Origin: an uncultured Eubacteriales bacterium
GTDB lineage: Bacteria > Bacillota > Clostridia > Oscillospirales > CAG-272
Length of the DNA stretch: 64,000 nucleotides
NCBI GenBank assembly: GCA_905187695.1
Contig: CAJJIY010000001.1
Location: 74,035 to 138,034 of the forward strand
Reading direction: 5' to 3'
This document shows, piece after piece, positions 1 to 64,000 of this stretch. Within the stretch, counting starts at the first letter, position 1. Each line of letters starts with the position of its first letter. The notes beneath the pieces are model-generated. The model saw only the letters and a list, made by a program, of their open reading frames with translations. It made no database searches and was not told the origin of the DNA. The position numbers were made by a program, and so were the translations under genes.

Positions 1-68
1 ATCACAGCGTATATAAAAAATAAAATCAAGCCAAACTACGGTTGAAGGATGCATGAGGAGGATTTGTC

Positions 69-920
69 ATGCCGTTCAACCGTATTTTTTTCTGTTTTCT
101 GATTATTTCTCTGCTTTTTTTATTTGGCGGATGCCGGGAGTCTCAAAAACCGGACACGGATATGGATGCCTTTCCGGAGATACAGGAGAAAAAAGAGGAA
201 GCTCTCATGCCGGACTCTCCGAAAGAATTCCCGCAATCAAAAAAGGAGCAAGAAAAGCAAAACACTTTGGACAAGAAAGAAAATCCCGCCGATTTTTCGG
301 ATGAGGAAAAGTCCTTTCTATCCACGCTCACATTTTTAGGAGACTCGACCACGGCGCACATGATTTCTCGTGCGCCGTTACCGGATGGCGGGCAGAATTG
401 CGTCTGGGCAACCCGGAACCGTTATCTGAATCTGGATCCGCACATTACCGAAGCAAAAATCGTTTGCCCCGGAAATTCGGAAGAAATGACCATTGCCGAG
501 GCGGCGGCAGCCGTTCATCCCGCCCGGTTGGTGATTACACTGGGCGTGGATTACGGTGTTTATTATTATCGGAATAACCCCTTGGCATTCCGGCGGTGTT
601 ATCAAAAACTGTTGGACGCCATTTCGGCCGCTTCTCCGGATACGGAGCTGATCCTCCAATCCATTTTTCCGGTGGCCGCTTCCTGCCGCGTCATTGACGC
701 GGATATGATTAAAAAAGCCAATGCCGAAATTAAAAAATTGGCAGATGAGCGGGATTTGCTCTATGTGGATGCGGGCGGCGCGGTACTGGCAGATGAAAAC
801 GGATATCTGCGGCCGGAATTCCTTTACAGCGAGGACGGAATTCACTTGAATCAGGCGGCCTATACCGCTATTTTAAAAAATCTTTGCCGCTATCAAACAC
901 AAACGGAGAGTAGCTCATGA
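69..920 (+). CDS. SGNH/GDSL-family hydrolase, predicted lipoprotein
   Basis: 283-aa ORF. Signal peptide with lipobox LFGG|C. SGNH block I GDSTT and block V DGIHLN motifs. ATGA overlap with the next ORF. Confidence 0.75.
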   Translation: MPFNRIFFCFLIISLLFLFGGCRESQKPDTDMDAFPEIQEKKEEALMPDSPKEFPQSKKEQEKQNTLDKKENPADFSDEEKSFLSTLTFLGDSTTAHMISRAPLPDGGQNCVWATRNRYLNLDPHITEAKIVCPGNSEEMTIAEAAAAVHPARLVITLGVDYGVYYYRNNPLAFRRCYQKLLDAISAASPDTELILQSIFPVAASCRVIDADMIKKANAEIKKLADERDLLYVDAGGAVLADENGYLRPEFLYSEDGIHLNQAAYTAILKNLCRYQTQTESSS

Positions 921-1399
921 AAAAGTTTTTATTGTTTTGTCTGACCTTTCTCTTTCTTTTTTCAGCCTGTAAAAAAGAAGAACGGGATGTTCCGCCAAAT
1001 GAAATTTGTGGGAGCGTGGCCATGGCTCTTGGGAGTGAAAATTATTTGCTTGGCGAACCGGATTATATGGAAAGCGAGTTTGGGGATCTTGCTCAGAAAA
1101 CGGATTTTTGCGTGGTTTACCGGGATGGCGAGGACCTTTCGGAGTGCGGGGCATTTCGGGTCAATGAAAACCTGAGCGCGAAAGACCTTAAAGCCATGCT
1201 GGAAGAATACCTGAAAGAGCGCGCCGAAACCACGAAGGCGCTGTCTGACCTTTATCCCGCGCAAACGCTGACCGATAATCTTTCTTACCTGCAAAATGCC
1301 GACATTATCACGGGAAAGCACTGCGTTTATTATCTTGTTATGTCGGAAGAGGAAAAAAAGCAGGCGAAAAAGGCAATCAATGAAGTGCTTTCGGACTGA
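917..1399 (+). CDS. small predicted lipoprotein (DUF4358-like), function unknown
   Basis: 160-aa ORF. Signal peptide with lipobox LFSA|C. Translationally coupled to the upstream SGNH hydrolase and followed by a hairpin terminator. Confidence 0.55.
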   Translation: MKKFLLFCLTFLFLFSACKKEERDVPPNEICGSVAMALGSENYLLGEPDYMESEFGDLAQKTDFCVVYRDGEDLSECGAFRVNENLSAKDLKAMLEEYLKERAETTKALSDLYPAQTLTDNLSYLQNADIITGKHCVYYLVMSEEEKKQAKKAINEVLSD

Positions 1400-1420
1400 T
1401 CTGACTTCCCGTCAGGCTGA

Positions 1421-1450
1421 GAAAAAGGACTGCCGAAGCAGTCCTTTTTC
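1421..1450. terminator. bidirectional rho-independent terminator between convergent genes
   Basis: Perfect hairpin AAAAAGGACTGC-CGAA-GCAGTCCTTTTT with A/T runs on both sides. Confidence 0.8.
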
Positions 1451-2893
1451 TCATTTTTTGTGGCGTTGTTCTTTGATCATTCCGTATTTGATATCCCACA
1501 GTTTTTTGGAAAGGTCCACATAATAGTTATGGGGGTTATCAAACCGCTTTACTTCCTCCCACATGGTTTCCAGAGAGGCGCGGCAACGGTCGCGGATCAG
1601 GCGAAGCGGCGGAAGTTCGTAAACCTGCTTGCCGTTTTTGAAAATCTCTACCTGAAGCGGTTCGGCCTTGAAATTTTCAAAAGTCTTGGTTTTCCAGGTG
1701 TTTTCCGGGTCAAAGATTTCAAGCGGTTTGCTCTCGTCAATCACTTCGTCATGTACGCAAATCAGATCGGCTTCCGCCTTGGCATTTTCCCCGCCGTACA
1801 GCCGATAAACTTTTTTGAAGTGCGGCGTGGTGATTTTGCCGACATTTTCGCTCAATTTGATTTTGGGCTGAATGATACCGTTTTCGTTTTCCACTGCACA
1901 GAGTTTGTAAACGCCGCCGAATACCGGATCGCTTTTGGAGGTGATGAGGCGTTCGCCCACTCCGAAAGCGTCCACGCAGGCGCCCTGCTGGATCAGTCCG
2001 CGGATGATATATTCATCCAGAGAGTTGGAGGCAATGATCTTACAGTCAGTCAGCCTCGCCTCATCCAGCATTTTCCGGATCTTGCAGGAAAGATAAGTGA
2101 TATCGCCCGAATCGATCCGCACGCCGCATTTCGTGATTCCCATCTCCTTGAAGACGCGGATGGCATTCGGGATGCCGGATTCAAGGACATTATAGGTGTC
2201 TACCAACAGCGTGGCATTGTCCGGATAGATCTCGCAATACGCGCGGAAGGCCTCATATTCACTGTCAAACATCTGCACCCAGGAGTGTGCCATAGTACCG
2301 GTGGCCGGCACACCGAAAACTTCATCGGCAATGGCGCAGGCCGTACCGGCCACACCGCCGATATAAGCGGCGCGCGCACCGAGAATGGCTGCGTCCGCGC
2401 CCTGTGCGCGGCGGGAGCCGAATTCACTGATGGCTCTTCCCTTTGCCGCACGGGTAATGCGGGCAGCTTTGGTGGCGATCATGGATTGGTGATTGAGCAT
2501 CATCAGCACATAAGTCTCAATAAACTGCGCTTCCATGGCCGGTGCACGCACGGTAATAAGCGGTTCGCCCGGAAAGACCACTGTTCCTTCCGGAATCGCG
2601 TATACATCGCCGGTAAAGCGGAAATTCTTCAGATAAGCCAGAAAATCTTCGTTAAAGCAACCTTTGGAGCGCAGATAGGAAATGTCTTCTTCGTCAAAGC
2701 GCAGATTGTTGATATATTCCACAATCTGTTCCAATCCGGCAACAATGGCATAGCCGCCGTTATCCGGATTTTCTCTGTAAAAAACATCAAAATAAGCAAT
2801 CTTGTCTTTCATACCCTGGCAGAAATAGCCGTTTGCCATGGTGAGTTCATAATAATCAAAAAGCATTGTGAGATTGCGCGAAATTTTTTTCAT
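1451..2893 (-). CDS. pncB: nicotinate phosphoribosyltransferase
   Basis: 480 aa from the ATG at 2893 (MKKISRNLTMLFDYYELTMANGYF, the typical NAPRTase N-terminus). NAPRTase family signature throughout. The longer 519-aa ORF extension has no support. Confidence 0.9.
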   Translation of the reverse strand: MKKISRNLTMLFDYYELTMANGYFCQGMKDKIAYFDVFYRENPDNGGYAIVAGLEQIVEYINNLRFDEEDISYLRSKGCFNEDFLAYLKNFRFTGDVYAIPEGTVVFPGEPLITVRAPAMEAQFIETYVLMMLNHQSMIATKAARITRAAKGRAISEFGSRRAQGADAAILGARAAYIGGVAGTACAIADEVFGVPATGTMAHSWVQMFDSEYEAFRAYCEIYPDNATLLVDTYNVLESGIPNAIRVFKEMGITKCGVRIDSGDITYLSCKIRKMLDEARLTDCKIIASNSLDEYIIRGLIQQGACVDAFGVGERLITSKSDPVFGGVYKLCAVENENGIIQPKIKLSENVGKITTPHFKKVYRLYGGENAKAEADLICVHDEVIDESKPLEIFDPENTWKTKTFENFKAEPLQVEIFKNGKQVYELPPLRLIRDRCRASLETMWEEVKRFDNPHNYYVDLSKKLWDIKYGMIKEQRHKK

Positions 2894-2994
2894 GATATCA
2901 TCCTTTCGGAAAAAGTAGATGTATAAAGTATACCATATTTTACACAGTTTGAAAAGAGGTTTCCGGAAAAAGACCGTTTTTTTCGTGAAAGCGG

Positions 2995-3023
2995 TTGCTT
3001 TTAAGCGCAAAAAATGATATACT
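2995..3023 (+). promoter_or_regulatory. sigma-A type promoter for the TVP38-family gene
   Basis: TTGCTT-17 nt-TATACT with an extended -10 TGa. Confidence 0.6.
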
Positions 3024-3063
3024 CATGAAAAAGAACCGATTAAACACAAAGGGAGGCGGTCTG

Positions 3064-3768
3064 TTGGACAAGCAAAAAAAGCAACGCATCGTCTATGCTG
3101 CAATTCTTTCCCTCTTTTTTCTGGTGATTGTTCTACTGACGATAATTTTTTGGAATAAACTGACCGGAATTGTCAAAGACCCGCAGTCGTTTCGTGAAAG
3201 AATTGAAAAAAAGGGTTGGGGTGGGAAAGCGCTGTTTGTAGCACTGATGGCCGCGCAGGTCGTGTTGGCTCCTGTTCCGGGGCATCCTTTTGAAGTGGCC
3301 GGCGGCTATTGCTTCGGATTCCTTTGGGGAACGGTTCTGACCAGCCTTGGCGCCGCGCTGGGTTCACTGATCGCTTTCCTGCTCTCAAGATTGCTTGGCG
3401 CGCGGGTCATACACATTTTTTATTCCGAAGAAAAGCTAAAGAAAGCGGCCTTTCTTCAATCCGGCGAAAAGCAGAATTTTTTAACCTTCGTCGCTTTTCT
3501 CGTGCCCGGATTGCCCAAAGATATGCTGGCCTATTTCATGGGTCTGACCTCGATGCGGTTGCCGACCTTCCTTTTGATCTCCACCGTTGGGCGGTTGCCC
3601 GGTATCATGATGGCAGTTCTGGGCGGCATGGCCGTTCAGACGCAGGACAAACGAATCTATCTTGCTTTTGCGCTTGTAACTATCGCCATGATCGCAATAT
3701 CTGCTCTTTATTACCTGATAAAAAGGCGCAAAAAGGCGCCTGAAAAGATGGAAAATAAAAAACCGTGA
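3064..3768 (+). CDS. TVP38/TMEM64 (DedA-related, SNARE-associated) family membrane protein
   Basis: Polytopic membrane ORF with VLAPVPGHPFEVAGGYCFG and LPKD family motifs. Start set at TTG 3064, 7 nt after GGGAGG (3051-3056). The upstream ATGs (2995, 3025) lie inside or upstream of the predicted promoter. Confidence 0.7.
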   Translation: MDKQKKQRIVYAAILSLFFLVIVLLTIIFWNKLTGIVKDPQSFRERIEKKGWGGKALFVALMAAQVVLAPVPGHPFEVAGGYCFGFLWGTVLTSLGAALGSLIAFLLSRLLGARVIHIFYSEEKLKKAAFLQSGEKQNFLTFVAFLVPGLPKDMLAYFMGLTSMRLPTFLLISTVGRLPGIMMAVLGGMAVQTQDKRIYLAFALVTIAMIAISALYYLIKRRKKAPEKMENKKP

Positions 3769-3808
3769 GAAAGAATTTTCGCTCTTTCTCACGGTTTTTC
3801 TCTTTTTT
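3763..3808 (+). terminator. rho-independent terminator
   Basis: Hairpin CCGTGAGAAAGA-8 nt loop-TCTTTCTCACGG followed by a T-rich run. Confidence 0.8.
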
Positions 3809-4371
3809 CAACTTTCAATAAACAGTTTCTGATATTGACGACCATTCAGCGCAGATTCCAGCGTGGGCAGCAGTTTGTCAAAATCGGCTACCAACGAGTG
3901 TGGCTTTTTTATGGGATCATCCTGTCGCATCGGTACGAAAAAAACTTCTTTCCGTGCCAGCAATATGCCGATGTTGGTAAGATTGGCCGAAAGCGCGTCG
4001 TTGGACGCCAACGCGATTACCAGCGGCCGATCGCTCCGCAGATGTGCCTTGGCTGCCATGGTAACGGCTGAATCGGTAATGCCGTTTGCCATTTTTGCCA
4101 GTGTGTTGCCGGTGCAGGGGCAGATGACCAGCGCTTCAAGCGGTTTTTCCGGCCCCAACGGTTCCGCGTCCACAATATGATGAATCACGGGCCGGCCTGT
4201 CAGTTTTTCTACCTTTTCCAGTAGATCCTCCGCTTTTCCGAAACGCGTATCGGTTGAAAAGACCGTCTCGCTGAATATGGCCTGAACGGGATAGCGAAGG
4301 CAGAGCGCCTCCAGTTTGGCAAGCGCCTTTTTATGCGTGCAAAATGAGCCGCAAAAGGCAAATCCGATCAT
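3808..4371 (-). CDS. dpaB: dipicolinate synthase subunit B (flavoprotein family)
   Basis: 187 aa from MIGFAFCGSFCT. SpoVFB-type flavoprotein fold. ATGA overlap with dpaA upstream. Confidence 0.85.
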   Translation of the reverse strand: MIGFAFCGSFCTHKKALAKLEALCLRYPVQAIFSETVFSTDTRFGKAEDLLEKVEKLTGRPVIHHIVDAEPLGPEKPLEALVICPCTGNTLAKMANGITDSAVTMAAKAHLRSDRPLVIALASNDALSANLTNIGILLARKEVFFVPMRQDDPIKKPHSLVADFDKLLPTLESALNGRQYQKLFIES

Positions 4372-5240
4372 GTTTCTTCCCTCCTTTCCAGATGGGAAAG
4401 GACGCACTCCGCCAGAATTTCGCCGGCACTGACCGGTGCGTATTTTCCGGGTAACCCGGGCGCACGGATGACGGTGACATTGGGAGGAACTTTTCCTTTT
4501 ACACAGCCGGGCGCGGACGAAAGATCGATTAGCGGCGTTTTTGAAATTCCCATGGCCAGCAGAATTTCCTCACTGAAGAGCGGAGCCGGAACGGTATTCA
4601 GAACGGCCGCAAATGATACGGCCGCAAAAAGCCGGTCTGGATCATCCAGAAGAAGCGTTCCATATCCGCTGCCGGCGGCTTCTTTCAGTACTTCTTCCCG
4701 CCGGGCGGCCACCGTGACCTGAGCGTTACAGCCGCGCAGCAGGCGCCCCAATGCCTTTCCGACCCGGCCGAATCCGACCACCAGCAGCGGCAATCCGGAC
4801 AGCGTGCGTTCCTCCAGCTTCATCAGAATTTCCAGTGTGCCCTCCGCCGTCGGCGTGGCATTTTTTTCCTGAAAAACATCATCTTTCGCATAATCAAAAA
4901 ACGTATGGTTTGTCGCAAACAATCCGGAACTTTCCGGCAGCATTCCACCTGCCAGCAACGCGCCGGACGGAAAAAGCAAACCGAGTTCGGATATTTTCGG
5001 CTTTCTTGTTTCAGGCGGTAAAAGCGGACAAAAAAGCTCCCCTTCTTTGAAAGCCGGCAACGGCAACAGCGCAGCCACGGCATCGGACAGTGCCGCGGGC
5101 AGTTCGGCCACTTTTGCGCCGGGCGGCAAAAGCGGTGCGGGAATACCAAAAACAAACGGCTCATATCCGCGTTTTAAAAGGAATGCGGTGGCTGCAATCA
5201 TCCGTCTGTCGCCACCAAGAACAGCAATTTTCCGGGTCAT
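4368..5240 (-). CDS. dpaA: dipicolinate synthase subunit A
   Basis: 290 aa from MTRKIAVLGGDRR. Second Rossmann motif VVGFGRVGKAL. Paired with and overlapping dpaB. Confidence 0.8.
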   Translation of the reverse strand: MTRKIAVLGGDRRMIAATAFLLKRGYEPFVFGIPAPLLPPGAKVAELPAALSDAVAALLPLPAFKEGELFCPLLPPETRKPKISELGLLFPSGALLAGGMLPESSGLFATNHTFFDYAKDDVFQEKNATPTAEGTLEILMKLEERTLSGLPLLVVGFGRVGKALGRLLRGCNAQVTVAARREEVLKEAAGSGYGTLLLDDPDRLFAAVSFAAVLNTVPAPLFSEEILLAMGISKTPLIDLSSAPGCVKGKVPPNVTVIRAPGLPGKYAPVSAGEILAECVLSHLERREET

Positions 5241-5265
5241 GACATCACATCCCATCTTATATTAC

Positions 5266-5287
5266 AAAAACCGCCGAAGCGGTTTTT
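5266..5287 (-). terminator. rho-independent terminator after birA
   Basis: AAAAACCGC-CGAA-GCGGTTTTT hairpin 40 nt downstream of the birA stop. Confidence 0.75.
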
Positions 5288-5329
5288 GCATCTACTTTGA
5301 TTTTATGTCATTCCGGTGCTTTTTGCGCC

Positions 5330-6037
5330 TTATTTTGTCGGACGAAGCGAAATTTCGTCGCCGTAAATGGCGTGGATTTCCCCGTTTTCCTCGCGCAAAA
5401 CAAGTTCGCCCAACGGGCCGATGGAAAGTGCCGTGGCCACACGCTGCTCGCCCGCAGGCGCAATGATACGCACCGGCTGCCCCAAAAAGCGACAGGCCGC
5501 CTGATATTCCGGTAAAAAATCACCGGCAGCCACGGCAGAGTGATGCTCTGAAAGCTCAGAAAGTATCGCGCGGCAAAGCTGTTCCGGATGCGAAAAAGGT
5601 GCGCAAGCGGCAAATTCCCGGACCTCTTCGGGCAATTCTGTCCCGGTATTGATCCCGATTCCGACCACCGCAAAAGGAACGCCGTTTTGATCGATCCCGC
5701 TTCCGGACAAAATACCGCAAATTTTTTTACCGTCCAACAAAAGATCGTTAACCCATTTGATATCGGCACGCACACCGATTAGCGAAAGCAACGCGCGACG
5801 AACGCAGACGGCCGCAAACGGTGTCAGCAACACATATTGCTCGGCCGGATACTCCGGACGCAATACCGTACTGAAATAAGTGCCGCCGGGCGGCGAGAGA
5901 AAACGCCGATCCAATCGGCCGCGGCCGGCATTTTGCCGGCGTGCCAGCACTGTGTAAAATTCTTTTGCGCCCTCTCGCGCCGCCGTAAACGCCAATTCCT
6001 GCGTGGACGGGATTTCATCGTAAACTTTTATTTCCAT
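5330..6037 (-). CDS. birA: biotin--[acetyl-CoA-carboxylase] ligase (group I, no N-terminal HTH)
   Basis: 235 aa. GRGRLDRRFLSPPGG biotin-protein-ligase signature. The start lies 1 nt after the polC stop. Confidence 0.85.
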   Translation of the reverse strand: MEIKVYDEIPSTQELAFTAAREGAKEFYTVLARRQNAGRGRLDRRFLSPPGGTYFSTVLRPEYPAEQYVLLTPFAAVCVRRALLSLIGVRADIKWVNDLLLDGKKICGILSGSGIDQNGVPFAVVGIGINTGTELPEEVREFAACAPFSHPEQLCRAILSELSEHHSAVAAGDFLPEYQAACRFLGQPVRIIAPAGEQRVATALSIGPLGELVLREENGEIHAIYGDEISLRPTK

Positions 6038-6038
6038 C

Positions 6039-9000
6039 TCAGAACATTGAAAGTTGATCGGTTTCCTGAATGTTTTTGAAGACCCCTGCGTTTCTCAGGG
6101 TTTCAAGCACGCTTTTATTGAGTTTGGCACGGATCTGCAAGTCTTCTACCGAAAAGAAAGGCTCTTTTTTACGCTCGCTCACAATGCCGAGCGCCGCCGA
6201 TTCGCCCACGCCGGGCAGAGAGGAAAACGGCAACCGAATGGCTCCGTTCTCCGGCAGATAGGCCTTTGCATCGGATTTTTCAAGGTCGATCGGCAAATAG
6301 CGGATGCCGCGTGCCATGCTCTCCTGAACCAATTGCAGCATCGGCACAGAAGCAATTTCAATCGGGGCAGCGGCTTTCCCTGCCTTGGTAATCTCCTGAA
6401 TACGGGCATCCACCTGCCGTTTTCCCCGCAAAATGACATTGGCGTCAAGACCGTCTCCTGCCACGGTAAACATGGCACAGTAAAAGGTGAGCGGAAGGTT
6501 GATCTTATACCATCCGAGACGAATGGCGGACATGGCGTAAGCCGCGGCGTGCGCTTTCGGAAACATGTATTTGATCTTTTTACAGGAAGCAAGATACCAG
6601 TCCGGCACATTGTGTTCTTTCATCTCGGCTTCCCATTCCGGCGTAAGACCGCGGCCTTTCCTCACCGATTCCATAATCTTAAACGCATGGCTTCGGTCAA
6701 GGCCGTACCGGATGAGGTCGAGCATGATACTGTCCCGGCATCCGATCACATGGGAGATATCGCAAATGTTGTTTTTGATGAGTTCTTCGGCATTCCCGAG
6801 CCACACATCCGTGCCGTGCGTCAGACCTTCAATCTGCAAAAGATCCGCAAAGTTTTTGGGCTTTGCCTCGGTCAGCACCTGCTGAATAAAGCGTGTGCCC
6901 AGTTCCGGAAGTCCCCATGTGCCAAGCTGACAACCGCCGATTTCCTCCGGACGGATCCCCAGCGGTTCGGTACTGCGGAAAAGTTCGTAAATACGCCGGT
7001 CATTCATCGGTACATCCAGAACCGAGGTGTCCGAAAAGCGCTCCAACCATTTATACTTGGTTGGCATATCATGCCCGAGCTCGTCCAGTTTGAGAAGTGT
7101 GTCGTGCAGATATTCAAAGGTGAAATGTGTGGTGACAATATCGGAATTCGGGTCATCGGCGGGGTGCTGAACCGGGCAGAAATCATAAATTTCATATTCT
7201 TTTGGAACCACCACGATACCGCCGGGATGCTGACCGGTAGTGCGTTTGACGCCCACGCAATGAAGTGCCAGACGGTTCATTTCGGCTCTGGGAAGCGAAA
7301 TTCCCTTTTCCTCTAAGTATTTAAGGACAAAACCGAAAGCGGTTTTTTCGGCCAGTGCACCAATCGTACCGGCACGGAACACATTTTCAGCGCCGAAAAG
7401 CGTCTCGGTATATTTATGAACTCTGCCCTGCACTTCGCCCGAAAAATTGAGGTCGATATCCGGCGATTTGTCGCCGTAAAATCCAAGAAAGGTTTCAAAG
7501 GGAATGTCGTGACCGTCGCCTATCAGTTTTTCGCCGCACCGGGGGCATACTTTGTCCGGCAAATCAAAACCGGAACCCACGCTGTTGTCTGTGAAAAATT
7601 CGCTGTACTGACATTTGGGGCAATAATAATGCGGCGGGAGCGGATTTACCTCCGAAATACCGGCCATAGAAGCCACGAAGGAAGAACCGACCGAACCGCG
7701 CGAGCCGACCAGATACCCCTGTTCTTCGCTGTAATAAACCAGTTTCTGCGCGATCATGTAAAGCACTGCAAAACCGTTCTTGATAATGGAATTCAGTTCC
7801 TTATCCAACCGATTTGACACAATCTCCGGGAGAGGGTCGCCGTACAGTTTCCGGGCGCGCTCGTGGCAGATGCGTTGCAGATCCTCCTCCGCGCCGTCCA
7901 TATGCGGCGTGAATGTCCCTTTGGGAAAAGGGCGGATATCGTTTTCAATCTGATCAGCGATGGCGTTGGTATTGGTAACCACCACTTCATAGGCTTTTTC
8001 TTTGCCAAGGTATTCAAATTCGGCCAGCATTTCCTCGGTGGTGCGGTAATAAAGATGAGATTCCCTGTCTTCGTTTTTGAATTTGGCACTGACCATCACA
8101 CGGCGGAAAATATCGTCTTCATCATCCATAAAATGAGCATCGCAGGTGGCCACCACCGGGATATTCAGTTTTTCGCCCAGTGCAACCACGCGGCGGTTGA
8201 GGTCGCGAAGTCCCTCTTCATCGGCAATGCGTCCTTCTTCCACCAGAAAACGGTTGTTGGAGATCGGTTGAATTTCCAGATAATCATAAAACCGCGCAAT
8301 CTCCTCGATCTCGCCCTCGGGCTTGTTATCCAGAATGGCACGCATCAGTTCGCCCGCTTCGCAGGCAGATCCCACAATGAGCCCTTCCCGGTATTTTTCG
8401 AGCAGCGTTTTGGGAATGCGGGGCACTTTGTAAAAATATTGAAGATAGCCGGCTGAAACCAACCGATAGAGATTTTTCAGCCCGGTTTTGTTTTTCACCA
8501 ACAGAATCTGGTGATAGGAAGGCAAACGAAGCACATCGGAATCCTTCGCCATGTCTTCCTGCAGTCCCTTAAAATTCCGGATCTCCTGCCGCTTCATTTT
8601 TTCCTGCATGGCAAAATAGATGAGCGCCAGCATTTCCGCATCGTCACAGGCGCGATGATGGTTAAAATCTCCAAGATGGAAATATTCAGCCAGCGTATCG
8701 AGCTTATGGTTTTTGAGTTCCCGGTTGAGATGCCGCGAGAGCGCCACGGTATCCAGATACGGATTGGCGAAAGGCAACTGACAACGGTTGGCCGCGGCAC
8801 GGATAAAGCCGACATCAAAATCGGCATTGTGCGCAATCAGCAGTCTGTCTTCGATGAAAGCAAAAAATTCGGGCAAAACCTCTGCGATGGTCGGCGCGTC
8901 CTTTACCATTTCATCGGTGATGGAGGTCAGTTTGGTGATTTCGGGCGGGATAGGCATTTCGGGATTGACAAAGGTGTTGTAACGGCGAAGGACTTCCCCG

Positions 9001-10430
9001 TCCTTTACCAGCACGGCGCCGATCTCAGTAATCCCGCAGGTCTGATTGGAAAGGCCGGTGGTCTCTATATCAAAGACCACAAATTCGTCCGAAAAACCGC
9101 CTTTGTAGTCGCCGAAAAGCGCACTGGCGCGGTTGTTGACAAAATAGGCTTCCATGCCGTAAATGACCTTCTGGCCGATTTTTTCGCTGGCCAGCATTGC
9201 GTCCTGAAAGCCCTGAACATTGCCGTGGTCGGTTATAGCCACTGCAGGGTGTCCGAAAGCTTTGGCGCGTTTGACGGCCGCATCCGGCGGAATCATGGCG
9301 TCCATGGCCGACATGGTGGTATGCAGGTGGAGCTCCACCCGTTTTTGCGGCGCATGATCTTCCCGCTCCACCTTTTTGACCACGGCAAGATCGGTATAGT
9401 AGAAAGTAAGGTCAATGTCTTCCACTTCTTTGCGGACATCGTGTTTGGCATAGCCGCGAAGAGCAATGGCCGTTCCGTTCGGGATCAGCTTTTCAAGAGC
9501 GCTTTTGTCTTCCGGTGAAAGCGAAAATTTCTTTACGGTGATGGAGGAATTCCCATCTGTAAGGCAAAATGTAACATTGTATTTTCCGCCCCCGCGGGCT
9601 TCTTCGGCATTAAATGCAAACACCTCGCCCAACACGGTCAGGCCGCGGGCGGGCGTGAGAATGTGAGCAATCGGCACAGGATGAATTTCAAAAGGCGAGC
9701 CGATGGCATATTCCGGTTCGGAAATAAGGAATTTCTTTTTCCCGATGCGACAAACACCGTTTTCGATTTCCGGCTCTCCCACTTCCGGAAGAAGCGACAT
9801 TCGCCGTTCTCCCTGCGGTGCGGCGGCCGCAGTAACCGCTTCACTGCCGCCATGTTGAGCGGCCTGCTCGTATTCTACCCGGCTTTTTTGCAGTTTTCTG
9901 TCCCACTCGGCCAATTCTTTTGCGTAATTTCCCTGTGAAGAGCCAAGATCTCTGGCGTAGCGGATTTCAACCGGACAATTAAGACCGAATTCACTGCGAA
10001 TGATACCGGAAATAACCTCCCTCGTTTTTCCGATCTCAAAAAGGCGCAGACTTTCATCCTCATATGGCAGTTCAAGTAAAAGCGCCCCGTCCCGCAACTC
10101 CGCCCGATAGGAGGTGAAAAATCCGCGTGCCACCACGCCGATCCTCTGAGCTTCTTCCAAAACTTCCGGAATATACTCCTTATCAAAAAAAGAAGCCGGA
10201 TAGCGCGGCAAAATCCGCACCATTGAAAGATCATAGGTGCGGGCGATCTCCTCTTCGATTTTATAAAGTTCCCTTTTCGGTTTCGGAACCGGGAAAAAGG
10301 CGCTGACCTCAATCATGCGCCTTTCTTTATCCGCCCGCAGGCCGATATCGGTGGCCTCTTTCAGCCAAGCGACCTGTGGCGCGGTAAACGAATGCCTTTG
10401 AAATATTTCAATCAGCGTTTTGCCCGCCAT
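6039..10430 (-). CDS. polC: DNA polymerase III, PolC type
   Basis: 1463 aa. PHP domain (VELHLHTTMSAMD). Inserted DEDDh exonuclease (VVFDIETTGL, HRACDDA). CPKC...CPRC zinc module and pol III alpha core. Confidence 0.97.
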   Translation of the reverse strand: MAGKTLIEIFQRHSFTAPQVAWLKEATDIGLRADKERRMIEVSAFFPVPKPKRELYKIEEEIARTYDLSMVRILPRYPASFFDKEYIPEVLEEAQRIGVVARGFFTSYRAELRDGALLLELPYEDESLRLFEIGKTREVISGIIRSEFGLNCPVEIRYARDLGSSQGNYAKELAEWDRKLQKSRVEYEQAAQHGGSEAVTAAAAPQGERRMSLLPEVGEPEIENGVCRIGKKKFLISEPEYAIGSPFEIHPVPIAHILTPARGLTVLGEVFAFNAEEARGGGKYNVTFCLTDGNSSITVKKFSLSPEDKSALEKLIPNGTAIALRGYAKHDVRKEVEDIDLTFYYTDLAVVKKVEREDHAPQKRVELHLHTTMSAMDAMIPPDAAVKRAKAFGHPAVAITDHGNVQGFQDAMLASEKIGQKVIYGMEAYFVNNRASALFGDYKGGFSDEFVVFDIETTGLSNQTCGITEIGAVLVKDGEVLRRYNTFVNPEMPIPPEITKLTSITDEMVKDAPTIAEVLPEFFAFIEDRLLIAHNADFDVGFIRAAANRCQLPFANPYLDTVALSRHLNRELKNHKLDTLAEYFHLGDFNHHRACDDAEMLALIYFAMQEKMKRQEIRNFKGLQEDMAKDSDVLRLPSYHQILLVKNKTGLKNLYRLVSAGYLQYFYKVPRIPKTLLEKYREGLIVGSACEAGELMRAILDNKPEGEIEEIARFYDYLEIQPISNNRFLVEEGRIADEEGLRDLNRRVVALGEKLNIPVVATCDAHFMDDEDDIFRRVMVSAKFKNEDRESHLYYRTTEEMLAEFEYLGKEKAYEVVVTNTNAIADQIENDIRPFPKGTFTPHMDGAEEDLQRICHERARKLYGDPLPEIVSNRLDKELNSIIKNGFAVLYMIAQKLVYYSEEQGYLVGSRGSVGSSFVASMAGISEVNPLPPHYYCPKCQYSEFFTDNSVGSGFDLPDKVCPRCGEKLIGDGHDIPFETFLGFYGDKSPDIDLNFSGEVQGRVHKYTETLFGAENVFRAGTIGALAEKTAFGFVLKYLEEKGISLPRAEMNRLALHCVGVKRTTGQHPGGIVVVPKEYEIYDFCPVQHPADDPNSDIVTTHFTFEYLHDTLLKLDELGHDMPTKYKWLERFSDTSVLDVPMNDRRIYELFRSTEPLGIRPEEIGGCQLGTWGLPELGTRFIQQVLTEAKPKNFADLLQIEGLTHGTDVWLGNAEELIKNNICDISHVIGCRDSIMLDLIRYGLDRSHAFKIMESVRKGRGLTPEWEAEMKEHNVPDWYLASCKKIKYMFPKAHAAAYAMSAIRLGWYKINLPLTFYCAMFTVAGDGLDANVILRGKRQVDARIQEITKAGKAAAPIEIASVPMLQLVQESMARGIRYLPIDLEKSDAKAYLPENGAIRLPFSSLPGVGESAALGIVSERKKEPFFSVEDLQIRAKLNKSVLETLRNAGVFKNIQETDQLSMF

Positions 10431-11523
10431 TTTTTTCTTCCTTTGCTTTCATTTCTTTGACGGCCGCAATCAGCCGAGGGATGATTTCATCCTCCGGGAT
10501 TTTTGATAAAATCTTCCCGTGAGAAATCATCAGTGCTTCCCCGTTTCCGCCGCAGATGCCAATGTCGGCGTTCCCGGCCTCGCCCGGCCCGTTGACAGGA
10601 CAACCCATCAACGCCACACGGATGGGAAAATCCAACAGATTTTCGGCTTTTGCCGCTTCTTCAAAGCGGGCGGAAAGCTCTATCAAATCAATTTTTGTGC
10701 GGCCGCAGGTGGGGCAACTGACAATGTCCATGCCGCGCTGCCCCTGGATTGAGAGGGCATTTAAAATCTCTTTGGCCGCCGCGATCTCGGCCACCGGATC
10801 TTCGGTCAGCGACACGCGGACGGTATCGCCGATGCCCTGGGCAAGAAGCGCTCCGATACCGATTGCGCTCTTGATGCGCCCCCGCTCCCGACCGCCGGCC
10901 TCCGTTACGCCGAGGTGAAGCGGAAACGGACAGCGTTCGGCCAGCATCCGGTTGGCCGCGATCATGGTGGCCACCTCGGAAGCTTTGATGGAAACGATGA
11001 TATCCGTAAAATCAAAATCCGTCAGTAACCGGATATGATATAAAGCGCTTTCAAGAAGCGCTTCGGGAGTCGGCGCCCCGTATTTTGCCAAAATCTCTTT
11101 TTCAAGCGAGCCGCCGTTGACGCCGATTCGAATGGGAATCTTGCGCTCCCGGCAGGCACGACAGACGGCCCGGACATTCTCGCGCGAGCCGATATTGCCG
11201 GGGTTGATGCGGATTTTGTCCGCGCCACGCTCGGCGCAAAGCACGGCCAAACGATAGTCAAAATGAATATCCGCCACCAGCGGCATTCCGGGATCCGCCT
11301 CTTTGAGGCTAAAAAGCGTTTCGGCCGCCGCCGCATCCGGCACGGTCATACGAACGATGTCGCAACCGGCTTTTTTGAGCGCCTGCATCTGCGCCAGCGT
11401 ACCGGCAAAATCGTGCGGATCGGTATTGGTCATGGACTGAACGGAAATCGGCGCCCACCCGCCCACCGTCAGCGAACCGACCCGGATGGCGGCGGTCTTT
11501 CTTCTTATCTCGTTATAGTTCAT
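10408..11523 (-). CDS. ispG: 4-hydroxy-3-methylbut-2-en-1-yl diphosphate synthase (flavodoxin)
   Basis: 371 aa GcpE family. Cys motifs SCPTCGR and GCPVNGPGE. Its 3' end overlaps the polC start by 23 nt. Confidence 0.95.
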   Translation of the reverse strand: MNYNEIRRKTAAIRVGSLTVGGWAPISVQSMTNTDPHDFAGTLAQMQALKKAGCDIVRMTVPDAAAAETLFSLKEADPGMPLVADIHFDYRLAVLCAERGADKIRINPGNIGSRENVRAVCRACRERKIPIRIGVNGGSLEKEILAKYGAPTPEALLESALYHIRLLTDFDFTDIIVSIKASEVATMIAANRMLAERCPFPLHLGVTEAGGRERGRIKSAIGIGALLAQGIGDTVRVSLTEDPVAEIAAAKEILNALSIQGQRGMDIVSCPTCGRTKIDLIELSARFEEAAKAENLLDFPIRVALMGCPVNGPGEAGNADIGICGGNGEALMISHGKILSKIPEDEIIPRLIAAVKEMKAKEEKNGGQNAD

Positions 11524-12557
11524 TTTGTAAACAGCCCGACCACATCTTTGCAGGCCACTACGATCATGATGGCAAGCAGGATCATAAGCCCGGCAAAGTG
11601 AATATATCCTTCCACATTTTTATTGACCGGCCGCCGGAGTACCGCTTCGACCAGTAAAAAGAGTAGCCGTCCGCCGTCCAGCGCCGGGATCGGCAACAGG
11701 TTGAAAACACCGAGATTGATGGTAATGACAATGACCAGATAAAGCAGCGTAGAAGCTCCGCTCTTGGCAGCTTCCCCGATCTCCTTGGTGATACCGACTG
11801 GGCCGCTGACGGCGTTAAAGCCAAAGCGCCCGCGCAAAAGGTCAAAAAGCTGATCATAAATCATTTTAACGGTAGAAACCGACCGGAACCAGCTATGCTT
11901 CAGCACCCGTGAAAAAGTCGGCTTTTCCCCATAGACCCGAAAATCCGGAGAGCCGAAACGGATCCCTTCCGTTTCCATACCGGGGAAAGTGACATTTTGC
12001 AAAGTGACCTTTTCCCCGTTCCGCTCAACCACCAGCGTAAGGGGTTCGTATCCCTGATTCAGAATTTCATAAACCAGTTCGTTTCCGGTATGCACCCGCA
12101 CACCGTTTACCGAAATCACCCGGTCTTCCAACTGAAGGCCCGCGGCCGGACTGGTTGCGTTTTCGTCAAATTCGCCGATTGTGGTTCCTGCCAACCGCCC
12201 ACTGGTCGATACCAACAGGATCATCAGCAGAAAACCCAGCAAAATATTCATCAGCGGACCGGCACAGACAATCAATATCCGTTGCCAAACCTTTTTATTC
12301 CCGAAAGCCTCCGGCCGGTCCGATTCTTCATCCTCACCGACCATACTGCAAAATCCGCCGATCGGCAAAGCACGGACAGAATAAGCCGTGCCGGTCTTTT
12401 TACTGCTTTTTGAAAAAATTTTCGGCCCCATGCCGATGGCAAATTCGTTGACGCCCACGCCAAAGGCGCGCGCCATCAGAAAATGACCCAATTCGTGAAT
12501 CATCACCAGCACGCCGAAAATAAAAATGGCCAACAGAATATAAAGAATAGTGGACAT
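11520..12557 (-). CDS. rseP: RIP metalloprotease RseP/YluC (M50 site-2 protease)
   Basis: 345 aa. HELGH zinc motif in TM1, central PDZ region and C-terminal LDGG motif. Confidence 0.9.
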   Translation of the reverse strand: MSTILYILLAIFIFGVLVMIHELGHFLMARAFGVGVNEFAIGMGPKIFSKSSKKTGTAYSVRALPIGGFCSMVGEDEESDRPEAFGNKKVWQRILIVCAGPLMNILLGFLLMILLVSTSGRLAGTTIGEFDENATSPAAGLQLEDRVISVNGVRVHTGNELVYEILNQGYEPLTLVVERNGEKVTLQNVTFPGMETEGIRFGSPDFRVYGEKPTFSRVLKHSWFRSVSTVKMIYDQLFDLLRGRFGFNAVSGPVGITKEIGEAAKSGASTLLYLVIVITINLGVFNLLPIPALDGGRLLFLLVEAVLRRPVNKNVEGYIHFAGLMILLAIMIVVACKDVVGLFTK

Positions 12558-12571
12558 AAGAGTTCCTTTCG

Positions 12572-13735
12572 TTAAAGCATGGCTTTTGCGCGTTCGCGCG
12601 CCTCTTTGTCAATGTCCATGATGGCATTCAGTGTTTGGGCTTTCGCGGCGTGCGGCAGATCGGCCGTCACGCGGGAAAGAATTTCGAAAATACGGAGAAA
12701 CGGGATTTTTCCGGCAAGAAAAGCCGATACCGCCACTTCATTGGCTGCATTGAGCGCGGCCGGCGCGCCTCCGCCCCGCGTCAGCATCTCACGGGCCAGC
12801 GTCAGGGTCGGAAAGGTTTCGGTATCCGGTTTTTTAAAAGTCAGAGATCCGATCTTTGAAAGATCCAGTTCCGGAATGACCGCCTCGGTGCGCACCGGCG
12901 CAGTCAGCGCGTATTGCACACAAAGCCGCATGTCCGGCACGGACAGTTCCGCAATCACGCTGTTGTCGCAAAATTCCACCATGGAATGTACAATGCTTTC
13001 CCGGTGGACCAACACCTCGATATTTTCTGGCTTCACGGCGAAAAGATGCGCGGCTTCGATCACTTCAAAGCCTTTATTCATGAGCGTCGCGCTGTCCACG
13101 GTAATCTTGGCACCCATTTGCCAGGTCGGATGAGCGAGCGTGTCGCGAACGGTCACGCCCGAAAGTTCTTCTCTGGTTTTCCCAAAAAACGGCCCGCCGG
13201 ACGCAGTCAGAATCAGTTTTTTGATTTCTTTTCCGGTCCCGGCCCGGAGCGATTGAAAGATAGCCGAATGTTCGCTGTCTACCGGCGTGATACGAAGTCC
13301 GCGCCCGGCCGCTTTTTTTATGACCAATTCACCGGCCACTACAAGCGATTCTTTGTTGGCCAGTGCCAGATGGAGCCCGGCATCCAGGGCGGAAAGCGTC
13401 GGAAGAAGTCCCGCCTCGCCCACAATGGCATTGAGCGCAAAATCGGCCGGCGTTTCGGCGATCATCTCAAGGATGCCATCCGCACCGCCGTATACCTTTA
13501 CACCCGTGCCCATGAGTTCAGTCCGGAGCATCCGGGCCGCCTCGCAGTCGGCCATGGCCACCGCGCGAACACCCAGAAGGCGCGAAAGCTCGGCCACTCT
13601 TTTGTAGTTTTTGTTTGCGGAAAGTGCGACAACCGGAATTTTTTGCCGCAGGGCAACATCTACCGCCTGTTCTCCCACAGAACCGGTTGCGCCCAGAAGA
13701 ATAAGACGCGGAAATTCAAATGCGGTATTTTCCAT
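12572..13735 (-). CDS. dxr: 1-deoxy-D-xylulose 5-phosphate reductoisomerase
   Basis: 387 aa. N-terminal LGATGSVG NADPH motif and DXR family core. Confidence 0.95.
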   Translation of the reverse strand: MENTAFEFPRLILLGATGSVGEQAVDVALRQKIPVVALSANKNYKRVAELSRLLGVRAVAMADCEAARMLRTELMGTGVKVYGGADGILEMIAETPADFALNAIVGEAGLLPTLSALDAGLHLALANKESLVVAGELVIKKAAGRGLRITPVDSEHSAIFQSLRAGTGKEIKKLILTASGGPFFGKTREELSGVTVRDTLAHPTWQMGAKITVDSATLMNKGFEVIEAAHLFAVKPENIEVLVHRESIVHSMVEFCDNSVIAELSVPDMRLCVQYALTAPVRTEAVIPELDLSKIGSLTFKKPDTETFPTLTLAREMLTRGGGAPAALNAANEVAVSAFLAGKIPFLRIFEILSRVTADLPHAAKAQTLNAIMDIDKEARERAKAML

Positions 13736-13744
13736 CAGTTTTCC

Positions 13745-14599
13745 TCAGCTGAAAAGCGGAAAGCAGAAATTGAGAAGCAACACCAGAAGCGTAACGGCCA
13801 TGCTGGAATCAAAACGGTCCAGAAGTCCGCCGTGTCCCGGAAGCATCCATCCGAAATCCTTGACACCCTCTTCCCTTTTGATGGCCGACATGATAAGGTC
13901 TCCGATCTGCGAAACCACACCGATGAAAATGCCGCCGATCGCCAACACCGGGTAATTTGGCGTGACATCAAAGCAACGACCGACAATAAGACCGTAAATG
14001 AACCCGGTCAGCGCACAGAAAACCAGTCCGCCGACGGCGCCTTCCACCGTTTTTTTGGGGCTGACCTGCGGGATGAGTTTGTGCTTGCCGAACAACCGGC
14101 CGCAAAAATAAGCAAAAGAATCCGTCACCCACGAGAAAACAAACGGAATGAGAAAGAGAAAACGCCCGGCTTTTCCCTGGTCACGCAAAAAGATCACCGC
14201 GCTGTCCGCACCGATGATATAAAAAGCCGTCATAAAGGCCAGCGCGATTTTGCCCATATTTTCTTTCCCGAAATGAAAAACAATTACGCCGAAAAGCCAA
14301 ATGGCGATGAGCAAAGCCGCCAAAATGGCAATACGAATGAAAAGTTCTTCCCGCTGGTAAAGGACCCGCGTCAGCATCGGGAACGCAAATGCCGCCACAT
14401 ACAGCGGCAGACTGACAAAAAGATTGCCCGTGAGTTTCAGACAATTGAGCAACTCCCACACCGAAACCAGCGAGATTAGTGAAAAAAGGAGCGGGAAAAG
14501 GTAATTGAGCGGGTTCGCGAGGCCTACCGGTTCCGAAAACCAAAAAAACGGAAAAATGCCGGCTATGGCGATCACGGCGGTCAAAATGCGCTTTTTCAT
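13745..14599 (-). CDS. cdsA: phosphatidate cytidylyltransferase
   Basis: 284 aa polytopic. C-terminal signature SAIKREEGVKDFGWMLPGHGGLLDRFDS. Confidence 0.9.
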   Translation of the reverse strand: MKKRILTAVIAIAGIFPFFWFSEPVGLANPLNYLFPLLFSLISLVSVWELLNCLKLTGNLFVSLPLYVAAFAFPMLTRVLYQREELFIRIAILAALLIAIWLFGVIVFHFGKENMGKIALAFMTAFYIIGADSAVIFLRDQGKAGRFLFLIPFVFSWVTDSFAYFCGRLFGKHKLIPQVSPKKTVEGAVGGLVFCALTGFIYGLIVGRCFDVTPNYPVLAIGGIFIGVVSQIGDLIMSAIKREEGVKDFGWMLPGHGGLLDRFDSSMAVTLLVLLLNFCFPLFS

Positions 14600-14625
14600 A
14601 TAGAATTCCTCCGGGCACTTAATAC

Positions 14626-15324
14626 TTATACGCCGCCATAACGCCGTTTCCGCAACCGGAAATCGGCAATGGCCGCATCCAGATCCTCCGGCCTAAAATC
14701 CGGCCAGAGCGTATCTGTGAAATAGAGTTCCGCATAGGCGATCTGCCAAAGCAGAAAATTTGAAATCCGGTAATCTCCGCCGGTGCGGATGAGCAGATCC
14801 GGATCGGGCGCGCCATGGGTATAAAGCGCTTCTTCAAACTGCTCGGCGGTCACTTCCCGCGCGCCGCTGCTTGTCAGACGGTTGCAGGCATGAAGAATGT
14901 CATCCCGTCCGCCGTAATTGAAAGCAATCTGCAACACACGGCTGTGTGCGGCTGTGCGCGCTTCCAGCGCGCACATTCTTTTCATCCTCTTTTCCCCGAA
15001 AGGCGTTTTGTCACCCAGAAACCGGATGCAAAAGCGGTATTTCTCCGCATTTTTTTCACATTCCGAAAGATATTGATCCAACAACTTCAGAATGGAATCG
15101 ACTTCCTTTTGCGGGCGCTTCCAGTTTTCAGTGGAAAAAGCATAAAAGGTGAGGTAAGAAACATTCAGTTTTTCGGCATGGCTGAGTATCCGTTGAAGGG
15201 CCTTGACGCCAAAACGGTGCCCGTACTCACGGGGCATATTTCTTTTTTTAGCCCATCGCCCGTTTCCGTCCATGATAAAGGCGATGTGGTTCGGCATAGG
15301 GCCGAGTTCAGTTGTTTTATCCAT
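14626..15324 (-). CDS. uppS: isoprenyl transferase (undecaprenyl-diphosphate synthase)
   Basis: 232 aa. IAFIMDGNGRWA and RTGGDYRISNFLLWQ signatures. Confidence 0.95.
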   Translation of the reverse strand: MDKTTELGPMPNHIAFIMDGNGRWAKKRNMPREYGHRFGVKALQRILSHAEKLNVSYLTFYAFSTENWKRPQKEVDSILKLLDQYLSECEKNAEKYRFCIRFLGDKTPFGEKRMKRMCALEARTAAHSRVLQIAFNYGGRDDILHACNRLTSSGAREVTAEQFEEALYTHGAPDPDLLIRTGGDYRISNFLLWQIAYAELYFTDTLWPDFRPEDLDAAIADFRLRKRRYGGV

Positions 15325-15381
15325 TTTTGCACCGGAAAAGAGCGGGCGGAAAGTCTCCTCTCGGTCTCTCCGCCCGGCTTA

Positions 15382-15936
15382 TCAGATTACCATGATGTCG
15401 GCCTGCTTTTTCGTCACGGCCGCGTCAACCATTTTAATATACTTGTCAGTAAGATCCTGCACCGATTTTTCGGAAGCTTTTTCCTCGTCTTCGGTCATCT
15501 CACTGTCCTTTTTCATTTTTTTGATAAGGTCATTGGCATCCCGGCGGATGTTCCGGATGGCAACCTTGGCTTCTTCGCCGAATTTGGAAACCTGACGGCA
15601 AAGCTCTTTGCGACGCTCTTCGGTCAGCTGCGGAAAAGCAAGACGGATGACCGAGCCGTCGTTGGTCGGCGTGATTCCGACATCCGAGGCCAGGATTGCT
15701 TTTTCCATGGCCTTGAGTGTAGAAGCGTCATAGGGTTTGATCACCAGTGTGCGGGAATCGGTGGCACGGATATCCGCCATGCTGTTCAGAGGCGTCGGAG
15801 ACCCGTAGTATTCAAAAGAAACCCGGTTGAGCACCGCGGCATTGGCAAGGCCAGCCCGGATGGTATCAAAATTGCCCTCCAGAGTCAGGATGGTTTTGCT
15901 CATTTTTTCGTCAAATTCTTTGGTGTTCAGCTTCAT
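15382..15936 (-). CDS. frr: ribosome recycling factor
   Basis: 184 aa RRF family. Conserved position after pyrH. Confidence 0.95.
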   Translation of the reverse strand: MKLNTKEFDEKMSKTILTLEGNFDTIRAGLANAAVLNRVSFEYYGSPTPLNSMADIRATDSRTLVIKPYDASTLKAMEKAILASDVGITPTNDGSVIRLAFPQLTEERRKELCRQVSKFGEEAKVAIRNIRRDANDLIKKMKKDSEMTEDEEKASEKSVQDLTDKYIKMVDAAVTKKQADIMVI

Positions 15937-15959
15937 ACTTTCTTCTCTCTTTCTTTAAA

Positions 15960-16670
15960 TTAACTGTGCAGTTCGGTTCCGATGTGTTCGCCCATGACCA
16001 CGCGATAGATGTTCTCCGGATCGCTCAGCGCAAAGGCATAACAGCGGATATTGTTTTCCATACAGAAGGTGGTGGCCGAAAGATCCAGCGCCTTCAGTTC
16101 TTTTTCCAGCACTTCTTTATAGGTCACTTCGTCATAGCGTCTGGCCGTGGGGTCTTTCCGGGGATCGGCCGTGTAGATGCCGTCAATATTTTTGGCCATC
16201 AGCACAGCGTCCGCACCGATTTCGGCCGCGCGGAGCACCGCCGCCGTATCCGTGGAGAAAAAGGGCTGGCCCAGACCGCAGGCGAAAATAACGGTTTTCC
16301 CGGCCGCAAGCGCTTCGTTTGCGGCATTTACCGTAAATGTCTCGGTAAAAGCCTGCATTTCCACCGCGCTCATGACCGTGGCACAGAGCCCCGCCCGGCA
16401 AAAAGCGTCCCGCAGTGCCAGAGCGTTGATGGCCGTGGCCAACATACCCATGTGATCGGCTTCTTTCCGATCCATGGCGGTTCCCTGCCGGCCGCGCCAG
16501 ATGTTTCCGGCGCCAACGATCACGCCGATCTCGACGCCCGCCGCGCGGCAGCGGCAAAGCACCTTGGCAACACGGTCAATAAACTCAAAATTAAGAATCT
16601 GGCCGTCCTTGCCGGAAAGCGCTTCGCCGGACAGTTTGAGCAGAACGCGTTTGTATTTCGGAGTCGTCAT
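15960..16670 (-). CDS. pyrH: UMP kinase
   Basis: KRVLLKLSGEAL and GAGNIWRG motifs. Start chosen at ATG 16670, 7 nt after AAGAGG. Confidence 0.95.
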   Translation of the reverse strand: MTTPKYKRVLLKLSGEALSGKDGQILNFEFIDRVAKVLCRCRAAGVEIGVIVGAGNIWRGRQGTAMDRKEADHMGMLATAINALALRDAFCRAGLCATVMSAVEMQAFTETFTVNAANEALAAGKTVIFACGLGQPFFSTDTAAVLRAAEIGADAVLMAKNIDGIYTADPRKDPTARRYDEVTYKEVLEKELKALDLSATTFCMENNIRCYAFALSDPENIYRVVMGEHIGTELHS

Positions 16671-16758
16671 GCACATACCTCTTATAATCTATATTACTTT
16701 CTTCTCTATTTTAAACTATTTTTATAATTTTGTAAAGAGTAAAAACGAAAAACACGCA

Positions 16759-16796
16759 AAAAAATCCCGGTGCGTGAATCCGCACCGGGATTTTTT
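16759..16796 (-). terminator. rho-independent terminator after tsf
   Basis: AAAAAATCCCGGTGCG-TGAAT-CGCACCGGGATTTTTT hairpin. Confidence 0.85.
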
Positions 16797-16805
16797 AAGG
16801 CAATA

Positions 16806-17738
16806 TCAGTTATGACCGGACAACTTTAAGATTTCATCCACAAAGTTGTCCTCTTTCTTTTCAATGCCTTCGCCCTTCTCGTAGATGTCAAAGGAGACGA
16901 TCTTGATCGTGGCGCCCAGTTCCTTTTCGGTATTCTTGGTGTACTGGCCGACCGTGATGCTGTCTTCTTTTATATAAGCCTGTTCGACAAGGCAGACTCT
17001 CTCGTAGAACTTGCCCAGACGGCCGGAGACGATCTTTTCCAGAATCGCATCGGGCTTGTTGGCGTTCTTCGGATCGTTCTTCATCTGCGCGACAAGCACA
17101 GCCTTTTCCTCGGCAACCGCAGAAGCAGGCACATCGGAAATGTTGACATACTGGGGCGGATTGCCGGCAGCCACCTGCAGTGCGATGTTCTTGGCATAAG
17201 CCGCGAACTCAGGCTTGGCGGCAGTGGCGGCATCGGTATCAAACTTCACCACGACGCCGGTCGTGCCAAAGCCGTGGATATAGGAAGAAGTGATGCCCTT
17301 GATGATCACGAAACGGCGAATCTGCAGATTCTCTTTGATCATCGCGATTTTTTCAATGAGTGCCTTCTGAACCGTTTCTTCGGTGCCGTTATAGGGGACT
17401 TCCATCAGTTCGGCAACCGTTGCGGGCTGCTTTTCAATAAGGGTAGCAAGCACACCGGTCACGAATTCCTTGAAAGCATCGCTCTTGGCGGCAAAATCGG
17501 TTTCGGAATTGACCTCGACCATGGCGGTCACACCGTCTTTGGTCATGATGTCCACGCGGCCCTCGGCGGCAATGCGGCCGGCCTTCTTTTCCGCAGTGGC
17601 AAGACCCTTTTCACGCAGGATCTTGACGGCTTTCTCCATATCGCCTTCGGCTTCTACCAGCGCTTTTTTGCAATCCATCATGCCAAGGCCGGTCTGTGCG
17701 CGCAGGGCGGCAACATCTTTTGCTGTAATCGTAGCCAT
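16806..17738 (-). CDS. tsf: translation elongation factor Ts
   Basis: 310 aa. N-terminal UBA-like LRAQTGLGMMDCKKAL motif. Follows rpsB. Confidence 0.95.
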   Translation of the reverse strand: MATITAKDVAALRAQTGLGMMDCKKALVEAEGDMEKAVKILREKGLATAEKKAGRIAAEGRVDIMTKDGVTAMVEVNSETDFAAKSDAFKEFVTGVLATLIEKQPATVAELMEVPYNGTEETVQKALIEKIAMIKENLQIRRFVIIKGITSSYIHGFGTTGVVVKFDTDAATAAKPEFAAYAKNIALQVAAGNPPQYVNISDVPASAVAEEKAVLVAQMKNDPKNANKPDAILEKIVSGRLGKFYERVCLVEQAYIKEDSITVGQYTKNTEKELGATIKIVSFDIYEKGEGIEKKEDNFVDEILKLSGHN

Positions 17739-17760
17739 GTTTTTTCTCCTTTTTTGTGAA

Positions 17761-18516
17761 TTACTCAGCGCCTTTTTCTGTTGCGGCAGCTTCCTCAGCG
17801 GCGGGCGCTTCGGTCTCGGCTTCGGCAGTCTGCTCGCCCTGTTTGCCCTCGATCACAGCGTCTGCGATGACAGAGGAGATCAGTTTGATGGCGCGGATGG
17901 CGTCATCGTTGCCGGGGATGATATAATCTGCATCGTCCGGGTCGCAGTTGGTATCCACAATGGCGATAACCGGAATGTGGAGTTTCTTGGCTTCCAGCAC
18001 GGCATTGCGCTCTTTGTGAGGATCCACAACAAACACGGCGGAAGGCAGAGCGGCCATGTTCTTGATACCGCCATAGCTCTTTTCCAGATCAAAAATCTCT
18101 TTCTGCTTGCCGGCCACTTCCTTCTTGGGAAGCAGATCGAAAGTGCCGTCCTCCTGCATCTTGGTCAGGCTGTTGAGACGGGCGATGGATTTCTTGATGG
18201 TCTTGAAGTTGGTCATCATGCCGCCCGGCCAACGGACATTGACATAGTACATACCGCAACGGGTAGCCTCTTCTTTGATGGCGTCTGCGGCCTGTTTCTT
18301 GGTACCGACGAAAAGGATGGTGCCGTTATTGGCGGAGAGGTCACGCACAAAAGCGTAGGATTCCTCAAATTTCTTCACGGTCTTCTGCAGGTCAATGATA
18401 TAGATCCCGTTGCGTTCCGTGAAGATGTATTCCTTCATTTTCGGGTTCCATCTTCTGGTGTGGTGTCCGAAATGAACACCGGCTTCAAGTAGTTGTTTAA
18501 TGGTAATGACTGACAT
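17761..18516 (-). CDS. rpsB: 30S ribosomal protein S2
   Basis: 251 aa from [38 protein letters not shown] upstream. Acidic C-terminal tail. Confidence 0.95.
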
Positions 18517-18632
18517 TCTTATGTCCTCCTTCGGTTTTTTCCACCACGGGCGGCGTCCTACCGTTTCTGGCACCGAAAACGCCTGCTTTTTCCGTGTGTG
18601 AATTTTCGCTTGTTTACCACACAAGCCTTGAT

Positions 18633-18661
18633 ATTATATCATAATGTCCGACCTAATGCAA
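18633..18661 (-). promoter_or_regulatory. sigma-A promoter of the rpsB-tsf operon
   Basis: On the minus strand: TTGCAT-17 nt-TATAAT with an extended -10 TGa. Predicts a ~110-nt structured 5' UTR. Confidence 0.75.
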
Positions 18662-18722
18662 CACAAAATTCCGAGTTTACATTTTTTTTACATTTTCAAG
18701 ATGCTCTCGTTTTAAAAAGGGG

Positions 18723-21041
18723 TTAAAGCGCCGCAATATGAAGTTCTCCGTCCCGCACGCTGACTGAGGCGTGCGTGATGCTCTTCTGATAATCGGCAAT
18801 GATTTTTTCGGCCAGCGCGTCCTCCACATGATCCTGGATATACCGGCGCATATTCCGGGCACCGAATTTGTGGGAATAAGAACGGGTGGCGATGAGCGAA
18901 AGCGCGTCTTTTGTGAAAGAAAGTGTGATTCCCCGCTCCGCCAGCGCCGTTTTCAGTTCATTCATCATAATGCCCGCGATACGGGAGAAATCCGCTTCAT
19001 CCAGTGAACGGAAAGTGATTACCTCGTCCACCCGGTTCAGAAATTCCGGGCGCAGGAAGGTGGAAAGCGCCTTTTCGGTGCGCGGATTTTCGGTGGCGTC
19101 CTTCTCCGCATCCAGAAAACCGACGGTCGCGCCGGCCCGGTCAGAGCCCGCATTGGTGGTCATAACCAGCACCGTATTTTCAAAATTCACGGTCTTTCCG
19201 TGTGCATCGGTAATCCGGCCGTCATCCAGAATCTGCAAGAGAATGTTGAGCACATCCGGATGCGCTTTTTCGATTTCGTCAAAAAGAACCACGGAATAAG
19301 GCCGGCGACGAATCTTTTCGGTAAGCTGTCCGGCCTCGTCATAGCCGACATATCCGGGGGGAGCTCCGATGATTCTGGAGACCGCATGTTTCTCCATAAA
19401 CTCCGACATATCCAGCCGGATGAGCGTTTCGGGAGAATCAAAAAGATCGGCGGCCAGCTGTTTGACCAATTCGGTCTTTCCGACGCCGGTCGGACCGGCA
19501 AAAATGAAAGAAACGGGTTTCCTTTTATACGAAACTCCCGCACGGTTGCGTTTGACCGCGCGCGCCACCGCCTCAACGGCCGCATCCTGTCCCACGATGT
19601 GAGTCTTCAGGCGGTCGCAAAGGCCGTCCAGTTTCTTATATTCGTTTTCGCTGATGGTCGCGGCAGGAATCCCTGTCCAGACCTCGATAACCTTGGCCAG
19701 TTCTTCTTCGCTCATAATGACCTGACCGCAGGCCGGCTCGATTTCGGAAAGTCTGGCCGAGAGTCTGAGGTCGGCCGCTTTGAGGTTGGCCAGCTCTTCA
19801 TAAAGGCTCTTGTCTTCCTCCGGCGCATCGGCTTGCTTGGCCTCGATTTGTTCCTGCCTGTCCTTATTCTTTAATAATTGTTCTCTTATTTCGTAACTTT
19901 CGTTCAAAACAGCAGAATTGAGCGAAAGATTGGCCGCCGCTTCATCCAAGAGGTCAATGGCCTTGTCCGGCAGATAGCGGTCCGTAATATAGCGCTCCGA
20001 AAGCACAACAGCACGGGTGAGGATCTCATCCGGAATTTTGACGGAATGGAAATTTTCATAATAGTGTTTGATGCCGCGAAGCATTTCTACCGTGTCAGCA
20101 AGCGAGGGCTCGTTTACCGTAACAGGCTGAAAACGGCGTTCCAACGCGCTGTCTTTTTCGATATATTTCCGGTATTCGTTAAGCGTCGTTGCGCCGATGA
20201 TCTGCACTTCGCCACGCGACAGAGCGGGCTTTAAAATGTTTGCGGCATTAACGCTTCCCTCCGATTCGCCGGTGCCGACGATGTTGTGCACCTCGTCAAT
20301 GACCAGAATCACATTTCCGGCATCGGTTACTTCCTTGAGAAGCCCCAGCACGCGGGATTCAAACTGGCCACGGAACTGCGTGCCGGCCACCAGCGCCGTC
20401 AGATCCACCAGAAAGACTTCTTTTCCCTTCAACTTGTACGGTACATTGTTTTCGGCAATGCGCTGGGCCAGCGCCTCTGCGATCGCGGTCTTGCCGACGC
20501 CGGGCTCACCGATAAGACAGGGATTGTTTTTTTGCCGGCGGCAAAGAATCTGGATCACGCGGGAAAGTTCGCGTTCCCGCCCGACGATCCGGTCCAACTT
20601 TCCTTCTGCGGCGCGCCGAGTCAGATCCCGGCAGTAGGTGTCAAGATATTTTCTCTTTTTCTCAGGAGTCGTTTTGTCAGGATTTTTTGCGGACGAAGAG
20701 TCCTTTTTCTGCCCGGCATTTTGTTCCGGTTTCCCCAAAAGACCGCTCTCCCGAAAAATTCTCGGAAAGTCAATGGCCGGTGCGCCGCCGTCCTCTCCGT
20801 CCTCTCCGTTGCTGGGCAGATCGGCGTTGGAGAGCAATCCGCTCAGTTCTTCCTCCACATTTTCCAGTTGTTCGGGCGTGATGCCGAGTTTCCCCATGAC
20901 ATTGCCCATCATCTGATCGGTCGGAAGGCCGAGTTCACCCGCGCACTTGATGCAAAATCCTTCGGTTTTCCGTTCGCCGTTTTCTACCTTGGTCACAAAA
21001 ACAGTTGCCACCCGCTTGTGGCATCTGGAACACATCACCAT
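18723..21041 (-). CDS. Clp/Hsp100-family double-AAA+ ATPase with an N-terminal CxxC...CxxC zinc-ribbon-like module
   Basis: 772 aa. Walker A motifs GEPGVGKT (D1) and GPTGVGKT (D2). Short coiled-coil M region, VGF loop and D2-small domain. The N-terminus CSRCHK...CIKCAG replaces the usual Clp_N repeats. Confidence 0.85.
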   Translation of the reverse strand: MVMCSRCHKRVATVFVTKVENGERKTEGFCIKCAGELGLPTDQMMGNVMGKLGITPEQLENVEEELSGLLSNADLPSNGEDGEDGGAPAIDFPRIFRESGLLGKPEQNAGQKKDSSSAKNPDKTTPEKKRKYLDTYCRDLTRRAAEGKLDRIVGRERELSRVIQILCRRQKNNPCLIGEPGVGKTAIAEALAQRIAENNVPYKLKGKEVFLVDLTALVAGTQFRGQFESRVLGLLKEVTDAGNVILVIDEVHNIVGTGESEGSVNAANILKPALSRGEVQIIGATTLNEYRKYIEKDSALERRFQPVTVNEPSLADTVEMLRGIKHYYENFHSVKIPDEILTRAVVLSERYITDRYLPDKAIDLLDEAAANLSLNSAVLNESYEIREQLLKNKDRQEQIEAKQADAPEEDKSLYEELANLKAADLRLSARLSEIEPACGQVIMSEEELAKVIEVWTGIPAATISENEYKKLDGLCDRLKTHIVGQDAAVEAVARAVKRNRAGVSYKRKPVSFIFAGPTGVGKTELVKQLAADLFDSPETLIRLDMSEFMEKHAVSRIIGAPPGYVGYDEAGQLTEKIRRRPYSVVLFDEIEKAHPDVLNILLQILDDGRITDAHGKTVNFENTVLVMTTNAGSDRAGATVGFLDAEKDATENPRTEKALSTFLRPEFLNRVDEVITFRSLDEADFSRIAGIMMNELKTALAERGITLSFTKDALSLIATRSYSHKFGARNMRRYIQDHVEDALAEKIIADYQKSITHASVSVRDGELHIAAL

Positions 21042-21044
21042 TAT

Positions 21045-21617
21045 TTACGGTTCTCCTTTCTCCATCGTGTTTTTCTTCAACTGGTTTGATATTCTGGAAT
21101 AGCAGATCATATAGCTGACAAACACCGCCAGCATCAACAAAAGCGACAGACACCACAAAGCCAGGGTCAATGCCGGATACGGCATCTCGGTAAGACCGCG
21201 CCAGCGGAAGAAAAGCGTGAGAGCGACTGCCGCATAAAAGACGGTGATCGCGGCTTTTCCGTACCAATGGCTGACGGCAATGAATTTTTGCGTGCGGAAC
21301 ATAAAAATGCAGAAAATCCACTGAATCACTTCTTTCAGAATAAACGGAAGAACAAGCAGAAACGGCAGATAGCCGGCAATGGCAAAGCAGATCAGCGCCG
21401 CGAATTGCATCAGTTTATCTGCCAGCGGGTCAATAATTTTCCCCAAATTGCTGACCCACCCGTTCCGCCTGGCCAGATAACCGTCCAGCACATCGGTGAC
21501 GCCGGCCAGTAAAAAAGCCGCAAGCGCCCAAAGCGGCTTTTTATAAAAAAACAAAATCACAAAAGCGGCCACCAGTAAAAATCGAAAACCGGTTAGAATA
21601 TTCGGAATGTTTTTCAA
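21045..21617 (-). CDS. pgsA: CDP-diacylglycerol--glycerol-3-phosphate 3-phosphatidyltransferase
   Basis: 190 aa. CDP-alcohol phosphatidyltransferase motif DVLDGYLARRNGWVSNLGKIIDPLADK. Confidence 0.85.
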   Translation of the reverse strand: MKNIPNILTGFRFLLVAAFVILFFYKKPLWALAAFLLAGVTDVLDGYLARRNGWVSNLGKIIDPLADKLMQFAALICFAIAGYLPFLLVLPFILKEVIQWIFCIFMFRTQKFIAVSHWYGKAAITVFYAAVALTLFFRWRGLTEMPYPALTLALWCLSLLLMLAVFVSYMICYSRISNQLKKNTMEKGEP

Positions 21618-21632
21618 ATCGGCGTTCTCCTT

Positions 21633-22841
21633 TCAGTCATCTGTCAGAATGCGAAGTGCCTGTGCAGGATAAAAAACGCGGACGCCGCCGGTGGCGGGTG
21701 CCAACCCTTGCGCTTCACTGCCGCAATCAAAGACCAACCGCACCGCGCCGTCTTTTTTCCGAATCGCCGTAATCTGCTCGTTTCCAAGCACAAAAAGCGT
21801 ATCTTCCGAAAGGCGAAGCGCACGGACCGTACCGCTGAATTCGTGTTTCAGTTTGACCTTTCCGCGTTTATTCAGGAAAAGGATTTCTCCCTCCCCGCTG
21901 AAACGGTCTTTTTCAAGCGCGACCAACAGACCGTCCGGAGAAATCCAGCAGGCCATCGGCCGACCCTGAAGCGATTCGTTATGCCGGATCTTTCCGTTCA
22001 GCGTAATGCTGTAAGCATCGCTTTCGGTCAGTACGGCAAGCGTGGTGTTTCCGGTAAACCCTGCCGCAAGCGGATAGCCGTAAAGCAGGAGAGAAGTTTC
22101 TTTTTCCTTTCCGCCCACCCGGAAAATATCCAAAACGGTTCCTGCCGAGCCGACCCCAAGGAGCGCCACATATTTCCCGTTCGGCGAAAGAACGGCGCTG
22201 ACGGTCACACTGGCGCGGCCAAAGGACATGACCGGCATGAAATTGCTGTCATACACCAGTACACGGGACAGTGTTTCCTTTGACGCCGTGATAAGCGAAA
22301 AATAACCGGCATCCGACATAAAGCCGGACAAAATAGGATATTCACATTGTCCGCGATAAAGTTCCGTATATGCGTCACAGATCAAAAAATCCGTTCCGCC
22401 GTAATCGTAAAACAAAATATAACTGTCGGAAACCGAAAGGCGCGGCGTTTTCATCTGAAAATCCACGCGCAGAAGCAGACTGCCGTTGGCAGCATAGATT
22501 TCCGCACCGGAAACGCCGGCCGAAACCACACCGCCGCGATAGGCATCCTGCACGGTCTCCCCGGAAAGGTAGGTATAGTAAATGTTTCGGTCGTTTTCAT
22601 CGGCCAGCGCCGTCATCGCGCCAAGATCCCGGTTGAAACCGAAAAATCCCTCATAGGTAAAGGCGTCATAGCGTACCGAAAGAAACGCGATGGCAAAAAG
22701 CAGGGTGAGCGCCAGAAAAATTCGGGAAGCAAGGCGAAACCGCCCCGCAGTTGCCTGCCAATAATCCGTCGCAGAAACACTTTCTTCCGTTCCGGCCGGT
22801 GGCAGGACGGCCTGTTCTTTTTTAGGTTCGTTTTCATTCAT
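21633..22841 (-). CDS. uncharacterised membrane-anchored protein (single N-terminal TM, beta-rich ectodomain; possibly DUF5711-like)
   Basis: 402 aa from MNENEPKK (ATG 22841). One TM segment (IFLALTLLFAIAFL), then a repetitive beta-strand-like sequence. Overlaps the truA stop by 8 nt. Confidence 0.5.
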   Translation of the reverse strand: MNENEPKKEQAVLPPAGTEESVSATDYWQATAGRFRLASRIFLALTLLFAIAFLSVRYDAFTYEGFFGFNRDLGAMTALADENDRNIYYTYLSGETVQDAYRGGVVSAGVSGAEIYAANGSLLLRVDFQMKTPRLSVSDSYILFYDYGGTDFLICDAYTELYRGQCEYPILSGFMSDAGYFSLITASKETLSRVLVYDSNFMPVMSFGRASVTVSAVLSPNGKYVALLGVGSAGTVLDIFRVGGKEKETSLLLYGYPLAAGFTGNTTLAVLTESDAYSITLNGKIRHNESLQGRPMACWISPDGLLVALEKDRFSGEGEILFLNKRGKVKLKHEFSGTVRALRLSEDTLFVLGNEQITAIRKKDGAVRLVFDCGSEAQGLAPATGGVRVFYPAQALRILTDD

Positions 22842-23634
22842 GACCAAGACCTCCGCTTTTTTTGTCAGAACTGTAAAAAACACGGTCCAGATAAAGTCCC
22901 ATGGCCGGTGCGGTCATTCCCATGCGGGTCCTGTCGCCTGCCGCCAGAGCCGCTTGGATCTCTTCCGGCGAAATACTGCCCCGAGCGGCTCCGAGCAATG
23001 TCCCGGCCATGATCCGTACCATGTGATATAAAAAGCCGTCCGCCCGCACCCGGAAAGAAACAAGATGACCCTTTCGCTGCACCCGGACGCCGAAAACTTC
23101 CCGTATGCTGTCTTCTTCCTTTGTGTCGGCGCCCTTATCCCGCAACGCCGAAAAATCCCGTTTCCCGACAAAGCATCCGGCCGCGGCCCGCATGGCTGCA
23201 AGCGCCGTTTCATTAAGCGGCGGGTGCACCGGAAAAGCTCGTCCCTCCCAAAAAGGATCCCGCTCGGCGCCATCATAAAACAGATATTCATATTCTTTGG
23301 CCACGACATCATACCGGGGATGAAAATCCTCCGGCACTTCCTTGGCGGACAGCACCGAAATATCGGCCGGAAGGTGTGCGTTCATTGCGCGCGGAATACG
23401 GGAGACCGGAATCGCCGTGGGCAAGGCGTTGCTTCCTTTTTGGGTTACGGCCGCCACAAATCCTCTTGCGTGCACACCGCTGTCGGTGCGGCTACACCCA
23501 ACGATGTCACAGTCAAAGCCGAAGACCGAGAGGGCCGCCCGGTTGAGCATCTCCTGCACCGACACACCGTTTTTCTGCACCTGATAGCCGTGATAGGCCG
23601 TGCCGAGGTAGGCAACCGTCAGCAGCGCCTTCAT
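22834..23634 (-). CDS. truA: tRNA pseudouridine(38-40) synthase
   Basis: 266 aa from MKALLTVAYLGTAYHGYQ. Catalytic RTDSGVHA motif. ATGA-type overlap with ecfT. Confidence 0.92.
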   Translation of the reverse strand: MKALLTVAYLGTAYHGYQVQKNGVSVQEMLNRAALSVFGFDCDIVGCSRTDSGVHARGFVAAVTQKGSNALPTAIPVSRIPRAMNAHLPADISVLSAKEVPEDFHPRYDVVAKEYEYLFYDGAERDPFWEGRAFPVHPPLNETALAAMRAAAGCFVGKRDFSALRDKGADTKEEDSIREVFGVRVQRKGHLVSFRVRADGFLYHMVRIMAGTLLGAARGSISPEEIQAALAAGDRTRMGMTAPAMGLYLDRVFYSSDKKSGGLGHE

Positions 23635-24455
23635 GACACAACCGTATATCCGTAACCGAGCCGGTTCAGCAAAACAAGGCCGGTTCCGAAAAGCACAAAG
23701 CAAAAAAGCCAAACAAAGTCCCGCGCGTGCAGATGCGAAATCGTCATGCGGGTTCTCCCCTGCCCGCCCCGGTAACAGCGACATTCCATAGCCAGTGCCA
23801 GTTCTTCCGCGCGGCGGAAAGCCGAAACCAGCAACGGAATGAGAATCGGCACCAGTGCCTTAGCGCGCCTGATAAGTCCGCCGTTTGAAAAATCCACGCC
23901 GCGCGCCTTTTGCGCATTCATGATTTTATAGGTTTCTTCCGAGAGCGTCGGAATAAACCGTAGCGCGATGCTGGTCATCATGGCAAATTCATGTACCGGA
24001 ACATGCAGTACGCGAAGCGGAGAAAAAAGCCGTTCCAGAGCGTCTGTCAGCGCAATGGGCGTGGTGGTATAGGTCAAAAACAGGCTGGTTGCCAACACCA
24101 GCGTGATGATCCGCACCAGCATGAAAACGGCGCTGTAAATGCCTTCCAATGTGATCTTGAGCCGCCAGAAGCTCAAGAGCACGGTTTCACCTCTGGCAAA
24201 AAAAAGATTTAAAACCGCCGTGAAAAGCATGATAAAAATGAGCGGTCGGAGTGCGCGGATAATCATCCGGAAAGGGATTCGGCTCAGCAAAGTCAGGAAA
24301 AGCGCCGAAAGGAGCAAGGCGCCGAAAGCCAGCACATTCTTGCAAAGAAAGGTACACACAATGTAGAGCACCGACAGAATTACTTTCATGCGGGCATCCA
24401 TTTTGTGCAGAGGTGAATCGGCAGGATAATACTGCCCGAACGCGATATTTTTCAT
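23631..24455 (-). CDS. ecfT: energy-coupling factor transporter transmembrane component
   Basis: 274 aa polytopic CbiQ/EcfT family. Position after two EcfA ATPases and before truA is the canonical Firmicutes arrangement. Confidence 0.9.
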   Translation of the reverse strand: MKNIAFGQYYPADSPLHKMDARMKVILSVLYIVCTFLCKNVLAFGALLLSALFLTLLSRIPFRMIIRALRPLIFIMLFTAVLNLFFARGETVLLSFWRLKITLEGIYSAVFMLVRIITLVLATSLFLTYTTTPIALTDALERLFSPLRVLHVPVHEFAMMTSIALRFIPTLSEETYKIMNAQKARGVDFSNGGLIRRAKALVPILIPLLVSAFRRAEELALAMECRCYRGGQGRTRMTISHLHARDFVWLFCFVLFGTGLVLLNRLGYGYTVVS

Positions 24456-24472
24456 AAATCAGCAGAAATCCT

Positions 24473-25345
24473 TTACCGAAATAGAGGCAGAATCGCCGCA
24501 AGGGCGGCATCCACCGTGTAGATATTTTCCGGAATACCGGAAACGCCCAGTTTGCGCAGGAAAAGGGCCAGATGCGTGATCTGCGGGACATCCAATCCCA
24601 CCGAGGCGAGCTGTTCCGCGTGAGAGAAGACTTCATCGCGCGTGCCGGAAAGAAAGACTCCGGCGTGCGCCATCACCACGATCTCATCGCAAAAAGCGGC
24701 CATATCTTCCATGCTGTGGCTGACGATCAGCACCGTTGCGCCGGTGGTCCTGGCATAATTCCGGATGGCGCCGAGAATGCTGTCCCGCCCACGCGGGTCA
24801 AGCCCCGCCGCCGGTTCGTCCAGCACCAGTACTTCCGGGCGCATGGCCATGACGCCGGCAATAGCCGCCCGGCGTTTCTGCCCGCCGGAAAGATCAAAAG
24901 GAGAAGCCGACAATTCAGCCTCTGTCAGCGAAACCAATTCCGCCGCGTCTCTGACGCGGGCGGCGATCTCCGCTTCCGGGAGACCCATATTTTTCGGACC
25001 GAACGCGATATCCGCCCGGACGGTTTCTTCAAAGAGCTGATATTCCGGATATTGCATGACCACACCCACACGGAAACGGATCTCGCGCATCCGTTTCGGA
25101 TTTTGCCAGATGTCCTCCCCGTTCAGCAACACACGGCCGGAAAGCGGCCGCTCGAGGCCGTTGAGAAGCTGTACGATGGTGGATTTACCCGAACCGGTAT
25201 GCCCGATCAACCCGGTAATAGAGCCCTTTTTCACAGAAAAGGAAACATCTTTCAGCGCCTGCACCTCAAAAGGAGTGCCTTTCCCGTAAATATAAGATAC
25301 ATTTTCAAGCGCGATGGCAGGCATCGCTGTCAATGACTCAGGCAT
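24473..25345 (-). CDS. ecfA2: energy-coupling factor transporter ATPase (second, EcfA2/EcfA')
   Basis: 290 aa. Walker A GHTGSGKST, signature LSGGQKRR, Walker B LVLDEP. Confidence 0.9.
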   Translation of the reverse strand: MPESLTAMPAIALENVSYIYGKGTPFEVQALKDVSFSVKKGSITGLIGHTGSGKSTIVQLLNGLERPLSGRVLLNGEDIWQNPKRMREIRFRVGVVMQYPEYQLFEETVRADIAFGPKNMGLPEAEIAARVRDAAELVSLTEAELSASPFDLSGGQKRRAAIAGVMAMRPEVLVLDEPAAGLDPRGRDSILGAIRNYARTTGATVLIVSHSMEDMAAFCDEIVVMAHAGVFLSGTRDEVFSHAEQLASVGLDVPQITHLALFLRKLGVSGIPENIYTVDAALAAILPLFR

Positions 25346-26225
25346 TTTCTTTCTCCTTCAGAGCGCGATAGATCAATTCGGCGCAATCGCGGGCCGTAAC
25401 GGGTTCGCCCGGCAATGAAACGCCCGCCTTTCGCAATGCGTGTAGCAGCGAGGTGCACTGCGGTACATCCAGACCGCACCCGGAAAGCTCCTCGGCACGC
25501 GCGAAAATCTCCGCGGGACAACCGTCCATCCGGATCTTTCCGTCATCCAGTACGATCACCCGGCCGGCACGGGCGGCCTCGTTCATATAATGCGTGATGG
25601 AGATGATGGTAATGCCCCGTTCACGGTTGAGTTTTTCAAGAGTCTCAATCACCTCCCGGCGCCCTGCCGGATCCAGCATGGAAGTGGCCTCATCCAGGAT
25701 CATACAACTGGGTTGCATGGCCAAAATCCCCGCAATGGCCACACGCTGTTTCTGCCCGCCGGAAAGCCGGTGCGGCTCATGTTTTTTGTACCCGGTCATC
25801 CCGACCACTGCCAGCGCGTCGTCCACACGGCGGCGGATCTCCTCGCTCGGAACGCCGAGATTTTCCGGCCCGAAGGCCACATCCTCCTCCACGACCGTTG
25901 CCACCAGCTGATTGTCCGGATTCTGAAAAACCATGCCGACTTCCCGCCGGAGCGCGTAAAGATCATCTTCGGTCATATCCGGCGAGGTCAGTTCTTTTCC
26001 GGCCACAACAAGTTTGCCGAGATCCGGCGTGAGAATCATATTGAACAGTTTGGCCAGCGTGGATTTCCCGGAACCGTTATGCCCCAGAACAGCCACATAT
26101 TCTCCCTTTTGAATATCCAGAGTCACACCGCGAAGGACTTCTTTTCCCTGAATACTGCCGTCCGGGGCGGTATCCCGATAGGAAAAAAACAGATTTTCCG
26201 CGTGTATATAGGCGTTTTCGCTCAT
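25338..26225 (-). CDS. ecfA1: energy-coupling factor transporter ATPase (first, EcfA1)
   Basis: 295 aa. Walker A GHNGSGKST, signature LSGGQKQR, Walker B MILDEA. 8-nt overlap with ecfA2. Confidence 0.9.
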   Translation of the reverse strand: MSENAYIHAENLFFSYRDTAPDGSIQGKEVLRGVTLDIQKGEYVAVLGHNGSGKSTLAKLFNMILTPDLGKLVVAGKELTSPDMTEDDLYALRREVGMVFQNPDNQLVATVVEEDVAFGPENLGVPSEEIRRRVDDALAVVGMTGYKKHEPHRLSGGQKQRVAIAGILAMQPSCMILDEATSMLDPAGRREVIETLEKLNRERGITIISITHYMNEAARAGRVIVLDDGKIRMDGCPAEIFARAEELSGCGLDVPQCTSLLHALRKAGVSLPGEPVTARDCAELIYRALKEKENA

Positions 26226-26251
26226 TTTGCTCTCTTTCTGTTCTCAAACGA

Positions 26252-27112
26252 TCAAAGTTCCCAGCGGGCGCTGGCGCCGCAGGGCAGATAGGCCCCGGTT
26301 TCGCTCACGCGAAGCCCAAGTTCCTCTGCGCGGCACTTTCCGCCAAAGCGGGCGGCCACCCTCAGGTTCAGAAGATAATTCATGGCCAACGGCGAAATGC
26401 CGGTGGTATAAGAGTTGATCAGGAAAAACAGCGGCTCGTCCGAAAGAAGCGAGGCGCAAAGCCCCACCAATTCATCCACGCAGTCCTCCAGTTTAAACAC
26501 CTCGCCCGAAGGCCCGCGGCCATAGGAAGGCGGATCCATAATGACCGCCTCATAGCGATGTCCGCGTTTGATTTCGCGCTCCACAAATTTTTTGCAGTCA
26601 TCCACAATGTATCGGATCGGCGCATCGGCAAGACCGGAAAGCCGCGCGTTTTCCTTGGCCTGCGCTACCATGTTCCGCGCCGCATCCACATGAACCACAC
26701 TGGCTCCGGCCTCGGCCGCCGCCAGCGTGGCGCCGCCGGTATAAGCAAAAAGATTCAGCACCCGGACAGGCCGTCCGGCAGTTTTGATTTTCTCCGAAAA
26801 CCAATCCCAGTTGGCCGCCTGTTCCGGGAAAAGACCCGTATGTTTGAAACCCATGGGACGAATCAGAAAAGTGAGGCCGCGATAGCCGATCTGCCAGTGT
26901 TCCGGCAAACGATTCCCGCGCCATCCGCCGCCGCCCGCACTGGAGCGGTGATAGGTGGCGTCCACCTTTTTCCAGAGCGGATGTTTTTTCGTTTCCTTCC
27001 AGATCACCTGCGGATCCGGACGAACCAGAATATATTTTCCCCAGCGTTCCAGGCGCTCGCCGTCTGAGGTATCCAGCAATTCATAATCCTGCCAATTTTC
27101 CGATGTGAACAT
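26252..27112 (-). CDS. class I SAM-dependent methyltransferase (RlmI/RlmK-like rRNA methyltransferase type)
   Basis: 286 aa. SAM motif I LNLFAYTGG and motif IV DPPSYG. Confidence 0.75.
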   Translation of the reverse strand: MFTSENWQDYELLDTSDGERLERWGKYILVRPDPQVIWKETKKHPLWKKVDATYHRSSAGGGGWRGNRLPEHWQIGYRGLTFLIRPMGFKHTGLFPEQAANWDWFSEKIKTAGRPVRVLNLFAYTGGATLAAAEAGASVVHVDAARNMVAQAKENARLSGLADAPIRYIVDDCKKFVEREIKRGHRYEAVIMDPPSYGRGPSGEVFKLEDCVDELVGLCASLLSDEPLFFLINSYTTGISPLAMNYLLNLRVAARFGGKCRAEELGLRVSETGAYLPCGASARWEL

Positions 27113-27127
27113 GATTCCTCCGAGTTT

Positions 27128-27625
27128 TTACTGATTGAAATAGCGGCCGATCCGGGAAGCACCGCAATGCGCGTGACAAATGGCAATGGCAAGCGCGTCC
27201 GCCGTATCGTCCGGCTTTGGCGGCTTTTTCAGTTCCAGGATATTTGTTACCATGGAAATGATCTGTTTTTTTTCGGCCAATCCGTAACCGACCACCGCCT
27301 GCTTGACCTGCATAGGCGTATATTCCGCAATCGGAATTCCCTTTTGCGCTCCGCACAAAAGAACGATGCCGCGCGCTTCCGCCACCCGGATCCCGGTGGT
27401 AATGTTGTTGGTAAAAAACAACTCTTCCACCGCCATTTCGTCCGGGTGAAAGTGATCGATAATCTGCGTGAGTGTGGTATAAATCTGCGACAGACGCGCT
27501 TCGGTCCTGGTGCCGGCAGGCGTCTGGATAGAACCGTATCCAAGCGGACGGAACCGCCCTGCCTCATAGGAAAGAACGCCCCACCCCACAATGGCAAGGC
27601 CGGGATCTATGCCCAAAATAATCAT
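27128..27625 (-). CDS. ruvC: crossover junction endodeoxyribonuclease RuvC
   Basis: 165 aa. N-terminal ILGIDPG and C-terminal DTADALAIAICH catalytic motifs. Confidence 0.9.
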   Translation of the reverse strand: MIILGIDPGLAIVGWGVLSYEAGRFRPLGYGSIQTPAGTRTEARLSQIYTTLTQIIDHFHPDEMAVEELFFTNNITTGIRVAEARGIVLLCGAQKGIPIAEYTPMQVKQAVVGYGLAEKKQIISMVTNILELKKPPKPDDTADALAIAICHAHCGASRIGRYFNQ

Positions 27626-27667
27626 CGTTTTTCCTCATTTTACATATTAAGCCATTATATTTATGAT

Positions 27668-27696
27668 ATTATAACACAAACCTGCGCCCGTGTCAA
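27668..27696 (-). promoter_or_regulatory. consensus sigma-A promoter for ruvC
   Basis: On the minus strand: TTGACA-17 nt-TATAAT, with TGt at the extended -10. Confidence 0.8.
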
Positions 27697-27732
27697 AGTT
27701 TTTTTCGCTTTTTTAAAAAATATCCCGAAGTG

Positions 27733-27761
27733 TTTACAATCAGAAAAAAATATGGTATACT
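27733..27761 (+). promoter_or_regulatory. sigma-A promoter for DUF951-ruvA-ruvB
   Basis: TTTACA-17 nt-TATACT with an extended -10 TGg. RBS AAAGGAGGAG lies before ATG 27793. Confidence 0.75.
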
Positions 27762-27792
27762 GAAATGAACTTTCAAAAAGGAGGAGCGCCGT

Positions 27793-28002
27793 ATGCAGAT
27801 TCTCAAACTCGTCCCCGGCCAGACGGCCGAGCTCAAAAAAAAGCATCCCTGCGGAAATGCGCTTTTCCGGATCGTGCGCATCGGTGGCCTATGCCGGATC
27901 ATCTGCCTTTCCTGCGGGCGGGACATGGAGATTGACCGTGTCAAACTGGAAAAAGCCATCAAACGGCTTTTCCCGCCCGAAAACAATTCAGACGGAAAAT
28001 AA
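27793..28002 (+). CDS. DUF951 family small protein
   Basis: 69 aa. HPCG...CLSCGR pattern typical of DUF951. Strong RBS. Confidence 0.8.
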   Translation: MQILKLVPGQTAELKKKHPCGNALFRIVRIGGLCRIICLSCGRDMEIDRVKLEKAIKRLFPPENNSDGK

Positions 28003-28060
28003 TAAAAAAAAGAACACATTTTTCTTTATATAACCTTTTCGGTTTAAACGGAGGCCTTTT

Positions 28061-28678
28061 ATGTTTCATTATATCAGCGGTCAGCTGACGGTGCTAAAAC
28101 CGAATTTTGCTGTGATTGAAGCGGGCGGCGTGGGCTACAAACTCACCGTCAGCGGGCAGACGCACACCACGCTGACCGGCGTGGCGAAAGATGAGCCGGT
28201 GCGACTTTACACCTATCTTGCCGTGCGGGAAGACGGAATCGAACTTTTCGGCTTTCACAGCGAGGCCGAACTGGATATGTTTTCTTTACTGATTACCGTC
28301 CAGGGGGTCGGACCGCGCGCGGCGCTTTCCCTTCTCAGCTCATTCACGCCGGACCGATTGATCCTGGCTGTTTGTACGGACGACCGGAAGTCAATTTCCA
28401 AGGCCAACGGCATCGGACCGAAAACCGCCACACGCATCATTCTGGAACTGCACGACAAATTGGCAAACGGCGCTTTTGATGCGCCGGAGATCGGAACTTT
28501 CCCTGTTCCGGCCGCACTCTCATCAGAAGCCGGCGGAAAACTGAAGGAAGCCGAAGAAGCGCTTACGGTGCTGGGTTATTCAAGACCGGAGATTGCCAAA
28601 GCGTTTTCCGGACTGGATACATCCGCCATCGGCACGGAAGATATCATCCGCGCCGCACTCAAAAAACTGATGAAATAA
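28061..28678 (+). CDS. ruvA: Holliday junction branch migration complex subunit RuvA
   Basis: 205 aa. OB-fold N-terminus, HhH motifs (VQGVGPRAAL, GIGPKTATRI) and C-terminal domain III. Confidence 0.92.
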   Translation: MFHYISGQLTVLKPNFAVIEAGGVGYKLTVSGQTHTTLTGVAKDEPVRLYTYLAVREDGIELFGFHSEAELDMFSLLITVQGVGPRAALSLLSSFTPDRLILAVCTDDRKSISKANGIGPKTATRIILELHDKLANGAFDAPEIGTFPVPAALSSEAGGKLKEAEEALTVLGYSRPEIAKAFSGLDTSAIGTEDIIRAALKKLMK

Positions 28679-28690
28679 GGAGGGAGCGCC

Positions 28691-29788
28691 ATGGATTTTA
28701 AAAATGATATGGAGGAAGAACTGGATCTGGAAGATCGGATCCTTTCCGCCTCTCCGATCAAAGAAGACCACGACAGCGACAATTCCCTGCGTCCGAAATT
28801 TCTAAGCGACTATATCGGCCAGGAAAAAGCCAAGGGAAACCTGAAAGTTTTTATTGACGCCGCCAAAAAGCGCAATGATCCCCTGGATCATGTACTGCTT
28901 TACGGCCCTCCCGGACTGGGCAAAACCACGCTTTCCGGCATTATCGCCAATGAAATGGGCACCAATATCCGCGTCACCTCCGGTCCCGCCATTGAAAAAC
29001 CGGGAGATCTGGCCGCTCTACTAACCAATCTTGCGCCGGGCGACATTCTCTTCATTGATGAAATTCACCGTCTGCCGCGCACCGTGGAGGAGGTACTTTA
29101 TCCCGCCATGGAAGATTACGCGCTGGATATCATTATCGGTAAGGGCCCCTCCGCACGGAGCATCCGGATCGATCTGCCACATTTTACCCTGATCGGTGCC
29201 ACGACCCGCGCGGGTCAACTGAGTACGCCTTTGCGGGACCGTTTTGGGGTGGTGCTTAAACTGGAACTGTATACTCCGGAAGAACTGGCGCAAATCGTTA
29301 CCCGAAGCGCCGGAATTCTGGAGATTCCGATTTCCCCGGACGGTGCCGTTGAAATCGCTTCCCGTTCGCGCGGCACGCCGCGTATTGCCAACCGCTTTTT
29401 AAAGCGCGTGCGTGATTTTGCGCAGGTGCACGGAGATGGGGAGATTACCTCTGACATCGCCAACTTCGCGCTCGGAAAACTGGAAGTGGACGCACTGGGG
29501 CTGGACAACATCGACCGCCGGATGCTCAGCGCGATTATCAAATTTTACGACGGCGGTCCGGTGGGACTGGATACGCTGGCCGCAACCATCGGCGAAGAAG
29601 CCGTGACGCTGGAAGATGTTTACGAGCCCTATCTGATGCAGATCGGTTTCCTTTCCCGCACGCCGCGCGGCCGGTGCGCCACAAAACTGGCATACGACCA
29701 TTTGGGGCTTCCCTATCGGAATGTGACAAGGCAAGGCGAACAAATCAATTTCTTTGAAAACGATTCCGCGCCAAACAAAAACACCTGA
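28691..29788 (+). CDS. ruvB: Holliday junction branch migration DNA helicase RuvB
   Basis: 365 aa. Walker [10 protein letters not shown], Walker B IDEIHRL, winged-helix C-terminus. Confidence 0.95.
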
Positions 29789-29825
29789 AAAGGCTGTCGC
29801 CGACCGGCGACAGCCTTTTCGTTTC
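29787..29825. terminator. bidirectional terminator between ruvB and the convergent M14 peptidase gene
   Basis: GAAAAGGCTGTCGCC-GACC-GGCGACAGCCTTTTC hairpin. Confidence 0.85.
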
Positions 29826-29841
29826 CGGAAATAACAGTTTA

Positions 29842-30741
29842 TTATGCAAAGAAAAAAGGAAAAGCAAACAGTGCCCGGCGCATTTTTTCATATATAAGCA
29901 GCCTGGTTTCGGCTGGTAGCGGATTTTCCCCGCGACCGCATTCCACAGTAAAAGAAGGCAGATCCAAGGCTTCAATACACCAATCTGTCAACCCGCCGAA
30001 CGCCGCCAGTCCGACCGGATTTTTTAATTCATATCCGGTCATCCGCTGTAAAATCCGACCGGCGGACAAACATTTGGCCGAGAGATGCTGACCGCAACTG
30101 GAATAAATTTCTTCTCCCTGTGTGTGCAGTGTCAAAACGCCCAAAAGATCGGATCTTTCGGCGCGTATCAACCGACAAAGCGCGGCACTCTCCGGTTCGG
30201 ATTCCGGATATTCACCGCTGTAACGGGTGGGGGCGCCGCAGGGGATGCCCTCTTTTTCTTCCATTGCTTTATATTTCCCAAACCCCGCGTCGTAATTATG
30301 ATTCAGATCCACGCCGCGCGCATTTGCCTGCCAGCGTGTAAAATCCCCACTGCCGCCATTCATGCCGGTTACGCGGGAAAGAAGCGGATTGTCCGCCCCC
30401 GGTCCGTTTACGGAATACTCCACGCCATCCGGGTTGAGCATGGGCACCAATAAAATTTCACGATGCGAAAAAAGAACCGGAACTTTTTGCTCGAAAACCG
30501 CACCGCCGCTTTTTTGCAAACGCAGGTATTCCGCGGCAAAATCCATAAGTACGGCGGCACTCACGCTTTCCGCGCCGTGGTGTGCTCCGACATAAAGCAC
30601 TTTCTTTTTCCCTTCTCCCATGCGAATGAGCGGAATTTTTCGCCCCAAAATGCTGGTTGTCAGCACTTCTGCGCGTACCGCGCCATTGCTCATGAGCATT
30701 TCCAGATCGTTTAAAAGCATTCCGTAATCATATCTTTTCAT
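29842..30741 (-). CDS. M14-family zinc carboxypeptidase (gamma-D-glutamyl-L-diamino acid endopeptidase-like)
   Basis: 299 aa. Zinc motif GAHHGAE (HxxE), downstream LHTQGE block and M14 fold order. Confidence 0.72.
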   Translation of the reverse strand: MKRYDYGMLLNDLEMLMSNGAVRAEVLTTSILGRKIPLIRMGEGKKKVLYVGAHHGAESVSAAVLMDFAAEYLRLQKSGGAVFEQKVPVLFSHREILLVPMLNPDGVEYSVNGPGADNPLLSRVTGMNGGSGDFTRWQANARGVDLNHNYDAGFGKYKAMEEKEGIPCGAPTRYSGEYPESEPESAALCRLIRAERSDLLGVLTLHTQGEEIYSSCGQHLSAKCLSAGRILQRMTGYELKNPVGLAAFGGLTDWCIEALDLPSFTVECGRGENPLPAETRLLIYEKMRRALFAFPFFFA

Positions 30742-30803
30742 CTTGGCCTACTCCTTCGTTTCTTACAGTTTATGTACGCCGGAAAGAAATGATGAAAAGG
30801 ATA

Positions 30804-30832
30804 TTGAATTAAAAAATAAAATGTGATATAAT
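30804..30832 (+). promoter_or_regulatory. sigma-A promoter for the membrane protein-MATE operon
   Basis: TTGAAT-17 nt-TATAAT with an extended -10 TGa. Confidence 0.75.
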
Positions 30833-30886
30833 GAGCCAAATGGTCGTTTGCCTGCCGCAAATTCTATGCCTGTTGATGAGGTTTTT

Positions 30887-31630
30887 ATGAGTTCAAAAAC
30901 ACTGACAAAACCTATTATTCTTTTTTTCTCCGTCTGCCTTCTTTATGCGGCAGTCCTTTTGCCGCTTTATCACATTTTTCTTTGCGACGCGGTGCTCTCT
31001 GCCACGCTTTGGTTGGATCTGTTGGATCTTTTGTGCCGCTGGTGCGAGATCGGGGAGGTCATGCTCTTTTTCGGAACGCTCATTTTCTTTCGGGCACATT
31101 ACAAAACGGCAGACTGTCAACCGGTCTTCTTTTTGGCCATCGGCGCTTTGCTTTTCAAATACGGCGTTTCCGTGCTCTCGCTCTCGTTGGTTTACGGCTC
31201 GCCGAAGAATGTCCGCGGATGGGGCTCCATGGCACTTTCTCTGGTGATTGAAATACTGGAATGCGCGTTGGTGTTCTTTCTTGCGCACAGCCTTATCGGG
31301 AAGGCGGAAAGAAAGAGAGACGCATTGCAACGGGCCAAAGCAACGCTCGGATTCGAGGATACTTCTTCCCCTTCCTTTTTGCCGCTTACAAGTCTCTTTG
31401 ATTTTAAAAACCCGGTTGCGGCCTGCGTCGGTTCCGGTGCGCTATTACCGCTGATTGTCGGTTCACTCTCGGAACTTCTCTCGCAGATTGCCTACTCGCT
31501 GGCCGGTGTTCCTTTCCGCCTTTCCGATTTGCCCAGCACACTCCTTTACTGGTTTTTGCTGGTTTTGTTGCCGTCCTTCCTTTCTTATGTCTTCACATTT
31601 CTCTGCTTTTCGAAGGTAAAAGAAAAATGA
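30887..31630 (+). CDS. uncharacterised polytopic membrane protein
   Basis: 247 aa from ATG 30887 (GAGG 5 nt upstream). About 6 hydrophobic segments and no recognisable family motif. ATGA overlap with the MATE gene. Confidence 0.5.
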   Translation: MSSKTLTKPIILFFSVCLLYAAVLLPLYHIFLCDAVLSATLWLDLLDLLCRWCEIGEVMLFFGTLIFFRAHYKTADCQPVFFLAIGALLFKYGVSVLSLSLVYGSPKNVRGWGSMALSLVIEILECALVFFLAHSLIGKAERKRDALQRAKATLGFEDTSSPSFLPLTSLFDFKNPVAACVGSGALLPLIVGSLSELLSQIAYSLAGVPFRLSDLPSTLLYWFLLVLLPSFLSYVFTFLCFSKVKEK

Positions 31631-32997
31631 ATGCCGATTCGCATGATCTCACAAAAGGCAGTCTGCCGCGCGGCATCCTCCTTTTCAGCCTGCCTCTGAT
31701 CTTGTCCAACCTTTTACAGGTTCTTTTCAATATGTCGGATGTGGCCGTGGTCGGCCGCTTTGCCGGTGAAATCCCGCTGGGAGCCGTGGGTTCCACCACG
31801 ATGTTGGTGGGGCTTTTTACAGGCTTTCTCATTGGTGTGGGATGCGGGGTCAATGTGCTGGTCGCCCGTTCGTTTGCGGGGGGTGATCGGGAAGAACTTC
31901 GAAGAACCGTCCATTCTTCTTTGCTGATTTCTCTCTTTGTCGGTTTTTTGCTGCTGCTGTTGGGGTTATTCTGCTCCAGACCGATGCTGTTGCTTCTGAA
32001 CACCAAAGAAGATCTCCTCCCCGGCGCAGTGCTTTATATGAAAATTTATTTTCTCGGGATGCCCGCCATGGCCGTGTATAATTTCGGTAACGCGGTCTTC
32101 AGCGCGGTCGGAGACACCAAGCGCCCGCTTTACTATCTGACGGCCGCCGGCTTGCTGAATCTGGGACTGAACCTTTTCTTTGTCATTGTTTGCAGGATGG
32201 ATGTGGACGGCGTGGCGCTGGCCAGCATCATTTCTCAATATCTTTCCTCTTTTCTCATTTTATTAGCGCTTTTCCGCACGCATGAGCCTTACGGCCTTTC
32301 CCTAAAGCATCTGCGTCTCTCCGGCGTATCCGCCAAGGCGATTCTGATACTCGGCCTGCCCGCCGGATTCCAAAACGCTATTTTCCAGATTGCCAACCTC
32401 TTTATTCAAAGCGGCGTAAATTCTTTTGACACTCTTGTCGTGGCCGGAAACTCGGCGGCCGCCAATGCCGATACCATCATTTACACCATCATGGCCGCCT
32501 TCTACACGGCCGCCTCCAGTTATATCGGGCAGAATTTTGCGGTCGGCGACCGGAATCGCGTCCGAAAAACTTATCTGATTGCAGACGGCTATGCGTTTGC
32601 GGCCGGCGCAGTGTGCGGCGCGTTGTTGCTCCTTTTCGGGCGGGAATTTCTCATGCTTTTCACCGACAAAGCGGAAGTGGCCGAGGCGGCTATGCCCCGA
32701 CTCCGCATCATGGCGTTTTCTTATGCGGTTTCGGCCTTTATGGATAACAGCATTGCCGCCTCCCGCGGGCTTGGTAAAGCTTTTGTTCCGACCATCATTG
32801 TCGTGATGGGTTCTTGCGTGTTTCGGATCGCCTGGATCTATACGGTGTTTGCGCATTTTCACACGCTGCTGTCTCTTTACCTGCTTTATATTTTCTCCTG
32901 GTCACTGACCGGAATTGCCGAGACGGTCTATTTCATACATTCTTATCGGAAACTGATGCCGAAAGACAAGAAAAGAAAAAAAGAGGATGTCAATTGA
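31627..32997 (+). CDS. MATE family efflux transporter
   Basis: 456 aa, 12 predicted TM segments. N-terminal LLFSLPLILSNLLQVLFNMSDVAVVGR, typical of MATE/NorM. Confidence 0.9.
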   Translation: MNADSHDLTKGSLPRGILLFSLPLILSNLLQVLFNMSDVAVVGRFAGEIPLGAVGSTTMLVGLFTGFLIGVGCGVNVLVARSFAGGDREELRRTVHSSLLISLFVGFLLLLLGLFCSRPMLLLLNTKEDLLPGAVLYMKIYFLGMPAMAVYNFGNAVFSAVGDTKRPLYYLTAAGLLNLGLNLFFVIVCRMDVDGVALASIISQYLSSFLILLALFRTHEPYGLSLKHLRLSGVSAKAILILGLPAGFQNAIFQIANLFIQSGVNSFDTLVVAGNSAAANADTIIYTIMAAFYTAASSYIGQNFAVGDRNRVRKTYLIADGYAFAAGAVCGALLLLFGREFLMLFTDKAEVAEAAMPRLRIMAFSYAVSAFMDNSIAASRGLGKAFVPTIIVVMGSCVFRIAWIYTVFAHFHTLLSLYLLYIFSWSLTGIAETVYFIHSYRKLMPKDKKRKKEDVN

Positions 32998-33011
32998 CAT
33001 CCTCTTTTTTT
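32976..33011. terminator. bidirectional terminator (perfect 36-bp palindrome) overlapping the MATE stop codon
   Basis: AAAAAAAGAGGATGTCAA|TTGACATCCTCTTTTTTT between convergent genes. Confidence 0.8.
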
Positions 33012-33015
33012 ATGC

Positions 33016-33423
33016 TCAAAGATATTTCTTGAGATTTTTGCTGGCTTCTTCCACAGGAAGCGAAGCCGTCATAAAGATATTGATTTCGCGGTCTGCCGTA
33101 AGCACAGCCAGTGCGTCGGCCAGTTTTTCCAGATCTTCCTCGCCGCCGCCGCAAATCTTCAATGTATTGTCAAGGAAAAGGTCGGTCACATCATAGTTGC
33201 TGGCAAGAATACCGGCAATGAATCCATAAAGTGCCTGCGCGTTGTGAATCTTATATTCATCGGTATCAATCAGACGGATCTTGGGCGCCAGGTCAAAGCG
33301 GAGCACAGTCCCCTTTTCCACGCAAACCACATCTCCGTGGCTCTCGCGGGATGCCGTGTTTGCCTTTTCAATCAAAGCCTTGGTCTTTCCGGTTCCTTTT
33401 ACGCCGATCATCAATTTCAGCAT
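33016..33423 (-). CDS. small stand-alone P-loop NTPase-like protein, function unknown
   Basis: 135 aa. Walker A-like GVKGTGKT at residues 7-14. Own promoter, RBS (GGAGG) and terminator. Confidence 0.55.
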   Translation of the reverse strand: MLKLMIGVKGTGKTKALIEKANTASRESHGDVVCVEKGTVLRFDLAPKIRLIDTDEYKIHNAQALYGFIAGILASNYDVTDLFLDNTLKICGGGEEDLEKLADALAVLTADREINIFMTASLPVEEASKNLKKYL

Positions 33424-33475
33424 GGCCTTTTACCTCCAAATTTATAAGCTGACGGACTCTTCTTGTCCTGATTTT

Positions 33476-33504
33476 ATTATACACGATTTTATCGCTGTTT
33501 GCAA
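33476..33504 (-). promoter_or_regulatory. sigma-A promoter of the small P-loop gene
   Basis: On the minus strand: TTGCAA-17 nt-TATAAT. Confidence 0.7.
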
Positions 33505-33533
33505 GAGCTTCTTTAAAACTTTCCCAAAAAACT

Positions 33534-33568
33534 GTAAAAAGGGATTGCCGCTTTATGCGGCAATCCCT
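33534..33568 (-). terminator. rho-independent terminator after pgi
   Basis: GGGATTGCCGC-TTTAT-GCGGCAATCCC followed, on the minus strand, by TTTTTACAGTTTTTT. Confidence 0.85.
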
Positions 33569-33573
33569 TGAAA

Positions 33574-34920
33574 TCACTTTTCAGCCGACAGGCGGGCAAG
33601 AAGCGCTTCTCTTTGCGCTTCATAGCCGGGTTTTCCAAGAAGAGCAAACATATTCTTTTTATACGCCTCCACACCGGGCTGATTGAAGGGATTCACCCCC
33701 AACAGATAGCCCGAAACGGCGCAGGCCTTTTCAAAGAAATAAATCATATAGCCAAGCGCGCGGGCACTGCGGTCCGAAAGCTCCAGCAAAATGTTCGGAA
33801 CGCCGCCGTCCACATGGGCAAAGAGCGTGCCTTGCGTGGCCATGCTGTTGACATAATTGAGGTCCTTTCCGGAAAGGAAGTTCAGCCCGTCAATGTTCTC
33901 CGGATCGTTGGGAATGGGCAGGTGCGTACCGGTTTCTTTCACCGTGACTACGGTCTCAAAGAGAGTCCGCATACCGTCCTGAATATACTGCCCCAGCGAA
34001 TGAAGATCGGTCGAGAAAATGACAGAAGAAGGATAAAGTCCTTTCTTGTCCTTGCCCTCGCTCTCACCGAAGAGTTGTTTCCACCATTCGCAGAACATCT
34101 GCATAAAGGGTTCGTAACCCACCAGAATCTCGGTGGTTTTCCCTTTGGCCAGAAGAATATTTCGGAGTGCCGCATAACGATAGCAATCGTTCTTTTTAAG
34201 ATCCGGATCGGCCAGTGCCACGCGCGCGTCATCCGCCCCGGCCATCAGCTCTTCAATGGAAATGCCCGCCACCGCAATGGGGAGAAGGCCCACGGCGCTG
34301 AGCACGGAAAACCGGCCGCCGACATCATCCGGCACAACAAAGGTCTCATAGCCGGCTTTATCGGCAAAATTCTTCAGCGTGCCCTTGGCACGGTCGGTCG
34401 TCACAAAGATCCGGTCTTTTGCGCCTTCTTTGCCGTATTTCTTTTCCAGCAGTTCACGGAAAATGCGGAAAGCAACCGCCGGCTCCGTGGTGGTGCCGGA
34501 CTTGGAAATGACATTAATGCAGACATCGCGCCCCTCGCAGATCTCAAGCAATTCACTCAGATTGGTCGCGCTGATGTTGCATCCAGAAAAGTAAATATCC
34601 GGCGTATCTTTTTTCAGATTATTATAAAGAGGCGACTTGAGGAATTCCACCACGGCGCGGGCTCCGAGATAAGAACCGCCAATTCCGATCACAATAAAAA
34701 CATCACAGGATTTCTGAATTTTCCGGGCGGCACGGCCGATCCGCGCAAATTCTTCTTTGTCATAATCCCGCGGGAGATTCATCCAGCCGAGAAAATCGCT
34801 GCCCTGTCCGCTTTTTTCACAAAGCATATTGTGCGCGGCGGTAACAAGAGGCTGCACATAATCGTATTCCTGCGCACCGACAAAAGGAGAAACATAAGAA
34901 TCCACAAGACGAAGAGACAT
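33574..34920 (-). CDS. pgi: glucose-6-phosphate isomerase
   Basis: 448 aa, short Firmicutes-type PGI with the [13 protein letters not shown] motif. Confidence 0.93.
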
Positions 34921-34968
34921 TTTTTTGACCTGCTTTCTGCATTTTCACGCTAAAATTTTATTAACTTA

Positions 34969-34997
34969 ATTGTAGTCTATTTTAAGTAAAAATGCAA
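34969..34997 (-). promoter_or_regulatory. sigma-A promoter for pgi
   Basis: On the minus strand: TTGCAT-17 nt-TACAAT. Confidence 0.7.
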
Positions 34998-35036
34998 CGG
35001 GTTTTTGATATTTTTTTACAAATTTCCAAAAATATT

Positions 35037-36242
35037 TCATGAAAGCAGGAATTTTGCGAGAATTCGGAAGAAAAGTGTGCCGAAGCTGATTTTTTCCACT
35101 CCTTCACAGGCCCGGATAGGCGTCCTTCCGATCTCATTTCCGTCCAGTTTAAAGATCAGTTGCCCCACTTCATCCCCGGCCATGACCGGTGCCTCCAGAA
35201 ACTCGGGCAATTCTTTTACCACTTCCACGCGACCGGCCGAACCCTTTGGGACAACCGCCCCAAAAGCGGCGCTTTCCGTCTTTACCTCCGGAGATACGCC
35301 GCCCTTTACCGGAAGCACAAAGGATTCCCCCTCGTGACTGTATGCGCTGTAGCCGGCAAAGCCGCGATCGAGAAGAGAGGCCGCCGTTTGATTCCGGATA
35401 TCCCTGCTGTCGGCCGCCATGATGACGCAAATGAGCGAAAGGCCATCCCGTTTGGCAGTTGCGCTGATGCAGAATTTTGCCTTGGCAGTCGAACCGGTCT
35501 TGAGACCGGTGCAACCGGGATAAAATCGAACCAGACGGTTGGTATTGGTCAGCCCGAACGCGCCGTCCCGGATACTGTCCATCCAGATGCCGCTGTAAGT
35601 CAGAATGGTCGGATGTGAAAGAAGCGCCCGCGACATGATGGCAATATCTCTTGCCGATGTAACATGATTGACCGCCGTATCATCCAATCCGTTGGTGTTT
35701 TCAAAATGCGTGTTTTTCATGCCGAGTTCCGCCGCACGGCGATTCATCTCGTCCACAAAAGCCGATTCGCTTCCGGCCACAAATTCGGCCAGCGCCACGG
35801 CGCAATCATTGGCGGAAGAGATCACCACACACTTGATCATCTCCTCCACGCACATGCTTTCCCCTTCTTTCAGATAAACCTGGGAGCCGCCCATAGAGGC
35901 TGCGTGCGTGCTGACCGTCACAGGGTCGGACAATTGAATTTTCCCGCTGTCAACTGCCTCCATCACCAAAAGCAGCGTCATGATCTTTGTCACCGAAGCG
36001 GGCGGCAGCGGCGCGTCTGCATTCTGTTCAAAAAGTACCTGCCCGGTGGTCTCATCCATCAGAATGGCCGAAGCGCAGGGCAGCTTTTCACCGGAAGTAC
36101 TCTCGCTTTTTTTTGTCACATCCGTATCTTCCGCTGTTTTTTCGGCCGACACCGGGAAAGAAAACGCGAAAAAGAAGAGGGCGAGTGCGCAAAAAAACGA
36201 TACTGCGCGGATTCCCCATTGTTTTTTCATTTTCAAGAACAT
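35037..36242 (-). CDS. serine-type D-Ala-D-Ala carboxypeptidase (S11, PBP5/DacB/DacF-like)
   Basis: 401 aa. Signal peptide, SVTK (SxxK), SSAN (SxN) and KTGST (KTG) motifs, PBP5 C-terminal domain. Confidence 0.88.
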   Translation of the reverse strand: MFLKMKKQWGIRAVSFFCALALFFFAFSFPVSAEKTAEDTDVTKKSESTSGEKLPCASAILMDETTGQVLFEQNADAPLPPASVTKIMTLLLVMEAVDSGKIQLSDPVTVSTHAASMGGSQVYLKEGESMCVEEMIKCVVISSANDCAVALAEFVAGSESAFVDEMNRRAAELGMKNTHFENTNGLDDTAVNHVTSARDIAIMSRALLSHPTILTYSGIWMDSIRDGAFGLTNTNRLVRFYPGCTGLKTGSTAKAKFCISATAKRDGLSLICVIMAADSRDIRNQTAASLLDRGFAGYSAYSHEGESFVLPVKGGVSPEVKTESAAFGAVVPKGSAGRVEVVKELPEFLEAPVMAGDEVGQLIFKLDGNEIGRTPIRACEGVEKISFGTLFFRILAKFLLS

Positions 36243-36354
36243 AAAATCACCTCCGCCCTACCTTATGTATCAAAAAAGAAAAAAAGAACGCCGGGCGGCG
36301 CAGACCTTTTTGTTCTCAACAAAAAGCGCATATCGAAACCCGGCGCTCTTATTT

Positions 36355-37419
36355 TTATTCTTTTACCGAAAACGCATATTCGGTCGTATAGTCATACCGG
36401 TCGCCCGGACGGAGCACCGCATTGGTGAAATTTCCATGATTCACGCTGTCAGGCATATGCTGTGTTTCTAGGCAAATGGCATTCCGTTTTCCCTGCGGAT
36501 AACCGCCTTTGAAAGGATGTTCCTGATTGCAAAGGAAATTGGCCGTGTAACACTGTACGCAGGGCTGATTGGTCAGCACTTTCATTTCCCGGCCGCTTGC
36601 AGGATCAAAAAGCACCGCACGGCACAGGGGTTCTTTCGTTTCTCCGCCCACAAAGTTGAAGCAGTGGTCATAACCGCCGGCCAACCGGAGATCCTCATTT
36701 TCCGCCGCGATATCCCGGCCGACTGCCTTCGGCTCACGGAAATCAAAGGGCGTGCCCGCCACCGGGCGGATCTCGCCGGTCGGAATCAGCCCCGCATCGG
36801 TCGGCAGATATGTATCGGCGTCCAGCATAAGCACATGGTCATAGACCGGGCCGCTGGCAAAACCGCCCAGATTAAAATAGGTGTGATTGGTCAGGTTCAG
36901 CACCGTGGGGCGGTCGGTCGTCGCCACATAGTGAATGGAGAGGGCGTTCTCTTTTTTCAGCGTATAGGTCACGCAAAGCGAAAGCGTGCCGGGATAACCT
37001 TCTTCTCCGTCCGGCGAAACATACCGGAGTTCCAGCGCTGGCTCGTCTCCGTCTTTTTCGGTGACGGCGAAAATTTTGTGGCTGAAGCCCTCTTTTCCCC
37101 CGTGCAGATGATTTTTGCCGTCATTGAGGAAAAGCTCGTAACGCTGTCCGTCCAGCGTGAAACGACCGCCGGCAATCCGGTTGCCCCACCGACCGATGAG
37201 CGCGCCCTGATAGCCGTCTCCCTGCACATAATCCGTCAGATTATCATAACCGCCCACAATATCGGTCAGACGGCCGAGACGATCCGGTACCAGCAACTGC
37301 TGAACCGCCCCGCCAAAGTCAAGAATTGCCACACGGATATCGGCTTTTCCCTGCAAAAAATAACGGTGAACCGCGCGACCGTCCGGCAAAACGCCAAACA
37401 ACTGCTTAAGAATACTCAT
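36355..37419 (-). CDS. galM: aldose 1-epimerase (galactose mutarotase)
   Basis: 354 aa. Aldose_epim family blocks (NHLHGG, LTNHTYFNL, GGYDHCF). Confidence 0.88.
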   Translation of the reverse strand: MSILKQLFGVLPDGRAVHRYFLQGKADIRVAILDFGGAVQQLLVPDRLGRLTDIVGGYDNLTDYVQGDGYQGALIGRWGNRIAGGRFTLDGQRYELFLNDGKNHLHGGKEGFSHKIFAVTEKDGDEPALELRYVSPDGEEGYPGTLSLCVTYTLKKENALSIHYVATTDRPTVLNLTNHTYFNLGGFASGPVYDHVLMLDADTYLPTDAGLIPTGEIRPVAGTPFDFREPKAVGRDIAAENEDLRLAGGYDHCFNFVGGETKEPLCRAVLFDPASGREMKVLTNQPCVQCYTANFLCNQEHPFKGGYPQGKRNAICLETQHMPDSVNHGNFTNAVLRPGDRYDYTTEYAFSVKE

Positions 37420-37536
37420 TTTCTGTCCTCCACCGGAAAACCGGATGATATTTCCTTTTTATTATAACGAAAGCTTACAAAACTGTATAGTAGCTCCTTC
37501 AAGGTTTTAACAGATTCTTAACAAATAAAAATTCTA

Positions 37537-37565
37537 TTGACATTTTTCCCTGACTGTGATACAAT
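37537..37565 (+). promoter_or_regulatory. sigma-A promoter of the Crp-ABC transporter operon
   Basis: TTGACA-17 nt-TACAAT with an extended -10 TGa. Confidence 0.78.
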
Positions 37566-37578
37566 ATGATTGTCTCAA

Positions 37579-38295
37579 ATGATACAGATTGGAGGCTTGA
37601 CGGATTTGGACAAACCGGAAATACAAAAACAGATTGCCGCTCTTCCGCTCTTCCGGAATGTGGATCTTTCTTTTCTTTTTTCCCCGATGGAAAAAGAAAG
37701 CGGTCTTTTCCTGACGCTGCGTGACAAAGAGTCTTTACCTCAAAACGAAACGCCTGCTTTGGGCATACTTCTTTCCGGGCGAGCCGTTATCTGTTCTGCC
37801 GACACGGGGCGAACGGTCATTTTAAGAACCCTGTTGGCCGGCGATATCTTTGGCGTAGCCGGACTGTTTGCCAATACCGAGCAACCGCTCTCACGCACGG
37901 TTTCGGATGGAGAAAGCGCTTTTTATCTGATCCGGAAAAGTACCATCGAAAAACTGATGGACCAAAACCGGCCGTTCAGAGAAAATTTTCTGGCCTTTCT
38001 TTCCGACCGCGTTTCTTTTCTAAACCGGAAAATCCGCTGTTTCACAGCCGGAAACGCCGGTCGACGACTGGCACTTTTTCTCCTTTGCGAAGAACACGAT
38101 GTCATTCCTCTGCCGCTTTCCTACGCCGCTTTTGCCGATATGCTGGATATCAGCCGCGCTTCACTGTACCGCGCACTTGACGAGCTGACCGGCCTAAAGC
38201 TGATCAAAAAGTCCGGACATGAAATCACTCTGCTTGACCGGGCCGCGCTTCTTGCTTTCTGCGAGCACCCGACCCAAACAAAATTCACCGCCTGA
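37579..38295 (+). CDS. Crp/Fnr family transcriptional regulator
   Basis: cNMP-binding-like beta-barrel (GDIFGV) and C-terminal HTH (ISRASLYRALDEL). Start uncertain: ATG 37579 is nearly leaderless relative to the predicted promoter. The alternative is TTG 37606, 10 nt after GGAGG. Confidence 0.75.
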   Translation: MIQIGGLTDLDKPEIQKQIAALPLFRNVDLSFLFSPMEKESGLFLTLRDKESLPQNETPALGILLSGRAVICSADTGRTVILRTLLAGDIFGVAGLFANTEQPLSRTVSDGESAFYLIRKSTIEKLMDQNRPFRENFLAFLSDRVSFLNRKIRCFTAGNAGRRLALFLLCEEHDVIPLPLSYAAFADMLDISRASLYRALDELTGLKLIKKSGHEITLLDRAALLAFCEHPTQTKFTA

Positions 38296-38308
38296 AAGGA
38301 ATAAAAAC

Positions 38309-39364
38309 ATGAAAAAAACGCTTGCACTGCTCTGCTCTCTTCTCTTGCTTTTCACGCTGTTGCTCTCCTCCTGCAAAAAGGAAACGCCCTTGCCGGGTGA
38401 CGCCGGCCATGGTTCTGTAACGAATTCGCCAAACGATGAATCCGCACCTGCCAAGCCGGACGCTACACTTCCCGTCACGGTCTGGACGCTCAACGGCACG
38501 ACCGGATTCGGTATGGCCAAACTCATGGACAACGCCAAGAATCACACGGCGGCGCTCAACTATACTTTTTCCGTTAAAACCGATGCAACCTATATCCGTG
38601 ACAGCATTATCAACGGGAAAGGAGAAGGCGGAGAATGTCCGGATATTGCCGCCGTACCCACCAATGTGGCGGCCGCGCTTTACAACGCCACGAACGGCGG
38701 GGTCAAAATACTGGCCATCAATACGGCCGGCGTGCTTTATCTGGTCACGACCAACGGGCAGACCCCCGCAAGCCTTTCCGAATTGACCGGAAAAACCGTT
38801 TATTGTCCGGCTCAGAATCCGGCCTTCATTGCAAAGGCTCTTCTTCAGAAAGAAAATCTCGCGGATCGCATCACGCTGAACACCACCGACTATGCCGACC
38901 CGACCGAACTGCGCACCGCTGTGGCAAACGGCCTGGTAGAGTATGCTATTCTTCCGGAACCGATGGTGACCATCGCCGGGAAAGCCAATGCGAGGATGAA
39001 AGTGGCCGTGGATATTACTGCCGAATGGAATCAGCACTTCCCGGCCAACTCACTGGTACAGGGCTGTGTCATTGCCCGCACCGAATTTGTAAATGAGCAT
39101 CCGGCTGAAGTCAAAAAATTTTTGGAAGAATACAAAGCCTCCATTGATTATGTAAAAGCCAATCCGGATGCGGCCGGCACCATGATCGCTGACAACGGCA
39201 TTTTTGCCCAGGCACCCGTGGCGAAACTGGCCATTCCGAAATGTAACCTTTGCTACCTTTCCGGCGAAGAGATGAAAGCGGCCATGAAGGCTTTCCTTGC
39301 CGAAATGCCTGCGGCCTCTATCGGCGGAAAACTGCCGGGGGACGATTTTTATTTCGGCGCCTGA
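38309..39364 (+). CDS. ABC transporter substrate-binding lipoprotein (NMT1/THI5-like, NitT/TauT family)
   Basis: 351 aa from MKKTLALL. Lipobox LLSS|C. NMT1-like periplasmic binding fold. Confidence 0.8.
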   Translation: MKKTLALLCSLLLLFTLLLSSCKKETPLPGDAGHGSVTNSPNDESAPAKPDATLPVTVWTLNGTTGFGMAKLMDNAKNHTAALNYTFSVKTDATYIRDSIINGKGEGGECPDIAAVPTNVAAALYNATNGGVKILAINTAGVLYLVTTNGQTPASLSELTGKTVYCPAQNPAFIAKALLQKENLADRITLNTTDYADPTELRTAVANGLVEYAILPEPMVTIAGKANARMKVAVDITAEWNQHFPANSLVQGCVIARTEFVNEHPAEVKKFLEEYKASIDYVKANPDAAGTMIADNGIFAQAPVAKLAIPKCNLCYLSGEEMKAAMKAFLAEMPAASIGGKLPGDDFYFGA

Positions 39365-39377
39365 CCGCACGCTATCT

Positions 39378-40154
39378 ATGGAAAAATTTAAAAAATGGCT
39401 TTGGCCGGCGTTTTCGCTGCTCTTTTTTGTCGCTTTGTGGGCTATACTCTCCGCTGCATTTGATAAACCGCTGCTTTTCCCAACGCCCCTGGCAACGCTA
39501 CGGGCACTCTTCCAGCTTCTTGGAACAGCCGATTTTTATAAAACGGTGGCCTTCTCTCTTCTGCGGATCCTCTCCGGTATTCTGTTAGCGCTTCTTTGCG
39601 GTGCAGTACTGGCCTTTTTAACCGTTCGTTTTTCCGTGCTTCACCATCTTTTGTCGCCGTTTTTCACGCTTTTCAAAGCCACGCCGATTGCGCCGGTGAT
39701 TTTTTTGCTACTTCTCTGGGTAGGCCGCGTCCGGATTCCGATGCTGATCTCCTTCATGATGGCTCTGCCGATTGTTTGGGGTAATCTGCGCGAAGGGATC
39801 CTTTGCACCGACCGAAATCTTTTGGAAATGGCCACGCTTTATCGCGTTCCCCGCGCCAGACAGATCCGCCGCATTTATTTTCCCTCCATTCTCCCCTATT
39901 TTTTGGCCGCCTGTCGCTCTTCACTGAGTCTTTCCTGGAAGGCCGGTATTGCCGCCGAGGTGCTCTGCACTCCTAAAAATTCTATCGGCACACACATCTA
40001 TGAAGGAAAACTCTATCTGCTCACGGACGAAATGTTTGCCTGGACGCTGACAGTTATTCTGCTCAGTCTTCTGATCGAAAAAGGCGCGCTTTCTCTCTTG
40101 CAGATGACCGGAAAGAATCGGATTGGGGATTTGGAAAAGGAGGATGCCGCATGA
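39378..40154 (+). CDS. ABC transporter permease (NitT/TauT family)
   Basis: 258 aa, 6 TM segments. BPD_transp_1-type conserved loop. Confidence 0.85.
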   Translation: MEKFKKWLWPAFSLLFFVALWAILSAAFDKPLLFPTPLATLRALFQLLGTADFYKTVAFSLLRILSGILLALLCGAVLAFLTVRFSVLHHLLSPFFTLFKATPIAPVIFLLLLWVGRVRIPMLISFMMALPIVWGNLREGILCTDRNLLEMATLYRVPRARQIRRIYFPSILPYFLAACRSSLSLSWKAGIAAEVLCTPKNSIGTHIYEGKLYLLTDEMFAWTLTVILLSLLIEKGALSLLQMTGKNRIGDLEKEDAA

Positions 40155-40753
40155 TCGAACTGACACACATTTCAAAAAGCTATCCGCAAAAAACCGTCAT
40201 TCAGGATCTTTCTTTCTGCTTGCCGGAACGCGGTATTTTTTGCCTGATGGGTCCCTCCGGGTGCGGCAAGACTACGCTGCTAAAAATTATTGCCGGCTTG
40301 GAGGATCCAAGCAACGGTACTCTCACGGTAGATGTCGCCAAAAAAGCTATGGTTTTTCAGGAAGATCGGCTTGTTCCGTGGCTGACATCGGAAGAAAACA
40401 TAAGATTGGTTCTTCCAAAAGGTAAAAACAGTTCTTTTTTGGCACAAGATCTTCTTGCGTCATTGGGTCTTCAAAAAGCTACAAACGCGCTTCCGGGCAC
40501 ACTTTCCGGCGGAATGAAGCGCCGGGTTTCACTTGCCCGTGCGTTGGCTGTCCGTGCAGATCTGCTCCTTCTTGATGAACCGTTTACCGGACTGGATGAT
40601 GAAAGCAAAAAAAATGCCGCCGCTTTGATCCGGAAAGAAGGCACCCGTGCGCTTGTCATTGCCGTTACTCACAATGCCGAAAATGCCGGACTGCTTGACG
40701 CCCGAATTCTTTGGTGCGCGGGCGCTCCGCTGTCCGAACTATTACCGGAATAA
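40151..40753 (+). CDS. ABC transporter ATP-binding protein (compact, 200 aa)
   Basis: Walker A GPSGCGKTT, signature LSGGMKRR, Walker B LLLLDEPF. ATGA overlap with the permease. Confidence 0.88.
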   Translation: MIELTHISKSYPQKTVIQDLSFCLPERGIFCLMGPSGCGKTTLLKIIAGLEDPSNGTLTVDVAKKAMVFQEDRLVPWLTSEENIRLVLPKGKNSSFLAQDLLASLGLQKATNALPGTLSGGMKRRVSLARALAVRADLLLLDEPFTGLDDESKKNAAALIRKEGTRALVIAVTHNAENAGLLDARILWCAGAPLSELLPE

Positions 40754-40755
40754 CA

Positions 40756-40795
40756 AAGAAGCTCCGGGAGGGATCCCCTCCCGGAGCTTTTTGTT
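40756..40795. terminator. bidirectional terminator between convergent genes
   Basis: GCTCCGGGAGGG-ATC-CCCTCCCGGAGC flanked by A and T runs. Confidence 0.85.
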
Positions 40796-41848
40796 TTATT
40801 TGCGATATTTTTCCCGATACTCCGAAATCAATCTGTTTCGGTCCTCTTCCCGGATTCTTCGGAAAGCCTCCACGGTTTTGTTCCAGGTGCGCAAGGGGTT
40901 GTTGGCGCGATAATCATTGGATTCGCTTCCCATATAGCCCCAGGCGAGAATAGTTCGGGCACCAGCGTCATAGGCCGCCTGCGTAGCCGGAATGATTTCT
41001 TCCTCCCGACCGTTCGGAACATGATAGGTCTGAATCCAAAGGTTATGGTCCTTTCCGAAACGCTCGGAAATGTCCAGATTCTTTTTGCTTTCACGATAAA
41101 CAAACTCATATGGATTTACATCTTTTTTGCCATACCAATAAGGGTCAGAGCCTACATTTTCCACGGTATCAAGCGAGCAAAGACGGTCAAGTGTGTCCAA
41201 ATTAATACCCAGGTTTGCTCCCAACATCACGCAGACCACATTCCGGATGCCGAGCGAAGCGGAATATGCCGTGATCTCTTTAAAGTAGTCCACAATGGTT
41301 TCGGTGCGGAAATCGGCCGCATCCGCGTCCAGAAAAGCGGGCATCGGCTTGTTATAACGGGCTTCAAATTTTTTGCGGCAAGTTTTACAGCAACAACCAT
41401 ACACCAAACCGTTTTCGGTTTTCTTTGTCGGAAGGAAAGGCTCGTCCCAAAAAATGGTCCTGCCACCGAGCGCATAGACCGTATCAATCCATTCTTTCAC
41501 AAAAGCGCGAAAATCGGGGCTGTTCAGACAGGCGTTTACCGGGGCCATTTCTCCGTTTGAATAGATAATGTGGCTTTCCGGATGATAGGCCAAAAAATGC
41601 GATTTGTCACCGGGAGGGCCTCCGAGTCCCCAGTTGTCCACCCACACTTCCATGCCGGCATCCTCTGTCATCTTAAAGATGTCGCCCATGACGGTTTTAT
41701 GGCGGTCCCAGTCTGTGTGGGAAAACATATGTACCACAATGTCCATATCGGCACGGACAATTTCCTTCAGGTCTTCCCGATAATGGGAAGGCATCCGGTT
41801 GCCGTGGTAAGCAACACCTGTTTTCAGCTTCCTGTTATCCATACGCAT
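40796..41848 (-). CDS. uncharacterised protein, possibly a TIM-barrel glycoside-hydrolase-like fold, with a CCCxxC cysteine cluster
   Basis: 350 aa with good coding character and no family motif I can name. The alternating beta/alpha pattern and WDEPF-type block resemble GH-like TIM barrels (inference only). Confidence 0.45.
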   Translation of the reverse strand: MRMDNRKLKTGVAYHGNRMPSHYREDLKEIVRADMDIVVHMFSHTDWDRHKTVMGDIFKMTEDAGMEVWVDNWGLGGPPGDKSHFLAYHPESHIIYSNGEMAPVNACLNSPDFRAFVKEWIDTVYALGGRTIFWDEPFLPTKKTENGLVYGCCCKTCRKKFEARYNKPMPAFLDADAADFRTETIVDYFKEITAYSASLGIRNVVCVMLGANLGINLDTLDRLCSLDTVENVGSDPYWYGKKDVNPYEFVYRESKKNLDISERFGKDHNLWIQTYHVPNGREEEIIPATQAAYDAGARTILAWGYMGSESNDYRANNPLRTWNKTVEAFRRIREEDRNRLISEYREKYRK

Positions 41849-41993
41849 CTCCTTTATCAGAAGAATTCGGAACGCACCCTGCGTTTCCTTCGCTCAGTAT
41901 ACCAAAAAAGCGCCCTTTTGTCAATCCGGAAAACGATAAAAAGGGGCGGCCGCAAAGAACCGCTCCCTTTTTATTTGACCGTCACTCCGGATC

Positions 41994-42767
41994 TCAGATC
42001 TGTTCGCGCATCCTGGCCAGCGCCCCTTTTTCAAGGCGGGAAACCTGCGCCTGAGAAATTCCGATACTTTCGGCAATCTCCATTTGCGTTTTGTTGTTGA
42101 AAAAACGCATTTCAATAATTTTCCGCTCTCTGTCCGAAAGACGCTTCATCGCGTCCGAGAGCGCGATATTTTCCAACCAATGTTCGTCCCCGGAAGAAGT
42201 ATCGCTGATCTGATCCATCACATAAATAGAGTCTCCGTTTTCATTGTAAACCGGCTCAAACAGTGAAATCGGCTCCACAATCGCTTCCATCGCGTTAAGA
42301 ACCGCGTCCCGTCCTTCGCCCAGTCTTGCGGCAATCTCATCCAGCGACGGCTCATATTCTTTTTCTCTGGTCAGTTCTTCCCTTGCCTGCAACGCCCGAT
42401 ACGCCAGATCCCGAACGGAACGGCTGATGCGGATGGAATTGTTGTCTCTGAGATAGCGCCGGATTTCCCCGATGATCATCGGCACTGCATAGGTGGAGAA
42501 TTTCACATCCAACTCAATGTTAAAATGATCGACCGCCTTTACAAGCCCGATACAGCCAACCTGAAAAAGATCGTCCATATTCTCTTTCCGCCCGGAGAAG
42601 CGCTGTATGATGCTCAGAACCAGCCGAAGATTTCCATAGATCAGTTCTTCTCTTGCCTTGAAGTCTCCCGCTTTTGTCCGCTTTAACAGTTCCCGCTTTT
42701 CTTCATCCGTAAGCGTTTTTAATTGCGAAGTATTCACTCCGCAGATTTCCACTTTATTCCGATACAT
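41994..42767 (-). CDS. sigG: RNA polymerase sporulation sigma factor SigG (forespore late)
   Basis: 257 aa. N-terminus NKVEICGVNTSQL and the region 2 block NLRLVLSIIQRF...DDLFQVGCIGL...KFSTYAVPMIIGEIRRYLRDNN closely mirror B. subtilis SigG. RBS AAGGAG. Confidence 0.88.
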   Translation of the reverse strand: MYRNKVEICGVNTSQLKTLTDEEKRELLKRTKAGDFKAREELIYGNLRLVLSIIQRFSGRKENMDDLFQVGCIGLVKAVDHFNIELDVKFSTYAVPMIIGEIRRYLRDNNSIRISRSVRDLAYRALQAREELTREKEYEPSLDEIAARLGEGRDAVLNAMEAIVEPISLFEPVYNENGDSIYVMDQISDTSSGDEHWLENIALSDAMKRLSDRERKIIEMRFFNNKTQMEIAESIGISQAQVSRLEKGALARMREQI

Positions 42768-42794
42768 TTCATTCTCCTTATCTGGGAGTAATGA

Positions 42795-42824
42795 AAGTAT
42801 TGGCTCATCGCAAAATGAATATGC
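42795..42824 (-). promoter_or_regulatory. candidate forespore (sigma-F/sigma-G type) promoter for sigG
   Basis: On the minus strand: GCATA-15 nt-GCCAATACTT, compared with published consensus GCATR-15-GGnnAnAnTn. Lies ~30 nt upstream of the sigG RBS. Confidence 0.45.
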
Positions 42825-42857
42825 AAAAAGAGGACTGGGAAAAACCGGTATTTAAGA

Positions 42858-42882
42858 ACCCGCCGGGCATTGCCCGGCGGGT
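42858..42882 (-). terminator. GC-rich hairpin after the Gfo/Idh/MocA gene (weak U-tract)
   Basis: ACCCGCCGGGC-ATT-GCCCGGCGGGT. Confidence 0.55.
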
Positions 42883-42891
42883 TTCTCTTAT

Positions 42892-43974
42892 TCAGAATCT
42901 GTAAATATCACCGCTCTTGGATGATTCATAAATACCCTCCAGAATCCGGGTCACGCAGAAAGCCTGCTCCGGCAATGTGATGGGCGATTTATCCTCACGC
43001 ACGGCCTCAATCCAGAGCCGTTCCTCACGGTCTGCGGCGCTCTCGCCGGCCGCACCGTCATAAAATGCCGCGCCACCCGCTTTAAAGTTCGGCTTCATCA
43101 TATACTGCCGGCCACGGCGGATGCCGTTGATGCGGAGTCCGTCGTTCATGTCCGCACCGCCCTTGGTACCGCACACGGTGGTGACGGCTTCACGGACATC
43201 CAGCATATTGAGTGCCCAGGAAGATTCCAGAATGATGGTGGCGCCGTTCTCCATCACGACAAAACCGAATGCCGAATCTTCCACCGTGAACTTTTCAGGA
43301 TCCCAATTCCCCCAGGCGTTGCCCTGATCCGTGTCGCGGTTCAGTTTGTGATAAGTGGTACCCACGCAGTATTTGGGTTTATAATTGTTCATCATATAAA
43401 GCGTCAGATCAAGCGCGTGCGTACCGATATCGATCAGCGGACCGCCTCCCTGCTCATATTCATTGAGGAATACGCCCCAGGTCGGGACAGCGCGGCGGCG
43501 CAAAGCGGTTGCCTTGGCAAAATAAATCTCACCGAAAGTACCGGCGTCCGCCTCTTCCTTCATATAAACGGCATCATCACGGAAACGGCTCTGATAACCG
43601 ATGGTCAGTTTCTTGCCGGTTCTCTTAGCCGCGTCCAGCATTTTTTGGGCTTCCGCCGAATTGATGGCCATCGGCTTTTCGCACATAACATGCTTACCGG
43701 CCTCCAGCGCGTCTACTGTGATAAAACTGTGGGAGCGGTTCGGTGTGCAGACATGCACGACATCAATCTGGGGGTCGCTGAGCAGTTCCTTATAGTCGGT
43801 ATAGACCTTCGCGTCCGGCGTACCGTAGTCTGCGGCCGCTTTCCGGGCACGCTCCGGAATGATATCGCAAAAAGCGACCATCTGGCAGTCCTTCACCTTT
43901 TTGAGAGAAGGCATATGCTTGCCGTTGGCGATTCCGCCGCATCCGATGATACCGACCTTGATAAGTTGCGCCAT
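42892..43974 (-). CDS. Gfo/Idh/MocA family oxidoreductase
   Basis: 360 aa. N-terminal Rossmann KVGIIGCGGIANGKH, EKP motif (MCEKPMA) and C-terminal alpha/beta domain. RBS AAGGAGG. Confidence 0.88.
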   Translation of the reverse strand: MAQLIKVGIIGCGGIANGKHMPSLKKVKDCQMVAFCDIIPERARKAAADYGTPDAKVYTDYKELLSDPQIDVVHVCTPNRSHSFITVDALEAGKHVMCEKPMAINSAEAQKMLDAAKRTGKKLTIGYQSRFRDDAVYMKEEADAGTFGEIYFAKATALRRRAVPTWGVFLNEYEQGGGPLIDIGTHALDLTLYMMNNYKPKYCVGTTYHKLNRDTDQGNAWGNWDPEKFTVEDSAFGFVVMENGATIILESSWALNMLDVREAVTTVCGTKGGADMNDGLRINGIRRGRQYMMKPNFKAGGAAFYDGAAGESAADREERLWIEAVREDKSPITLPEQAFCVTRILEGIYESSKSGDIYRF

Positions 43975-44091
43975 GTTTTAAATCCTCCTTATCGTTTGAA
44001 ACGATTTATTATGATTCAGTGCCATTATATCGGTGTCTGAAAAAAAGTAAATATAATTTCGGACATATCATATTTGAATTTGGATATTTTA

Positions 44092-44826
44092 TTACTCAAT
44101 GACATAAGGTTCGCCGCTGTCGATCGTGCGGACATGCGGGCAAGCGATCTCCATGCGGCAATCCGGCGCAAGATAACGCACTGCGTTAAGCAAAACGCGC
44201 TGAACATTTGGATCATAATAGGTCGGAAAAGACTCGTGTCCGGGCTGGAAATAAAAGATCTTGCCGTTTCCGCGTTCCCACAGACAACCGGAACGCAGAA
44301 CCTCACCGCCGGAAAAAGAACCGATAAACAACAGTTTGTCCGGCGTGGGGATTACAAACGGTTCCCCATAGGTTTCTTCCTTCGGGAGTCGGAAATAGCG
44401 GTCAATTCCGCGGGTGATGGGATGAGCCGGTTCTGTCACCCAAAGGATTTCGCTGTCGCCGCTTTCGCGCCAGGTCAGGTTGCAGGAAGTACCCATCAGT
44501 CTTTTGAAGGGCTTGGAATGGTGTGCCGAATGAAGGAAAATCACCCCCATACCGGAAAGAACCGCTTCCGTGACCATCTCGACCACCTCATCTGGCACCT
44601 CCTGATGCTTGACATGCCCCCACCATAGAAGCACATCTGTTTCGGCAAGCAGTTCCCGGCTGATACCGCAGTTCGGATCATCCAGTGTGGCGGTTTTCAC
44701 CGCAATATCCTCTTCCCGCCCCAAAAACTCGGAAATCGCGCCGTGAATACCACTTGGATAGATCTTCCCGATTTTCTCGCTATTCTTTTCGTGATAAAAC
44801 TCATTCCAGACTAAAACGCGAATCAT
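44092..44826 (-). CDS. ThuA domain-containing protein (trehalose-utilisation-like)
   Basis: 244 aa. MIRVLVWNE...HE N-terminus and ThuA-like class I glutamine amidotransferase-like fold. Adjacent to a Gfo/Idh/MocA partner, as is typical. Confidence 0.78.
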   Translation of the reverse strand: MIRVLVWNEFYHEKNSEKIGKIYPSGIHGAISEFLGREEDIAVKTATLDDPNCGISRELLAETDVLLWWGHVKHQEVPDEVVEMVTEAVLSGMGVIFLHSAHHSKPFKRLMGTSCNLTWRESGDSEILWVTEPAHPITRGIDRYFRLPKEETYGEPFVIPTPDKLLFIGSFSGGEVLRSGCLWERGNGKIFYFQPGHESFPTYYDPNVQRVLLNAVRYLAPDCRMEIACPHVRTIDSGEPYVIE

Positions 44827-44844
44827 GATTTTCTCCTTTTGTTT

Positions 44845-45705
44845 TTATTTGTCCTTTAACGCCATGCGCGCCGCGCAGAGCGTATTTTTCAGCAACATCG
44901 CGATGGTCATCGGCCCCACGCCGCCCGGGACCGGCGTGATCGCGGCAGCCACCGGTTCCACTGCGGCAAAGTTGACATCCCCGCAGAGTTTTCCGTCCGC
45001 AGGACGCCGGTTCATTCCGACATCAATCACCACCGCGCCTTTTTTGACATAAGTCTCGTCAAAAAATTCCGGGCGGCCGATGGCGCACACCAAAATATCC
45101 GCGCGACGGCAGACCTCTTTTAGATTCTTTGTGCGGCTGTGGCAAACGGTCACCGTGCCGTTTTGATGGAGCAAAAGCATGGCCATCGGCTTTCCCACAA
45201 TATTGGAACGGCCAACCACCACACATTCGCGCCCGGATACTTCAATACCGCTGCGCGAAAGCAGTTCCATCACGCCCGCCGGTGTGCACGGAAGCAGATC
45301 AAAATTGCCAATCATGATCTTTCCTACATTATAGGGGTGAAAAGCGTCCACATCTTTGGCGGGGTCAATCGCCAGCAGCACCTTCTGCTCCGACAGATGG
45401 GAAGGAAGCGGCAACTGAACCAGGATCCCGTGGATTTTGGGATCGTGATTCAACTCATCAATCAGGGCAAGCAACGCCTCTTCGCTGATATCTCCCGGCA
45501 ATTCGCAGATCCGGGAGAAAAATCCGACTTCGGCTGCCGCTTTTTTCTTGTTCCGCACATAAACCTGAGAGGCGGGATTGTCCCCGGCAATAATCACCGC
45601 CAAACCCGGTTTCACACCGGATTCATGCTCAAAAGCTTCCGCTTCTTTGGCAATTTCGGCCCGCACCTCTCCGGCAATGCGCTTTCCGTCAATGATGGTC
45701 GCCAT
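44845..45705 (-). CDS. folD: bifunctional methylenetetrahydrofolate dehydrogenase (NADP+)/methenyltetrahydrofolate cyclohydrolase
   Basis: 286 aa from MATIIDGKRIA. Family blocks VGDNPASQVYV, GILVQLPLP and PGGVGPMT. Confidence 0.93.
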   Translation of the reverse strand: MATIIDGKRIAGEVRAEIAKEAEAFEHESGVKPGLAVIIAGDNPASQVYVRNKKKAAAEVGFFSRICELPGDISEEALLALIDELNHDPKIHGILVQLPLPSHLSEQKVLLAIDPAKDVDAFHPYNVGKIMIGNFDLLPCTPAGVMELLSRSGIEVSGRECVVVGRSNIVGKPMAMLLLHQNGTVTVCHSRTKNLKEVCRRADILVCAIGRPEFFDETYVKKGAVVIDVGMNRRPADGKLCGDVNFAAVEPVAAAITPVPGGVGPMTIAMLLKNTLCAARMALKDK

Positions 45706-46681
45706 GTTCTTCCTCCTTTGAAGCGCTTTCCTCTTTTTCCTTTGTTTTTCTGACCAGTTCGTCAATCTGCGCGGCGGCTTCCTCGTCTTTGTCCGCCGGC
45801 GTGGTCACACGGAAACCGATGGATTTTTCATATACCGGCGCATAGCCTTCCCGGTCCAGCTCCGCCCGCTTGGCGCGGATAAGGAAGTAAACCAGCAATG
45901 CGGTGCAGATGGCAAAGCAAAGAAATCCGACAATCTGCGAGATCCGGAAAACGCCGATATAAAGGCTGTCGGTGCGAAGCCCTTCAATAAACATCCGGCC
46001 GAATCCGTACCAAGCAAGGTACATGAGCGTCACCTGACCGTTGAATTTCTTTTTCTTATAAAAAATATTGATCAGAATAAAACCGATGAGGTTCCACACC
46101 GATTCATAAAGGAAAGTGGGATGATAATAACAAAGCCGGCCGTTTTCATAAAGCCCCATCCGCAGGAAAAAGCGCTCGCTTGTGGCAATGCCATGCGCTT
46201 CACCGTTGACAAAATTGCCCCACCGACCGATGATCTGCCCCAACATTACGCCGGGCGACACCATATCAAAAACCGAAAAGATCTTGTCTTTGCCAAAGTG
46301 TTTATGTCGGCTCACCAGGAAAAGCGCCAGCGCGCCACCGATGATGGCCCCGTAAATGGCAATGCCGCCTTCCCAGATGGCAATGACATCATAAAAGCTG
46401 TGGTAAAGCCCGTCCTTGATGGTCGTGAGTACATAATAGGTCCGTGCGCCAAGGATTGCCAGAAGCACTGTAACGATGAAATAGTCATAAACATCATCGC
46501 TTGAAATTCCCTCAAACTTGGCACGATAAAGCGCATAAAGCAAGCCCGCAATAATCCCCAGTGTCAGAATAATCGCGTACCAGCGGATCTCCAGCCCGCC
46601 GAAGATCGGCAGGGTGAAGGCCACTTTATTCATTGTAAATTCCCCGATACCCAGACCGGGAAAGGAGACAACGGTTTTCAT
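45689..46681 (-). CDS. lgt: prolipoprotein diacylglyceryl transferase (with a ~60-aa charged C-terminal extension)
   Basis: 330 aa. IGRWGNFVNGEAHG signature. ATGA overlap with the upstream M16 gene and a 17-nt overlap with folD. Confidence 0.9.
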   Translation of the reverse strand: MKTVVSFPGLGIGEFTMNKVAFTLPIFGGLEIRWYAIILTLGIIAGLLYALYRAKFEGISSDDVYDYFIVTVLLAILGARTYYVLTTIKDGLYHSFYDVIAIWEGGIAIYGAIIGGALALFLVSRHKHFGKDKIFSVFDMVSPGVMLGQIIGRWGNFVNGEAHGIATSERFFLRMGLYENGRLCYYHPTFLYESVWNLIGFILINIFYKKKKFNGQVTLMYLAWYGFGRMFIEGLRTDSLYIGVFRISQIVGFLCFAICTALLVYFLIRAKRAELDREGYAPVYEKSIGFRVTTPADKDEEAAAQIDELVRKTKEKEESASKEEEHGDHH

Positions 46682-48024
46682 TCTTTTAAAGCCTCTTTTC
46701 GTTTTTCGTTGGGATAGACCGCTGAAAGCGTAAACGCGCCGGGGTCAGTTCTGGAGGATAACAGATCACTCAGGAACGGTAAAGTGAGTTTTTTCAGCAT
46801 CTCAGGATAGGTAAAAATCCGGGCGCTGTCCAATACAAAGGAAAGCAACATATGGGCAATTTCCTCGGCAGAATCAAAACTTTTGATATATTCCGCGTAC
46901 TCCACGCGGCGGGCGCGCTCAAAATCCTCGGCGCAAAGCCCATTCTTTTTTACTTTTTCCAGATAAGATAAAATCGCGCTCAGCACTGCCTCCGGGTCAT
47001 CGGCCTCTCCCGAAATCTGCCAGAAAGCAAAATCTCTTGTCTGTGAAAATCCGGAGGAAAAATCCGGCGAGATCATTCCGGAATCAAGGAGTTCATTGTA
47101 AAGCTCTCCCGACTCCGAAAACAGCATTTCGGAAAGTACGGCCATCCCCGCGTCTATCAAAAGTCGTTTTTGAGGGTCGCTTTCCGGCGGCGGATTTTTG
47201 ATGCCGATGGAGAAAACAGGTTTGGCCACCTGTCCATAGGATTTTACAAACGGTTGTGCGACAGCCGGCGGTTCCGGGTGAGTAAAAAAGCGGATCGGAC
47301 CGGATTCCGGTCTTTTTGGCAGATAGCGGTCGGCCAGGGCAATGACCCGCTCTCTTTCCACATCTCCGACTACCACCAACGCCATGTTCTCCGGGCGGTA
47401 AAAAGTGCGATAGGCACGGTAAAGCAATTCCGGCGTAATTTTCAGAATGGAGTCCTCACTGCCGCAGATCTCTTCTTTGATCGGATGATCGGCATAAAGT
47501 CCGCGCAACATTCCGTAATAGCACCGGTCATAGGGATTATCCCGGCACATCCGGATCTCCTCGGCAATAATCCCCTGCTCTTTTCTGACATTTTCTTTTG
47601 TAAAATAGGGATGCCCGACAAAATCAAGCAACACGCCCAGCGCTTCCTCATATCGGTCCGTAGCCGAAAAAAGATAGACCGTACTGCTGTGAGAGGTATA
47701 GGCGTTGGCGTCCGCACCCAATGCCGCAAAATCTTCGAAAGCGTCGCGGCCGTTGGGGTTTGCAAAAAGTTTGTGCTCTAAAAAATGTGCGACCCCAAGC
47801 GGCAATTTATCCGTTTCGCCCGTTCCCAGCCGATCGTCTACCGAACCGAAACGGGTGGCAAGCAATGCGTGTACAGTAGCCGTCTTTTTGGGGAAAACAT
47901 AAATCGGGAGGCCGCTCTTGTGCCGGGTCAGACTGTAGAACTGCCCCAGCAATTCGCTATTAAAAAATTCGGGTTCGCCATTCAGACAACTGCCGGAGTG
48001 GCCGTGGTTTTGTATCGGCTTCAA
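46678..48024 (-). CDS. M16 (pitrilysin/insulinase) family zinc peptidase, catalytic-type subunit
   Basis: 448 aa. Inverted zinc motif HFLEH (HxxEH) plus a downstream Glu block. Confidence 0.85.
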   Translation of the reverse strand: MKPIQNHGHSGSCLNGEPEFFNSELLGQFYSLTRHKSGLPIYVFPKKTATVHALLATRFGSVDDRLGTGETDKLPLGVAHFLEHKLFANPNGRDAFEDFAALGADANAYTSHSSTVYLFSATDRYEEALGVLLDFVGHPYFTKENVRKEQGIIAEEIRMCRDNPYDRCYYGMLRGLYADHPIKEEICGSEDSILKITPELLYRAYRTFYRPENMALVVVGDVERERVIALADRYLPKRPESGPIRFFTHPEPPAVAQPFVKSYGQVAKPVFSIGIKNPPPESDPQKRLLIDAGMAVLSEMLFSESGELYNELLDSGMISPDFSSGFSQTRDFAFWQISGEADDPEAVLSAILSYLEKVKKNGLCAEDFERARRVEYAEYIKSFDSAEEIAHMLLSFVLDSARIFTYPEMLKKLTLPFLSDLLSSRTDPGAFTLSAVYPNEKRKEALKE

Positions 48025-49340
48025 AATTCATCCTCGCCTTCTTCGTTGCCACCGTGCAAAGAAAATACCGCGCCGAGCGAAACGCGTTTGGCCGCACGCT
48101 GCACTTCTTCCGGCGTTACAGCCTCCAGGCGCAATCGCTGGGAAAGCGGCGTTTCTCCGTCTTCCAAAAGCAGATGCGAAAGAAAGAATCGGGAAAGAGC
48201 AAGCGGACTGTCATCGCGCTGGCGGCAGGCGTTCAAAAGAGATTTCTTCGCATTTACAAATTCTTTTTCGGAAACATGACCGGCCTTCATCTCTTCAAAT
48301 TCGGCAAGAATGGCCTCTTTAGCCCGCTCCATGTTTTCCGGCTTCACGCCGCATCCGACAAACAAAAGGCCTTTGCTTGGATGAATATTGGAAGCGCAAT
48401 AATAGCAAAGGCTTTTTTCTTCCCGTACATGAAGAAAAAGTTTGGACACGGCCGATCCGCCGTAAATCTCATTCATTACACGGAAAGCCGGAGAAAGCGG
48501 GTCGTTCACACCGATATCCGAGCGAAATCCAAGTGAAAGTCGGCTCTGAGAAATCGGCATGGTCACTTCACCGGTGACCACCGGTGCTTTTTGCGCAAAA
48601 AGCGAAGTTTCAAAAACAGATCCGGCCGCGCTAAGCAATGGAAAAGCGGCCGCAAGTTGTCTGGCCACCTCTTCAGGGGGTGTGGCGCCCACATAAGTGA
48701 ACACCGGTGTGAGCGTGGAAAGAAATTCGTGATACCGCGCCGTCAGACATTCGGGAGTCAGTTTTTCCGCATCCGACAAATTGCCAATCAGTGAAAGCGC
48801 GAAAGGTTCTCCGTTGCAGAGCAATTCCCGGCAACGCGCGGCGGCAAAGGCACGCGGGCTGTTCATTTCGGCGCGGATGGCGTCGGTCAGATGCTTTTTT
48901 TCATTGTTTACAAAAGCGGCCTGAAAAAGGCCGTTCGCGTCCAGTGCCGGCGCAGTCAGAATCTCCGAAAGGAGACGGATTGCCTGCGGCAGCAGGCCTT
49001 CTTTTCCGCCCACAAATCTTGCTGCCAGAAAATCCAGCGAAAACTCCAGCATCTGACAGTCACCGAAAGCATAGTTGGAACTGGAAAGCGTCATGGAATA
49101 AAGATCACAAAGGTGTCTGTCCAAAAGCGCGCGTGTCGGATAGCGGATCGTGCCGCGGCGCAACAACTCCGGTAACATGGCGTTCTTTTGCGCAGTTTCC
49201 CGGGTCAATTTTGAAACAAAAGTAACGCCCAGCAATTCGCAGGTAAAGCGGTCGGTCGGAATCACGATCAGTTTTGAGGCCGGGCCGACCGGTAAAAGAA
49301 CAGATTCCACCGATGGATCTCCTTCTGCCCACATAGGCAA
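48021..49340 (-). CDS. M16 family peptidase-like protein, non-catalytic partner type
   Basis: 439 aa (432+ if started at ATG 49334). Insulinase-like fold order but no HxxEH. ATGA overlap with the downstream M16 gene. Start codon uncertain (TTG 49340 or ATG 49334, no clear SD). Confidence 0.72.
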   Translation of the reverse strand: MPMWAEGDPSVESVLLPVGPASKLIVIPTDRFTCELLGVTFVSKLTRETAQKNAMLPELLRRGTIRYPTRALLDRHLCDLYSMTLSSSNYAFGDCQMLEFSLDFLAARFVGGKEGLLPQAIRLLSEILTAPALDANGLFQAAFVNNEKKHLTDAIRAEMNSPRAFAAARCRELLCNGEPFALSLIGNLSDAEKLTPECLTARYHEFLSTLTPVFTYVGATPPEEVARQLAAAFPLLSAAGSVFETSLFAQKAPVVTGEVTMPISQSRLSLGFRSDIGVNDPLSPAFRVMNEIYGGSAVSKLFLHVREEKSLCYYCASNIHPSKGLLFVGCGVKPENMERAKEAILAEFEEMKAGHVSEKEFVNAKKSLLNACRQRDDSPLALSRFFLSHLLLEDGETPLSQRLRLEAVTPEEVQRAAKRVSLGAVFSLHGGNEEGEDEF

Positions 49341-49410
49341 ACATTAGATGTTTTTATTTTACACCATAAAGAAACAATATGCAAGAGCTTTTCAAAACAT
49401 TCACAGGCCA

Positions 49411-49454
49411 AAAAGAAAAAGCATCGGCTGTTTTCAATCGGAAACAGCCGATGC
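49411..49454 (-). terminator. rho-independent terminator after the Mrp/ApbC gene
   Basis: GCATCGGCTGTTT-8 nt-AAACAGCCGATGC, followed on the minus strand by TTTTTCTTTTT. Confidence 0.85.
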
Positions 49455-49477
49455 AGAAAAAAATGTTCTTTTTAACA

Positions 49478-50305
49478 TTAACCCAGTTTCTTTTCAATCA
49501 CAGAGACCGCCGGGTCAATCGGATTGCTTTCAATGTTCTCAATCCGGCCGGCGTCTACCAGCGCAGCGATGTCCGGGTCGATCGGGAGTTTGGCCAACAC
49601 CGGATAGCCGAATTTTTCGGCCACTTCGTCAATATGGCTTTCTCCAAAAACTTTCAGTTCCCGGCCGCAATCCGGGCAACGGACAAAACTCATGTTTTCA
49701 ACCAGTCCCAGTACCGGAATTTTCATCAGGTCGGCCATATTGGCCGCCTTGGAAACAATCATAGAAACCAGTTCCTGCGGACTGCTGACGATTACCACAC
49801 CGTCCAGTCGGAAAGACTGGAAAACCGTCAACGGCACATCGCCCGTTCCGGGAGGACAATCCACAAGAAGATAATCAAGATTATCCCAAATCACATCGGT
49901 ATAGAACTGTTTCACCGTTCCGGCAATAACCGGACCTCTCCAGACCACCGGGCTTGTTTCATCAGGAAGCAGAAGATTGAGAGAAATCACCTGCATTCCG
50001 CTTTTTGTCTTTGCCGGAATAAGGCCCTCTTCATCCCCCTCCACACCTTCGTGAATGCCAAACGCTTTCGGAATGGACGGGCCGGTAATATCCGCATCCA
50101 GAATACCGACGCGGTATCCTTTCCTTTGAAGCGCGATAGCCAGAAGCGAAGTGACAAGCGATTTTCCGACGCCGCCCTTGCCGCTGATAACAGCAATCTG
50201 GTGTTTTATTTTGCTTTTTTTATGAAGCGCGTCCTTTTCCGGCGCTTGCCGGGACGCGCAATCGCTCCCACACGAAGAGCAATCATGCGTACATTCTTCT
50301 GCCAT
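49478..50305 (-). CDS. Mrp/NBP35 (ApbC) family iron-sulfur cluster carrier ATPase
   Basis: 275 aa. Deviant Walker A SGKGGVGKS. Cys-rich N-terminus (CTHDCSSCGSDC). CPDC motif. Confidence 0.88.
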   Translation of the reverse strand: MAEECTHDCSSCGSDCASRQAPEKDALHKKSKIKHQIAVISGKGGVGKSLVTSLLAIALQRKGYRVGILDADITGPSIPKAFGIHEGVEGDEEGLIPAKTKSGMQVISLNLLLPDETSPVVWRGPVIAGTVKQFYTDVIWDNLDYLLVDCPPGTGDVPLTVFQSFRLDGVVIVSSPQELVSMIVSKAANMADLMKIPVLGLVENMSFVRCPDCGRELKVFGESHIDEVAEKFGYPVLAKLPIDPDIAALVDAGRIENIESNPIDPAVSVIEKKLG

Positions 50306-50370
50306 GCCTGTTTCCTTTCCTTACTTTATCTTTAATTTTCCCGCGCGGGTCTCCAATCATTCACGCGTTG

Positions 50371-50401
50371 GAAAAGCGGCACGGTTTTCCGTGCCGCTTT
50401 C
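50371..50401 (-). terminator. rho-independent terminator after the DUF1667 gene
   Basis: GAAAAGCGGCACGG-TTTT-CCGTGCCGCTTTC. Confidence 0.85.
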
Positions 50402-50413
50402 GTAAAATTGATC

Positions 50414-50791
50414 TCAGAGCTTTTCGGCACTGCCTGCCACAATCAGCGGCACGCCGGTACCCAAAAAGTCTGCTACCAGCACATCACCGGAATGAACGGT
50501 GTCCTTGATGGTCAGTTTGCGGATCTCATCCATGCCCGCAAACAGCAGTTCTTTCGGAATCGGCTTGGCCGTACGGACGGCAACCACCGGCACCGAGCAA
50601 CCGACTGCTTTGACGGAGGAGGTCAGAATCCGAACCGGATGAATGAATTCAGACTCCGCATAGGTCTGGCCGCGTTTGCACTTGTTACCGGTAACGCTTT
50701 CAATCGTTTTGGCTTCGGGATCACCCTTCACGGTAATCGTGCAACCCTGCGGGCAGGTGATGCAGATAATGTTCTTTTCCATCATGCTCAT
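50414..50791 (-). CDS. DUF1667 domain-containing protein (third subunit of GlpA-like flavoprotein clusters)
   Basis: 125 aa from MSMMEKNIICITCPQGC (AAAGGAG 8 nt upstream). CxxCPxGC motif typical of DUF1667. Confidence 0.8.
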   Translation of the reverse strand: MSMMEKNIICITCPQGCTITVKGDPEAKTIESVTGNKCKRGQTYAESEFIHPVRILTSSVKAVGCSVPVVAVRTAKPIPKELLFAGMDEIRKLTIKDTVHSGDVLVADFLGTGVPLIVAGSAEKL

Positions 50792-50807
50792 AACTCTCGC
50801 TCCTTTC

Positions 50808-52070
50808 TTAGGCATCCACAACATCAATCTTCACGGCGCTGACACCGGCAAGATCCTTGGCGGAAACCTCAACCCGTTCCATTTCGCCGGGGTTGATCTT
50901 AATCAGCTTCTTTGTGGACAGGAGCTTATCATCCGCGTAAACATTCAGAATCACATTTTTGCGGGGAGCGGCGGCGCGGAAGAAGAGCGCCGCGGGCGCA
51001 TCCGGGCACAGACGCTGCGGGCAGATATACCGGACATTGTTGCCGGGCACCGTGGGAATTTCCTTCTCGTTTTTGGGAAGCGTTCCGGCAGCGTACTGCG
51101 CGGCATAGGCACCGGCGCGAAGGCTCTCTTCAGTCACATTGTCAACCAGGTCGTTGACATGAACCACATTGCCGCAGGCAAAGACATACGGCTTGTTGGT
51201 CTGCATGAACTGGTTCACTTCCGGACCGCTGGTGACGCGGTTCATCTTGATGCCGGCCTCTTTGCTCAGCTCGTTTTCCGGAATCAGGCCGCAGGACAGA
51301 AGCAGCGTGTCGCATTCGTAGAGCTGTTCGGTACCGGCAATCGGCTTTTTGGTAGCGGGATCAACCTGTGCGATCACCACGCCCTCCACGCGCTTGTTGC
51401 CCTTGATCTCCACAATGGTGTGGCTCAGGAGAAGCGGAATACCGAAGTCCTCCAGGCACTGCACACGGTTCCGGGTCAGGCCGGCGGTATAATCCATGAT
51501 TTCAGCCACCGCCAGCACTTTTGCGCCTTCCAGCGTCATCCGGCGGGCCATGATCATGCCGATATCGCCCGAACCGAGAATGACCACACGGCGACCCACC
51601 ATCATATTCTGACGGTTGATAAGCCGCTGTGCCGCACCGGCGGTATAAACGCCTGCCGGACGCGTGCCGGGGGTCATGATGGCACCGCGGGTACGCTCAC
51701 GGCAACCCATGGCCAGCACAATGCTCTTACCCTTTGCCACAAACAATCCGTCCTTGGGGTTGATGCCGACCACCTGATGGTCGCCGACTTCCAACACCAT
51801 GGTGTCAAGCTTGTATTCAACGCCCTTTTCAATGGCTTCTTTGATGTAGCGGCGCGCGTATTCGGGGCCGGTCAGTTCTTCGTTGAAATGCTTCAGGCCG
51901 AATCCGGGGTGAATGCACTGCTCCAGAATACCGCCCAGGCTGATATCGCGCTCTACAATCAATACATCTTTCGCGCCGGCATCTTTTGCGCCGACTGCGG
52001 CAGCAAGACCCGCAGGGCCGCCGCCGACAACGATTACATCATATAATTTCTCGCCCATTGTTCGTTCCAT
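50808..52070 (-). CDS. NAD(P)/FAD-dependent pyridine nucleotide-disulfide-type oxidoreductase (GlpB-like position)
   Basis: 420 aa. Dinucleotide motifs VIVVGGGPAGL and VVILGSGDIG. The start could instead be ATG 52058. Confidence 0.82.
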   Translation of the reverse strand: MERTMGEKLYDVIVVGGGPAGLAAAVGAKDAGAKDVLIVERDISLGGILEQCIHPGFGLKHFNEELTGPEYARRYIKEAIEKGVEYKLDTMVLEVGDHQVVGINPKDGLFVAKGKSIVLAMGCRERTRGAIMTPGTRPAGVYTAGAAQRLINRQNMMVGRRVVILGSGDIGMIMARRMTLEGAKVLAVAEIMDYTAGLTRNRVQCLEDFGIPLLLSHTIVEIKGNKRVEGVVIAQVDPATKKPIAGTEQLYECDTLLLSCGLIPENELSKEAGIKMNRVTSGPEVNQFMQTNKPYVFACGNVVHVNDLVDNVTEESLRAGAYAAQYAAGTLPKNEKEIPTVPGNNVRYICPQRLCPDAPAALFFRAAAPRKNVILNVYADDKLLSTKKLIKINPGEMERVEVSAKDLAGVSAVKIDVVDA

Positions 52071-52093
52071 GCCTTTCTTTTAATATGTGTGGC

Positions 52094-53533
52094 TTATCTG
52101 ACTTTTCCCTTGATCATTTCGGAACCGGGATCGTTCTTGCAAACCTCTTCGGCAGGGATGCCCAACTCTCTGGCCAGGATTTCAATCACTCTGGGTCCGC
52201 AGAAACCACCCTGGCAACGACCCATACCGGCGCGGACGCGGCGTTTGACGCCGTCCACAGAATGGGCGCCCAATGTGCGATGAATCGCATCGCAGATCTG
52301 GCCCTCGGTCACGGTCTCGCAACGGCAGATGACATTGCCGTAACGGGGATCCTTCTTCACCAGCTCGGCTCTTTCTTCCTGCGTCATGTCGCAGAAACGG
52401 GGCGTGCCGTGACGGATCGGGTTGAAGTCGGTCTTGAACTCGGCCTTCATACCGGCCTCCAGCATCATGTCCACCGTCTTCTTGGCGATGGCCACCGAAC
52501 CGGTCAGACCCGTGGAACGAACGCCGGAAATGTTGACATAACCCTTCAGATCATCATAAAGGTCAATGTGCAGACCTTCAGGGTTGCGCTGTGCGCGCAG
52601 ACCGCAGTACTGCGTGATGGTGTCGCGGATGTTGACATTCGGGATCATCTTGCGGACATCGTTGGCAATGCTCTCCAGCCCTTCGGCATTGGTGCTCTTG
52701 TCGGTCTTGTCCAGCAGGTCCTCCGCAGTCGGGCCGACCAGCATATTGCCGTGCATGGTGGGGCACATCAGTTTGCCCTTTGTGACTTTGGTCGGGATCG
52801 GCAGTACGATCATGCCAACCTGGCAGGAAGTCTTTTTGTCCAGAATGTAGAACTGACCCTTACGGGGCGTGACATAATAATCATTTTTCCCGACATAAGA
52901 AGCAATCTCATCGCAGTAAAGGCCGGCAGCGTTGATGACATACTTGGTTTCAATGTCGCCCTTGTCCGTCTTGACCGTGGTCACGGCGCCGTCTTTGGTT
53001 TCAATGCCGGTCACCTTGGTGCCAAGAAGAAAATGCGCGCCGTTATCGGCTGCGTTCTCAGCCAGTGCGATGACCAGCAGGAACGGATCGATAATGCTTT
53101 CACGGGGAATATACAGGCCGCCCTTGACCTCAGGGTTCAGGTTCGGCTCCATCTTCAGCAGTTCCTCGCCGGTCTTGTACTCCACATCGTACACACGGTT
53201 CATCATGGCCTTGTGCTTGAGCGCGGGGAGTTTTTCAAACTGCTCCTCGGTAAAAGCGGGCAGAATCGCGCCGATTCTCTTGAAAGGAATATCAAGGTCG
53301 GCGGTCAACTTGTCATACATGGGGTTCGCCGCCACGACCAGTTCACTTTCCAGTGTGCCGGGCGCTGCGTCATAACCGGTATGGATGATCGCGCTGTTGG
53401 ACTTGGAGCTGTCGCCGCCGATATCTTCGTTCTTTTCGACAACGGTAACATCCAGTTTGTACTTGGACAGTTCGCGGGCAAGAGCACTGCCGACAGCGCC
53501 TGCGCCAATGATGACAACATCTGTCTTTTTCAT
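52094..53533 (-). CDS. FAD-dependent oxidoreductase, anaerobic glycerol-3-phosphate dehydrogenase (GlpA)-like, with a C-terminal BFD-like [2Fe-2S] domain
   Basis: 479 aa from MKKTDVVIIGAGAVGSALA. DAO-family fold. C-terminal CRCE...C...GRCQGGFC cysteine pattern. Confidence 0.82.
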   Translation of the reverse strand: MKKTDVVIIGAGAVGSALARELSKYKLDVTVVEKNEDIGGDSSKSNSAIIHTGYDAAPGTLESELVVAANPMYDKLTADLDIPFKRIGAILPAFTEEQFEKLPALKHKAMMNRVYDVEYKTGEELLKMEPNLNPEVKGGLYIPRESIIDPFLLVIALAENAADNGAHFLLGTKVTGIETKDGAVTTVKTDKGDIETKYVINAAGLYCDEIASYVGKNDYYVTPRKGQFYILDKKTSCQVGMIVLPIPTKVTKGKLMCPTMHGNMLVGPTAEDLLDKTDKSTNAEGLESIANDVRKMIPNVNIRDTITQYCGLRAQRNPEGLHIDLYDDLKGYVNISGVRSTGLTGSVAIAKKTVDMMLEAGMKAEFKTDFNPIRHGTPRFCDMTQEERAELVKKDPRYGNVICRCETVTEGQICDAIHRTLGAHSVDGVKRRVRAGMGRCQGGFCGPRVIEILARELGIPAEEVCKNDPGSEMIKGKVR

Positions 53534-53633
53534 ACGGAATCTTCCCTTCCTAATATTAAGCGCTGTCCCTTTGGGCATCGCTTTCAATTAAGCCGCCGCG
53601 ACCGCAGAAAGGTCACGGCTTCTTCAGTTTTCT

Positions 53634-53662
53634 ATTATGGCATATTTCTTTTCCTTTGTCAA
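53634..53662 (-). promoter_or_regulatory. sigma-A promoter of the GlpA-like operon
   Basis: On the minus strand: TTGACA-17 nt-CATAAT with an extended -10 TGc. Predicts a ~95-nt 5' UTR. Confidence 0.72.
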
Positions 53663-53664
53663 GG

Positions 53665-53680
53665 GTTTTTCGTGAAAAAC
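53665..53680. promoter_or_regulatory. operator-like palindrome GTTTTTC-GT-GAAAAAC abutting the -35 of the glp-like promoter
   Basis: 7-2-7 perfect inverted repeat. A related AAAAAC-ACGA-GTTTTT lies at 53748-53765. Confidence 0.4.
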
Positions 53681-53807
53681 TGCATTTTCTCCAAAAAAGT
53701 CAAAAGCTTTTTCAAAACAATTCCACACCAATTCGGGCGTTTTACGCAAAAAACACGAGTTTTTCTTTAAAATGTTGCGGATTCCAGTCAAAAACAAAAA
53801 AATCATG

Positions 53808-53835
53808 TTGACTTTTTGCGAGTTTGTGCTATACT
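53808..53835 (+). promoter_or_regulatory. sigma-A promoter of the DeoR-family regulator gene
   Basis: TTGACT-16 nt-TATACT with an extended -10 TGc. RBS GGAGG before ATG 53876. Confidence 0.72.
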
Positions 53836-53875
53836 GAATGTAAAAGTGCACAAATCATTTGAACGGAGGCAATCA

Positions 53876-54688
53876 ATGCTCACTTCGGAACGGCAAAGAA
53901 TGATCAAAGAAATGGCCCTGCAAAACGGAGAGGTCACTATTTCGGATCTGGCACAGCGTTTTTCGGTTTCCATTGAAACGGTACGGCGCGATATCAACAT
54001 TCTCTCGGAAAAAAATCTGCTCCGGAAAGTGCGCGGCGGCGCGGTACCGATCCAGTTCCCCGTCCGCGAAGACGCCTATGACATCCGTTACCGGCGGAAC
54101 CAGGCCGGAAAATTTGCCATCGGAGAGTATATCGCGGAAAATCTGATTGAAGACAATGACAGTATCGCGCTCTCCAGCGGCAGCACCATGGAGGTGCTGG
54201 CCAGCGTCATCACGGGCCGCAATCTGCTCATTGTCACCAATTCCATCAATATCGCGGATATTCTGCAAAACCGCATCCGGCAGAACGCGCTGTCGGGCGA
54301 GGTCATCATGCTGGGCGGTGTCATCCGGGCGGACGAGCACTACACCGGCGGCACCATCGCGGTGGAAATGCTTAAAAAATTCACTTTCAACAAGGCTTTT
54401 CTCGGGGTATCGGCTGTCAGCGGGCGCGACCTCATGGCTTCCAACATTGAAGAGGGCATCATCATGTCCACCATGATCGACCACGCGCGCAGTTGCTTTG
54501 TGGCGGCGGACGCCAGTAAATTCGATATCCGTTCCACCTACACCTTTGCGGATCTGGCGGAGATCGACGGCATTGTGACCGAAGAAGGCGCCGAACTTTC
54601 CGAGGAGACCTATTCTCTGCTGGAAGCCACCAATGTTCGGCACTTCCGCGCGCCGGTCGTTACGATAAATCAGGCGGAAAAAGCATAA
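53876..54688 (+). CDS. DeoR/GlpR family transcriptional regulator
   Basis: 270 aa from MLTSERQRMIKEMA. N-terminal HTH (ISDLAQRFSVSIETVRRDI) and C-terminal DeoRC sugar-phosphate sensor domain. Confidence 0.88.
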   Translation: MLTSERQRMIKEMALQNGEVTISDLAQRFSVSIETVRRDINILSEKNLLRKVRGGAVPIQFPVREDAYDIRYRRNQAGKFAIGEYIAENLIEDNDSIALSSGSTMEVLASVITGRNLLIVTNSINIADILQNRIRQNALSGEVIMLGGVIRADEHYTGGTIAVEMLKKFTFNKAFLGVSAVSGRDLMASNIEEGIIMSTMIDHARSCFVAADASKFDIRSTYTFADLAEIDGIVTEEGAELSEETYSLLEATNVRHFRAPVVTINQAEKA

Positions 54689-54713
54689 ATCTTCCGAAAA
54701 TGCGGAAAACCTA

Positions 54714-54741
54714 TTGCATTTTTCCGTTTCCGTGATATAAT
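54714..54741 (+). promoter_or_regulatory. sigma-A promoter of the pheS leader
   Basis: TTGCAT-16 nt-TATAAT with an extended -10 TGa. Confidence 0.78.
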
Positions 54742-54747
54742 GATAGT

Positions 54748-54992
54748 GTTAAACGCTGTGATGAAGTTGTCTATCCCGTGAAAAGCACCAAAGAGAGGCC
54801 GCCATTGGCTGAAAGCGGCTGTGCGGGCGGGGGAGGCTTTCGCTTCGGAGCGGATCCGGTGAATGTTTCGGTAGCCGGGTACGGCACGCCGCCGTTAGCG
54901 GCTTTGAGTGTTGGCCGCTGGCCTTCAATTCGGGTGGTACCGCGAGCGAGTTTTCGCCTCGTCCTGATTTTTCGGGGCGGGGCTTTCTTTTT
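54748..54992 (+). promoter_or_regulatory. T-box leader (tRNA-sensing transcription attenuator), presumably tRNA-Phe specific
   Basis: Elements occur in the canonical order. K-turn UGAUGA (54759-54764). AGAGA box (~54793). F-box GCCGUUA (~54891). T-box core AAUUCGGGUGGUACCGCG (54927-54944). Terminator GCCUCGUCC-9 nt-GGGGCGGGG (two G-U pairs) plus UUUCUUUUU (54956-54992). UUC triplets are present in the candidate specifier region (~54838-54850). Confidence 0.88.
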
Positions 54993-55038
54993 CCCGCTCT
55001 TCATTTCAATCCTGTCAGACTAAAGAAAGGAAAATAAC

Positions 55039-56052
55039 ATGGAAGAATTACTGGAAAAAATCAAAGCCGCGGCGCTGTTGGAACTGGCGCGCTCGGATGC
55101 GGATCTGGAGTCGCTTCGTGTCCGCTTTCTCGGAAAGAAAGGCGAACTCACGGCCGTTCTGCGCGGCATGGGCGCACTCAGTGCCGAAGAACGGCCGCGG
55201 ATGGGGCAACTGGCCAACGATGTCCGCGCCGCCATTGAAGCGGCCATTGCCGTGAGAGGCGCCGAACTGAAAGAAAGAATGCTTCAAAAACGCCTTACGG
55301 AAGAAAAACTGGATGTGACTATGCCCGGCGAAGCTCCCCGGATGGGGCACCGCCATCCCCTCAACCGCGTTCAGCGCGAAATGGAGGAGATCTTCATCGG
55401 CATGGGCTTTCAGATCGCCGAAGGGCCCGAGGTCGAATACGACTATTATAACTTCCAGGCTCTGAACATCCCGAAGAATCACCCCGCGCGCGATACGCAG
55501 GATACTTTCTATATCACCGATAACATCCTGCTCCGCTCCCAGACCTCCCCGGTTCAGGTGCGGGTCATGGAAAAGCAAAAACCGCCGATTCGGGTCATTT
55601 CCCCCGGGCGCGTCTACCGTTCCGATGCGCTGGATGCCACGCACTCCCCGCTCTTCCATCAGATGGAGGGACTGGTGGTGGACAAGGGCATCACTATGAG
55701 CGATTTGAAAGGAACGCTGGAGACCTTCGCCAAAAAAATGTTCGGCGAGAACACCAAAATCCGCTTCCGCCCGCATCACTTCCCCTTCACCGAGCCGTCC
55801 GCCGAAGTGGATGTCTCCTGCTTTGCCTGCGGCGGCAAAGGCTGCCGCATCTGCAAGGGCGAAGGGTGGATCGAAATTCTCGGTGCCGGCATGGTGCATC
55901 CTTTTGTGCTGTCCAACTGTGGCATTGATCCGGAGATTTACAGCGGTTTCGCTTTCGGCATGGGCATTGAGCGCGTGGCCATGAAGCATTACGGCATTGA
56001 CGACATCCGCCTCTTCTATGAAAATGACGAGCGGTTCCTCAAGCAGTTCTGA
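55039..56052 (+). CDS. pheS: phenylalanine--tRNA ligase subunit alpha
   Basis: 337 aa. Class II aaRS motifs 2 and 3 ([23 protein letters not shown]). Confidence 0.96.
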
Positions 56053-56065
56053 AAGGAGTTAGACC

Positions 56066-58465
56066 ATGAATCTTTCCATGAAGTGGCTCTCTGATTTCGT
56101 AGATGTCAGAGATATTGATATTAAAGACTATTGCGACCGGATGACCCTGACCGGCTCCAAGGTCGAGGGTTATGAAAAAGACGGCGCCGAAATTGAAAAT
56201 GTCGTGGTAGCGCGCATCAAAAAGATTGAAAAGCACCCCGACAGCGACCATCTGCAGATCTGCCAGATGGATGTGGGCACCGGCACCGATGTACAGATTG
56301 TGACCGGCGCGCAGAACATTTTCGAGGGCGCGCTGGTTCCCGCCGCACTGCCCGTGGCGCATCTGCCCGGCGGCGTGGTCATCAAATCCGGCAAACTGCG
56401 AGGCGTGCCCTCGGACGGCATGCTCTGTTCCATGGGTGAACTGGGCCTTAGCGTGCACGAATGTCCCGGAAAAGAAGAAAACGGCATCCTCATTCTGGAT
56501 GAGGACTGCGCCGACAAGATCGGCACCGACATCCGGAAAGTACTCCTGATGGACGACACGAGCGTGGAATTCGAGATCACCTCCAACCGCCCGGACTGCC
56601 TTTCGATCATCGGCCTGGCACGGGAAACCGCGGCTTCCTTTGACCGCGAACTGCATCTTCCGATTCCGCATGTAAAAGGCGCGGGAGACGGCGACAGGAT
56701 CGGCAATTATCTTTCGGTCTGGATCGATGCGCCGGATCTTTGCCCGCGCTATGCCGCCAAAGTAATCAAAAATGTCCGGATCGCCCCCTCCCCCCTGTGG
56801 CTCCGGATGCGTCTGCGTGCCTGCGGCGTCCGTCCGATCAACAATATCGTGGACATTACCAACTATGTCATGCTGGAATACGGCCAACCGATGCACGCTT
56901 TTGATTACGCTTCTCTTTCCGGCTCCGAGATCCATGTGCGCCGTGCCCGGAACGGAGAAAAATTCAAATCGCTGGACAACATCGACCACATTCTGGACGA
57001 TACCATGCTGGTGATTGCCGACCGTGAAAAAGCCTGTGCGCTGGCCGGCGTCATGGGCGGTGCAAACAGCGAAATTCTGGATTCCACCCGGACCGTTGTT
57101 TTTGAAAGCGCCTGCTTTGCCGGCCCGAATGTGCGTGTGACGGCCAAGAAAAACGGTATGCGGACCGAATCCTCCGGCCGCTTCGAAAAAGGTCTTGATC
57201 CCGAAAACTGCTACGGCGCATTGCTTCGCGCCTGCGAATTGGTCGAAATGTTGGACGCCGGCGATGTGGTGGACGGCATGATCGACCTGTACCCCGGTAA
57301 GGCCGAACCGGTCACGCTTCCCTTCGAGCCCACGCGCTATAACGCTTTCCTTGGCACCGACATTGAAGAAAATCGGATGATCGCTTATCTTGAAAAACTG
57401 GACTGTAAGGTCAGCAACGGAAAAATTGCCGTTCCTTCGTTCAGAAACGATCTCCGTTGCATGAACGACATTGCCGAGGAAATCCTCCGGATGGACGGTT
57501 ATGACAAAATCCGCTCCACCCGCATCTGCGCTAGCACGACCGAGGGCGGCCGGACGCCGCGCCAGTCCTTTGCCATGGATCTGGAAAACGCGCTGATCGG
57601 TATGGGACTGGACGAAATCCAGACCTTCTCCTTCATTTCCCCGAAATATTACGATAAAATCCGGATGCCCGCAGACAGTCTGCTCCGGCGCTCGGTGGTC
57701 ATCTCCAATCCGTTGGGTGAAGACACCAGCGTCATGCGGACCACCATGCTTCCCTCCATGATGGAAGTAATCGCCCGCAACCTCAATTTCTCCAATGAAA
57801 ATGTGCGGCTCTTTGAACTGGGCTCCACCTATCTGCCCAACGAAAATCCCGCGCTTCTCCCCGAAGAGGGCCGCGTGCTCTCCATCGGAATGTACGGCGA
57901 TGCAGATTTCTACACGCTCAAGGGCGTCATTGAAAATCTTCTTTCGCTCTCCGCAGTCAGCGGCGTCACTTACGAGGCCGCGCAGGACAACCCCGCCTAT
58001 CACCCCGGCCGTTGCGCGCGCGTCCTGACCGGGGACGGAAAAGTGCTCGGCATTTTCGGTCAGGTTCACCCGTTGGTCGGCGCAAATTACGGCGTGACCG
58101 TGCCGGTCTTTGTAGCGGAAATCGATTTCCTCGCGCTCTTCGCGGCCTACAACCCCGCCAAGGTTTACCGTCATCTCCCCCGCTTCCCCGCCATCACCCG
58201 CGATTTTTCCTTTGTCTGCGATGAATCGTTGGAGGTCGGAAAGATCGAGGCGGTCATGGCCAAGGCCGGCGGAAAACTGGTGGAAAACATCCGTGTGTTT
58301 GATATTTACCGCGGCGCACAGGTCGGCGAAGGCAAAAAATCGGTTTCGCTGCGCATGACGCTGCGTGCCGAGGATCACACCATGACGGTGGATGACGCCG
58401 AAAAAGTGACCAAAAAAGTGCTCTTCCTCCTTGAGAAGGAGCTAGGGCTGACGCTTCGCGCCTGA
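56066..58465 (+). CDS. pheT: phenylalanine--tRNA ligase subunit beta
   Basis: 799 aa. tRNA-binding OB N-terminus, B3/B4, B5 and FDX-ACB C-terminal domains in order. Confidence 0.96.
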   Translation: MNLSMKWLSDFVDVRDIDIKDYCDRMTLTGSKVEGYEKDGAEIENVVVARIKKIEKHPDSDHLQICQMDVGTGTDVQIVTGAQNIFEGALVPAALPVAHLPGGVVIKSGKLRGVPSDGMLCSMGELGLSVHECPGKEENGILILDEDCADKIGTDIRKVLLMDDTSVEFEITSNRPDCLSIIGLARETAASFDRELHLPIPHVKGAGDGDRIGNYLSVWIDAPDLCPRYAAKVIKNVRIAPSPLWLRMRLRACGVRPINNIVDITNYVMLEYGQPMHAFDYASLSGSEIHVRRARNGEKFKSLDNIDHILDDTMLVIADREKACALAGVMGGANSEILDSTRTVVFESACFAGPNVRVTAKKNGMRTESSGRFEKGLDPENCYGALLRACELVEMLDAGDVVDGMIDLYPGKAEPVTLPFEPTRYNAFLGTDIEENRMIAYLEKLDCKVSNGKIAVPSFRNDLRCMNDIAEEILRMDGYDKIRSTRICASTTEGGRTPRQSFAMDLENALIGMGLDEIQTFSFISPKYYDKIRMPADSLLRRSVVISNPLGEDTSVMRTTMLPSMMEVIARNLNFSNENVRLFELGSTYLPNENPALLPEEGRVLSIGMYGDADFYTLKGVIENLLSLSAVSGVTYEAAQDNPAYHPGRCARVLTGDGKVLGIFGQVHPLVGANYGVTVPVFVAEIDFLALFAAYNPAKVYRHLPRFPAITRDFSFVCDESLEVGKIEAVMAKAGGKLVENIRVFDIYRGAQVGEGKKSVSLRMTLRAEDHTMTVDDAEKVTKKVLFLLEKELGLTLRA

Positions 58466-58469
58466 TATC

Positions 58470-58682
58470 ATGGAAAAAGAAAAAATCGCCCGCATCAACG
58501 AACTGGCGCGGCTCTCCAAAAGCCGCGCCCTGAGCGATGCGGAAAGAAAAGAGCAATCGCTCCTGCGGCAGGAATACCTGGATGAGATCAGGATCTCTTT
58601 CGGAAATACGCTGGAGCACACCGTGATCGAACGGCCGGACGGCACCCGCGTGAAACTACACAAAAAACAAGATCTCAAATAA
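58470..58682 (+). CDS. DUF896 (UPF0291) family small protein
   Basis: 70 aa. RINELARLSK...L(S/T)..E..EQ..LR.EYL pattern typical of DUF896. Confidence 0.8.
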   Translation: MEKEKIARINELARLSKSRALSDAERKEQSLLRQEYLDEIRISFGNTLEHTVIERPDGTRVKLHKKQDLK

Positions 58683-58695
58683 GAGCAGGTGCCCT

Positions 58696-59133
58696 ATGAA
58701 TACCGTTTATCATACCGCCACACCGGAAGAAACCGAAAAGATCGGCTCCCTGCTGGCCAAAGAGATTCTGGAGGATGGCAACGCTCCCCGTTTTGTAGCA
58801 CTTTTCGGGGATCTCGGCGTTGGTAAGACCGCATTCGTCCGCGGCGTGGCTTCGGTCATCGCGCCCGGCGCCGTCATCCGCTCCCCTACTTTCGCGCTGG
58901 TGCACGAACATCTTTCCGGCAAGATCCCGCTCTTTCATTTCGACCTCTACCGAATCACCGGAGAAGACGACCTTTATTCCATCGGATTTGACGATTATCT
59001 TGCCCGAAAAGGTCTTTGCCTGACCGAGTGGAGTGAAAATATTGAAAGCGAACTTCCCGCGCATTATTATCGCGTCACCATCCGGAAATGCGGAAAAGAA
59101 AACGGGCGGGAAATCACCATTTTAAAGCAATAA
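58696..59133 (+). CDS. tsaE: tRNA threonylcarbamoyladenosine (t6A) biosynthesis ATPase TsaE
   Basis: 145 aa. Walker A GDLGVGKT and SPTFALVHEH block. Confidence 0.88.
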   Translation: MNTVYHTATPEETEKIGSLLAKEILEDGNAPRFVALFGDLGVGKTAFVRGVASVIAPGAVIRSPTFALVHEHLSGKIPLFHFDLYRITGEDDLYSIGFDDYLARKGLCLTEWSENIESELPAHYYRVTIRKCGKENGREITILKQ

Positions 59134-59142
59134 GGGAATATT

Positions 59143-59859
59143 ATGCTGATTTTAGCTTTGGATAGTACGGCTCTGGCGGCCAGCGTCGCGCTCTGCCGTG
59201 ACGAAACGCCGCTGGCCGCCTTTACCCTGCAAAACGGAAATACGCACAGTCAGACGCTGCTGCCGATGGTCAGTTCTGCCCTGAAGATTGCCGGATACAC
59301 GATCTCCGATGTCGGACTTTTTGCCTGCAGCAAAGGGCCCGGCTCATTTACGGGCGTCCGTATCGGCGCGGCCACCGTCAAGGGTCTTGCCTTTGGGAGC
59401 GGGAAACCGGTCATCGGTGTCTCCACCCTGGAAGCGCTGGCCGAAAACCTGATGCCTGCGCGCGGATTGTTCTGTCCTGTCATGAATGCGCGCCGCGGGC
59501 AGGTCTACAATGCGCTCTTCCGCTCGGATGGGCAGACGCTTGTGCGCCTTTGCCCCGACCGTGCCGTTTCCCTTCCGGAACTGGAAAAAGAACTGGCCGA
59601 CTTGGGTGAACCTTATTTCCTTTGCGGCGACGGGAGCGCACTGGCGGCCGGGGCCTTACGCCTGCACGCGCCCGAAAACACCCCGGAACTTCTGCTCCCT
59701 CAAAATGCCGTTTCGGTTGCGCGCTGTGCCCTGCGTGCCTATCGCGCCGGTATACGGACTACCGAGGAAGAACTCGCCCCGGCCTACCTGCGCCTGCCGC
59801 AGGCCGAACGGGAGCGCCTTGAAAAAGAAAAAGCGAAAAAGGAAGGTACAAAGCCATGA
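59143..59859 (+). CDS. tsaB: tRNA t6A biosynthesis protein TsaB
   Basis: 238 aa. MLILALDST N-terminus and GPGSFTGVRIG motif. Confidence 0.88.
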   Translation: MLILALDSTALAASVALCRDETPLAAFTLQNGNTHSQTLLPMVSSALKIAGYTISDVGLFACSKGPGSFTGVRIGAATVKGLAFGSGKPVIGVSTLEALAENLMPARGLFCPVMNARRGQVYNALFRSDGQTLVRLCPDRAVSLPELEKELADLGEPYFLCGDGSALAAGALRLHAPENTPELLLPQNAVSVARCALRAYRAGIRTTEEELAPAYLRLPQAERERLEKEKAKKEGTKP

Positions 59860-60317
59860 AAAAAATCGTCATCGGCTCCGATCACGCCGGATTTGAAATG
59901 AAAGAAGAAATCAAAAAACACCTGGAAGAACGCGGATTTGAAGTGACCGATGTGGGCACGGATTCCGCCGCCAGTTGCCACTATCCGGTTTTTGCAAACC
60001 GTCTGTGCCGCCTGATTCAGGATGGGAAAGCCCCGATGGGTATTCTGGTCTGCGGCACCGGCATCGGCATGTCCATGGCCGCCAACAAAGAAAAGGGCAT
60101 CCGCGCCGCCTGCTGTGGCGACACTTTCAGCGCCCGGCTCACCCGGGAGCACAATGATGCCAATGTCCTTTGCATGGGCGCGCGCGTGATCGGCATCGGG
60201 CTTGCGCTGGACATTGTTGACCTGTTTACCGATACGGCTTTTATCGGCGGGAAACACGCCACCCGCGTTGGGATGATTACTGAAATTGAGAACGGTTCTT
60301 TCAATGAAAAAGAATAA
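59856..60317 (+). CDS. rpiB: ribose 5-phosphate isomerase B
   Basis: 153 aa. LacAB_rpiB family with KIVIGSDHAGFEMK and CGTGIGMSMAANK motifs. Confidence 0.92.
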   Translation: MKKIVIGSDHAGFEMKEEIKKHLEERGFEVTDVGTDSAASCHYPVFANRLCRLIQDGKAPMGILVCGTGIGMSMAANKEKGIRAACCGDTFSARLTREHNDANVLCMGARVIGIGLALDIVDLFTDTAFIGGKHATRVGMITEIENGSFNEKE

Positions 60318-61068
60318 ATTTTCTCATTTTATTGCTGATTGCCTAAAAAAAGCCGCCGGAAAGAACCCCAAACCGCGCACCTCGGCCGTCATTGTGGCCG
60401 CCGGGAATTCTACGCGGATGGGTGGAACAGTCTCCAAGCAGTTTCTTCTTCTTTCCAAAATGCCGGTGTTGGCACGCACGCTCCGTGCCTTTGAGGACAC
60501 CGCGCTGATCCGGGAAATTGTGGTGGTGGCCCGTCCGGAAGATTTCGGCACAATCGAAAGCATGGCCCGAACCTATGGCATTACCAAACTGACGCGCGTG
60601 GTTGTGGGTGGTGAAACCAGAGCCGCTTCTGTCAAAAATGGATTTGAAAAAATTTCGCCAGAAAGCGATTTCGTGGCCATTCATGACGGTGCGAGGTGTC
60701 TGGTGACGCCGGAAATGATTGAAAATGTCTGCCGCGCCGCTTATCGGCATAAAGCTGCCAGCGCAGTTGCGCCGATAACTGATACTATCAAAACCTCCAA
60801 TCCGCGCGGTTTTATTAAGGCCAGTTTGGATCGAAAAAAGGTCTTTTCGGCCACCACGCCGCAGGTCTTTTCGGCCGATCTTTACCGCGGCGCGTTCGCC
60901 CTTTGCAAAAACCCGGAGGATCTGACCGATGACAACCAACTGCTTGAAAAGCTACCCTTTCCGGTCAAGATGGTGGATTGCGGACGGGAAAACATCAAGC
61001 TGACTCTGCCGGTTGACCTTTACCTGGCCGAGGGCATTTTAAAATACCGGGAGGAACAAAACGCATGA
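60304..61068 (+). CDS. ispD: 2-C-methyl-D-erythritol 4-phosphate cytidylyltransferase
   Basis: 254 aa from [20 protein letters not shown] and VAIHDGARC motifs. 14-nt overlap with rpiB. Confidence 0.92.
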
Positions 61069-61556
61069 GAATCGGACACGGCTATGATGTGCACCGGCTG
61101 GTTTTGGGCAGGGCGCTCGTCCTTGGCGGCGTAAAAATCCCGTATGAAAAGGGGCTTCTCGGCCACTCGGACGCCGATGTGCTCACACACGCCGTGATGG
61201 ACGCCCTGCTCGGAGCGGCGGCGCTGGGTGACATCGGAACGCTCTTTCCGGACAGCGACCCCGCTTTTGCCGGCGCGGACAGCCTGCGCCTTTTAAAGAA
61301 AGTCGGCCGCCGGATTGAAAAAGCCGGTTATCAGATCGGAAATATTGATGCGACACTGCTTGCCCAAGCGCCAAAAATCGCGCCGTATATCGGGCAGATG
61401 CGGCAAAATCTGGCCGGAGCGCTGTCCGTGCCGATCTCAAATATCAGCGTCAAAGCCACCACGGAGGAAGGTCTCGGCTTTACCGGCACCGGAGAAGGCA
61501 TGGCCGCCCACGCGGTTGCACTGCTCTTCCCGCGGGAAATCATCCGACCGCTCTAA
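61065..61556 (+). CDS. ispF: 2-C-methyl-D-erythritol 2,4-cyclodiphosphate synthase
   Basis: 163 aa. [10 protein letters not shown] and [11 protein letters not shown] zinc/active-site motifs. ATGA overlap with ispD. Confidence 0.95.
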
Positions 61557-61567
61557 ACGCAAAAAAT

Positions 61568-61622
61568 CCGCCCGGTCCGTGACACCGGGCGGTATTGAAA
61601 AGCCGGTTTTCCGGGGCTTTTA
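61568..61622 (+). terminator. tandem hairpins after ispF (probable terminator region)
   Basis: CCGCCCGGT-7 nt-ACCGGGCGG, then AAAAGCCGG-TTTT-CCGGGGCTTTT. Confidence 0.6.
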
Positions 61623-61731
61623 CGGTTCACGACCCGCTGTTTTTCACTTCCACCCCTTGCCGCCGGCACACTTTAAAAGCCTTTCCCGATGTCAGAATAT
61701 GTCGAAAGAAAAGAAATTGTGAGGATTCCCT

Positions 61732-62373
61732 ATGAAAATTGCCCCTTCGCTTCTGGCCGCCGATTTTTCGGCGCTGGCCGATTCCGTCTCTAAAATCGAA
61801 TCGTCCGCCGATTTTCTCCATCTGGATGTCATGGACGGACATTTTGTGCCGAACATCTCTTTTGGCCCCGGCGTCATTACCGCGCTCCGGCCGCTTTCCA
61901 AGTTGTTTTTTGATGTTCATCTGATGATCGAGCACCCGGAACGCTATCTTTCCGCCTTCCGAAAGGCAGGGGCGGACGGCATCACGGTACATCTGGAAAC
62001 GCTGCGTGACCCCGCCGCGACCCTTGATGAGATCAGGACTTTGGGCGCCGCACCGGCACTGGCAATCTCCCCCGAAACGCCTGTTGAAGCGTTACTCCCC
62101 TTTCTGCCGCTTTGCAACATGGTGCTGGTGATGACGGTGCACCCCGGTTTCGGCGGGCAAGCGCTCATACCGCAGGCTCTTGCCAAAGCGGCTGTTTTAA
62201 AAGAAAAGATCTCTCAACTGGGGCTCAATTGTCTTGTTGAGGCGGATGGCGGCATCAAACCCGCCAACCTTGCCACGGTCCGCGCGGCCGGTGTGGATGT
62301 GGCCGGTGCAGGGTCGGCCGGTTTCGGTGCCGCCGACCCTGCGGCTGTCATTGCAGAAATGAAAAAAATCTGA
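61732..62373 (+). CDS. rpe: ribulose-phosphate 3-epimerase
   Basis: 213 aa. HLDVMDGHFVPN and MTVHPGFGGQ signatures. Confidence 0.93.
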   Translation: MKIAPSLLAADFSALADSVSKIESSADFLHLDVMDGHFVPNISFGPGVITALRPLSKLFFDVHLMIEHPERYLSAFRKAGADGITVHLETLRDPAATLDEIRTLGAAPALAISPETPVEALLPFLPLCNMVLVMTVHPGFGGQALIPQALAKAAVLKEKISQLGLNCLVEADGGIKPANLATVRAAGVDVAGAGSAGFGAADPAAVIAEMKKI

Positions 62374-62388
62374 AAAATCCCTTTAGAG

Positions 62389-62427
62389 AATCCGGGCTTC
62401 CGCTCTTTGCAGAAGCCCGGATTTTTT
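62389..62427 (+). terminator. rho-independent terminator after rpe
   Basis: AATCCGGGCTTC-11 nt-GAAGCCCGGATT followed by TTTTT. Confidence 0.85.
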
Positions 62428-62445
62428 GCTTTCCGCTTACAAAAA

Positions 62446-62476
62446 GTGTACACCTATTATCTCAATAGGTATACAC
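62446..62476. repeat. left 31-bp lox-like site (imperfect 12-bp palindromic arms around a 7-bp asymmetric core TATCTCA)
   Basis: GTGTACACCTAT-TATCTCA-ATAGGTATACAC. Positions 62447-62462 are the exact reverse complement of 62588-62603. Confidence 0.8.
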
Positions 62477-62486
62477 AATAAAAATG

Positions 62487-62521
62487 AAAACAGGAAAATA
62501 AAACCAAAAAACAGGAAAATA
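62487..62521 (+). repeat. two direct copies of AAAACAGGAAAATA spaced 21 bp apart, upstream of the -35
   Basis: Exact 14-mer at 62487-62500 and 62508-62521. Confidence 0.7.
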
Positions 62522-62534
62522 TTGTGTAAATATA

Positions 62535-62563
62535 TTGATTTTTCTATATTGTTGTGATATAAT
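62535..62563 (+). promoter_or_regulatory. near-consensus sigma-A promoter directed at the LRR lipoprotein gene, located between the two lox-like sites
   Basis: TTGATT-17 nt-TATAAT with an extended -10 TGa. Confidence 0.78.
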
Positions 62564-62573
62564 AAGAAGAAAA

Positions 62574-62604
62574 GTGTACGCCTATCAAGATAATAGGTGT
62601 ACAG
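62574..62604. repeat. right 31-bp lox-like site (core CAAGATA, i.e. inverted relative to the left site)
   Basis: GTGTACGCCTAT-CAAGATA-ATAGGTGTACAG. Ends 4 nt before the RBS GGAGG (62608-62612). Confidence 0.8.
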
Positions 62605-62617
62605 TATGGAGGACGTT

Positions 62618-64000
62618 ATGAAGGCTAAAAAATTCAGTTTCCATGCGGGTTTGCTGTGCATAGCCGCGCTTTTTGTCACGCTGCTTTTGCTTCTTTCTTC
62701 CTGCGGCGAAGACGACAAGAAGCCGACAGAGACAGTGGATGACAAAAATTTCACTTATGCTGTTGAAAACGGACAGGCGACCGTTGCTTCGTATACCCCA
62801 TCCGGTGAAATTTCGCCCAAACTGATCATTCCGTCCACATTGGGCGGCTATCCCGTTGTCCGAATCGGCGAAGGTTCCTTTTCCGGTTTGAAAAACATAA
62901 AAGAAATTGTTCTGCCGGACAGCGTCACAGATATCGGCAAAGAGGCATTCAAGGACTGCTCTGACCTTACAAGCATCACCATCGGAAACGGCGTTAGTAA
63001 CATCTATTCTTATGCATTCAACGGTTGCATCAACCTTAAAAACATTTATATAACCGATATAGCGGCATGGTGCAAGATCTCAGGGTTGGATAACCTTATG
63101 CAAATAAAAGGTTTATTCGATGGCGGTGTCTACATTGACCGCACGGCATATAGCCTGTATTTGAATAACGAACTCATCACAAATCTCGTGATTCCAGATG
63201 GCGTCACCAGCATTGGCTGGGGTACATTTAATGGTTGCACAGGACTCACAAGCGTCACGATTCCGGACAGCGTCACCAACATCGATTCTTATGCGTTCTC
63301 CGGTTGTACAGGGCTTACAAGCATCACTATCGGGAACAGCGTCACCAGCATCGGAGATTCTGCTTTCTACGGTTGCACAAGCCTTGCAAGCATTACAATC
63401 CCGAACAGCGTCGCCAGCATTGGAAATGATGTGTTCTACCATTGCACAGGGCTTACAAGCATCACGATTCCAGACAGCGTCGCCAGCATTGGAAATGATG
63501 TGTTCTACCATTGCACAGGGCTTACAAGCATCACGATTCCAGACAGCGTCACCAGCATCGGAGATGATGCGTTCAGATATTGCTCAGGACTCACAAGCGT
63601 CACCATTGGAAACGGTGTCACCAGCATTGGCTGGGGTGCATTTAAGGGTTGCACAGGACTCACAAGCGTCACGATTCCGGACAGCGTCACCCACATCGGA
63701 GCTGATGCGTTCGAAAATTGCACAGGACTCACAAGCGTCACGATTCCGGACAGCGTCACCTACATCGGAACTGATGCGTTCGAAAATTGCACAGAACTCA
63801 CAAGCATCACTCTCGGAAACGGCGTTATCAACATCGGTTCTTTTGCGTTCTCCGGTTGCACGGGACTTACAAGCATCACAATCCCGGACAGCGTCACCAG
63901 CATCGGAGATTCTGCGTTTTACCGTTGCACAGGCCTCAAAATCATCTATTATACCGGTACGGAAGCACAATGGGCGAAAATCAGCAAAGAGTATTATTCC
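62618..64000 (+). CDS. BspA-type leucine-rich-repeat (LRR_5-like) surface lipoprotein, 3'-truncated by the window edge
   Basis: Open frame from ATG 62618 to the window end (not in the supplied ORF track because no stop is reached). Signal peptide MKAKKFSFHAGLLCIAALFVTLLLLLSS|C with lipobox. At least 14 tandem 23-aa units of the type TSITIPDSVTSIGDxAFxGCTGL. Confidence 0.88.
   Translation, partial: MKAKKFSFHAGLLCIAALFVTLLLLLSSCGEDDKKPTETVDDKNFTYAVENGQATVASYTPSGEISPKLIIPSTLGGYPVVRIGEGSFSGLKNIKEIVLPDSVTDIGKEAFKDCSDLTSITIGNGVSNIYSYAFNGCINLKNIYITDIAAWCKISGLDNLMQIKGLFDGGVYIDRTAYSLYLNNELITNLVIPDGVTSIGWGTFNGCTGLTSVTIPDSVTNIDSYAFSGCTGLTSITIGNSVTSIGDSAFYGCTSLASITIPNSVASIGNDVFYHCTGLTSITIPDSVASIGNDVFYHCTGLTSITIPDSVTSIGDDAFRYCSGLTSVTIGNGVTSIGWGAFKGCTGLTSVTIPDSVTHIGADAFENCTGLTSVTIPDSVTYIGTDAFENCTELTSITLGNGVINIGSFAFSGCTGLTSITIPDSVTSIGDSAFYRCTGLKIIYYTGTEAQWAKISKEYYS
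63405..63542 (+). repeat. perfect 69-bp tandem duplication (two identical LRR units) inside the LRR gene
   Basis: 63405-63473 is identical to 63474-63542. Both encode (P)NSVASIGNDVFYHCTGLTSITIP(D). Confidence 0.9.

Follow-up and report, generated by a model that had tools for sequence, protein, structure and literature searches.

A probable invertible promoter upstream of a strain-variable BspA-type lipoprotein gene in an uncultured human-gut Clostridia bacterium

The DNA analyzed here (a stretch of 64 kb, hereafter the window) ends inside the gene of a BspA-type LRR lipoprotein, and just upstream of that gene two short, lox-like sites bracket a promoter-containing segment (Table 1). The original prediction, made from the letters of the DNA, took this arrangement for an invertible promoter (inverton) in its ON orientation, and thereby raised the question of whether the segment is in fact found in both orientations and, if so, what kind of enzyme might flip it. 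A GC-rich hairpin behind rpe (62389-62423, followed by a T-run) has a calculated folding energy of -29.8 kcal/mol (z = -5.9), in agreement with the strong terminator claimed for this position, and appears to shield the switch from upstream transcription. Past the terminator, the intergenic stretch is 28% G+C, as compared to 52% G+C in the whole window. On the downstream side, the RBS and start codon of the lipoprotein gene were found where they had been placed (62608 and 62618, respectively); the ORF beginning at this ATG matches Pfam LRR_5 (BspA type) with an E-value of 2.7e-126, and its signal peptide carries a lipobox (LLSSC).

Table 1. Features of the rpe-LRR region, in window coordinates.
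Feature	Position	Strand	Description or basis
rpe (ribulose-phosphate 3-epimerase)	61732-62373	+	ORF; PF00834 on homologues; upstream housekeeping anchor of the locus
rpe intrinsic terminator	62389-62429	+	GC-rich hairpin and T-run; inverted repeat; RNA fold
Site A (left)	62446-62476		Outer arm 62446-62457, core TATCTCA 62458-62464, inner arm 62465-62476
Minimal invertible segment	62465-62585		Inner arm A, 97-bp interior and inner arm B; 121 bp
Two AAAACAGGAAAATA copies	62487-62521	+	21 bp apart; direct repeat upstream of the -35
Predicted promoter TTGATT-17-TATAAT	62535-62563	+	Upstream TG (extended -10); consensus match
Site B (right)	62574-62604		Inner arm 62574-62585, core CAAGATA 62586-62592, outer arm 62593-62604
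RBS (GGAGG)	62608-62612	+	Read from sequence
BspA-type LRR lipoprotein gene, 5′ part	62618-64000	+	Pfam LRR_5; runs past the window end

Both 31-bp sites, each with 12-bp arms and a 7-bp core, proved to be present exactly where they had been described. Site A reads GTGTACACCTAT-TATCTCA-ATAGGTATACAC and site B reads GTGTACGCCTAT-CAAGATA-ATAGGTGTACAG. When the sites were realigned and the matches recounted, the figures given earlier were reproduced: 26/31 positions match when the sites are treated as inverted copies, including a perfect 16-bp run (TGTACACCTATTATCT), and 23/31 match when they are treated as direct copies; the two cores are oppositely oriented. An inverted-repeat search returned the pair as 30 nt that are 87% complementary, with arms 97 nt apart. 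The motif GTGTACRCCTAT-N7-ATAGGTRTACA occurs in only two places in the window, namely sites A and B (0 expected from 100 shuffles), and even the short form CTAT-N7-ATAG is found just twice in the 64 kb. The sites fit the core-type layout of tyrosine recombinases, in which inverted arms (12 bp here, 13 bp in most members of the site family described below) surround an asymmetric core, in this case of 7 bp.

A promoter scan recovered the near-consensus promoter that had been reported to face the lipoprotein gene, and only weak promoter matches were found on the opposite strand. As the predicted promoter points at the LRR gene, the window represents the ON orientation. The two AAAACAGGAAAATA repeats are possibly an UP-like or accessory-protein element, and a degenerate third half-site, TATTGTGTAAATATATTGA, overlaps the -35 (window 62520-62538); the repeats or this half-site could be an accessory-protein site or a leftover of the module's origin.

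The orthologous loci, whose comparison the original prediction had proposed, were retrieved through Rpe variants 98-99% identical to that of the window and the members of their clusters (the exact window Rpe gave no match), and metagenome contigs were also scanned with the left flank plus site A. According to their record names, the orthologous contigs derive from human gut metagenomes. The rpe-LRR junction was covered in 51 of the 58 sequences, which formed the informative set, and orientation was called from consensus assemblies of different samples. Twenty-seven of the 51 assemblies, the window included, were in the ON orientation, eight independent assemblies were OFF (L028, L041, L042, L066, L073, L076, L077, and L080), and 16 had a single site and lacked the 128-bp unit. 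In L028, the window's 121-bp segment is present as its reverse complement without a mismatch (121/121) between collinear flanks; the blastn alignment of window positions 62447-62603 is to the minus strand (98.7%), and that of both flanks is to the plus strand. An OFF allele of the L028 type was present in five samples, one of which came from the same study as a near-identical ON contig (L001). Altogether, four allele lineages were found in both orientations. Besides the L028 type, L041 (OFF) is the flip of L027 (ON) with 2/124 mismatches and a 3-bp insertion common to both, L042 (OFF) is the flip of L040 (ON) with 1/121 mismatches and a shared G-to-A change in the promoter, and L066 (OFF) carries the flipped interior and inner-arm variants of the L002 type (ON).

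When ON and OFF alleles were compared, the outer arms stayed in place while the inner arms traveled with the segment. For example, the CCTTT at the inner position of site B in L040 reappears as AAAGG at the inner position of site A in L042. All but one of the 35 two-site alleles have identical outer arms (the exception, L045, has a 10-bp deletion), and an inner-arm variant only 3 nt from the core moves with the segment; the crossover therefore falls somewhere between the outer arm and ~2 nt into the inner arm. The flipped alleles with fixed outer arms thus indicate that the segment inverts, with boundaries inside the 31-bp sites, and that it has done so repeatedly and recently. Assemblers might mis-orient a short segment that lies between 30-bp inverted repeats, and some OFF contigs are in fact small and thinly covered (2 kb at ~4x for L028). 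However, OFF alleles were also found in contigs of 245 kb and 635 kb produced by different pipelines (L041, L042) and in Logan, ENA, and NCBI records alike, so that mis-assembly is not credible; furthermore, the k-mers used are longer than the perfect repeat, and the inner-arm variants swap sides coherently. We place the probability of an assembly artifact close to nil. As the segment is found both ways round in public assemblies, the reading of the segment as an ON-oriented inverton, with a predicted promoter that faces the gene, has stood up, and the rpe-LRR segment is very probably an invertible promoter that switches a strain-variable, BspA-type surface lipoprotein in an uncultured human-gut Clostridia species.

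Several ON alleles differ in other respects. L046 has TTG in place of the ATG start codon, L047 carries a 10-bp duplication in the interior of the segment, and the deletion in L045 takes out most of the outer arm of site A, which probably locks that allele ON. The lipoprotein itself is hugely strain-variable (window 62618-64000, L002 5888-8881, L008 5926-6339, L028, L040, and L071), ranging from 119 to 1185 residues with an identical signal peptide throughout; the full-length ortholog in L002 is 997 aa, and some alleles have an additional N-terminal region of repeated HWHAASCEHT motifs. In the nearest other species (L049 4001-5914; GCA_964323965.1), whose Rpe is 76% identical, a convergent ftsZ directly follows rpe and the junction contains neither the switch nor the LRR gene. 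The direct adjacency of rpe and ftsZ in that species implies that the switch and LRR gene form an accessory cassette, inserted between two housekeeping genes. In one further contig (L078 1087-2064), an Rpe identical to variant P0246 is followed by a FecR-domain gene in place of the switch, reflecting either another genomic context or a chimeric, low-coverage contig.

The cores of the window's two sites are complementary at only 5/7 positions. Among the orthologous alleles, cores complementary at all seven positions were found in 8/8 OFF alleles versus 3/27 ON alleles (Fisher's exact p = 7e-6, the sequences being non-independent), and this difference may reflect cores that are homogenized whenever the segment flips or, alternatively, alleles that have long stayed, or are locked, in the ON state. 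Every core variant at the locus is a CpG-type transition of TATCTCG/CGAGATA. Heterology in the overlap region normally lowers exchange by tyrosine recombinases, and with cores complementary at 5/7 positions the window strain may therefore switch slowly or be effectively locked ON. In 4/4 ON/OFF pairs, the OFF cores are one of the two products expected when strand exchange across a mismatched overlap is followed by heteroduplex segregation; for instance, TATCTCA/CAAGATA of the window corresponds to TATCTCA/TGAGATA in L028. The OFF core pairs may therefore arise by heteroduplex segregation at replication, although independent CpG transitions or inter-strain recombination could also produce such a pattern.

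The same core mismatch, which is seen in the window and in 24/27 ON alleles, would be expected of a relic or locked switch, once invertible in the lineage but no longer flipping at a useful rate in the window strain, in which the ON/OFF differences are old, fixed strain polymorphisms and the cores have diverged or the recombinase is absent from the window strain. Such a reading also draws on the lack of any recombinase found near the locus and on the existence of damaged alleles, i.e., the 10-bp deletion of the A outer arm in L045 and the 16 assemblies that lack the segment. In contrast, the OFF allele found in five samples has no substitution relative to the window segment, while ON alleles differ from one another at several positions, so that the flip must be recent relative to allele divergence. 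Moreover, four lineages each occur in both orientations, and all four OFF allele types carry the core pair that exchange and heteroduplex segregation would be expected to yield. We consider a relic to be unlikely and an invertible promoter to be the better account of the locus.

The 16 single-site assemblies fall into two forms, both without the promoter segment, that differ in core orientation only. In the first (n = 5; L009, L010, L012, L013, and L052) the site reads GTGTACACCTAT-TGAGATA-ATAGGTGTACAG, and in the second (n = 11; L053-L062 and L072) it reads GTGTACACCTAT-TATCTCA-ATAGGTGTACAG. Judged from their sequences, these forms would fit two different deletions between directly repeated arms, one involving the left-hand and one the right-hand arms, by which the switch would have been lost recurrently; either the recombinase or replication slippage might have been the agent. 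The TGAGATA form creates TGAGATAAT, which resembles an extended -10. A miniature transposon, or an insertion with target duplication, was considered as the origin of the two-site allele, but no duplication geometry fits; as single-site cores occur in either orientation, and deletion between directly repeated arms explains both, a transposon origin was rejected. Integration and excision of a small circle was rejected as well, because the cores are inverted and not direct. A scan of viral contigs for the site gave 0 matches, and thus no sign of a phage origin.

We scanned one genome per species (185,579 species) with the pattern TGTAYRCCTAT-N7-ATAGGYRTACA. Twelve loci were found, 11 of them in uncultured Clostridia MAGs; the twelfth is a single, unpaired palindrome in a Micavibrio MAG and is probably due to chance. 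With slightly relaxed arms, nearly all of these loci become pairs. A search for pairs of TAT-N7-ATA, in which the N7 was required to be exactly inverse-complementary, was then applied to the window and to L015-L038, which comprise the scan loci and the recombinase-linked loci, and yielded 24 pairs with sites 128-190 bp apart, versus 0 in 50 shuffles. All 19 related sequences scanned for promoters had one strong promoter per pair, of the design TTGnnn-17-(TG)n-TATAAT. The arms are common to the switches, while the cores vary, with nine different cores seen (e.g., CAATATA, TATTATG, TGTTATA, TAGTGTA, TCATATA, TACCATA, TAGTATA, and TACTTTA). The arm sequence was found in no relevant paper text, and the repeat family is apparently undescribed.

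Individual loci of this family showed further arrangements. A switch with window-like architecture (L019 3271-3437) lies upstream of genes for an N6_N4 DNA methylase and a ResIII helicase, which makes this locus a candidate phase-variable methylation system resembling type III restriction-modification. In L023, a switch is flanked on one side by a divergent gene for a secreted protein and on the other by a Flg_new/LRR_5 lipoprotein gene. Three sites are present in L020 (1682-1900), where one right-hand site is faced by two left-hand ones that share a core and are separated by 33 bp, and overlapping palindromes (AATAGGTGTACACCTAT...ATAGGTGTACACCTATT) occur in L024 (663-701).

As to the enzyme, no tyrosine recombinase homolog was detected by tblastn in the 64-kb window, in accordance with what had been noted before, and none was found in the orthologous loci that were fetched. 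At six other loci (L015, L016, L017, L021, L025, and L026), pairs of the site family lie directly downstream of a gene for a 309-aa tyrosine recombinase, the switches beginning ~20-150 bp past its stop codon. The description of the sites as lox-like was thus borne out, in that the same arms occur in other Clostridia MAGs as pairs with inverted cores, often adjoining a tyrosine recombinase gene. The 309-aa protein consists of Phage_int_SAM_3 and Phage_integrase domains (Pfam). Four full-length copies are 62-99% identical, and the catalytic residues of tyrosine recombinases that were checked in these linked enzymes of other genomes (Arg, His-x-x-Arg, His, and Tyr) are invariant, as R149, H254-x-x-R257, H280, and Y290. 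Among solved structures, the Tn1549 integrase is the closest relative (6en0, E = 3e-16). No NCBIfam model matched the protein at cut-off, the tyrosine-type DNA invertase models scoring 17-23 bits against a required ~220. Among the candidates scored, 6,323 clusters (90% identity) belong to the family at E <= 1e-50; the best 120 of the 6,323 share at least 73% identity, and nearly every one has 309 residues. The genes adjoining the site family are all of the tyrosine type, which sets the family apart from serine invertases of the Hin/Gin/Mpi type.

The switch adjoining one recombinase, P0124, also occurs in both orientations: L029-L032 and L038 have it pointing downstream, and L033 has it the other way round. 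Another four P0124 contigs (L034-L037) end 24-28 nt past the recombinase stop codon, no more than 4 nt from the last base shared by the two orientations, and at the rpe-LRR locus one contig (L050) stops right past the core of site A. Contig ends inside or at the end of the sites are as expected if a sample held both orientations and the assembly graph branched. Recombinase genes are lacking near the window's switch and its orthologs, and L019, L020, L022, and L023 have no 309-aa recombinase gene nearby; action in trans is therefore implied.

The linked switches (L015 668-1529, L016 3854-4699, L017 5788-6642, L021 867-1712, L025 4936-5782, and L026 1232-1380) occur in tandem pairs at 5/6 recombinase-linked loci, L026 having a single one. 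In 6/6 of these loci, the promoter of the first switch is antisense to the recombinase gene, being directed back toward its 3′ end; the second switch, examined in L016 and L025, is oriented away from a downstream lipoprotein or secreted-protein gene. Between the tandem switches lies a conserved 155-aa gene (MLGEIYRVSFIGHR...), for which no Pfam or NCBIfam match was obtained.

Since each site is palindromic, the first hypothesis considered was that a dimeric transcription factor uses the two sites as operators, looping or blocking the promoter, with any inversion being incidental. Perfectly palindromic arms of 12-13 bp around a less conserved center are typical of operators, and the sites are 128 bp apart from center to center, one of them overlapping the transcript start and 5′ UTR. 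Operators, however, have no need of the exactly inverse-complementary cores seen in 24 pairs elsewhere, nor would they account for a segment that is physically inverted in eight assemblies. The genes with which the sites are associated encode tyrosine recombinases and no regulator, and a genome-wide pattern of single palindromes, which the original prediction had named as speaking against a switch, is not what the scan of 185,579 species shows: no dispersed regulon of single sites turned up there. The operator hypothesis was dropped on the flipped alleles and the recombinase linkage, and we regard it as highly improbable, although binding of the recombinase could repress transcription as a side effect.

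Taken as a whole, these results suggest the following model for inversion of the promoter segment. An AT-rich segment of ~121-128 bp would carry one strong, predicted sigma-70-type promoter between the two 31-bp sites. Two recombinase monomers would bind the 12-13-bp arms of each palindromic site, and strand exchange across the asymmetric 7-bp cores, which point opposite ways, would flip the segment. The sites are most likely acted on by a tyrosine recombinase whose gene lies elsewhere in the genome, the best candidate being a member of the conserved 309-aa Phage_int_SAM_3 and Phage_integrase family. In the ON state, the transcript would start at about position 62570 and read through site B into the LRR lipoprotein gene; in this 5′ UTR the site B RNA is predicted to fold as a hairpin of -14.9 kcal/mol without a U-tail. 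In the OFF state, the promoter would read toward rpe. On the + strand of the OFF allele, site A is then followed by UUUUCUUCUU, which supplies a U-tract (-18.7 kcal/mol), and the leftward transcript is predicted to form a hairpin of -24 kcal/mol followed by UUUUU. Termination at these OFF-state hairpins would stop any remaining read-through toward the LRR gene as well as antisense transcripts running into rpe, and the folds are consistent with orientation-dependent terminators. A search of Rfam gave nothing near the gathering score in 62300-62750, so no known RNA element accounts for the hairpins.

The private cores would be expected to stop different switches from recombining with one another. 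We tentatively propose, as a possibility that goes well beyond the rpe-LRR locus, that the very large and highly conserved 309-aa family of gut Clostridia constitutes a natural "multiplexed lox" system with shared 12-13-bp arms, private 7-bp cores, homogenization of the cores with each flip, and palindromic arms that double as orientation-dependent terminators. If this were true, one enzyme would serve many promoter switches, some adjoining its own gene and others scattered before surface-protein and restriction-modification genes, and each flip would re-homogenize both cores by heteroduplex segregation.

BspA-type surface proteins are generally taken to mediate adhesion and to be exposed to the host. 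The type of mechanism described here is already established and its principle is not new; the value of the analysis therefore lies in cataloguing and in the private cores, core homogenization, and recurrent loss. A searchable definition of the switches was gained: arms of the form CCTAT(T)-N5/7-(A)ATAGG, cores that are inverse to each other, a spacing of 128-190 bp, and one TTGnnn-17-TGnTATAAT promoter. Together with the candidate recombinase family, this definition would make it possible to annotate such switches in MAGs of Clostridia, a group whose invertons have been mapped far less than those of Bacteroidota.

In function, the window switch is an invertible promoter of the sort known from fimS, the invertons of Bacteroides, and the RecV switches of C. 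difficile. Among these systems, fimS of E. coli is a promoter segment inverted by the tyrosine recombinases FimB and FimE, which sets expression of a surface structure ON or OFF; it is 314 bp long with 9-bp repeats, has adjacent recombinase genes, and requires host bending proteins. The window switch is similar in that the segment carries the promoter. It differs in its length of ~121-128 bp, in having no recombinase gene nearby, and in the candidate 309-aa recombinase, which belongs to another family and on which the invertase models score low (see above).

The RecV switches of C. difficile (cwpV, flgB, cmrRST, and pdcB), several of which are served by one tyrosine recombinase encoded elsewhere (PMC2784873, PMC5903667, PMC7446863), resemble the window switch in being short, invertible regulatory segments upstream of surface or cell-envelope genes in Clostridia. 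The orientation-dependent terminator of cwpV has a counterpart in the window segment that is predicted by folds. Unlike cwpV and flgB, where the switch lies downstream of the promoter, the window segment carries its promoter, and its repeats are full palindromic sites with 12-13-bp arms of conserved sequence and a 7-bp core. The likeness to the RecV regulon is a functional one. Like the gut invertons detected by PhaseFinder-type methods, the window switch is intergenic and near a surface-protein gene; one survey reports a statistical link of Clostridia invertons with tyrosine recombinases encoded nearby, including the pair of inverton group 139 and invertase group 35 (PMC11892184). Our motif scan returned uncultured MAGs only, and the cultured species that the survey names were not among its matches; this difference in hosts suggests that the window repeats belong to a family different from inverton group 139.

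In Cre/loxP and FLP/FRT, 13-bp inverted arms surround an asymmetric spacer that sets the orientation of the site, and inverted spacers lead to inversion; heterospecific lox variants have the same arms and different spacers and do not recombine with one another. The window-family sites are built alike, from inverted arms and an asymmetric, orienting core, with one core per switch. Their spacer measures 7 bp, or 5 bp if the arms are counted as 13 bp, and not 8 bp, and the solved structure closest to the linked recombinase is the Tn1549 integrase (6en0) rather than Cre or FLP. By analogy with the lox variants, the private cores would insulate the individual switches from one another.
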